Virus record (IMG/VR): IMGVR_UViG_3300020044_008626
Span: 1-34,427 of that record
Length of the DNA: 34,427 nt
DNA from: a virus
Lineage: Duplodnaviria; Caudoviricetes
Reading direction: 5' to 3' (one strand)
In this document: positions 1 through 34,427 of the stretch, piece by piece
How positions within the stretch are numbered: position 1 is the first letter of the stretch
Layout: every line of letters starts with the position of its first letter
Notes under the pieces: model-generated
Seen by the model: only the letters and a program-made list of their open reading frames with translations
Databases searched by the model: none
What the model was told of the DNA's origin: nothing
Translations under genes and position numbers: made by a program

Positions 1-214
1 CTCCTTTCGGCGCTGAGATTGTGCGGACCTCGGGATCTCCGAACCATTCGTGGCATGGCTTGAGGTAGCTCGTAAACGTCGGATCATAAAGCCCTGGGCG
101 ATTCGTGAACCGCTCGCTCATCCAGATTTCATTGGTGCAAAATTCCAGAATCTCGCGGCGCGTTCGTGGTCGCCAAAGTTCTATGAGTTGAGCGCGGATT
201 GAGTCGGGTTTCAT
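1..214 (-). CDS. terL: Terminase large subunit (GpA-like), N-terminal fragment running off the left edge
   Basis: Not in the ORF track. ATG at 214 overlaps the terS stop (ATGA). Translates as MKPDSIRAQLIELWRPRTRREILEFCTNEIWMSERFTNRPGLYDPTFTSYLKPCHEWFGDPEVRTISAPKG, resembling the GpA N-terminus up to the Walker A region. Confidence 0.85.
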   Translation of the reverse strand, partial: MKPDSIRAQLIELWRPRTRREILEFCTNEIWMSERFTNRPGLYDPTFTSYLKPCHEWFGDPEVRTISAPKG

Positions 215-789
215 TTGTTCAAATCAATCTCCTGCGCCGCAGCACAAATCGCGGCGATTTCTTTGTCCATCGCGGGCTTTAGAGTATCACGCATGTCATC
301 AGGCACCACGGCCATAAGACGGCGCGGAAGGGCTTCTAGCATCATCTTTACGCGCGTAACGTATGCAAACATGATTGCCTTTGGCAGCAGCTCGCCAGCA
401 CGCTCCAAGATGTCGGGATTGTCTTTTGCCAGCTTGCGCAGGCTGTCACGTTTTGATTCAAGAATGCGATGAACGAGGGCGGCTGATTCAAAGTCGCCCG
501 CTTCTTCCAGCGCGAATGCTTTGTGCGCAAGACGTTTGCACTCGGCCATGAGCCGGAAAATCTCAGCTTCGATTCCTTCGCCTAGCCCGTCGTCATCGAC
601 TTCAGGCAATGGTGGTGGTGGCTCCACTTCCTTTTTTGGCCTTCCGCCTTGCCGTGCTTTTTTCCAGTCTAGCCAGCGCGGATCGTCGTCTTTTCGCCAC
701 GCCGACACGGTGCGAAGCGTTACTTCGTGCTCCTTCGCGCAAAGGCGCAAAAGGCGAACGTCGTCGGTGTTGCGGGTTACTCCTGGCAT
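211..789 (-). CDS. terS: Terminase small subunit (Nu1-like)
   Basis: N-terminal HTH-like segment (HEVTLRTVSAWRK), helical C-terminus, translationally coupled to the terL N-terminus. Confidence 0.75.
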   Translation of the reverse strand: MPGVTRNTDDVRLLRLCAKEHEVTLRTVSAWRKDDDPRWLDWKKARQGGRPKKEVEPPPPLPEVDDDGLGEGIEAEIFRLMAECKRLAHKAFALEEAGDFESAALVHRILESKRDSLRKLAKDNPDILERAGELLPKAIMFAYVTRVKMMLEALPRRLMAVVPDDMRDTLKPAMDKEIAAICAAAQEIDLNK

Positions 790-807
790 GGTGTGGTTTT
801 GCGAAGG

Positions 808-844
808 TTAATCACACTTTGGGTGTGGATAATCGGTGTTCGGG
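808..844 (+). mobile_element. Array head (attI-like or secondary insertion site) with core site GTTCGGG at 838-844
   Basis: GTTCGGGCG (838-846) is the exact complement of CGCCCGAAC (976-984). There is a short imperfect palindrome at 808-832, but no AAC inverse core at the expected distance. Confidence 0.55.
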
Positions 845-1026
845 CGACCGAGGATTCGGGAGATTCTGTGAGCCAGCAGAGCCGCGCCTTTCCTCTCGGA
901 GCAGGCCCACACTTGGAATGCTTCGGGGTGGATTTTGCGATAGGCCCGATAGTCTCGGATTGCCTTCGCGCATTGCGCCCGAACAAGGCGCTGCTGGTCA
1001 ACAGCCGGAGCGGTGGAGTTTTTCAT
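808..1026 (-). CDS. Small hypothetical protein, cassette 1 ORF
   Basis: 72 aa. ATG lies inside attC 978-1077 and overlaps the upstream stop (ATGA). Reads through R' at 838-844. Confidence 0.7.
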   Translation of the reverse strand: MKNSTAPAVDQQRLVRAQCAKAIRDYRAYRKIHPEAFQVWACSERKGAALLAHRISRILGRPNTDYPHPKCD

Positions 1027-1077
1027 GGTGTCGGTGTCTGGTTGCGCTCCTGCTGTGCCAGAGCTTGGACGTTCTGG
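978..1077 (+). mobile_element. attC: Integron-type attC site (100 bp)
   Basis: R'' CCCGAAC, 5 nt, L'' GCT(G)CTGG, paired arms, L' CCAGAGC, 6 nt, R' GTTCTGG. Extra base at L'' position 4. Confidence 0.85.
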
Positions 1078-1361
1078 TTACCACTATCCCAGCCCATCGC
1101 ATCGCCGATCAGTGTAGCGTCAGCGTCTCCCCATCCGTGCCTGCCGATGAGATTGTAGTGAGTCCGTTGCAGCAGATCGAGGAGCCTGTTGAGCTCGGCT
1201 ACGGCGTCTTGCATGTCGCCAAGATCACCGCCATTGTCCGGCTTACTGATCCATCGTTCACCCGCGTCGTGAATCAGTCGGTAAACACCGCCAGAACGAG
1301 CGGATACAGGCAACCCAGTGGGGCCGTCTGTCGAAGTTTGAGAGTGGGTGTCTTCGGCCAT
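1023..1361 (-). CDS. Small hypothetical protein, cassette 2 ORF
   Basis: 112 aa. Starts inside attC 1291-1428 and stops inside attC 978-1077. Confidence 0.75.
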   Translation of the reverse strand: MAEDTHSQTSTDGPTGLPVSARSGGVYRLIHDAGERWISKPDNGGDLGDMQDAVAELNRLLDLLQRTHYNLIGRHGWGDADATLIGDAMGWDSGNQNVQALAQQERNQTPTP

Positions 1362-1428
1362 AGTTTTTAGTCGGTTGATTGTCTTTCGTGGTCATACCCC
1401 ATCGGTCGCCTGATCCTTGTCGTTCTGC
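1291..1428 (+). mobile_element. attC: Integron-type attC site (138 bp)
   Basis: R'' CCAGAAC, 5 nt, L'' GAT(A)CAGG, arms CAACC..TGGGG / CCCCA..GGTCG, L' CCTGATC, 6 nt, R' GTTCTGC. Confidence 0.85.
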
Positions 1429-1463
1429 GCATGTCGTAGAGAGTCCGCGCATTCCGTGAGCAG
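1392..1463 (-). pseudogene. 3' remnant of a third cassette ORF, cut by the inversion junction
   Basis: Reads LLTECADSLRHAQNDKDQATDGV*. Crosses R' with AAC as an Asn codon, like the other two ORFs. Confidence 0.5.
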
Positions 1464-2790
1464 CGAAGCCATGAAAAAGATGGAGCAAGCGTTTCTTTCG
1501 ATGACCGTAAAACTTTCCGGCGCTCAGTCTGAAAACAACCTTGCCTCTCGGCCCATTCGTTACCTCCTGAATGACGAGGTTGATAAATGGCCGCACGGTT
1601 TCCTTGGCATTGCAGAGGCCCGCACGCTGTCTTATCGCGGCGTTGATAAGATCGTCCGTGGATCAACATGCACGACTGAGGAAGGGCCGATTTGGATGAG
1701 CTGGATTAACAGCACTCAACACCTTTGGAATGTCGAATGCCCGGTCTGCAAAGCGCCGCAGGTGTTTGATTTTTTCAAGAGCGTTAAATGGAGCGCAGAT
1801 CACAAGGACGCCAAAGGCAATTGGAACATCGAAGCCGTGCGGCAATCAGCCTATGGTGTCTGCATTGTGAACGGGTGCGAGTTTAGCAGCAGCCAGCGAA
1901 ACGAAATGGTGAGAGCCGGGCAACCAGTCGCAACAAATCCTTTCGCGTCTCCACAGGATAAGGGCATTCATCTCCCCTCACTGCTTTCGCCGTTTCTTTC
2001 GTTTGGCGACTTGGCGGCGTTATGGCTGCAAAAGAAAAACACGCTCGCGGGCAAACAAGACTTTTATAACCAATACCTCGGCCTCCCGTGGAGCCATGAA
2101 GAATACAGCGTCAGCGAAGAGAAAGTCAGGGCTTGCCGCGCAATCGGCGAAAACTACTATTTGCTTGGCGAATGTCCGATTGACCCGGTGGACGTAACGC
2201 TATCGGCAGACGTAGGCGAAAAGGCAACGCATTGGAGCGTAGAAGCGACTGCGCATGACGGTCAAAGCTACGTTATCGACTACGGCATGGTTCTGGCCGT
2301 TGAGGACTTGCTTTCAATCATGCGCAAAGATTACCCGATTAAAGGCACTGAGAAGCGCGTGCGCATTACCTCTAGCGTGGTTGACTCAGGATACGCAACA
2401 GAGCGTGTCTATCGTGCCTGCGCGAACTCAGGCGGGCGCTTGTGGCCTATCAAGGGCAGCTCTGCCGAGTTCGGAAAGCCAGTTGATGCCGCCAGGATTC
2501 CGACATGGCCGACATTGCTCCTTTATACCTATGTGGACTTTTTTCACAAGGTGGCGCTTTACATTGACGCTATCGCCCGCCGCTCGTCGCCGCTTTGGTG
2601 GATTCCCGCGAACGTAGGCAACGACTTCATCGAAGGCCATTGCGGGCAGGAACTCAAAAGCAAGCAGACCGCTGCACGCTCAATCAAATTCTGGAAGCCG
2701 GTAGCAAACGACCACTTCGGAGATTGCTCGAAAGGGCATCGAATTATCCGAGATGTTCGCTCGCAATTCTACGGATTCGGGAATGCTTGA
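1459..2790 (+). CDS. terL: Terminase large subunit (GpA-like), central and C-terminal part; 5'-truncated
   Basis: GAQSENNLASRPIRYLLNDEVDKWP (Walker B), coupling motif GSTCT, CPVC, nuclease motifs ADVG and VDSGY, DHFGDC. The start of homology is approximate. Confidence 0.92.
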   Translation, partial: SSEAMKKMEQAFLSMTVKLSGAQSENNLASRPIRYLLNDEVDKWPHGFLGIAEARTLSYRGVDKIVRGSTCTTEEGPIWMSWINSTQHLWNVECPVCKAPQVFDFFKSVKWSADHKDAKGNWNIEAVRQSAYGVCIVNGCEFSSSQRNEMVRAGQPVATNPFASPQDKGIHLPSLLSPFLSFGDLAALWLQKKNTLAGKQDFYNQYLGLPWSHEEYSVSEEKVRACRAIGENYYLLGECPIDPVDVTLSADVGEKATHWSVEATAHDGQSYVIDYGMVLAVEDLLSIMRKDYPIKGTEKRVRITSSVVDSGYATERVYRACANSGGRLWPIKGSSAEFGKPVDAARIPTWPTLLLYTYVDFFHKVALYIDAIARRSSPLWWIPANVGNDFIEGHCGQELKSKQTAARSIKFWKPVANDHFGDCSKGHRIIRDVRSQFYGFGNA

Positions 2791-2793
2791 AGC

Positions 2794-2812
2794 GTAAAAC
2801 GAAAAAGTGAAA
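2794..2812 (+). promoter_or_regulatory. 19-bp motif GTAAAAYRRAAAARTGAAA, copy 1
   Basis: GTAAAACGAAAAAGTGAAA, just upstream of a TTGATG -35-like hexamer. Confidence 0.6.
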
Positions 2813-2873
2813 ATTCCACTTGATGTGTCGGCGGGATGTGGAAGGATGGAGTCGCAACGAACAACACGACACC

Positions 2874-3053
2874 ATGACCAAATTCATCAAAATCACCATC
2901 AGCAAAACAGGCAAAGCTCTTTATTATCGCGGCGACGGCTTTTGGTTTGGCCGCTGCTCTGAAGCCTTTGCAAAGCAAAAAATGGCCGAAGGCATTCCAC
3001 TTTGGAATACAAACATTGCGCCAGCTCTTGGCGCTGGAATTATTGCCGGATAA
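2874..3053 (+). CDS. Small moron protein (59 aa)
   Basis: ATG preceded by AACAACACGACACC. Has its own promoter-like region and terminator. Confidence 0.7.
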   Translation: MTKFIKITISKTGKALYYRGDGFWFGRCSEAFAKQKMAEGIPLWNTNIAPALGAGIIAG

Positions 3054-3073
3054 ACGCAGCCGAATACAAAACC

Positions 3074-3102
3074 GCCCGCGCCCTAAAAAGCGCGGGTTTT
3101 TT
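3074..3102 (+). terminator. Intrinsic terminator
   Basis: GCCCGCGC/GCGCGGGT stem followed by a T run. Confidence 0.85.
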
Positions 3103-3154
3103 GTGCCTGAAAATAATCCCTTGCCATCCGCCGTAGGTGATCAATTATCCCGCC

Positions 3155-3250
3155 GACTCGAAAGAGTCTGCTCTGAGTGGAACCGGAGTAATCCGGCAAT
3201 GCTCAAAGCGCAAGAAGCCCGGTCGTTCTCCACTCACGACCGGGCTTTTT
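3155..3250 (+). ncRNA. Structured RNA or attenuator ending in an intrinsic terminator
   Basis: Hairpins GACTC-GAAA-GAGTC and CCGGA-GTAA-TCCGG, a 12-bp terminator stem at 3215-3247, and TTGCCA at 3121 upstream. Confidence 0.55.
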
Positions 3251-3478
3251 CATGTCCTGATTCTTGGCCTACTCAGCAAAAGAGGCCAGCGAAGCGGAAA
3301 CGCCAGCAAGGCAATAATGCAGGTCGGGGACGATCAGTGCTAAACGGTGCCGCACATCCGTTTGAACTCGCTGGGGGCTTATATTTTAGCGCGAGGATAA
3401 ACAAGGCTGAAAGGCTCCCTCCTGACTCTCATTTGCATGGGGGGAGGGGGGGCTTTGATCGGATGGATTGTTTTCTTG

Positions 3479-3485
3479 TTTGACA
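3479..3485 (+). promoter_or_regulatory. Late-gene motif TTTGACA, 13 nt before GTG 3499
   Basis: Recurrent spacing before structural genes. Confidence 0.65.
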
Positions 3486-3498
3486 CCTCTCCTACAGC

Positions 3499-3819
3499 GT
3501 GGCCGACATCCGCGCATTGCAGGACGATTATCTATTTCACGCCGAACTCCAGTTTGGCGCGAGTGACTATGCCGCTCAGTTGGCATGGCTGAAGGAGCGT
3601 TACAACGAAGCCGCCGAAAACCGCGAAAGTGCCGAAGTCACATCGCAGTCGTTTGAAGGCACGACGCATTCCATGCAGTTTCGCGGCAGCACGCCGGAAG
3701 AACGTCGGCAGGCATTAAAGCTCGCCATTCGCCAGCTGAATATCATCAGCGGCAACACGCGCACGGCTCCTGCAAGCGGCCTCAAACTGGACTTTTCCAC
3801 CCGCATTACCTCGACATGA
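3499..3819 (+). CDS. Putative head-tail joining protein (gpW position)
   Basis: 106 aa between terL and portal, coupled to the portal by ATGA. Confidence 0.55.
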   Translation: MADIRALQDDYLFHAELQFGASDYAAQLAWLKERYNEAAENRESAEVTSQSFEGTTHSMQFRGSTPEERRQALKLAIRQLNIISGNTRTAPASGLKLDFSTRITST

Positions 3820-5390
3820 GTTCGCACCGATCACGGCACCGCGCCAAGATGCGGGCACTCCAGGAAGCAATGGTGCAATCAGCACCGCGTCCGGCTCATT
3901 CCGTTTCCGGCCTCGGCAAAGTTACCGACATTCTGAATCATTACGGCGGCACTGCTGGCGTTGAAGCTGCGAAGTGGACGCCTAACCGGGGGACGATGGA
4001 CTATGCGCCGCTAGACACGTCTCGCGTGCTCACAGGGGGCGCTAGAAAGACGGTCCTGCGTAAATGCCGCTGGCTTGCTATCAATGACGGTTACGCTCGC
4101 TTTCTCGTAAACGGCCTAGCTAACCTCATCGGCTTTTATCAGCTACAGCCAGCCACGAAAGACAAGGCATGGAACGCCATCGCGGAACGCCATTGGAAGA
4201 ATCGAATCAAGACGCCATCCGTTTTCGACCGCCTCGGCAAGTTCAATCACGCCAGATGGCAGTTGGCGCTTTCTCGCGGCTCAATTCGTGACGGTGACAT
4301 CCTGACTCTAAAGACATATGCCGCAAGCGGAGCGGGCCAGATCCTCATTTACGGCGGGCATCAAATCGACAGTGGCAACAGGCAAGACATCAGCAACCTG
4401 CGCGACGGCATCTATCACGACAATTTGATGGCACACACGGGATACAACCTCGTAAACCCGTCTGATTTATCGAAAAGCACCGTGGTTCGTGCATCAAACG
4501 CGATGTATTACGGCGACTTTTCCGATGCTGCGGAGCTTCGTCCTATGCCGCGCTTTACGCACGCGGTAAACGACCTGCATGACATCGCAGAGATCGACCT
4601 TGACTCAAAGCTTGGCATTAAGCGCCGCCAATTCATCGGGCTTTACAAGAAACGCGCCCATCAGAACATCTCCGGCAACCTCGGGCTTGGCGTTTACCAG
4701 TCTCCGCACACTGAAACCGGAGTCAACGTCACGAATACGAGCGCGGCTGGCGTAGAAACGACGCAAACGACGCTCATCAATGTGGAAGGCGTAACAGATC
4801 GCACCGGCATTGCTACTCTCGAAGCAGGCGAGGATTACGGCGTCGTGTCTGCGGACAATCCCGGCCCGAATGAGCGCGAATTTAACAAGGCACTGCTAAC
4901 AAAGATCAGCCTCGGCCTCGGTTTGCCACCTTCTACCGTGTTTGCAATGCTGGGCGCTGGCGGTCCTGAGGTGCGTTTCCATATGGCGCTCTTGCAACGC
5001 TGGATTCAGATCGAATTGCTGAACCTCCTGACCATCGTTCAGCAGCATTACTTCTGGATCATGGGAACGGACATCGCTCGCGGCGCTTTGCCTGAGCCTG
5101 ACGACGAACAATGGTGGAATAACATCGCTATTCCTTGCGCAGACCTCACAATCGACCGAGGACGCGAGCTAAACGGCAAGATCGCCGCGCTCAAAGTCGG
5201 CGCTCTAACTCATGCAGACATCTTCGCGGAGGCCGGTAAAGACTGGGAAGATCAACTCGAAATCCAGGCCGAAATCATCGCGCACGCAAGTGGCCTTGCT
5301 GCGCAAAAGGGACTCGCTGGCGGCTTGAGTGACCTCATGCCCGACTGGAACCCTCGGCAGCCTGCTATCACGCCAGTGACTAGGCCGTAA
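3816..5390 (+). CDS. Portal protein, lambda family
   Basis: 524 aa. R.L..ND.YA motif, RDGD, C-terminal GKDWED, and synteny. Confidence 0.85.
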   Translation: MSSHRSRHRAKMRALQEAMVQSAPRPAHSVSGLGKVTDILNHYGGTAGVEAAKWTPNRGTMDYAPLDTSRVLTGGARKTVLRKCRWLAINDGYARFLVNGLANLIGFYQLQPATKDKAWNAIAERHWKNRIKTPSVFDRLGKFNHARWQLALSRGSIRDGDILTLKTYAASGAGQILIYGGHQIDSGNRQDISNLRDGIYHDNLMAHTGYNLVNPSDLSKSTVVRASNAMYYGDFSDAAELRPMPRFTHAVNDLHDIAEIDLDSKLGIKRRQFIGLYKKRAHQNISGNLGLGVYQSPHTETGVNVTNTSAAGVETTQTTLINVEGVTDRTGIATLEAGEDYGVVSADNPGPNEREFNKALLTKISLGLGLPPSTVFAMLGAGGPEVRFHMALLQRWIQIELLNLLTIVQQHYFWIMGTDIARGALPEPDDEQWWNNIAIPCADLTIDRGRELNGKIAALKVGALTHADIFAEAGKDWEDQLEIQAEIIAHASGLAAQKGLAGGLSDLMPDWNPRQPAITPVTRP

Positions 5391-5405
5391 AATAGAAAAG
5401 TGAAA
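5387..5405 (+). promoter_or_regulatory. 19-bp motif, copy 2
   Basis: GTAAAATAGAAAAGTGAAA upstream of a TTGCTG-N17-AAAAT promoter-like sequence. Confidence 0.6.
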
Positions 5406-5445
5406 ATATACTTGCTGAATCAGTGGCAATCTGCAAAATGGCGCG

Positions 5446-5997
5446 ATGAAAATTTTAATCGCATGCGAATACAGCGGGGCCGTGAGAGACGCGTTTCTGG
5501 AACTTGGCCATGATGCAATTTCTTGCGATTTGCTACCGACTGACAAGCCGGGGCCGCATTATCAGGGCGACGTTTTCGACCTCGATTTAAAGAGTTTTGA
5601 TTTGATGATTGCTCACCCGCCATGCACGCATTTAGCAGTGAGCGGCGCTCGGCATTTTGCAGCCAAGCGAGCGGACGGCAGACAGCAGCATGCAATAGAG
5701 TTTTTCACGCGTTTGGCAAACGCGCCGATCCCACGCATCGCTATCGAGAACCCGGTTTGCGTAATGTCTAGCGTTTGGCGCAAGCCTGACCAAACAATTC
5801 AGCCATGGCAATTCGGCCATGGCGAAACGAAGGCAACGTGCCTTTGGCTCAAAGGTCTGCCAAAGCTGCAACCCACTAACATCGTGGATGGCCGGGAACA
5901 ACGCATTCACAAAATGCCACCAAGTGCTGACCGCTGGAAGCTGAGAAGCGCCACATACTCCGGAATCGCGCAAGCCATGGCGGAACAGTGGGGCTGA
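5446..5997 (+). CDS. Short phage C5-cytosine DNA methyltransferase-like protein
   Basis: KILIACEYSG (motif I variant), AHPPCT (catalytic PC), IENPV, QPWQFGH. Confidence 0.85.
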   Translation: MKILIACEYSGAVRDAFLELGHDAISCDLLPTDKPGPHYQGDVFDLDLKSFDLMIAHPPCTHLAVSGARHFAAKRADGRQQHAIEFFTRLANAPIPRIAIENPVCVMSSVWRKPDQTIQPWQFGHGETKATCLWLKGLPKLQPTNIVDGREQRIHKMPPSADRWKLRSATYSGIAQAMAEQWG

Positions 5998-6012
5998 GTT
6001 ATTGATCAAATC

Positions 6013-6039
6013 GCCGCGCCTTTTAGGGCGCGGTTTTTT
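6013..6039 (+). terminator. Intrinsic terminator
   Basis: GCCGCGCC/GGCGCGGT stem followed by a T run. Confidence 0.85.
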
Positions 6040-6046
6040 GTGCCTA

Positions 6047-6053
6047 TTTGACA
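6047..6053 (+). promoter_or_regulatory. Late-gene motif TTTGACA, 13 nt before ATG 6067
   Basis: Same spacing as at 3479 and 16758. Confidence 0.65.
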
Positions 6054-6066
6054 TGCCGCAAAAGGC

Positions 6067-7215
6067 ATGACCTCGCAGACATGGTTCTCTTTTCGCGCCG
6101 CCGCTGATTCGCTGACAATCGACATCACCGATGTTATCGGTTATTTCGGCGTCTCGGCGCATGATTTTCTCGACCGCGTAAAATCTGCCGGATCGTTTTC
6201 CAGTGTTGAACTCAATATCAATTCACCCGGCGGCGATGTCATCGACGGATTTGTGATCTATGACGGACTTCGCGCTTTAGGCGTGCCAATCACAGCCAAC
6301 GTCATCGGCACCGCTGCTTCGATGGCTTCTGTCGTCTTGCTTGCCGCAGATCCCGACAAGCGCAACATCGCGGAAAATGCGCAGGTGATGATTCATCGCG
6401 TAACGTCCGGCGCAGGTGGTAATGCGGATGAGTTAGAAGCCGCCGCCAAGATCACCAAACAATTCGAGGACCGAATCGTGGCCGTTTACGTTGAGCGGAC
6501 AGGCAACGAAGAAGAGCAAATCCGCGAGTGGATGAAAACGAGCCAAGGGACATGGTTCATGGGTCAAGATGCAATCGACGCGGGTTTCGCAAGTGGCATG
6601 ATCAAAAAGAAAAAGCCTGCCGCTTTTAAGAACGAATGGGCCGCACGTTTCACAATGTTACCCGCCGCGCTATTTGACAGCGCCGGAAAGGATATGGATA
6701 ACCAGACTCCGCCTCCCGCTCCTGAAATTGAGCCTATCCCCGCCGCTGAACCTGAAACTCAGGTCATCGAACCAATTTCCCCGACGCCAGAAACTCCAGT
6801 TGAGCATGAAACGGCTCCTGAAGTGGAAGCCAAAGGAATCCTTGAGCGCATCACTGCTGCCTTCACCGGCAGCGAAAAACTCAAGGCTGAACTCGCCAAA
6901 GCAAGCGCCGCCCTCATTGATCGTGATGGCGAGATCGCTGCATTGAAAGCTGAAGTTCAGGCGCTAAAGCCGCAAGCCGCACAGCTTACCGAGATCACGG
7001 CAAAGCTGGCTGAAGCTGAAGCAAAGGCGAAGTCAGTTGGCCTTGCTGCCGCTGAAATAGCCGCCGCGCATGGCCTGCGCTCCGAACAACTCGCGGAATT
7101 GCCCGCTCCGTCCGAAAACATGGCGGAGCAAAAGCAGATGACACGCGAAGACTTCGACAAACTCAATCACGCCGCTCGAAATGCTTTTATGGCAAGCGGC
7201 GGCAAACTCATTTAA
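6067..7215 (+). CDS. ClpP-type prohead protease with C-terminal scaffold domain
   Basis: INSPGGDV, AASMAS (catalytic Ser), MIH. Pro/Glu-rich linker followed by a coiled-coil tail. Confidence 0.92.
   Translation: MTSQTWFSFRAAADSLTIDITDVIGYFGVSAHDFLDRVKSAGSFSSVELNINSPGGDVIDGFVIYDGLRALGVPITANVIGTAASMASVVLLAADPDKRNIAENAQVMIHRVTSGAGGNADELEAAAKITKQFEDRIVAVYVERTGNEEEQIREWMKTSQGTWFMGQDAIDAGFASGMIKKKKPAAFKNEWAARFTMLPAALFDSAGKDMDNQTPPPAPEIEPIPAAEPETQVIEPISPTPETPVEHETAPEVEAKGILERITAAFTGSEKLKAELAKASAALIDRDGEIAALKAEVQALKPQAAQLTEITAKLAEAEAKAKSVGLAAAEIAAAHGLRSEQLAELPAPSENMAEQKQMTREDFDKLNHAARNAFMASGGKLI
6694..7215 (+). CDS. Putative nested scaffold protein (in-frame internal start M210)
   Basis: TTTGACA at 6673-6679 lies 14 nt before an in-frame ATG at the domain boundary. 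Confidence 0.6.
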   Translation: MDNQTPPPAPEIEPIPAAEPETQVIEPISPTPETPVEHETAPEVEAKGILERITAAFTGSEKLKAELAKASAALIDRDGEIAALKAEVQALKPQAAQLTEITAKLAEAEAKAKSVGLAAAEIAAAHGLRSEQLAELPAPSENMAEQKQMTREDFDKLNHAARNAFMASGGKLI

Positions 7216-7235
7216 CTCTTTTCTAAAACACCAAT

Positions 7236-8408
7236 ATGGCTAATGACATCTCTCTCACTGGGCTGACTGAAATCCTTTATCAGGCCCGCGATATGGTCGC
7301 ACGCGAACCCACTGGCTTCTCGCAAGGAGTCATGGTTAACGGCGGCTCTGAAGGCGTTTCCGCAGGCGGAACCGTCACCTCCATGCGCAGCACGGAGCCT
7401 ACACTTGAAACCAGCTACACTCCGGCAATGACGCCGCCCGACGCTGCTGACATCACCACTTCAACCGAGACTCTAACTCTCAGCAATTACGCTGGTGTTA
7501 GCATTCCGCTGAAGGGCGAGCAATTCCTCCAACTGCAAAACACCGTTGGCTCCGAAGAGGCTCTAAAGCAGCTTTACGCGCAAGCCATCCGCAAGATGGT
7601 CAACGCCGTCGAAGTCACCGTTGCAACCGCTGCATACAAGGGCGCTTCCCGCGCTGTTGGCACAGCTGGCACCACGCCCTTCGCGAGCAACTGGCACATC
7701 ATCAACGCCCTGCGACAGATCCTTGAAGACAACGGCACTCCTATGAGTGACGGCATGCTCTCACTGGTCATCAACTCCGCCGCCGGCACTAAGCTGCGTG
7801 ACCTCGCAACGCTGACGACTGTTAATCAGTCCGGCACTTCCGAAACCCTGCGTAATGGCGAACTGCTGAACCTCTCCGGCTTCAGCATTCGCACTTCCGC
7901 TGGCGTGCAAACGCACACGAAGGGCGCTGGCACTTCCTACGTCATCAACAACGGCAACATCACCGCTGGCTCGACTACGATCAGCGTTGACGGAGGCACC
8001 GTGAACACAACCGGCTTTAAGGCTGGCGACATCATCACGATTGCCGACGAACCCGCCGCTGCGAACTACGTCGTGAAGACCGGCCTCACTGCCGTTGCTG
8101 GCGACATCGTGCTTAATCACCCTGGCCTTCGTAGCGCCATTGTTGACGGCAAGGCTGTTACCATCGGCAACAACTACACCGCCAACGTCGGCTATCACAA
8201 GTCGGCTATTGAGCTTGCGATGCGCCCTCCTGCGCAGCCTCCAGGCGGTGACGTTGGCGAAGAAATCGCGGTTCTGGTCGATGAAAAGACCGGCCTCAGC
8301 TTCTCCGCTCGTCTCTACAAGGGCTATGGCATGAACCAGATCAAACTCATGGCCTTCTACGGCGTGAAGGTCTGGAAGCCTGAGTTTGTGGCAACCCTCA
8401 TGGGCTAA
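7236..8408 (+). CDS. Major capsid protein (P22 coat-like)
   Basis: 390 aa after the protease/scaffold gene. C-terminal YGVKVWKPEF. Followed by a strong terminator. Confidence 0.85.
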   Translation: MANDISLTGLTEILYQARDMVAREPTGFSQGVMVNGGSEGVSAGGTVTSMRSTEPTLETSYTPAMTPPDAADITTSTETLTLSNYAGVSIPLKGEQFLQLQNTVGSEEALKQLYAQAIRKMVNAVEVTVATAAYKGASRAVGTAGTTPFASNWHIINALRQILEDNGTPMSDGMLSLVINSAAGTKLRDLATLTTVNQSGTSETLRNGELLNLSGFSIRTSAGVQTHTKGAGTSYVINNGNITAGSTTISVDGGTVNTTGFKAGDIITIADEPAAANYVVKTGLTAVAGDIVLNHPGLRSAIVDGKAVTIGNNYTANVGYHKSAIELAMRPPAQPPGGDVGEEIAVLVDEKTGLSFSARLYKGYGMNQIKLMAFYGVKVWKPEFVATLMG

Positions 8409-8427
8409 GTCACACCGTAACACCAAA

Positions 8428-8460
8428 GCGCCCCGGTGACGACCTCACCGGGGCGTTTTT
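8428..8460 (+). terminator. Intrinsic terminator after the capsid gene
   Basis: GCGCCCCGGTGA/TCACCGGGGCGT stem followed by a T run. Confidence 0.85.
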
Positions 8461-8475
8461 ATAACCTCAAACATC

Positions 8476-8670
8476 ATGGCTAAAAAAGCATCATCCGCAC
8501 CCTCAGAAGAAACAGCGCCATCAAAGCCCTTTTTTGCTGTAGCTCTCGCGCTTCCGCGTGATTTGCCGAACATCATCACCGAGTATGAATACGAAGGCTA
8601 CGAAGTCTTCGCTATCGTCGCAACGCGAGACAGCAACGATCACGCCGCATACTTCCGGCTCAGTAATTGA
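8476..8670 (+). CDS. Small hypothetical protein
   Basis: 64 aa with an AC-rich leader. Confidence 0.65.
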   Translation: MAKKASSAPSEETAPSKPFFAVALALPRDLPNIITEYEYEGYEVFAIVATRDSNDHAAYFRLSN

Positions 8671-8683
8671 CACCGCGCATAGG

Positions 8684-8744
8684 GTGTTGTTCATGTGGCA
8701 TTGCCGCCGCCCGCGTGTCGTGTCGCGGGCGGCGGTTTCTTTTT
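8684..8744 (+). ncRNA. Predicted ~60-nt small RNA (or attenuated leader)
   Basis: ATTGACA at 8666-8672 upstream. 12-bp GC stem 8704-8735 with loop TGTCGTGT, then TTTCTTTTT. Confidence 0.5.
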
Positions 8745-8748
8745 ACGC

Positions 8749-9105
8749 ATGAAAGCTCTACTTACTCAGGCCGCGAAGCATTTTTTGCAGGTTCTAATCT
8801 CCGCCCATCCCGGTCACATCATCATCGGGACACGCACGATCAAATGCGCCGTGTTTACCGAACGAGGAGTAAAATGGGAAGGCGACGGCGGACAGATTCA
8901 ACAGCGTCTAATCAAGGCACAGATTCCATGCTCCGCGCTGCCTGATTCTGAGATCGTAAACGCGACAACGGATGCGACTCGACCCGTGCAATTTACGCAT
9001 CAAGAAACGGGTAAGATTTACCAGTTGAGCACGGACAACGCGCCGCTCAAAGATCCCACCGGCACTTATTGGCACATCACCGGGACGCAAGTCACAAAGA
9101 AATGA
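8749..9105 (+). CDS. Putative head closure/joining protein
   Basis: 118 aa from ATG 8749; assignment by synteny. Confidence 0.55.
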   Translation: MKALLTQAAKHFLQVLISAHPGHIIIGTRTIKCAVFTERGVKWEGDGGQIQQRLIKAQIPCSALPDSEIVNATTDATRPVQFTHQETGKIYQLSTDNAPLKDPTGTYWHITGTQVTKK

Positions 9106-9893
9106 TTTCCGGCAATGTCGAAATTGGCAACCTGTTAAAACGACTCCGCAAGGTGCCGAATGAAGCACCACGCATCATCAAAAAAGCAATCGACACGGAC
9201 GCACGCGGATTTGTGCGGGATATTGTAAACCTCACGCCGCCGTCGCAGGGTAAAGCTAACATTGAAAGCAAAAAGCGAGGCGAAGGGCGAGTTGAGGCGG
9301 ATGTGCGCAAGGCATACGGGACGCCATCGGATATGTGGCGATTGATCCGCGACAAAACAGGCGACAAGGGAATTGCAGATAATTTCTGGGCTTATGTAAA
9401 ACTCAAGCAGTGGTATCGAGCCAACGAAATAGCGCAGCGTATAACCGGATACAGCATCGACGTGTTTGACGGCGGAGCTGAGCATAAGAGACGAAGGAAT
9501 CCGCGAACGGGCCGAGTTATCGGAGGCGAGCAACCAAAGCATAAGCGCGTGTTTTTAGCGCCGGGACAAGAAAAAAACCTGAAGAAATACAGCAAGGCAA
9601 AACAGGCTCTTGTTGGAACGCTTGCGGCGGGATTTGTGCCAGCCGCTCAAGAGTTAGGCGTGAAACTGCCTGTCTGGGTGACTCGCCAAAGAATAACGCC
9701 CGGCACGATCAAAACGAGGCGCAACCAAATAAGCTATAGCATCGAAATTTCCAACACTGCTAGATACGCAAATAAAGCGGATTTGCCTCGGCAAATGCGA
9801 TTCATTTTGCAATCAACAAAGCGCAAAAAGCGCATCGCCAACGTCATCAAATACGAAATCGCCGCCGTGCTCAAAAAGCAGCGTTTGACATGA
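9102..9893 (+). CDS. Putative neck/tail completion protein (HK97 gp10-like position)
   Basis: Basic 263-aa protein, ATGA-coupled; assignment by synteny. Confidence 0.5.
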   Translation: MISGNVEIGNLLKRLRKVPNEAPRIIKKAIDTDARGFVRDIVNLTPPSQGKANIESKKRGEGRVEADVRKAYGTPSDMWRLIRDKTGDKGIADNFWAYVKLKQWYRANEIAQRITGYSIDVFDGGAEHKRRRNPRTGRVIGGEQPKHKRVFLAPGQEKNLKKYSKAKQALVGTLAAGFVPAAQELGVKLPVWVTRQRITPGTIKTRRNQISYSIEISNTARYANKADLPRQMRFILQSTKRKKRIANVIKYEIAAVLKKQRLT

Positions 9894-9906
9894 CGCATAG
9901 GTTACT

Positions 9907-10320
9907 ATGGCTGACCTCTCCATCACCGCCGCTTCTGTTGTTCCTTCCTCCAACGCTCGTCGCATTTCCCGAACTGCCGCGAGTGCAATCACTGCCGGGC
10001 AAGTCCTTTATCAGCTCACCGCTGGCACCGTTGCGCCCGCCGATGCAAACGGCGCTTCGCCGCTGTTTAACGTCATCGGAATTGCCGAAAACGGCGGCGG
10101 CACAGGACAGCGAATCTCTGTCATCACCGAAGATCCCGCCCTCGCCATTGGCGCAACCGTAGCCATCGGCGACGTCTTCATTTTGTCCGCAACCGCCGGC
10201 GGAATCGCTGACGTTACCGATGCTGCCGCTGGACATTATGTGACTGTGCTTGGCGTTGCCGTTTCGACATCGGCCATCAACTTCAAGCCCGTAGCTGCTG
10301 GAGCTGCAATCGCTGCCTAA
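9907..10320 (+). CDS. Putative capsid decoration/cement protein
   Basis: Ala/Gly/Thr-rich beta protein with an A..AITAGQ.LY motif. TTTGACA at 9884-9890 lies 16 nt upstream. Confidence 0.55.
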   Translation: MADLSITAASVVPSSNARRISRTAASAITAGQVLYQLTAGTVAPADANGASPLFNVIGIAENGGGTGQRISVITEDPALAIGATVAIGDVFILSATAGGIADVTDAAAGHYVTVLGVAVSTSAINFKPVAAGAAIAA

Positions 10321-10802
10321 TGCCTTCGACCTTGCCAGCGGCTCACTTTAGCGGCGTGTTCGCGGATTACAGCGTTCACGCCGCTGCCTTGGCTGTTAGC
10401 AATGTCCCGACGGCTGCGCAGGTGCAAAGGCGCACACACGCAAGCGCGGACGCAATCAGGCACCCTCACGTTATGTTTGCCGTGGAGGTTGATCCTGATT
10501 CCAGCCAATCGCTGCTGACTCTCGATTTCAGCCTCAATCTTGTCGTGGATGTTGGAACCGAAACCGGGCAGACCACGCGCACGCAGGCACAAACGTGGCT
10601 TCAAGCCCTCGCATCACTCTTTGACGATGACCGCCGCGCAACGTGGCAATCGTTCATTGAGGCGCAAACTGACGCATACCGCCTCGGATGGGATATTCAG
10701 GCAATCTGGCCGCGCACGTTGACAAGTGAATACAACGAGGAAATGACGCTACTTACACTTACAGCGCCTTTCCAAGTTTCGGCATTCTGGAATAACGCAT
10801 GA
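10320..10802 (+). CDS. Putative tail terminator protein
   Basis: 160 aa immediately before the presumed tail tube gene. Confidence 0.45.
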   Translation: MPSTLPAAHFSGVFADYSVHAAALAVSNVPTAAQVQRRTHASADAIRHPHVMFAVEVDPDSSQSLLTLDFSLNLVVDVGTETGQTTRTQAQTWLQALASLFDDDRRATWQSFIEAQTDAYRLGWDIQAIWPRTLTSEYNEEMTLLTLTAPFQVSAFWNNA

Positions 10803-10825
10803 TTTGACACCCTCACTACTTTGTT

Positions 10826-11236
10826 ATGACCCCTCTATTCACCGCAGGCACTCGCCCATCCTCGCTGCAAAACGAAAGCGGCATCTATCCGACTGATTTT
10901 TCGGTCACTCCCGTTCGCCAGCATGACGACGTGCTAGGCGTTGCAGTTTCCGGCGCAACTCCCGAATGGCTCTACTGCGAAAGCTACGGCCTGATTACTG
11001 ACATCAGCATGACCGGCTTGCCAATCCCGGCATCTGGCGGCGCTTATCAGGGTATCGCAGCTCTTGCCGATGCAGATACGCTGGCGAGCCTTGCGAACCT
11101 AATCGACAACGAAGTTTTCGACCTTGTGCTCTCAGCCGGCACAATCGTTTCCCGCGATCCTGAGTTTCGCAAAGCCCGCTCTGGCAACGGGCGCGAGTTC
11201 ACTTTCAACTTCCGCCACGGCCACAGCCTCGTCTAA
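10826..11236 (+). CDS. Putative major tail tube protein
   Basis: Own TTTGACA (10803-10809, 16 nt upstream) and downstream terminator. Lies upstream of the chaperone and tape measure genes. Confidence 0.5.
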   Translation: MTPLFTAGTRPSSLQNESGIYPTDFSVTPVRQHDDVLGVAVSGATPEWLYCESYGLITDISMTGLPIPASGGAYQGIAALADADTLASLANLIDNEVFDLVLSAGTIVSRDPEFRKARSGNGREFTFNFRHGHSLV

Positions 11237-11275
11237 TCCTCGCCCTACCATCTTCTAACGATCGCCTTACCGCTT

Positions 11276-11312
11276 GCGCGTGGTCGTCATCTTTTCGACC
11301 ACGCGCTTTTTT
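11276..11312 (+). terminator. Intrinsic terminator
   Basis: GCGCGTGGTCG/CGACCACGCGC stem followed by T6. Confidence 0.85.
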
Positions 11313-11317
11313 GCTTC

Positions 11318-12100
11318 ATGAAATCCTGGCAGACGACACGAAACACCTATGAAGCCGCTGCGCTTTGCAGCTTAGATATTGAGCCGCGCCCGGTGACGAT
11401 GGTAGATCACAAATCAGGAGCGAGTTACACGGACTGGAATTTGAAGCCGACATCAACGGACGATCCAACAAGAAACACTTGTCAGTTCATCACGGGCGAA
11501 CTTCGGCGCGATTTCAACAACGGCAAACCGATCAACCAACTCGCTACGACGCCGCTGCATCCGTATCTCATCGCGTTGCGTGCAATGCACAATCGGAGCC
11601 GGTTAATCGAAGCGCAAAAAGGGCAGGCGATGCGACTCAAAGAGGAAGCCCCAGGATCATTTATCCTCGAAAAAGGCAGCGACGGCACAACGCCAACCGG
11701 GCCATACATCGACACCGGAGACATGGACCTAGCGCTTTGCCTCATCGGCATTGGCTGCGATCTTGTCGGCATTGCGAACGCGGGCAATGGCAATGTTTAC
11801 CGCGTCACTCGTTACGCTCGCCGCTCATCTGTTTTGCCGCCTGAAGCGCCAGCAATCGACGGCGGAGAACTAATGAGGGCGCTACGCGACGACCTGCTAT
11901 TTCCCGCGAGACGATGGGAGCATTTCGCGATTCAATCGCACGCGCTGCATTGCCTTCGTGAACTTCGCAGGCATCAACACGCAGATCGTTACATCGCAGT
12001 TAGGCACCGAACATACAAGGTGCGCGGCGCTGCATTCCGCGAAAACTCCACAAGCGAATCACTCGCACACGTTCAAAAAACCCTTGGCATCAAAATCTAA
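11318..12100 (+). CDS. Hypothetical protein in the tail operon
   Basis: 260-aa ORF with a weak internal duplication. Confidence 0.7.
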   Translation: MKSWQTTRNTYEAAALCSLDIEPRPVTMVDHKSGASYTDWNLKPTSTDDPTRNTCQFITGELRRDFNNGKPINQLATTPLHPYLIALRAMHNRSRLIEAQKGQAMRLKEEAPGSFILEKGSDGTTPTGPYIDTGDMDLALCLIGIGCDLVGIANAGNGNVYRVTRYARRSSVLPPEAPAIDGGELMRALRDDLLFPARRWEHFAIQSHALHCLRELRRHQHADRYIAVRHRTYKVRGAAFRENSTSESLAHVQKTLGIKI

Positions 12101-12103
12101 AAC

Positions 12104-12562
12104 ATGGAACTCCCACAAGACGACACACCACAACCGCAGGCCGAATCACTGGTTGATTCTGCGCCACTTATCACAGCCAAACAGCGCGAGGACGATTTCA
12201 ACCGCGTATTCGCATGGCATGGCCGCGAAATCAGTTTCACCATCGCTTCAGAGCTGTATTACCGCGAACTCAGAGCGCATATGAACGCGCCGCCGCTTGC
12301 GTCATACAATACCATGGGAGACTTCGCCGCAGAGGCTCCACGCGTCTTGTATTGCGCACATCAAAGCGCACAATCATTGCGCATTCTCCGGCTACTCTCT
12401 CCAATGCAGCAGCTCGCAGCATACGACGAATGGATCGAAAAAAACATCGGCATCCACGAACTCGATGCCGCCGCGAAAGTGGCGAACGAGATCCAAGAGG
12501 CTATCACACGCGCACGCACACAACCGGCAGACACGGAGGAAATCGACAGCGCGGGAAACTAG
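12104..12562 (+). CDS. Tail assembly chaperone (gpG-like)
   Basis: Ends in the slippery heptamer G GGA AAC followed by TAG; lies upstream of the tape measure gene. Confidence 0.7.
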   Translation: MELPQDDTPQPQAESLVDSAPLITAKQREDDFNRVFAWHGREISFTIASELYYRELRAHMNAPPLASYNTMGDFAAEAPRVLYCAHQSAQSLRILRLLSPMQQLAAYDEWIEKNIGIHELDAAAKVANEIQEAITRARTQPADTEEIDSAGN

Positions 12563-12720
12563 CCTGCCCGTCCGCCACTTGCGACCTCATTGGAGACATT
12601 GCAAGCCTCACCGGATGGGACGAACTCACAATCTATAACCTGCCCTTGCATCGGGCGCTTGCCTATCAACTCAAGAGCACACTGCAACGCGGTATTCTTT
12701 CCGAATGGTATCTGATATGA
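12553..12720 (+). CDS. -1 frameshift extension (gpT-like part of the G-T fusion)
   Basis: GGGAAAC at 12553-12559. The -1 frame is open to 12720 (..IASLTGWDELTIYNLPL..). Confidence 0.7.
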   Translation, partial: GKLACPSATCDLIGDIASLTGWDELTIYNLPLHRALAYQLKSTLQRGILSEWYLI

Positions 12721-12941
12721 ACGAAGCGCCAGACATTCCCAAAGCTATCGAGGCCTTAACCGTTGGCGCATATGGCGCGGCAGTTGTCGCCGCTGGCGTA
12801 TTCTTGGCAATCGCCATTATCTTGATGCCGATCTACGTGATGGTTATAAGCTCGCGCATGAGGCAATTGATGCACATTCAAAAGCAGCAGTTGGCCGAAT
12901 TGAAAAGCTTACGTTTGACAGTGGGCCGTAATCAAACCTGA
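12717..12941 (+). CDS. Small single-pass membrane protein
   Basis: Hydrophobic AVVAAGVFLAIAIILMPIYVMVI; ATGA-coupled. Confidence 0.65.
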   Translation: MNEAPDIPKAIEALTVGAYGAAVVAAGVFLAIAIILMPIYVMVISSRMRQLMHIQKQQLAELKSLRLTVGRNQT

Positions 12942-12950
12942 CAATCTCGA

Positions 12951-14435
12951 ATGAATGACGCTACAGTCCGCTTTGGTTACGATGGAGCCGCGCTAAATGC
13001 GGGATTAAGAGACGCGGAAACGCGCATTAGCCGAAGTGCTGGCAAAATGGAGCAATCGCTCGCCAAAGTCGGCAAGAAAGGCGGCGGCGGATTTCGAGGG
13101 CTTGGAAACGCTTCAATGCAGATTCAAGACATCGCAGTTCAGATGCAGATGGGAACAAAGATGAGCACGATAATGGCTCAGCAGGGTTCTCAGTTGCTTT
13201 CCGCATTTGGGCCGGGCGGGATGATACTCGGAGGGCTTGTCGCAGTTGGTGGCGCTTTTTATACTGCAAAGAAAACAGGCGAAGAAATGTTTCAAGCTTT
13301 GCAAAAGGAAAGCGCAGACTTTGATAGAAACCTGCGTGTTCTTTCGGGTGGCGGCATTACCGAAATGATAAACGGCATGGAGGAAATGCAAAAGCGTGCC
13401 GTTGGACTCCGCAAGGATTTGGCAGATAGCGCCGATCCTAATATGTGGAATAACATAATGAATCCTTTGGAGCGTGCGCTTTCATCTTCTACGTTTGATC
13501 CTAATACTGGCAAGTGGACAAAACAAGTGGACGCCGAAGCTGCAACAAAGTTAGAACTCGCAAAAAAGAATGAGCAAGGCAGGCTGGAATTAATCGACCA
13601 GATCATTACGGCATCAGACGAAGAGTTGGCGATTCTAAAACTCAAAGCGGCCAATCAAGATGAAGCCGCAATGAATCTTGAGCACGAAGTAAAACTGCGC
13701 AGAGAGCTGGCAAAAATTGAAGCAGCGCCAGAAGAAATCCGCGACAGACTGCGTAAAAACGCCGTTGAATCGGCTGCCGCTGAATTGTCGATTGCAAAGG
13801 CAAAAACTAACCAGTCCGCAAGTGAACTGCAAAACAAGCGCGAATTTATAGAGCTTTCACGCGCCGAAGTTGGCATGCTTGAAATGCAGGCCAAAGGGCA
13901 AGACAAGAAGTTGAAGAAAGCGCAAGAGCATGCGTTCATTGCCAAGCGTGCGCAGGAATTTAACAAACAAGGGTTAGACGCAAATGCAAGCATTGCCCTA
14001 GCTGAGCGTGAATGGAGCGCACGCGAAGCTATCGCGAACAAGCAAAGCGGCGGGCGTAGTCACATCGGCGGAGTCGGCAACAAGCGTTATATGAGCACGG
14101 GTGGAATTGATGAATTTAACCGCATGCAGTTAGACCGTGAATACGGCATCAACGAACGCACGCCAGCCGGAATGCGCGGCGGTTATCGCGGAAAGGATGG
14201 GCATTTTTACGGCGGATATGGCCGGGAGTTTGGATCACTTTCAGAGCGCGATGGGATGGGCAGGGGTCGAATGATGGGTCAAACGGATCAAGGCTCTATC
14301 TCATCGCGCTCTGCACGCTCAACAACAAATCCCGACCTTTCCCGCGCCGCAACACCAGCAAGCGGCGGCGATGTCGGGACAAAGCTCGACAAAACAAATA
14401 ACCTCCTAGAACGCGTCTTTTTCGCGGCATCGTAA
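12951..14435 (+). CDS. Tape measure protein
   Basis: QIQDIAVQMQMG..IMAQQGSQL lambda-type N-terminal motif and long helical Ala/Glu/Lys-rich region. Confidence 0.85.
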   Translation: MNDATVRFGYDGAALNAGLRDAETRISRSAGKMEQSLAKVGKKGGGGFRGLGNASMQIQDIAVQMQMGTKMSTIMAQQGSQLLSAFGPGGMILGGLVAVGGAFYTAKKTGEEMFQALQKESADFDRNLRVLSGGGITEMINGMEEMQKRAVGLRKDLADSADPNMWNNIMNPLERALSSSTFDPNTGKWTKQVDAEAATKLELAKKNEQGRLELIDQIITASDEELAILKLKAANQDEAAMNLEHEVKLRRELAKIEAAPEEIRDRLRKNAVESAAAELSIAKAKTNQSASELQNKREFIELSRAEVGMLEMQAKGQDKKLKKAQEHAFIAKRAQEFNKQGLDANASIALAEREWSAREAIANKQSGGRSHIGGVGNKRYMSTGGIDEFNRMQLDREYGINERTPAGMRGGYRGKDGHFYGGYGREFGSLSERDGMGRGRMMGQTDQGSISSRSARSTTNPDLSRAATPASGGDVGTKLDKTNNLLERVFFAAS

Positions 14436-14438
14436 TAT

Positions 14439-15512
14439 ATGTCTAACCCATTTTCAGCAGGCACGCTTCCAGTCTGGCGGCATCCTATTCGCAAACGCCG
14501 GAGCTTGAGCGAAGTTGATTCGCTCATCGGTGACTATAAGTGCGCACGCTCAACAACGCTTGCGCCGGGCGACTTTGTGCCGGGCTTTCCTGGCATGCAA
14601 ATCACGGGCCTAGAAGAGACGGAAACGGCGCTCTCGCATGAATACAGCATCGTGGCAGAAGGCTCGCTAAATGGTCTGTATGAAACGAAAACACTAAACC
14701 GCAGCGAATCGAGGAGCATCAGCGCAAACTTTGAGACGTTCACAGAGCGCAAACTAAGCTGGCACACGGGGCGCAAAGCAATCACTGGCGTTGCATCAAC
14801 TGACGTTATCACAAGCACTGCGCACGGCTTCGCAAACACGCAGAAAGTCGTCCTTGTGGATCTAAGCGGCGGCGCTGGTTTGACCTCGCAAAGCCAGACC
14901 GCTATTGGCGTCGTTTACTATGTGCGGGATGCTGCAACAGATACATTCAAACTGGCTGCAACCAGCGGCGGCAGCGCGATTGATTTCACGACTGACATTG
15001 CATCCGGTTACGTTATCGCTGCCGAGTTTTGCCCCGGCACAGTTCATCCCGACTTTCCGGCAATGTATCTTGTGTCAGTCGGCCTCAGTGACTCAAACAC
15101 GGGATGGCGAATTGCAGATTGCCAGTATGCCGGTCTTCTTTGGAGCAAGCCATATGACTCAATCGTAACGTGTGACGGACAGCAGTTCAGCAGTTCGGAA
15201 CCGATTACGGTCTCAGGTTATTGGGAATCTCCGCTTTACACAAATTTTCACCTTCCCGAAGTCGTTCTCACCGAGCGAGTTGTTACCGCCAGCGCACCTT
15301 CTACGGTAACGATTCCATCCATGTCTATCCCAACAAATGCGCCGTCGATTCAGTCGCTACCGCTATCTGGATCGGATGACCTGTTCATCTGGAATTGGCC
15401 GTATGGCTGGTCACTAATGGCAAGCTCCGAAGTGGAAAGGCTCAACTCGAAGATCAACATGCGAATCGTGCAAAACACTTACCGCTACATTTGGCCGAAG
15501 CTATTCAAATGA
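14439..15512 (+). CDS. Tail tip protein with an inserted beta domain
   Basis: Follows the tape measure gene. Contains the HGF..V..YYV..TFKL module common in virion proteins. Confidence 0.6.
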   Translation: MSNPFSAGTLPVWRHPIRKRRSLSEVDSLIGDYKCARSTTLAPGDFVPGFPGMQITGLEETETALSHEYSIVAEGSLNGLYETKTLNRSESRSISANFETFTERKLSWHTGRKAITGVASTDVITSTAHGFANTQKVVLVDLSGGAGLTSQSQTAIGVVYYVRDAATDTFKLAATSGGSAIDFTTDIASGYVIAAEFCPGTVHPDFPAMYLVSVGLSDSNTGWRIADCQYAGLLWSKPYDSIVTCDGQQFSSSEPITVSGYWESPLYTNFHLPEVVLTERVVTASAPSTVTIPSMSIPTNAPSIQSLPLSGSDDLFIWNWPYGWSLMASSEVERLNSKINMRIVQNTYRYIWPKLFK

Positions 15513-15763
15513 AAATCTCATCCGCTGACATCAAAACGAAAACCGCCGACTTGGCAAAGGCCATCGGCATCAAGGCTGCACAGGTTGAAGCGCGAACAGG
15601 CAAAGAGCGCGGAGGGACTGAGATCCTTTTGCCGCTTGCTGCCGCGAATGAGAAAGAGCTTTGGGCGGCATTTCTTGCAGTGTTTCCGTCCGTGGGCATG
15701 GTTGATCTTCGCAAGGAAGACGACCGGCACATGTTCCGCATTTACGATCTACAAATCGAGTAA
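15509..15763 (+). CDS. Small hypothetical protein
   Basis: 84 aa from ATG 15509 (ATGA overlap). Confidence 0.6.
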   Translation: MKISSADIKTKTADLAKAIGIKAAQVEARTGKERGGTEILLPLAAANEKELWAAFLAVFPSVGMVDLRKEDDRHMFRIYDLQIE

Positions 15764-15766
15764 ACC

Positions 15767-16357
15767 ATGCCGCATTCGCCATCAGCAAATAAAGAAGGCA
15801 AACGGCTAGAACTGCCGGACGATGGATTGCGTTTCGTTAGCAAGCGGAGCTTTAGCCGTTTCCTAGCGATGCTGTCTGCCGCGCTTGGAATCAGCATCAA
15901 GATCGACGGCGCAACAAGCAGCCAATCGCGAGACGGCGAATTGAATTTCAAGCTTTCGCCGGGCGGAGGTTCTAGCGCTGAATACGCATGGACGCCGACA
16001 GCAGCAAGTTCTACGTCCATCAACCTTTCCGCTGGCAGTATCTCCGATGGCGTCACGACACGCACGCCGACGGTGACTGGCATCTCAGTGCATGAAACAG
16101 ACCTGCGCTACATCTACCTTGTCTGCACGCTGAACGTCACCCGCGTCGATGGCTTCGTGACTGGCGGCACCGTTACAGCGGCATCAATTAGCGCCTACTC
16201 TGGAGTTCAGACTAACAGCGACACGACCGGCTACATTTTGCTTTGCACTTGGCAAGCGGGCGCAGTCGTAGATCGTTTCCGCTACTGGTCTATCGAATGC
16301 CAGCTTAACGACAACGGAGGCGGAGGCACCGCTTTCAACACCTGGACCGCTGGCTAA
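15767..16357 (+). CDS. Putative tail tip protein
   Basis: 196 aa, Ser/Thr/Gly-rich; assignment by synteny. Confidence 0.55.
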   Translation: MPHSPSANKEGKRLELPDDGLRFVSKRSFSRFLAMLSAALGISIKIDGATSSQSRDGELNFKLSPGGGSSAEYAWTPTAASSTSINLSAGSISDGVTTRTPTVTGISVHETDLRYIYLVCTLNVTRVDGFVTGGTVTAASISAYSGVQTNSDTTGYILLCTWQAGAVVDRFRYWSIECQLNDNGGGGTAFNTWTAG

Positions 16358-16762
16358 ATGATACCGCCCTACACAGGAGAGCCAATCCCGCCGCGACAGC
16401 GCGACAACGTTTGTTCACTGCTAAGCAATTACGGCAGTTTCGGCATCGTGAAGTCCAGCGGCTATGCAGAAGTCGGAGGCCCTGGCTGGCTTGGCCCCGT
16501 GTCGGGCGAGGTCGAAGTCAGCTATTTCAACGACATCGCCATTCCGTTTACGGTTATCTTTGAAAAGTGGGCTGTATCTGACGATCCCGAAGTGCCGGAC
16601 GAATACATCGAAGACGTGGAGGAGGATATGGGACCTAGCGCCACAACGGTGACTTTTCCCGACCTCAGCAGCTCCGGCAAGTATTACGACAACCCGAAAG
16701 CTCGCCGCCGTTTCTCTCATCTTGGTTATCGACTAGATTGGGGCCTCGATGAGAATAATTGA
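16358..16762 (+). CDS. Hypothetical tail-region protein
   Basis: 134 aa, directly abutting the previous stop codon. Confidence 0.6.
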   Translation: MIPPYTGEPIPPRQRDNVCSLLSNYGSFGIVKSSGYAEVGGPGWLGPVSGEVEVSYFNDIAIPFTVIFEKWAVSDDPEVPDEYIEDVEEDMGPSATTVTFPDLSSSGKYYDNPKARRRFSHLGYRLDWGLDENN

Positions 16763-16777
16763 CACGCGTCGTCAAAT

Positions 16778-19069
16778 GTGACGCACACCGTATTCATTGA
16801 CCTCGATTCGCACGTTGCTACGGCAAGCGCAACCGGAACAGCCGCGCCAGATGTGCCGTTGAAGCACCTGACAAAGCAAACGCTTGCTTTTGCGTTTCAC
16901 AGCAGTGGAACCGTTGCGGCAGTTACCGGATGGAGCACGGGCCGAGTCGTCATCAAAGCAACGCCGACGAGTGACGTTTTGCTGCTTGATACCACTCTCG
17001 CCGCTACAGGGTCAACAACCTCGACACGTTACAGCGCCGAATGGGCGGCAGTCGATTGCGACAGCGCGGCACTAAGGGCGCTCATTGGCGCAAGCGTGGA
17101 GCCGCTGGACGTATTCGCAGAGATCCAATGGACGGCAGACAGCGGCACTCATGCCGTCGCGTTTCCCATTCAGATCGTGCCGACGTTCAATCTGCCCGAA
17201 GATGCACCGCCCGACCCGACAGAAGAAGCGTCATGGACTTGGCTAAAGGCGCGACTTGCTGCTGGAAGTAACATCACGTTCACGGATAACGATACGACCC
17301 AGGTTCGCACCATCGCGGCATCTGGCGGAGGCGGCGGGGGCGGCGGAGGTTCGGTGGACTGGGGAGACATTGACGGCACGTTATCAAATCAAACAGACCT
17401 ACAAACGGCGCTGAATAACAAGCAGCCGCTGGCATCCGCGCTAACGACTCTCAGCAGCGCAACAGCGGCAGGACTCGCGCTCATGGACGATGCGGATAAC
17501 GCCGCGCAACGCACGACTTTGGGCCTCGGCAATGCATCCACGCGCAACGTCGGCACAACCGCCGGCACCGTGGCCGCTGGCGATGACTCACGGCTTAGCG
17601 ATGCACGCACGCCGACAGCACATGCAGCCTCGCACATCACAGGCGGCAGTGATGCAATTCAATCTGCTACGGCATCGCAGAACGGTTTAGCAACCGCTGC
17701 GCAGATCACGAAGTTGGACGGCATCGAAGCACTGGCCGATGTCACCGATGCAGCAAACGTCGGCGGCGCTATTCACGGAGCGACGGCTAAGACCACGCCC
17801 GTAGATGCAGACACGGTCTCATTGATCGATAGCGCAGCATCCAACGTGCTCAAAAAACTAAGCTGGACCAATATCAAGGCCACGCTCAAGACTTACTTCG
17901 ATGCGCTGTATGTAACGGGGCCAGCATCCGCCACCGACAACGCAATCGTCCGATTTGACGGCACCACCGGCAAACTGGTGCAGAACAGCGGCGCTACAGT
18001 AAGCGATGCCGGAGTCATCACCGCCCCAACTCTACAAAGCACGCCCGGCAATACGTCAGGCGCTGGGGCGGGTGGGTCTGGAGGCATTGTGGACATGCGC
18101 GGCGGCAGCGGCGCAGAGGGGTCAGAGTCTGGAACGACCTTTGCAGCAGGCGGCCACGGTGGTCAGGTTTACACGGTGGGTGGATCAGCTTTTGCCGACG
18201 ATAGCCTAGGCTATCAATTCGCAGGCGGCAGCGGCGGCAATATCAACACCGCTGGCGGCAACGCCTCTGTTGATGGAGCGGGCGCTCGGGGCGGCGCAAT
18301 CTATACAGCCAACGGCGGCGGCTCCATCGACACGCTCACCGGCTACATTCAGCTAGGGCCAGAAGGATCGCGCACTACGATCCAAGGCAACAACTCTGGC
18401 GACACGAGCATCTTACTCCCGCCGACAGAAGGCACCGCCGGTCAATTTCTTTCGACCGATGGGGCTGGCAACTGGGACTGGTCAACACCGTCCGGCAGTG
18501 GTGATGCTCTCACCACAAATCCGCTTTCGCAGTTCGCGCCCACAACGTCCGATCAACTGCGCGGCGTTATCTCCGACGAAACCGGCAGTGGAGCGCTTGT
18601 ATTTGCTAACTCGCCAACGCTCGTCACTCCCGCGCTAGGCACGCCAGCCAGCGGCGTTCTGACTAACTGCACCGGCCTTCCAATTGCAGGCCTTGCTTCA
18701 TTTGTCGGGCTTCCAGTTTCGATTCAGCTTGCTTGCTCTGACGAAGGGACGGCATTAACAACCGGCGCGGCCAAGCTTACATTCCGAATGCCGCACGCAA
18801 TGACGCTGACTGCCGTTCGTGCCAGTGTTGGCACCGCACCAACTGGCAGCACCTTAGTTGTGGACATCAACGAAGGAGGAGCCTCCATCCTCGGCACTAA
18901 GCTCTCAATCGACGCGACGGAAAAGACGAGCACGACAGCAGCAAGCGCCGCAACGATTACAGATGCCACGCTCGCAGATGACGCGGAAATCACAATCGAC
19001 ATCGACCAGATCGGCAGCACCATCGCTGGGGCTGGTTTGAAAGTAACTCTCATCGGAACTCGCGCATGA
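16778..19069 (+). CDS. Tail fibre / receptor-binding protein
   Basis: 763 aa with mosaic fibre motifs (WGDIDGTLSNQTDLQ, DDSRLSDARTPTAH, SDETGSGALVFANSPTL) and a Gly-rich stretch. ATTGACA lies 13 nt before the GTG. Confidence 0.85.
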   Translation: MTHTVFIDLDSHVATASATGTAAPDVPLKHLTKQTLAFAFHSSGTVAAVTGWSTGRVVIKATPTSDVLLLDTTLAATGSTTSTRYSAEWAAVDCDSAALRALIGASVEPLDVFAEIQWTADSGTHAVAFPIQIVPTFNLPEDAPPDPTEEASWTWLKARLAAGSNITFTDNDTTQVRTIAASGGGGGGGGGSVDWGDIDGTLSNQTDLQTALNNKQPLASALTTLSSATAAGLALMDDADNAAQRTTLGLGNASTRNVGTTAGTVAAGDDSRLSDARTPTAHAASHITGGSDAIQSATASQNGLATAAQITKLDGIEALADVTDAANVGGAIHGATAKTTPVDADTVSLIDSAASNVLKKLSWTNIKATLKTYFDALYVTGPASATDNAIVRFDGTTGKLVQNSGATVSDAGVITAPTLQSTPGNTSGAGAGGSGGIVDMRGGSGAEGSESGTTFAAGGHGGQVYTVGGSAFADDSLGYQFAGGSGGNINTAGGNASVDGAGARGGAIYTANGGGSIDTLTGYIQLGPEGSRTTIQGNNSGDTSILLPPTEGTAGQFLSTDGAGNWDWSTPSGSGDALTTNPLSQFAPTTSDQLRGVISDETGSGALVFANSPTLVTPALGTPASGVLTNCTGLPIAGLASFVGLPVSIQLACSDEGTALTTGAAKLTFRMPHAMTLTAVRASVGTAPTGSTLVVDINEGGASILGTKLSIDATEKTSTTAASAATITDATLADDAEITIDIDQIGSTIAGAGLKVTLIGTRA

Positions 19070-19755
19070 TAAATCCATTTTGGTATTCATCAACGCCCGC
19101 GCCTCCGCCGAGTGGCGACCCTAATTGGGCCGATGTCTCCGCGCTCCTGCCGATGCAAGGCGCGAACAACGGCACGACATTTACAGATGTTAGCAACAAC
19201 GCGCTCACAGTAACCGCGCTCGGTAACGCTAAGACGACCACTGCGGATTTCAAATGGGGCAACTCTTGCGCTATCTTTGACGGCTCTGGCGATTATCTCA
19301 CAATCGCCGCGTCTAGCGCCATGAATTTCGGCACGGGTGACTGGACTGTTGAAATGTGGGTCAAGTGGACATCCGTTTCAGGCCAGCAGACCTTAATCGA
19401 CTTCCAGAACGGTCTCACTTATCTGCGCATCGATAACGGCAATACGGTATATGTTTTCGACAGCAATGGTTTTGTCGTCAATGCCGCGTCGATTTCAACG
19501 TTGTCAGCGGGCCAGTGGTATTACATCGCGCTGGTGCGCAGTGGCACGACGCGCACGCTGTATGTCGATGGCGCATCCGTTGCATCCGGTACTCGATCTG
19601 GGTCTTCGGGTGGCTCGTCTGTCACCACCAAAGTCGGCGCTCGAAACGACTCCGCCTTGGCTTACAATGGCAAGATGCAGGATCTGCGCATAACTAAAGG
19701 CGTTGCCCGCGATGTAACAACAATTCCGACCGCTGCATTTCCAACGTCTTCCTGA
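19066..19755 (+). CDS. LamG/concanavalin-A-like lectin domain virion protein
   Basis: FDGSGDYL, GTGDWTVEMWV, WYYIALVRSG, LYVDG, DLRITKGVAR. Confidence 0.88.
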   Translation: MINPFWYSSTPAPPPSGDPNWADVSALLPMQGANNGTTFTDVSNNALTVTALGNAKTTTADFKWGNSCAIFDGSGDYLTIAASSAMNFGTGDWTVEMWVKWTSVSGQQTLIDFQNGLTYLRIDNGNTVYVFDSNGFVVNAASISTLSAGQWYYIALVRSGTTRTLYVDGASVASGTRSGSSGGSSVTTKVGARNDSALAYNGKMQDLRITKGVARDVTTIPTAAFPTSS

Positions 19756-19758
19756 GCC

Positions 19759-20235
19759 ATGAAAATTCTCTACGACACCGAGACGCAAAGCCTCAAACGC
19801 TACCCTCGCAGCGATGACGAGCCGGTCGTCGGCCTTGACCATCGCTATCAAGTGCTTGAATTGATCGAACAAGAAAAGCCGGACCACGATCCCGCCACGC
19901 ACTACCTCCGCCGCACCGAGGCTATCGACCTCGACGCGCTGCAAGTCATGCGCGGATGGGAACTCGTCGCGCATGAGCCGATGCCGGTCATTGTGAGCAT
20001 GACGGCGCTTCGCCTGACATTGATCGAAATGGAGCTTGAAGATGACGTTCTAACCATCATCAACGCAATGCCGGACGCGAAACAAAAAGCCGCCGCGCTC
20101 GCATGGTGGCAAACTGCGCAGACTGTCCGGCGCAATCATCCGCTAGTTGCGCAACTCGCCGCAGCACTCGGCAAAACCGATGCCGAGATTGACGCTATCT
20201 TTGCCGCTGCGATTACCCTTTCAGCTACGCTCTAA
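19759..20235 (+). CDS. Tail-fibre-associated protein
   Basis: C-terminal W..A..V.R.HPLV..LA..LG.T..EIDAIF motif typical of fibre-adjacent genes. Confidence 0.6.
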   Translation: MKILYDTETQSLKRYPRSDDEPVVGLDHRYQVLELIEQEKPDHDPATHYLRRTEAIDLDALQVMRGWELVAHEPMPVIVSMTALRLTLIEMELEDDVLTIINAMPDAKQKAAALAWWQTAQTVRRNHPLVAQLAAALGKTDAEIDAIFAAAITLSATL

Positions 20236-20238
20236 CCT

Positions 20239-20829
20239 ATGCCCACAATGCTCATCCCCATCGCTGGAATCCACGACCATCATCACTCCGAAATGAAGCC
20301 GGACGTGGGTGACTGGAACCAGTGGATTGCGTTTGGCGGAGCGGTGATCGGCATCGCGTCGTGGCTGTGGCGTCACACGATCAAGGCGTTTCTAATCTGG
20401 TTTTGCAACGGCCTAAAAGCTCCGCAGCGCATTCAGGAAATCTCACTTCGCCTCGAAAGCATGTCGCATGACCTGCACACCGCCATCGGGCTTGCGCGTG
20501 CGACATGGGACAGCCTGCCCGGTCCCGTATGGCAGTCCGACGCACTGGGCATGTGTGTCCACTGCAACATCGCGTATCGCGAACTCCTCGGATACCAGTT
20601 CTCCGAAGTCTCCGGTCTGCAATGGAAACAGGTTATTTACCCCGACGATAAGGACATGGTGTATGAAGAGTGGGAATCGTCCGTGAAGGACAAGCGCCCC
20701 TTCGACCTGCGCTACCGCTGGATCTCCAAAGCCGGAAAGATCATACCCATCCACGCTCACGCATCAGTCATTCACGATGCCAAAGGCAACGTCTCCGGCT
20801 GGGTAGCCTTCGTCACCATTCTCAACTAA
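20239..20829 (+). CDS. Membrane-anchored PAS/PAC domain protein
   Basis: Transmembrane segment WIAFGGAVIGIASWLW, then PVWQSDALG.CVHCN.AY.ELLGY...EV.G.QW..VIYPDD and PAC motif D.KGNVSGWV. Confidence 0.88.
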   Translation: MPTMLIPIAGIHDHHHSEMKPDVGDWNQWIAFGGAVIGIASWLWRHTIKAFLIWFCNGLKAPQRIQEISLRLESMSHDLHTAIGLARATWDSLPGPVWQSDALGMCVHCNIAYRELLGYQFSEVSGLQWKQVIYPDDKDMVYEEWESSVKDKRPFDLRYRWISKAGKIIPIHAHASVIHDAKGNVSGWVAFVTILN

Positions 20830-20836
20830 ACCAACA

Positions 20837-21229
20837 ATGAAAAACTATCGCACCACCATCATCGGCGCACTCCTTGCAGGCGTCTCATTCCTCGGCATCT
20901 ACCAAAGCAACGGCGGAAATCTAGCCGACTGGAAGCAATGGGTTATTCCGTTCTTCATCGCCGTTCTTGGCTATCTCGCCAAAGATGCCGGAGTCACTGG
21001 CGCTTCCAAGATGCTGATTGCCTCGCTTTGCCTTTTGAGTCTGCCAAGCTGCGGCACGCTTCCAGACGGCACTAAGACATTCGCGGGGCTCACTAAGGCC
21101 GACTGGGCGCTTGTGTCGAAAGATGCAAGCCAAGCCGCTATTCGCTCCGGCGCTCAAGCTGGACTGGTTAGCTACGGCTCAATGCGTGCGCTGACAGCCG
21201 CTAAAAACCCAGTCAACGTAACACCATGA
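20837..21229 (+). CDS. Putative holin with a C-terminal lipoprotein-like extension
   Basis: Two N-terminal transmembrane segments (MKNYRTT..AKD), then LCLLSLPSC. Lies upstream of the endolysin. Confidence 0.6.
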   Translation: MKNYRTTIIGALLAGVSFLGIYQSNGGNLADWKQWVIPFFIAVLGYLAKDAGVTGASKMLIASLCLLSLPSCGTLPDGTKTFAGLTKADWALVSKDASQAAIRSGAQAGLVSYGSMRALTAAKNPVNVTP

Positions 21230-21372
21230 CCGCGCTTCAAATCGCCGCCTATGCCCTCGGCTTTGCCGTTGCAGGCATCGCCGTTCTGGCATGGCTCATC
21301 ATCGCGCTAGATCGTGTTGCGGATCGTGACGCGGAAGAGCGCAAGAAGCGCAAAAAACTGGACCTGCCATGA
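21226..21372 (+). CDS. 48-aa single-pass membrane protein in the lysis cassette
   Basis: Below the ORF-track cutoff. MTALQIAAYALGFAVAGIAVLAWLIIALDRVADRDAEERKKRKKLDLP, with ATGA overlaps at both ends. Confidence 0.7.
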   Translation: MTALQIAAYALGFAVAGIAVLAWLIIALDRVADRDAEERKKRKKLDLP

Positions 21373-21938
21373 TTATTTGCATTGATCCTGGACATGGAAT
21401 GAGCAACCGGCGCAAAGGTGTCTATGACTCCGGCGCAGTCGGCGGCAATGGCACGGATCAAATCACCGAGGCCGAAATAGTAATGACCTGGGCGAATGAT
21501 CTTCGCGCTGTTTTGCTTGCGATGGGGCATAAGGTTATCCGCACGCGAGTCGATCATAAAGATCCGGCACCTGTTGGCATGCGGGCAAAAATCGCGGCGG
21601 ACTATAAATGCGACGTTCTAATCTCGCTGCATTGCAACGCTGCCAACGGCTCCGCAAATGGCACTGAGACGTTTTATCGCGGCGAGGCAAACAAGACGCT
21701 AGCGACAGCTTGCAACGCTGCAATCGTGGCATCGCTAGGCACACGAGACAGAGGCATCAAAACCGAATCACAGAGCCAGCATTCGCGCCTTGCCGTCCTG
21801 AATTTTGCTCGCTCCGTTTTGCTTGAGCTTGGCTTTATCGACCACGCCGGAGACAGGCGGGCGATGACAGATGATGCGAAGCGCAAAGCTGCATGCCACG
21901 CGCTCGCTTGTGCGATTTGTAAAAATGTTCTTGCGTAA
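21369..21938 (+). CDS. Endolysin, N-acetylmuramoyl-L-alanine amidase (Amidase_3)
   Basis: IDPGHG, conserved Glu, ISLHCNA, GTE, LLELGFI. Confidence 0.93.
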   Translation: MIICIDPGHGMSNRRKGVYDSGAVGGNGTDQITEAEIVMTWANDLRAVLLAMGHKVIRTRVDHKDPAPVGMRAKIAADYKCDVLISLHCNAANGSANGTETFYRGEANKTLATACNAAIVASLGTRDRGIKTESQSQHSRLAVLNFARSVLLELGFIDHAGDRRAMTDDAKRKAACHALACAICKNVLA

Positions 21939-21953
21939 AATGAAAAAGTGAAA
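21935..21953 (+). promoter_or_regulatory. 19-bp motif, copy 3
   Basis: GTAAAATGAAAAAGTGAAA fills the spacer after TTGCGT. Confidence 0.6.
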
Positions 21954-21986
21954 GAAGCTCATGGCGTTACCGTTAACCACAACGCC

Positions 21987-22199
21987 ATGAAACAATCACG
22001 ACTTGTCCGCCTCCTGCATCTCCTCACGCTCTACCGGCGCTGCGCTGCGACTTTGTTAATCACAGCGCGGGACATTTTCCGAAACGGCAAACGAGGCAAA
22101 GCGATGAAGATGATCAGCGAATATCAGCGCATCAAGAATTGCCTTGCCGATACTCAGTCAACCGTTGCTCGTATGCTGGCTGGCATCATCGCCGCATGA
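21987..22199 (+). CDS. Small basic hypothetical protein
   Basis: 70 aa from ATG 21987 with an AC-rich leader. Confidence 0.6.
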   Translation: MKQSRLVRLLHLLTLYRRCAATLLITARDIFRNGKRGKAMKMISEYQRIKNCLADTQSTVARMLAGIIAA

Positions 22200-22203
22200 T
22201 TTT

Positions 22204-22272
22204 TCCCAACGCCAGCTTCCCTCCCGCTGAACTGCGGGGCAGGTATCGGTTAGCAGCGATGCCTTGTTCATT
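22204..22272 (-). mobile_element. attC: Decayed attC site of the helicase cassette
   Basis: On the - strand: R'' AATGAAC, spacer AAGGC, L'' ATCGCTGC, inner stem, 6-nt spacer, R' GTTGGGA. The L' arm appears partly deleted. Confidence 0.55.
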
Positions 22273-22294
22273 TTCTTCATCTTCTGCGGATGAA

Positions 22295-23395
22295 ATGATA
22301 TTGCGAGGCTATCAATCTTCCATTGTTGGCGAGACGCTGACAGCCCTCGAAACGCATTCCCGCGTCGTGGTGGCATGCCCTACCGGATCAGGAAAAACCG
22401 TGATCGCCATCCATGGACTGCTCCCGAAACTACCCGGCAAGACGGCATGGGTGACGCACCGCAAGGAACTGGCGAAGCAAGCCCGCGAATACGGGCAAGC
22501 CCTCGACGTGTTCATGGCGCAAGGGGAAATCACTGGCGAATATGATACAATCATCATCGACGAGGGCCACCACGTCTGCGCCGCTCAGTATCGCAAAATC
22601 CTTGCTGGCTACCCATCCGCTAAAATCATCGCGCTGACTGCAACGCCCTACCGGCTGGACGGTGTAGGACTTGGATCGTGTGGATTCTCTCGGATCGTCC
22701 ATGGGCCGGATACCTACGACCTGACGGAAGATGGAACACTCTGCCGCGCTCGGTTCTATATCCCGCGCTCGGAACACACGGCGGCATGGTCGCCGGATGC
22801 CGCCGCAAGGCGCATCATCCAAACCGCATTCACGAAGGGAATCGTCTTCTGCCGATCCGTGCGAGAAGCGCAAGAACTGGCGCAACTTCTGGCGGATGCT
22901 GGAATAAAGGCCGCGAGCATTGACGGCGCAACCGATCCGAAAAAGCGGGCGAAACTCTTCCGTAACTTCGCCAAGTGTAAGCTCAAGATCATGTGCAATC
23001 ACACGATCTTCACGGAAGGCGTGGACGTGCCGAATGTGGATCTGGTGGTATTGAATCGCCACACACTGAGCCGCTGCCTCTGGAAACAGATGATCGGGCG
23101 CGGAACGCGGAACGCTCCAGGCAAGAGAGAATGCACGGTGCTAGACCTCGCTGGGAACGGCGTGCTGCATGGCTCAATCTACGACAGGGAAATCTATGAT
23201 TTAAACGGCAAAGTGGAATCCACCGAATCCAGAACACTCACGAAAAGCGAAGCCTCAGATGAGGCAAAAGAATATGAACACAACCAAGGAGAGGAACTAA
23301 AAGAATGGAAACCGCAACCGAAACCAATCAGGCTAATCGAGAACTTACGGCAACTGAAATCAAAATCACCCTTGCACAGATTGAGGATCGCCTAA
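22295..23395 (+). CDS. SF2 DExH helicase
   Basis: LRGYQ, PTGSGKT, DEGHH, TATP, EGVDVP, QMIGRGTR. Confidence 0.93.
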   Translation: MILRGYQSSIVGETLTALETHSRVVVACPTGSGKTVIAIHGLLPKLPGKTAWVTHRKELAKQAREYGQALDVFMAQGEITGEYDTIIIDEGHHVCAAQYRKILAGYPSAKIIALTATPYRLDGVGLGSCGFSRIVHGPDTYDLTEDGTLCRARFYIPRSEHTAAWSPDAAARRIIQTAFTKGIVFCRSVREAQELAQLLADAGIKAASIDGATDPKKRAKLFRNFAKCKLKIMCNHTIFTEGVDVPNVDLVVLNRHTLSRCLWKQMIGRGTRNAPGKRECTVLDLAGNGVLHGSIYDREIYDLNGKVESTESRTLTKSEASDEAKEYEHNQGEELKEWKPQPKPIRLIENLRQLKSKSPLHRLRIA

Positions 23396-23865
23396 CTAGG
23401 TGGATCGCTGCTGCTAGCGCTTGCCGTGCGAGCTATGACGACGAAGCAATCTTAGCCATACCTGACGAGAAGGAATTTGATGCAGCTATAGAAAAGACAG
23501 AAACCGAAGCTCGGGCGAAAAATCAAATCCCATACGGGGTATGCTTGTTCCCTTGTGATTCGATAGTGGACGAAAGGGACAAAGCTCTCTTTCTTAAGCT
23601 GGCGAAATGGTGGGTCAAAGGAGAGATGAACGAAGAGTCTTTCGACCTCTTCATCTTCCACTTCAGCGAAATCGTGGAAATTGATTTCTTTTGGGTGCTC
23701 ATGGATCAACCCGCGTTCTTCTATACGTCCCGCTGGAAAGACTATGCGGGGGAACCGACCTTCGCAGAACTTGAATCGGAGCTGAAGCAAATCGGGACGC
23801 GCTCGAAAAAGAAGCAACGGATCGACTTCAGGCTGAACATCAGACATGGGGGATTCTCCAAATGA
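23305..23865 (+). CDS. Hypothetical protein, partner of the helicase
   Basis: 186 aa. Overlaps the helicase by 91 nt. Its stop lies within the R' box. Confidence 0.7.
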   Translation: METATETNQANRELTATEIKITLAQIEDRLTRWIAAASACRASYDDEAILAIPDEKEFDAAIEKTETEARAKNQIPYGVCLFPCDSIVDERDKALFLKLAKWWVKGEMNEESFDLFIFHFSEIVEIDFFWVLMDQPAFFYTSRWKDYAGEPTFAELESELKQIGTRSKKKQRIDFRLNIRHGGFSK

Positions 23866-23913
23866 ACACCAAGCGATGCAACGCAAAGCGTTTGCGTCCG
23901 CGCTAAGTTCGTT
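23861..23913 (-). mobile_element. attC: Short attC-like site (53 bp)
   Basis: On the - strand: R'' AACGAAC, 5 nt, L'' GCG(G)ACGC, short stem-loop, L' GCATCGC, 5 nt, R' GTTCATT. Confidence 0.6.
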
Positions 23914-24190
23914 TGCACACTGGACAAGGGCCAAGTAACCCCGTGCCAGCGTTGCGCAAAATGCGCCCGGTACCGAGGCAGCGCTTGCACGTTTTAACCG
24001 CCGGCAAATCGCCGCCGCCACTCAATGAGGAATGCGGAGACGGGGCCACCTTCGCCGCAATTGAGTCTGCAACGGCAGAGATCAGCCTTGGAGCATTCGA
24101 CATAGAGGCAGCCAGGCTCATAGTTAAGCTGGGGCCGTTGACCCCGTTTACATACTGCGGACTCATTGAAATTGTCTCGAATTTGTTCAT
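23903..24190 (-). CDS. Small Cys-rich (zinc-binding) protein
   Basis: CKRCLGTG...CPVC and further Cys residues. Confidence 0.65.
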   Translation of the reverse strand: MNKFETISMSPQYVNGVNGPSLTMSLAASMSNAPRLISAVADSIAAKVAPSPHSSLSGGGDLPAVKTCKRCLGTGRILRNAGTGLLGPCPVCKRT

Positions 24191-24196
24191 AAGCTG

Positions 24197-24568
24197 TCAT
24201 GGTTTGAGTTTGCGCATCAACTGCCACACGCGTTGCCTGCTGCAACCTAGCGCCAGGGCATTCTCAGCGGCGGTTTTACTCCGGTCAATCAGCGCCGGGT
24301 CAATTTTCCGCCGCGTGACAATGTAAGGGCGACGGCCAAGTGTGCCTTTAGGCTGGCTTAGTTTGCGCCTTTTTGCGGCGACGACATGACGACCAATGCC
24401 AAGCGCATCAGCTAGCGGCTGATCTGTCATCGTCCAATCAGCAAGATCCCACCGGACCTGCGGGCATGATATTTTCCCGCCGACGCAAGAGCATCGGAAA
24501 ACAAGCTCAGGCTCATTAGAGTTACGACGCCGAACTCGGCGGCAGTTTGGGCAACAATAGTCAGTCAT
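24197..24568 (-). CDS. Zn-ribbon/HTH putative DNA-binding protein
   Basis: CPNC..C, LADALGIGRHVV, ENALALGCSRQRVWQL. Confidence 0.65.
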   Translation of the reverse strand: MTDYCCPNCRRVRRRNSNEPELVFRCSCVGGKISCPQVRWDLADWTMTDQPLADALGIGRHVVAAKRRKLSQPKGTLGRRPYIVTRRKIDPALIDRSKTAAENALALGCSRQRVWQLMRKLKP

Positions 24569-24897
24569 GGAATGAAGGGCTTCAGTTTTTTTGCGGCATT
24601 TTTTGCCTGAAACGTAGCATCAATGAGCGCGTTGGCTGGCTGCATGCCGCCGCGCTTTGCAAAGATCAAATTTTCAAGCGCACCATGCGCATCCTGCATC
24701 GCCTCCAGCATAGCGTCACGCTTGGCAATCGTGTCCGCAACGCTAGCCGCCATCGTCTGCATTCTGGCAAGTTCTTCACGGGCTTCGTCGCGCTCTCGTT
24801 CGAGTTTGCGACAAAATACAAACAATGGCTTTGTGTCGCCATTATCAATTTTCTCCTCATAATCCGTCTCCGGCGTTGGTCGTGTTTCGTTTTTCAT
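24565..24897 (-). CDS. Hypothetical coiled-coil protein
   Basis: Likely start MKNETRPTPETD; contains RKLERERDEARE. Confidence 0.7.
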   Translation of the reverse strand: MKNETRPTPETDYEEKIDNGDTKPLFVFCRKLERERDEAREELARMQTMAASVADTIAKRDAMLEAMQDAHGALENLIFAKRGGMQPANALIDATFQAKNAAKKLKPFIP

Positions 24898-24962
24898 AGG
24901 CCCGCAAAATACACCCATTCCGCAGAGGGGAAAATCTTTTTTGCATATTTTCAAAACTCAAT

Positions 24963-24991
24963 TTGACACATCGGCGGGCGGATGCTTTTAT
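24963..24991 (+). promoter_or_regulatory. Sigma70-like early promoter
   Basis: TTGACA-N17-TTTTAT in the AT-rich divergent intergenic region. Confidence 0.55.
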
Positions 24992-25035
24992 TGTCGCCGT
25001 CAGAGCAACACGAACAACATCACCACCGCACGACC

Positions 25036-25290
25036 ATGACAACAACCACTCAACAGATCAGCAACGACCTTTTTGCGATTGCCGAAACAATCACACGCCA
25101 AGCCGAAGCTCTCCGGCTAGATTACCTGACCGAAAACGACGGCACGCCCGAAAGCGATCAGATTAACATGCTGGCAGTTGCAAAGCTTCATGAGGCAGCC
25201 GTTGCAGCAAAGACCGCCGCCGTTGCTGCACGCCAATCACCAGACGATGAAGAGTTTGCAAACGCATTCGCTGAGCTTGCTCAAGCATAA
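25036..25290 (+). CDS. Early hypothetical protein
   Basis: ATG after an AC-rich CACGA-containing leader. Confidence 0.7.
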   Translation: MTTTTQQISNDLFAIAETITRQAEALRLDYLTENDGTPESDQINMLAVAKLHEAAVAAKTAAVAARQSPDDEEFANAFAELAQA

Positions 25291-25318
25291 ATTCGATCAC
25301 GAGCCGCAACAAGCCGCC

Positions 25319-25528
25319 ATGAACCTCAAACACGATCCCCTCATCGACATTGACTTAACCCGTCATCTGCCAAGCCTGAAAGCCAGCCTTTCGGGTCCGC
25401 GCAGAACGCTCAACCTCCGCCGCAATACCGCAGCGGAGGAATTTTCAGCCGCCGCTTGCAAAATGATGCTCGCTTGGGCAATCGGCTTTGTCGCCTTGCT
25501 CGCAACGGCGCTCCTGCTTTGGGCATGA
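25319..25528 (+). CDS. Small protein with a C-terminal transmembrane segment
   Basis: 69 aa; ATGA-coupled to the next gene. Confidence 0.6.
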   Translation: MNLKHDPLIDIDLTRHLPSLKASLSGPRRTLNLRRNTAAEEFSAAACKMMLAWAIGFVALLATALLLWA

Positions 25529-25995
25529 AACACGAACCTTGCGACCTCGAAATGAGCACGACTTTCGGAGAAATCTACACTGGCCCGACTTGCGAAGCCT
25601 GCAACGGCCCCATAGTTTACGACGACGGCATCTGCGATGATTGCCGCACTCGCCAGCTCGAATACGAGCAAGACGAAGCATGGCCGGTTTACAAGGCATC
25701 GCTGCGATACGGCCAGGATCAAATGCAAGCCCTCAGTGATAAACTGGACGGCTGGCAATACATCGGCGGAGACGTCCGCTACGAAAAAGACGGTGACAAC
25801 AAGCGAGTCGCACACGCTAACCAGTTGCAATTCATCAACGGCAAATGCGCCGTGGTGTTCTCACACGACACACTCGGATGCAGGCCGCGGATTACGATCT
25901 ATAAAGGCAACCCGGCATTTCACGACTGGCAAGCCTCATTTTCCTGCCACACTCCGGCAGACATCATCATTTCCGCTGCAAAAGCGGCGGTTTAA
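25525..25995 (+). CDS. Hypothetical protein with CxxC pairs
   Basis: CEAC..CDDC. Confidence 0.65.
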   Translation: MKHEPCDLEMSTTFGEIYTGPTCEACNGPIVYDDGICDDCRTRQLEYEQDEAWPVYKASLRYGQDQMQALSDKLDGWQYIGGDVRYEKDGDNKRVAHANQLQFINGKCAVVFSHDTLGCRPRITIYKGNPAFHDWQASFSCHTPADIIISAAKAAV

Positions 25996-26015
25996 CACGA
26001 CAACAAAACACGACA

Positions 26016-26999
26016 ATGCAAGACACACAAATCACGGCGTCACAGCCGAAAGACATTCGCTCGATAATAACGAGCGACAAAATGAAAGCGCAGTTCGCCG
26101 CCGCTTTGCCTCAGCATCTCACGCCAGATCGGTTCTGCCGCATCGCATTGACCGCGCTGACTCGCACGCCTAAACTGGCAGAATGCACGCCTGAAAGCCT
26201 CATGCGCTGCTTGCTGGACCTCTCGGCATTTGGCATTGAACCGGACGGACGAAGGGCGCATTTAATCCCATTCGAGAATCGCAAACTTGGAGTGGTGGAA
26301 TGCACGCTGATACTCGACTGGAAAGGCATCGCAGAGCTTGCTATGCGCTCCGGCATCATCGCAAAACTCCACGCCGATATTGTCTGCGAAAACGACGAGT
26401 TTGACTACAACCTGGGCGAAGTCGTCAAACACAAGATCGACTTTCGCAGGCCGCGCGGAGAGATGTATGCCGTTTATGCGATGGCCGAAACAAAGGACGG
26501 CCCGGTGTTTGTTGCCGTGCTGAACAAAGAAGAAGTCGATGGAGTGCGCAAGCGTTCCAAATCTGGCAACCTTGGGCCATGGGTGACAGATTACAATGAG
26601 ATGGCAAAGAAGACAGCATTCCGCCGTCTCGCTAAGTGGCTGCCGCTTTCCGCCGAGTTCAGAGACGCTGTTGATAAAGATGAGGATTTGCCAGTCATCG
26701 AGCGCGATGTGACGCCGAAAGCCGCAAGAGCCGTGCCGCTTGATCCATTCGCAGCATTGCCGGAGCCGGAGGAAACGCCAGTCATCGAAGCCGCCGCAGA
26801 TCCAATGGACGACGCCGCGCTCTTAGACTTGCTCGACATGATCAACGAAGCGCCGAACACCGAGACGATCAACAAACTGATTCAGTCCGCGAAGTCTGGA
26901 TTTGACGGCGCAAAGCTCGACATTGCAAAGCGGGCGATTAGCAGCCGGGCAAAAGCAATCGGCGCAACCTGGAACACGGAAGGAGGGGAATACGAATGA
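26016..26999 (+). CDS. recT: RecT-family single-strand annealing recombinase
   Basis: ALPQHLTPDRF.RIALT, L.ECTPES, PWVTDYNEMAKKT..RRL.KWLPLS. Confidence 0.95.
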   Translation: MQDTQITASQPKDIRSIITSDKMKAQFAAALPQHLTPDRFCRIALTALTRTPKLAECTPESLMRCLLDLSAFGIEPDGRRAHLIPFENRKLGVVECTLILDWKGIAELAMRSGIIAKLHADIVCENDEFDYNLGEVVKHKIDFRRPRGEMYAVYAMAETKDGPVFVAVLNKEEVDGVRKRSKSGNLGPWVTDYNEMAKKTAFRRLAKWLPLSAEFRDAVDKDEDLPVIERDVTPKAARAVPLDPFAALPEPEETPVIEAAADPMDDAALLDLLDMINEAPNTETINKLIQSAKSGFDGAKLDIAKRAISSRAKAIGATWNTEGGEYE

Positions 27000-27235
27000 G
27001 CGCACAAATTGATGGCGAAGCGCCAGCGTTTCCAGTGCCTTTATTGCCGGGTGAAACTTGGATTGGACCTGGATCACCTCTCGGCATGACCCTCCGCGAC
27101 TACTTCGCGGGGCAGGCTTTGGCGGTATTACTAACTCTGCCAGAAGACCCAGAATTTACGACGATTCATTTCGCCAAAGCATCATACGAGATGGCAGACG
27201 CCATGATCGAAGCACGGAAAGGAGGCGAGCGATGA
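26996..27235 (+). CDS. Conserved small phage protein
   Basis: PAFP..GMTLRDYFAGQAL..Y..ADAM..AR. Confidence 0.8.
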   Translation: MSAQIDGEAPAFPVPLLPGETWIGPGSPLGMTLRDYFAGQALAVLLTLPEDPEFTTIHFAKASYEMADAMIEARKGGER

Positions 27236-27873
27236 AAATTCACAAAGGCTTTCTCCAAGGCTCAGAGGAGTGGTTCGCACTTCGACGCGGCAGAGTCACG
27301 GCATCAAATTTTAGCCGCATCATCACACCGGCAAAGGCCGCTTATTCTGCGCAGGCAAAGAGCTACATGCGTGACCTTGTGGTTGAGTGCTTTTGTCCGG
27401 ACTACGCTAAATTCATCGGCAATAAATGGACAGACCGAGGAACCGAAATGGAACCTGAAGCACGCAAGGCTTTTGAGCAACATACGGGACTCGTTACAGA
27501 GCAAGTCGCATTCGTGACCGCTGGAAAATGGGGTCACGTTGTAGGATGCTCGCCGGACTCGTTGATTGCCATCGAAGGCGAATATTGGGCCGGACTGGAA
27601 ATCAAATGCCCGTCACCATTCACACATGCCGAGTATATTGAGGACGGCACACTGCCGGATCAATACAAAGCTCAGGTGCATGGAAGCATGGCAGTTACCG
27701 GCTTGGACGAGTGGCATTTCTTTTCCTACTTTCCTGGCTTGCAGCCTTTTCACCTCGTTGTCACACGCGACGATTACACAGCAAAGATCGAAGCAGCTAT
27801 CGAGCAATTCGTCACCGAATACGGCGCATATCGCGCAATGATGGCACCTAAACTCCAACTCAATGCCGCATGA
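27232..27873 (+). CDS. YqaJ/lambda-type exonuclease
   Basis: QGSEEW...R.G.VTAS, SPD, LEIKCP, Y.AQV. Confidence 0.93.
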   Translation: MKIHKGFLQGSEEWFALRRGRVTASNFSRIITPAKAAYSAQAKSYMRDLVVECFCPDYAKFIGNKWTDRGTEMEPEARKAFEQHTGLVTEQVAFVTAGKWGHVVGCSPDSLIAIEGEYWAGLEIKCPSPFTHAEYIEDGTLPDQYKAQVHGSMAVTGLDEWHFFSYFPGLQPFHLVVTRDDYTAKIEAAIEQFVTEYGAYRAMMAPKLQLNAA

Positions 27874-28076
27874 AAGCCCATCCACTAATCAGCGCAATCA
27901 AGCGCCGCATCCGCGAGCAAAAGAAATGGCACCGCCGCGCCTTGTTTCCGAACTACAAACGCGACGTGATTCACCCTCGCCGCGTGTATCTCATCACTCG
28001 CAATGACCGCCGATTCGCAGTCGTCGCGCAAAGCAGATATGATGCCGAAGCGATGATTGAGGAGGTGCCGCAATGA
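27870..28076 (+). CDS. Hypothetical protein
   Basis: ATGA-coupled at both ends. Confidence 0.65.
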   Translation: MKAHPLISAIKRRIREQKKWHRRALFPNYKRDVIHPRRVYLITRNDRRFAVVAQSRYDAEAMIEEVPQ

Positions 28077-28276
28077 ACATTACTCGCGTCCAAGTTATCA
28101 AATACAATGAAAGCGGCGATGCGTGGCCTATTGCCACAATCGACATCGACAAAAAAGGCAACGCTAAATTGGCCGGCAGCGCCATCGAATCATATGACGC
28201 TTTACTCATTGCCACAAAACAAACTGCGATGCGCAAGGCTCAAGAAGAAATGAAACAAGCATTGAACACGAAATGA
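28073..28276 (+). CDS. Hypothetical protein
   Basis: ATGA-coupled at both ends. Confidence 0.65.
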   Translation: MNITRVQVIKYNESGDAWPIATIDIDKKGNAKLAGSAIESYDALLIATKQTAMRKAQEEMKQALNTK

Positions 28277-28722
28277 AAATCACCTTTTTTATACCCGGCA
28301 TTCCAGCTCCAGGAGGCAGCAAGCGATTCGTCGGGCATTCCAAGAAAACAGGCCGTGCAATCCTAATCGACGCGGCAGGGCAACGGAATAAAGACTGGCG
28401 ATCAATTGTCGGCATCTGCGCTGCTTCTGAAATGCAAAAGTCCGGCGCAGTATTTCACGGGCCTTTGCGCGTGAAGTTTGATTTCATCATGCCACGCAGG
28501 AAAGGCGATTTGAACAGCAAGGGACAGCTCAAAGCATCCGCGCCCTTTTATCACACGACAAAGCCCGATGCACTCAAACTCGCACGATCAACAGAGGACG
28601 CCATGACCGGCATAGTTTACAACGACGATGCACAAACGGCGATCTTAGAAATTTCCAAACGTTACGCCGAGATTGGCGAGCCGTGCGGATGTCAGGCAAC
28701 AATCAGCAACCTAGAAGACTAA
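28273..28722 (+). CDS. rusA: RusA-family Holliday junction resolvase
   Basis: IPG.PAP.GSK, KPD..KL.RS..DA.TG.VY.DDAQ. Confidence 0.9.
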   Translation: MKITFFIPGIPAPGGSKRFVGHSKKTGRAILIDAAGQRNKDWRSIVGICAASEMQKSGAVFHGPLRVKFDFIMPRRKGDLNSKGQLKASAPFYHTTKPDALKLARSTEDAMTGIVYNDDAQTAILEISKRYAEIGEPCGCQATISNLED

Positions 28723-28723
28723 T

Positions 28724-29053
28724 ATGGCAAGACCAATCAAACTCAAAATCAACGTCACGCGCATCCTGAAAGAGCATCTTTACGAAGGCAAAAATGGAAA
28801 GTATCTCGACCTTGTCGCATGGCCTAACAAGAACGGGCCGGACCAATACGGCAACACTCACATGGTATGTCAGGAGCTAAGCCGAGAAGCACGCGACAAA
28901 GGCGAGCGCGGGCCTATCATTGGCAATCTACTGCTGCCTGAAGAGGAGTTTATGCCGAGCGGCAAAGTCGCCGGAGACGGTAGAAGCGAGCGCAAAAGGC
29001 CTGCGCCCGCGATTGTTGAAGATGATGATGATGATTCACAAATACCTTTTTAA
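28724..29053 (+). CDS. Putative single-stranded DNA-binding protein
   Basis: GKNGKYLD..DQYGN..PIIGN and an acidic DDDDDSQIPF tail. Confidence 0.65.
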   Translation: MARPIKLKINVTRILKEHLYEGKNGKYLDLVAWPNKNGPDQYGNTHMVCQELSREARDKGERGPIIGNLLLPEEEFMPSGKVAGDGRSERKRPAPAIVEDDDDDSQIPF

Positions 29054-29089
29054 TTGCGTCCCTTTTTAATTGGCTTACAGTTACGGCCT

Positions 29090-29572
29090 ATGAATAAAAT
29101 ATGCTTCAAATGCAGCAACAGTAAGCCATTAGACAACTTTTACGCGCATGCTGAAATGGCCGACGGGCATCTCAATAAGTGCAAAGATTGCACAAAAAAA
29201 GACACCGCTGAAAGAGAGGCGCGAATGGCAAATGATCCAATATGGCGCGAAAAAGAACTTGAGCGCCACAGGATTAAAGCTGCAAAATTCAGAGCCGAAG
29301 GCAGAAAGCCTAACGCAGAAGCAATGAGAGCAGGTAAAGAAAAATACAATAAAGCCAACAGGCTAAAACGACAGGCTCAAGCAAAAGCTTTGCGAGCGCA
29401 AAGGAGGGGTATCTTGGTTGCAAAGCCTTGTGAAATCTGCGGATCTACGAACCGCATTCAAGGTCACCATGAAGATTACTCAAAGCCTCTTGATTTGATG
29501 TGGCTTTGCCCAAAGCACCATGGAGAAAGGCATGTGCAAATTAACAAAGCGAAGAGATTGCAGCAAGCATAA
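29090..29572 (+). CDS. HNH-like zinc-finger endonuclease
   Basis: CFKC..CKDC and CEICG...HHEDYSKPL...WLC..HH...H. Confidence 0.8.
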   Translation: MNKICFKCSNSKPLDNFYAHAEMADGHLNKCKDCTKKDTAEREARMANDPIWREKELERHRIKAAKFRAEGRKPNAEAMRAGKEKYNKANRLKRQAQAKALRAQRRGILVAKPCEICGSTNRIQGHHEDYSKPLDLMWLCPKHHGERHVQINKAKRLQQA

Positions 29573-29589
29573 CAACACCAACACGACAC

Positions 29590-29892
29590 ATGACAATCAC
29601 CATCACAGACGCAAGCGCATTTACCGTCGCATGCCGAAAGCACGGGTTAACGCGCAAAACCGCAGGACTAACGGCGCTGCAAGACTTGATTCAACTCCGC
29701 GAAGCTCCATCGCCAGCAAGGCCGATAGATCACAACGCACGCACGAAGTTTTCGACATTGCGTTACATCGGGCCGCTAATCGCCAACGGCTTAGCAGCAT
29801 TCGACCGAGCCGAGCAACACTATCACATCACCGAGGCCGGCCTAGACTGGCTTGAGCGCCTGCAATCCGCCGGAATAATCTCGTCGCACTAA
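29590..29892 (+). CDS. Putative winged-helix protein
   Basis: LIANGL...YHITEAG..WL. Confidence 0.55.
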   Translation: MTITITDASAFTVACRKHGLTRKTAGLTALQDLIQLREAPSPARPIDHNARTKFSTLRYIGPLIANGLAAFDRAEQHYHITEAGLDWLERLQSAGIISSH

Positions 29893-29901
29893 TGCGGCAG
29901 A

Positions 29902-29962
29902 ACGTCGCCCTCCCCTCATGCTTCCTACTTGGCACACGGGGCGGGGCGGCGTCACATTTTCT
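29902..29962 (+). terminator. Probable terminator hairpin
   Basis: ACGTCGCCCTCCCC / GGGGCGGGGCGGCGT imperfect stem followed by a T-rich tail. Confidence 0.5.
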
Positions 29963-30009
29963 CTTGGCCCTTGTGCCGTTTTGCGTAAACTTTACTCGTC
30001 ACTAAGACA

Positions 30010-30100
30010 CATCGTTGGACCCGATGAAACTTCACACTTTGCCCCCTCCATGCCGTATGCTGAAAAGCTACGGGGTCCACATGGCAGGGGGCTTTCTATT
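30010..30100 (+). ncRNA. Structured attenuator-like leader of the replication operon
   Basis: Hairpin loop TGGACC is complementary to the GGTCCA bulge of a downstream terminator-like stem with a GAAA tetraloop. Confidence 0.55.
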
Positions 30101-30103
30101 GTT

Positions 30104-30430
30104 ATGAGCGTTGTAAAAAAGCAAGACTTGAAATGGATGTCAGTTTTTCTTGAGGGGCGAGATTTAATTTGCGTAAGCTGCTCACAAATTCTGAGCCACC
30201 CATTTATATACTGGGAAATGGGCAGCCACTTGGAGTTAGAAAATAGAGGCATAATGCTTTGTGACGATTGCGCCGAAAGAGTAGGGAGGGGCTTAATAGT
30301 TGACGCTTTTGAAGCAAAAGGAGGCGAAGTCGTTAGGCCGAAAAAGGGATTGCCCGGTCGGGATTATGCTGGCGCTATAGAGTGGCAAAGGCAACGCATT
30401 GAAGAACGCTGGCCATCTAAATCTATTTGA
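30104..30430 (+). CDS. Hypothetical CxxC protein
   Basis: 108 aa from ATG 30104; CVSC..CDDC. Confidence 0.6.
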   Translation: MSVVKKQDLKWMSVFLEGRDLICVSCSQILSHPFIYWEMGSHLELENRGIMLCDDCAERVGRGLIVDAFEAKGGEVVRPKKGLPGRDYAGAIEWQRQRIEERWPSKSI

Positions 30431-30434
30431 GTTT

Positions 30435-31175
30435 ATGAGCGTTCACATCTCATCCGTCATCTGGAAGGTCATCATGCCAAACGCAGGCCGCAAACTTGTA
30501 GCCGTGGCGCTTGCGGATATGGCAAACGATGACGGCTCCTGCTGGCCTTCACTGCGCACCCTGAGCGCCCGGTGCAATCTGTCAGAGGATTCGATCCGCA
30601 ATCACCTGCACGCGCTGGAAGCCATCGGCATCCTTAAAGCCTCGCCAAGATTCCAAGAGGGGCGGCAGACCTCGAATGTCTATTGTTTCGCGCCCGATGT
30701 TGTAACAGGTAAAGCGTTACATTTGGAAGGGGGGAGGGTGGAGCCTGCTCCCCCTCTGGAAAATAGGGAGGGGGGGAGAAAACAGGAGGGGGAGGGTGGC
30801 AAAAAACAGGAGGGGGGAGGGTATGAAAAACTCCCCCCCCATGAACCATCATATAGAACCATCATTGAACCACCACTACCTCAGGCTCCGCCTTCGTTGG
30901 AGTTGGAGGCTCAAGAATCAAAACCAGCACTGACACCCGAACAGATCGAAGTCGCCTCATGGCTCAATCGCAGATCGACAACGCCATGGAGCGCGAAAGA
31001 ACTCAAAGCCTGGAAGCAAATCCCGAAGCCAATCGACTCCGAAGACTGGCAAGCGCTCAAATGGTTTTACACCCGCTCCGGCTGCAAATACCTCCGGCGC
31101 GATTTATGCACGCTCCTGAACAACTGGAGCGGTGAAATCGACAGAGCAAAAAACTACGACCCGAGCGAGAAATAA
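30435..31175 (+). CDS. Phage replication initiator (N-terminal winged HTH)
   Basis: KLV..ALADMANDDG.CWPS..TL...CNLSE.SIR..L..LE..G, with internal repeats and an upstream position relative to dnaB. Confidence 0.85.
   Translation: MSVHISSVIWKVIMPNAGRKLVAVALADMANDDGSCWPSLRTLSARCNLSEDSIRNHLHALEAIGILKASPRFQEGRQTSNVYCFAPDVVTGKALHLEGGRVEPAPPLENREGGRKQEGEGGKKQEGGGYEKLPPHEPSYRTIIEPPLPQAPPSLELEAQESKPALTPEQIEVASWLNRRSTTPWSAKELKAWKQIPKPIDSEDWQALKWFYTRSGCKYLRRDLCTLLNNWSGEIDRAKNYDPSEK
30727..30840 (+). repeat. Iteron-like G-rich repeats, putative replication origin
   Basis: AAAACAGGAGGGGG(G)AGGGT twice, plus partial direct and inverted copies inside the initiator gene. Confidence 0.65.
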
Positions 31176-31207
31176 ACGCAAACATAAACATCAACACGAA
31201 CACGACA

Positions 31208-31558
31208 ATGAACACGATACCAAACAGCCCGAATGACATGCCGCCTGAATGGCACAATGACGCTAGACAAATACGCAACGCGCTCGTCACGCTTGACCAG
31301 TTCGCTTGCGTTGACATCCACTGGGAGCGCGATGGATACGACGATGAGGGAAACCCGAAAGGGGAGTGGGAAATTGCAGTCGAAACAAACAGTGGATTGA
31401 GAATTAGGAGTCGCAATTGCGAAATCACCCACGCGCTATGGTTTGCAACGCAGATGGCAGATGCAGCCGTGCAAGCCTGCTATTTGCAACGCAAGGCCGC
31501 AAGGGAAGCCGCCCTTGCAAAACTGACGACCGAGGAGAGGAGGATGCTTGGGGTATGA
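31208..31558 (+). CDS. Hypothetical protein
   Basis: 116 aa; C-terminal ALAKLTTEERRMLG. Confidence 0.75.
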   Translation: MNTIPNSPNDMPPEWHNDARQIRNALVTLDQFACVDIHWERDGYDDEGNPKGEWEIAVETNSGLRIRSRNCEITHALWFATQMADAAVQACYLQRKAAREAALAKLTTEERRMLGV

Positions 31559-31749
31559 GCAAAAGAATAATTGAAGTCATGGTATCGCAGACAATAACCG
31601 AACGCGACCCGCGAGAACTCGCCCTCGGTTTCCTGCGATACGAAGCCCTCCGCAAACTTGGGCCTCACAAATACGCGGAACTGTGCCGAAAGAACATCCG
31701 CGAAGGATGGCGCTTTGATGACTTGGTTGACGAACTCATCACGAAATGA
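31555..31749 (+). CDS. Hypothetical protein
   Basis: 64 aa; ATGA-coupled at both ends. Confidence 0.7.
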   Translation: MSKRIIEVMVSQTITERDPRELALGFLRYEALRKLGPHKYAELCRKNIREGWRFDDLVDELITK

Positions 31750-33143
31750 AACCGCCACCAACAATCGAGGAGCTTCTGGCTTCGCTCAATCGGGAGGTGC
31801 CATTTTCCGACGATGCCGAAAAGGGTGTCATTTCGTGCGTTTTACAGCGCCCCGAACTCATGGCAGATGCGCCAGCGCCTGCCACCCTTTACCACGCCGC
31901 AAATCGCCTAGTTTTCGCCGCAATGGTCGATCTAGCGAATCACGGTAGGCCATTCGACCCGATCACGCTTACCCATAGCCTCCGCGAGCAAGGAAAGCTC
32001 GAAACCGTAGGCGACGGAGCTGCAATCTCGGAGCTGTTTGCGTTTGTGCCGATCCCCTCGCATTTTGCGCACTACAAGCGCATCGTGATGGAAAAGTTTG
32101 CACTGCGCGAAATCATCACCGCATCATGCCTGAATATCCAACAGGCCCAGGATCACGGCAAAGAGGGCGAAGATGATGTCACTATCGTCATGGATGAGGC
32201 CGCACGAAGGCTACAGGACGCACGCGAAATCGCAGCGATGGAGGAGAGCGCCGAATTGCCCGCCGTGCCGATTCGTGAGCTTGTGGCGCAGGTGTTGGAA
32301 GATGCCGAGGCGATGGCGCACTCAGGCAAAAAGATGGCCGGACTCTCCACCGGCATCGACGCGATTGATGCAATCATGGGAGGGTTAGAGCCGGGATGCC
32401 TAACTGTCATCGCGGCAGAGTCTAGCGACGGCAAAAGCTCACTCTGTCGCCAGATGCTCGAATCTGTAGCAAGTGAGGGACATCAGGCGGTCGATTACAC
32501 CTACGAGATGATGCCGAAGACCGAGGCAAGGCGCGTGCTATGCTCGCAGGGTAGGATTGACGCGAAATCGCTCAAGATGGGAATGCTCACGCGCGGAGAG
32601 CAAATGGCGCTGGCGTCTCATGCTGGCAAGGTAAGTCGCTGGGATATGGATATTGCAGACGTTGCGGGCAAGACGATTGAGGCTATCTGCCGAGATATAG
32701 CGAGGCGATGCCGGAAGCTGCCACAAGGCAAGCGCATCGTCGCAATGATCGACTACATCCAGCTCTGCAAAACAGCGGCAGCGAGTAAAAACAGAGAGCG
32801 CGAAGTCGCACACATCACGGCTACGGCTAAACAGTGCGCGAAGACGACCGGCGCTCATATCCTCATGCCGTCGCAGCAAAACAAGGAGGGCGAGGTTCGC
32901 GAATCTATGGCGATTGAACAGGACTGCGACAACCTCATTCAAATCCAAAAGATCGAAGGCAAGAGTGGAAGCAAAAAACCAGCTTGGAAGCAAGACAACG
33001 AAAAAGACGAGCCGAACAATCGGCGGCGCATTTTCTTCAAAAAACTACGCGACGGTGAACGATACGCCTCGGTGATGATGGAGCTACGCGGCCAGTTTTA
33101 CCGTTTCGACCTCATCCCTGGCGACGACCCGTTTCAGGATTAA
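31746..33143 (+). CDS. dnaB: Replicative helicase, DnaB family
   Basis: PFSDDAEKGV, GLSTG, variant Walker A AAESSDGKSS, IDYIQL, RES.AIEQD.D, K.RDG. Confidence 0.92.
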   Translation: MKPPPTIEELLASLNREVPFSDDAEKGVISCVLQRPELMADAPAPATLYHAANRLVFAAMVDLANHGRPFDPITLTHSLREQGKLETVGDGAAISELFAFVPIPSHFAHYKRIVMEKFALREIITASCLNIQQAQDHGKEGEDDVTIVMDEAARRLQDAREIAAMEESAELPAVPIRELVAQVLEDAEAMAHSGKKMAGLSTGIDAIDAIMGGLEPGCLTVIAAESSDGKSSLCRQMLESVASEGHQAVDYTYEMMPKTEARRVLCSQGRIDAKSLKMGMLTRGEQMALASHAGKVSRWDMDIADVAGKTIEAICRDIARRCRKLPQGKRIVAMIDYIQLCKTAAASKNREREVAHITATAKQCAKTTGAHILMPSQQNKEGEVRESMAIEQDCDNLIQIQKIEGKSGSKKPAWKQDNEKDEPNNRRRIFFKKLRDGERYASVMMELRGQFYRFDLIPGDDPFQD

Positions 33144-33152
33144 ATGCAGATT

Positions 33153-33171
33153 TTTCATTTTTCCGTTTTAC
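33153..33171 (-). promoter_or_regulatory. 19-bp motif, copy 4 (inverted)
   Basis: Reverse complement GTAAAACGGAAAAATGAAA; overlaps a TTTACA -35-like hexamer on the + strand. Confidence 0.55.
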
Positions 33172-33240
33172 ATCCGCCGATGATGTGGCAATCTCCCGCA
33201 TTGCCAAATGGCATAACAACAACACGAACCGAACACGAAT

Positions 33241-33507
33241 ATGAACTCACCAGCCTACAAAGCCCTCGAAAACATTGCCATGACGCTGCGCCTCCGCGCT
33301 AGCGAGTTGATGGATAAACCACATGTCGCGGGTGCGTTTGACGCAATGGTGCGCGGCGAAAGCCCTCCAGCAGGCACCCCATACAAGGTGTGGGGTTTTG
33401 TCTGCTCGCATCGCTATTTTGTCGAGAAATTTGATGCGCTGATCCGCGCAAAAGTCATCACTCGCGACGAGGCAGATGCACTCGAAAGCATTGCTATGAA
33501 CGCTTAA
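33241..33507 (+). CDS. Hypothetical protein
   Basis: 88 aa with a double AACACGAA leader. Confidence 0.7.
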   Translation: MNSPAYKALENIAMTLRLRASELMDKPHVAGAFDAMVRGESPPAGTPYKVWGFVCSHRYFVEKFDALIRAKVITRDEADALESIAMNA

Positions 33508-33550
33508 AGCAAAGCCACGTGGCCGCGCATCCTACACGCGGAAAAACACC

Positions 33551-33868
33551 ATGAAAACAACTGGCATCTGCCCCGAACTTGCTCAGGCTCTGCAATCCTC
33601 CAGTCAATGGGAGCGCGATAACGAGCCGATGCGAATAGCGATGGGCGGCGTGGACCTGCTGGCAGTTGACCCAGCAAACGAGACGCTCATGGTAATGCGG
33701 GCGGTGTCTGCCGAAGTCCGCAACGGAAGGCCGCTAATCACAATGATCTGCCAACGTGTCGTAACCGGGAATGAATACCGGGACTGGCAACAGTCTGGAA
33801 ACGTCCCGATTCAATCGGGAGATGCAGGTTCAAATCCTGCCGTTGGCGCATTTTGCCCTTGTAAATAA
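33551..33868 (+). CDS. Hypothetical protein whose 3' end overlaps a tRNA-like element
   Basis: 105 aa with leader AAAAACACC. Confidence 0.55.
   Translation: MKTTGICPELAQALQSSSQWERDNEPMRIAMGGVDLLAVDPANETLMVMRAVSAEVRNGRPLITMICQRVVTGNEYRDWQQSGNVPIQSGDAGSNPAVGAFCPCK
33750..33848 (+). ncRNA. tRNA-like element with an expanded D-arm
   Basis: Acceptor stem GCCAACG/CGTTGGC, T-arm GCAGG-TTCAAAT-CCTGC, anticodon-like arm CCCGA-TTCAA-TCGGG. Confidence 0.6.
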
Positions 33869-33913
33869 ATCCTTGCCATTTTTTGCATTAGGCGCAATCT
33901 CGCAAAACACGAC

Positions 33914-34369
33914 ATGCTAGACGACGACACAGACTGGCGAACGCCGGATATTGATGCAGGGCGAAACATTGCCCGCGCCGATCTTGAGCGCATCGCGGCG
34001 AAGCTCGAAAAAGCCGAGCTTGCCCTGCTTGTCGAAGGCATTTCGCGTCACATCGCAGCAAAGCGCAAAGGCAAGGATGAGGCAGTCGCGAAGTTCATTT
34101 CTGAGTCAATCGTCTTTTGCGTATTTCCCTCGCCTTGCCCCGTGAACGTTATGGGGCTGGCTTATGCTCTTGATCTACCATTCCATATGGGGCGCAGCAT
34201 GAGCGCACAAGCTCGATCTATGGGTGTTACAAGGGCCGCGATTAGCAATGCGGCCTGGCAGTTCACCCGCCGCATGAAGATCCCGCCGTCTCGCTGGCTG
34301 AGAACAGAAGAGACGACTGAAAAAAACCGCAAAGCACGATTGAAGGCGTGCAAACCTGAAGCACCATGA
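33914..34369 (+). CDS. HTH protein resembling sigma region 4; candidate late-gene regulator
   Basis: GRSMSAQARSMGVTRAAISNA; located at the end of the early region. Confidence 0.6.
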   Translation: MLDDDTDWRTPDIDAGRNIARADLERIAAKLEKAELALLVEGISRHIAAKRKGKDEAVAKFISESIVFCVFPSPCPVNVMGLAYALDLPFHMGRSMSAQARSMGVTRAAISNAAWQFTRRMKIPPSRWLRTEETTEKNRKARLKACKPEAP

Positions 34370-34427
34370 AATACGAAGAACGCAAAAAGTCGAAGCCCTA
34401 CTCGGAAACCGTCAAAGAGCGGTTTCC
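34366..34427 (+). CDS. Partial ORF running off the right edge
   Basis: ATGA-coupled; MKYEERKKSKPYSETVKERF.. Confidence 0.55.
   Translation, partial: MKYEERKKSKPYSETVKERF

What the first reader, a model, noticed from the sequence alone, without database searches (positions are those of the whole stretch)
808..1463. Integron-type gene cassette array inside a phage genome, with no integrase, upstream of the terminase genes
Seen in sequence: two imperfect palindromes (978-1077 and 1291-1428) have exact attC geometry: R''(7)-5 nt-L''(8, extra base at position 4) ... L'(7)-6 nt-R'(7). Each site's own R'' and R' match imperfectly, but each R'' is the perfect complement of the R' one site upstream: CCAGAAC (1291) with GTTCTGG (1071), and CGCCCGAAC (976) with GTTCGGGCG (838). 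Established knowledge: this is the footprint of circular cassettes inserted by IntI recombination at G/TT. It defines cassettes 839-1071 (233 bp) and 1072-1422 (351 bp), plus a third truncated one. Inference: the phage captures and shuffles accessory genes using a host integron integrase in trans, with an attI-like head at 808-844.
Basis: partly seen in the sequence, partly recalled or inferred. Interest (0 to 1): 0.92.

Follow-up and report, generated by a model that had tools for sequence, protein, structure and literature searches.

The report
Backwards phage integron that lost integrase
This phage carries a real integron docking site and two swappable gene cassettes just before its DNA-packaging genes, with every cassette gene facing backwards and stitched in frame across the recombination points; related phages keep the same docking site beside an integron integrase gene, so this one likely lost its own enzyme and would borrow one to swap genes.

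Summary
Confirmed and extended. Both attC sites (978-1077, 1291-1428) are real: a covariance model built only from bacterial chromosomal attC sites finds them at those coordinates and nothing else near significance. The head (about 787-840) is a true attI: in five distinct related phages and a Verrucomicrobiaceae prophage-like contig the same site lies just upstream of an integron integrase gene; here that start codon opens the likely terS instead. Relatives and read contigs switch partners at G/TT, and two near-identical phages differ by three cassettes inserted exactly at attI. Its 'host integrase' idea is open: this attI matches a phage integrase clade, not host integrons. The 'third truncated cassette' is cut by an inversion that splits terL and is probably an assembly chimera. 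Phage attC clusters are published (Qi 2023); I found no paper on the reversed layout in eight searches. This scan reported reversed phage integrons before on other genomes. No recombination or expression was tested.

The parts
787..840 (+). attI site (crossover G838/T839) together with the ribosome-binding and start-codon module that in relatives starts intI; on the minus strand it also encodes the last 10 residues and stop of the cassette-1 gene
   Evidence: 45 of 54 nt identical to the attI-to-ATG stretch before intI in L049, 44 of 54 to L055; profile from 6 intI-adjacent sites hits the window only at 794-840, E 2.9e-4; alignment A2
839..1071 (+). cassette 1 (233 bp)
   Evidence: footprint 838/978; body shared with L009-L011, homology ending at 834-838
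808..1026 (-). cassette-1 ORF, 72 aa, unknown function; starts in the loop of attC A, crosses G/TT 838 as in-frame Asn, stops in attI
   Evidence: no Pfam, NCBIfam, PHROG or usable Atlas hit
978..1077 (+). attC A (100 nt)
   Evidence: same site with other neighbours in L015 (979-1075, 92%) and in read contigs of runs X7 and X13
1072..1422 (+). cassette 2 (351 bp)
   Evidence: footprint 1071/1291; read contigs cover 1070-1297 (X2) and 1070-1388 (X7) with unrelated sequence before 1070
1023..1361 (-). cassette-2 ORF, 112 aa, unknown function; starts in the loop of attC B, crosses G/TT 1071 as in-frame Asn, stops in attC A overlapping the next ATG (ATGA)
   Evidence: 11 homologues; in the 9 aligned, the conserved core ends at GWDSG-x-x-N and the tails differ
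1291..1428 (+). attC B (138 nt)
   Evidence: X7 contig 1359-1425 then unrelated sequence
1423..1472 (+). first 50 bases of cassette 3, cut by the inversion junction; its antisense ORF again reads AAC as Asn and stops at 1392-1394 inside attC B
   Evidence: contigs of X7 (1422-1472) and X10 (1420-1472) match with 0 differences and continue elsewhere
211..789 (-). likely terminase small subunit (by position only, no family hit); its ATG sits where relatives have the intI ATG
   Evidence: stop overlaps the terL start
1..214 (-). 5' end of gpA-type terL, cut by the contig end
   Evidence: 91% identical to L001 1696-1907, the start of an intact terL
1461..1472 (.). inversion junction joining cassette 3 to the middle of terL; about 181 bp of terL absent; probably an assembly or amplification chimera
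1465..2790 (+). 3' part of gpA-type terL
   Evidence: GpA_ATPase profile 102-245 and GpA_nuclease; 86% to L001 2089-3408

Best explanation
The region is the attI site and first cassettes of a phage-adapted integron whose genes all face backwards; relatives keep an integron integrase gene at the very start codon that here opens the likely terS, so this phage likely lost intI and would swap cassettes with an integrase supplied in trans, most likely one of the phage-borne clade that matches this attI. How it works: SHOWN - cassettes are G/TT-to-G/TT units that change neighbours in relatives and insert at attI; each gene begins in the loop of its own attC, runs antisense through the cassette and crosses the crossover with AAC read as Asn, so it takes its last few residues and its stop from whichever attC or attI lies next, and any order leaves the frames whole. 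ESTABLISHED for integrons (PMC5027507) - IntI cleaves AAC on the folded bottom strand of attC; here that strand is the coding strand. INFERRED - the array is read from a phage promoter at the far end, through the cassettes and attI into terS-terL, so a new cassette lands last in the operon, next to the packaging genes, the reverse of a Pc-driven integron; intI was dropped or exchanged at the ATG while attI stayed because it also carries a stop codon and the next gene's translation start; integration at this attI is done mainly by a phage-clade IntI from a prophage, a co-infecting phage or the unsequenced part of this genome, while a host IntI could still excise cassettes (attC x attC). Host likely Verrucomicrobiota.
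For: attC. attI homology and intI linkage: head pattern found 7 loci; in L017/L021/L022 (one phage) the head is followed by a 330-aa protein scoring 344 bits on TIGR02249, cut-off 265; same site before intI in L052-L054, L055/56, L057, L058, L033 and L059; independent profile hits only 794-840. Insertion at attI: L052 and L054 are 99.6-100% identical but L054 holds 1,801 extra bases (three cassettes) from AA|C to AA|C at attI, and the same HTH gene ends KSEN-SDYPEQLSI, KSEN-DPHQATASDGRLQT or KSEN-A by neighbour. intI-less attI with changing first cassettes: L016 and L018 are 94% identical from the crossover on and unrelated before it; an X2 contig spans 740-841 (terS start plus attI) then diverges, and loose ends fall at 840-845, 1070, 1074-1076 and 1420-1425 in runs of four studies. 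Shared cassettes: of 27 distinct hits, the left end lay within 8 nt of G/TT in 14, ran on in 8, other 5; the right end at the next G/TT in 11, ran on 10, inside attC 5, other 1 (reciprocal pairs counted twice). Orientation: perfect-L-box cassettes have the longer ORF antisense in 29 of 30 viral versus 4 of 21 bacterial-genome cases (L059 apart: 3 of 4); the AAC frame is the longest open frame in 26 of 30 versus 7 of 21. Phage IntIs plus L059 form one branch, SH-aLRT 98 (quick tree, 87 rows). Verrucomicrobiota: L059 is a Verrucomicrobiaceae MAG contig, 71% to the phage IntI; best terL hit is an Akkermansia phage, 31%.
Against: No recombination, circle or transcript was observed. The contig is linear and incomplete, so intI may lie in the missing part (L055 has two attI copies and one intI). 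L016 and L018 are fragments (13% and 21% complete), so they may also hide an intI. Different first cassettes at an intI-less attI could arise by homologous module exchange; the window encodes RecT and YqaJ. Cassette-1 homologues L009/L010 and the head in L142 are eroded, so decay happens. The orientation test gave the antisense strand 80 extra bases, near-copies of one cassette count four times, and 5 of the 35 viral calls were weaker one-mismatch sites. terS is assigned by position only. attC A folds only weakly (z -1.46).
Confidence: 0.72

Rival explanations
1. Same reversed array, but loaded and shuffled by the host's chromosomal integron integrase.
For: [quoted passage not shown] Two complete phage records with arrays, G007 and G010, have no IntI. 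IntI1 recombines phage attC sites (PMC9892861).
Against: The attI profile matched 1 of 80 bacterial intI loci, the prophage-like L059; host cores lie 171-339 nt from intI with other flanks; host cassettes carry sense genes, so the two cassette pools differ; non-cognate attI/IntI pairs are generally inefficient (PMC8946536).
Confidence: 0.15
2. A frozen relic: the attI-array block was moved in front of terS by homologous or microhomology recombination from an intI-bearing phage and is kept only for its genes and translation start; it no longer recombines site-specifically.
For: No intI in the contig; RecT/YqaJ present; terS relatives have no attI (L001, L141), an eroded one (L142) or arrays between terS and terL instead.
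Against: Both R'' boxes still match their upstream cores perfectly and both L boxes are perfect; terS- or terL-linked attI sites carry different first cassettes that change at the crossover itself.
Confidence: 0.12
3. Chance palindromes or terminator-like hairpins between small phage genes, or an assembly artefact.
For: The contig does hold a probable chimeric junction 40-50 nt from attC B.
Against: Null tests, model hits, intI linkage and independent contigs for each module.
Confidence: 0.01

Closest known systems
Phage-borne integrons and CALINs (Qi et al. 2023, PMC9892861; main text parts 2-4 of 7 and part 1 of 2 of the supplement read; figures and the Dryad annotation file not seen)
   Same: Clusters of attC sites without intI in phage genomes, cargo including DNA methyltransferases; IntI1 recombined 5 of 6 tested phage attC sites.
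   Different: In the parts read, complete integrons are captured host or class 1 integrons, and nothing is said of antisense genes, in-frame junctions or a phage IntI clade. In TJE1 the three attC hits are on the same strand as the genes. Here an attI is present and traced to an intI-bearing phage platform.
Canonical integron (intI-attI-attC array; Cury et al. 2016 PMC4889954 and Nivina et al. 2016 PMC5027507, passages read)
   Same: attC box geometry with an extra base in L'', G/TT crossover, cassette footprint, intI pointing away from the array on the strand opposite attC (in relatives), insertion at attI.
   Different: Genes antisense to attC and co-oriented with intI; no Pc-type promoter found; att sites are coding; attI core only about 50-60 nt from the intI start; intI absent here.
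Inverted-integrase ('reverse') integrons of Treponema and others (PMC4889954, PMC13323075, passages read)
   Same: intI and cassette genes point the same way.
   Different: There intI is on the same strand as attC and the genes are sense; here intI/attC polarity is the regular one and it is the genes that are flipped.
Synthetic attC sites embedded in protein-coding sequence (Nivina et al. 2020, PMC7439510, passages read)
   Same: attC sites double as peptide-coding DNA and still recombine.
   Different: Those are engineered; here natural sites encode protein termini, and the Asn codon at the crossover fixes the frame.

Membership tests
Integron cassette array (attC) | R''-L''...L'-R' boxes with conserved AAC/GTT, extra base in L'', 5/6-nt spacers | tested here: met
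Integron cassette array (attC) | R'' of each cassette complements the core at its own start (circular-cassette footprint) | tested here: met
   2 of 2 complete cassettes
Integron cassette array (attC) | Cassettes gained, lost or moved with breakpoints at G/TT | tested here: met
Integron cassette array (attC) | Bottom strand folds more stably than chance | tested here: inconclusive
   attC B z -3.85; attC A z -1.46
Integron cassette array (attC) | Hit with the IntegronFinder or HattCI model | not testable with these tools
   not available; a model built here from 17 chromosomal sites was used instead
Integron cassette array (attC) | IntI-dependent recombination | not testable with these tools
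   needs a bench assay
Complete integron | attI at the head of the array | tested here: met
   homologous to the site before intI in 5 distinct phages, L033 and L059; insertion there in L052 versus L054
Complete integron | intI next to attI | tested here: not met
   terS-like gene in its place; no PF00589 match in G000; met in relatives
Complete integron | Cassette genes on the attC top strand, read from Pc near attI | tested here: not met
   genes antisense; no sigma-70-type promoter in 600-1600
CALIN | Two or more attC sites on one strand within 4 kb and no intI nearby | tested here: met
   limited by the contig end 800 nt away and the junction at about 1465
Inverted-integrase integron | intI on the same strand as attC | tested here: not met
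   in the intI-bearing relatives the attC hits lie opposite intI

The most novel reading that the evidence does not exclude
Phages of Verrucomicrobiota run their own integron lineage: a phage-specific IntI clade, its own attI, and a shared pool of backwards cassettes whose att sites are coding junctions. intI-less phages such as this one keep attI and take the integrase from helper prophages or co-infecting phages, making the region before the terminase a site-specific, phage-to-phage gene exchange.
Probability: 0.45. Interest if true: 0.87.

Novelty: new variant of a known kind. Interest (0 to 1): 0.74.

Why it matters
Phage accessory regions are usually explained by homologous or illegitimate recombination. 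Here the small genes before the terminase move as integron cassettes with base-exact ends, which gives a site-specific mechanism for phage mosaicism. The reversed layout inverts integron logic (no Pc, newest gene last, tails donated by neighbours), shows that natural att sites can be protein-coding, and raises the question how backwards cassettes are made, which bears on the open problem of cassette origin. The matched set found here (IntI, cognate attI, empty and filled alleles, host integrons with the same attC type) makes the mechanism directly testable in laboratory E. coli.

Tried and rejected
Rfam: only a tRNA-like hit at 33750-33848, nothing at the array. Head as a degenerate attC: box geometry does not fit and neither scan calls it. 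Related-locus search with the cassette-2 protein in viral contigs: 3 pattern matches, none confirmed. No family for either cassette protein. Promoter scan of 600-1600: 0 sites, shuffles 0.3. Expression: no RNA holder listed. IntI in relatives' whole records: none over the cut-off in 10 of 10; 3 of them complete, the others fragments; G003 has an ordinary weakly scoring tyrosine recombinase. Metagenome scan with terS gave 2 loci, neither with this attI intact. The window's inversion as an IntI product: the junction (about 1461-1472) is not at a G/TT; none of the 6 runs laid lists a joint for it, but none holds this exact genome (best share 0.21), so a chimera is likely, not proven. Cassette bodies swapping attC at R'': seen in one contig (X2, end at 1297) and suggested by varied N-termini, but 0 of 27 hits ended at R''; not claimed. 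Terminase identity of the 655-679 aa genes after attI in L013/L016/L018/L055: no Pfam, PHROG or PDB hit; only an Atlas lead to Terminase_6N and weak hits to annotated large terminases. The careful IntI tree did not finish; the quick tree is used. The first Fisher table printed was mis-entered and is ignored. Earlier-findings look-ups by sequence and by place returned nothing. Literature: eight searches gave no paper describing antisense cassette arrays in phages; most subscription papers and bioRxiv supplements are outside the library. Passages of PMC8876359 and 10.64898/2026.09.14.751636 were read and did not bear on it.

Full report
Observation. The two palindromes are present as described. 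They are the only two sites in the window with perfect L boxes; resampled sequence gives 0.15 per window and no chained pair in 150 trials. A covariance model built from 17 attC sites of bacterial genome loci with sense-strand genes, none from phage records (L-box pairs 96.5% paired with changes on both sides in 7 of 7, though those sites were chosen for pairing), finds 978-1077 at E 2e-12 and 1291-1428 at E 6e-4, the next hit being E 0.28. The window is the whole record, a linear lambda-like phage contig with gpA terminase, portal, ClpP, coat, RecT, YqaJ, RusA and DnaB genes and no tyrosine recombinase.

The head is an attI. An exact pattern from the head found 7 viral loci. All share the head from the AAC onward and differ before it; the next gene starts at the same offset in all. 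In one phage (L017/L021/L022) that gene is an integron integrase (TIGR02249 344 bits, cut-off 265); in L016, L018 and L019/L020 it is a 655-674 aa likely large terminase; in the window it is the likely terS. Searching with that integrase gave 10 viral loci, five distinct phages, all with a related site 50-60 nt before intI; L033, found by an attC pattern, and L059, a Verrucomicrobiaceae MAG contig, have it too. A profile from six such sites that were not picked by the head pattern (their positions were read off the wider profile) hits the window once, at 794-840. L052 and L054 are 99.6-100% identical except for 1,801 bases, three cassettes, inserted at exactly this AA|C. That is an empty and a filled allele of the site.

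Cassettes move as G/TT units. Cassette 1's body is shared with L009-L011 and homology stops at 834-838; attC A is shared with L015 and stops at 1075; the head is shared with L013/L014 and stops at 843. Contigs from public runs of four studies break at 840-845, 1070, 1074-1076 and 1420-1425, and one spans the terS start and attI before going on into other sequence. Among 36 cassettes compared (8 doubtful calls dropped first), 27 distinct hits had 14 left ends and 11 right ends at a G/TT, most of the rest running on in near-identical contigs. L059 holds one 636-bp cassette twice with exact ends.

The genes face backwards and use the sites as code. ORFs 1361-1023 and 1026-808 and the end of a third (stop 1392-1394) are all on the minus strand; each starts in one attC and stops in the next site, and in all three the AAC opposite GTT is an in-frame Asn. 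Nine aligned homologues of the cassette-2 protein share a core up to about that Asn and have unrelated tails. Across fetched loci, perfect-L-box cassettes had the longer ORF antisense in 29 of 30 viral cases against 4 of 21 in bacterial genome loci other than L059, and the AAC frame was the longest open one in 26 of 30 against 7 of 21 (all calls: 31 of 35 against 12 of 39). Caveats: the antisense strand was given 80 extra bases and only exact duplicates were removed. In ten relatives scanned with the model, 42 of 43 hits lie opposite the + strand, which is the gene strand there, and the remaining one (L018) is also antisense to its genes. Cargo in relatives includes a DNA methylase, a PAPS-reductase-family protein and HTH proteins; the window's two proteins have no known family.

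Mechanism. IntI cleaves the AAC of the folded attC bottom strand (PMC5027507, passages), here the coding strand. Because the crossover lies within an Asn codon in a fixed frame, excision and insertion keep every gene open and change only its last 2-30 residues. I infer transcription from the far end through attI into the packaging genes, so the newest cassette is last; no promoter was found in 600-1600 and no RNA data exist. I infer that intI was lost or exchanged at its ATG and that attI stayed partly because it carries a stop and a translation start; L055 shows the module duplicated before another gene. For the enzyme in trans: phage IntIs and L059 form one branch (SH-aLRT 98, quick tree); their attI was found at 1 of 80 bacterial intI loci; non-cognate attI/IntI pairs are generally inefficient (PMC8946536, passage). 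Verrucomicrobiota chromosomal integrons carry the same attC type with sense genes, so a host enzyme could excise cassettes. Two complete phage records hold arrays and no IntI, so integrase-less arrays are not only an effect of broken contigs.

The inversion. Window 1-1464 is inverted against the rest: terL's first 71 codons lie at 214-1 on the minus strand and its remainder starts at 1465 on the plus strand, with 181 bases missing relative to the intact gene of L001. Bases 1422-1472 occur unchanged as a cassette start in two other contigs that continue differently, and an X7 contig joins 740 and 1461 in the normal terS-terL order. A chimera is likely but unproven. It explains the 'truncated third cassette' and means the array's true length and the promoter region are unknown.

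Known and new. Phage attC clusters and their recombination by IntI1 are published (PMC9892861); the TJE1 cluster there is in the ordinary orientation. 'Inverted' integrons in the literature have intI flipped, not the genes. Coding attC sites were engineered. Eight searches found no paper on the reversed layout. Unchecked notes of this scan describe reversed phage arrays in other genomes; I reached my reading before seeing them and do not count them as support. What this locus adds is the direct link between an integrase-less array and its intI-bearing platform, at one start codon.

Verdict. Real; a new variant of the integron; interest 0.74. Confidence is high (about 0.97) that it is an integron-derived reversed array, and 0.72 for the full mechanism including present-day loading by a phage-clade integrase in trans.

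Noticed in passing
window 1-214 and 1461-2790: terL is split and its two parts lie on opposite strands, 181 bp missing; probable chimeric contig.
   Followed up: yes
window 33750-33848: tRNA-like hit (Rfam RF00005, 36.2 bits) with a 33-nt insert in the D-loop region, overlapping ORF 33551-33868.
   Followed up: no
L001 838-1283; L002 1558-5136: The closest terS relatives carry reversed attC arrays between terS and terL instead of before terS (2 and about 10 sites).
   Followed up: partly
L001 1-80, L142 1-80, L141 955-1036: Two contigs begin at the same base of a conserved AT-rich stretch upstream of terS; possible genome end (cos) or late promoter, absent from the window.
   Followed up: no
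L055 5950 and 10590: One complete phage holds two copies of the attI module, one before intI and one before a small ORF, each with its own array.
   Followed up: partly
L142 545-592: attI core lost: a cassette end is fused straight to the translation-start part of the head before terS.
   Followed up: no
window 826-840 and alignment A2: These phage attI sites have TAA five bases before GTT, one fewer than the Shewanella attI quoted in PMC9892861; a second conserved TA lies about 30 nt from the crossover.
   Followed up: no
L024 6074-7060, L033 2711-3757: A second, distant group of phage IntI-like proteins (31-34% identity, long branches) also sits beside reversed arrays.
   Followed up: partly
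L144 (KX853513) 4680-5678 and 7921-9434: Virus Rctr41k carries an IntI-like gene annotated xerD with same-strand attC hits downstream, genes sense.
   Followed up: no
window 7236-8408: P22-type coat protein combined with lambda-type terminase, portal and a ClpP protease.
   Followed up: no
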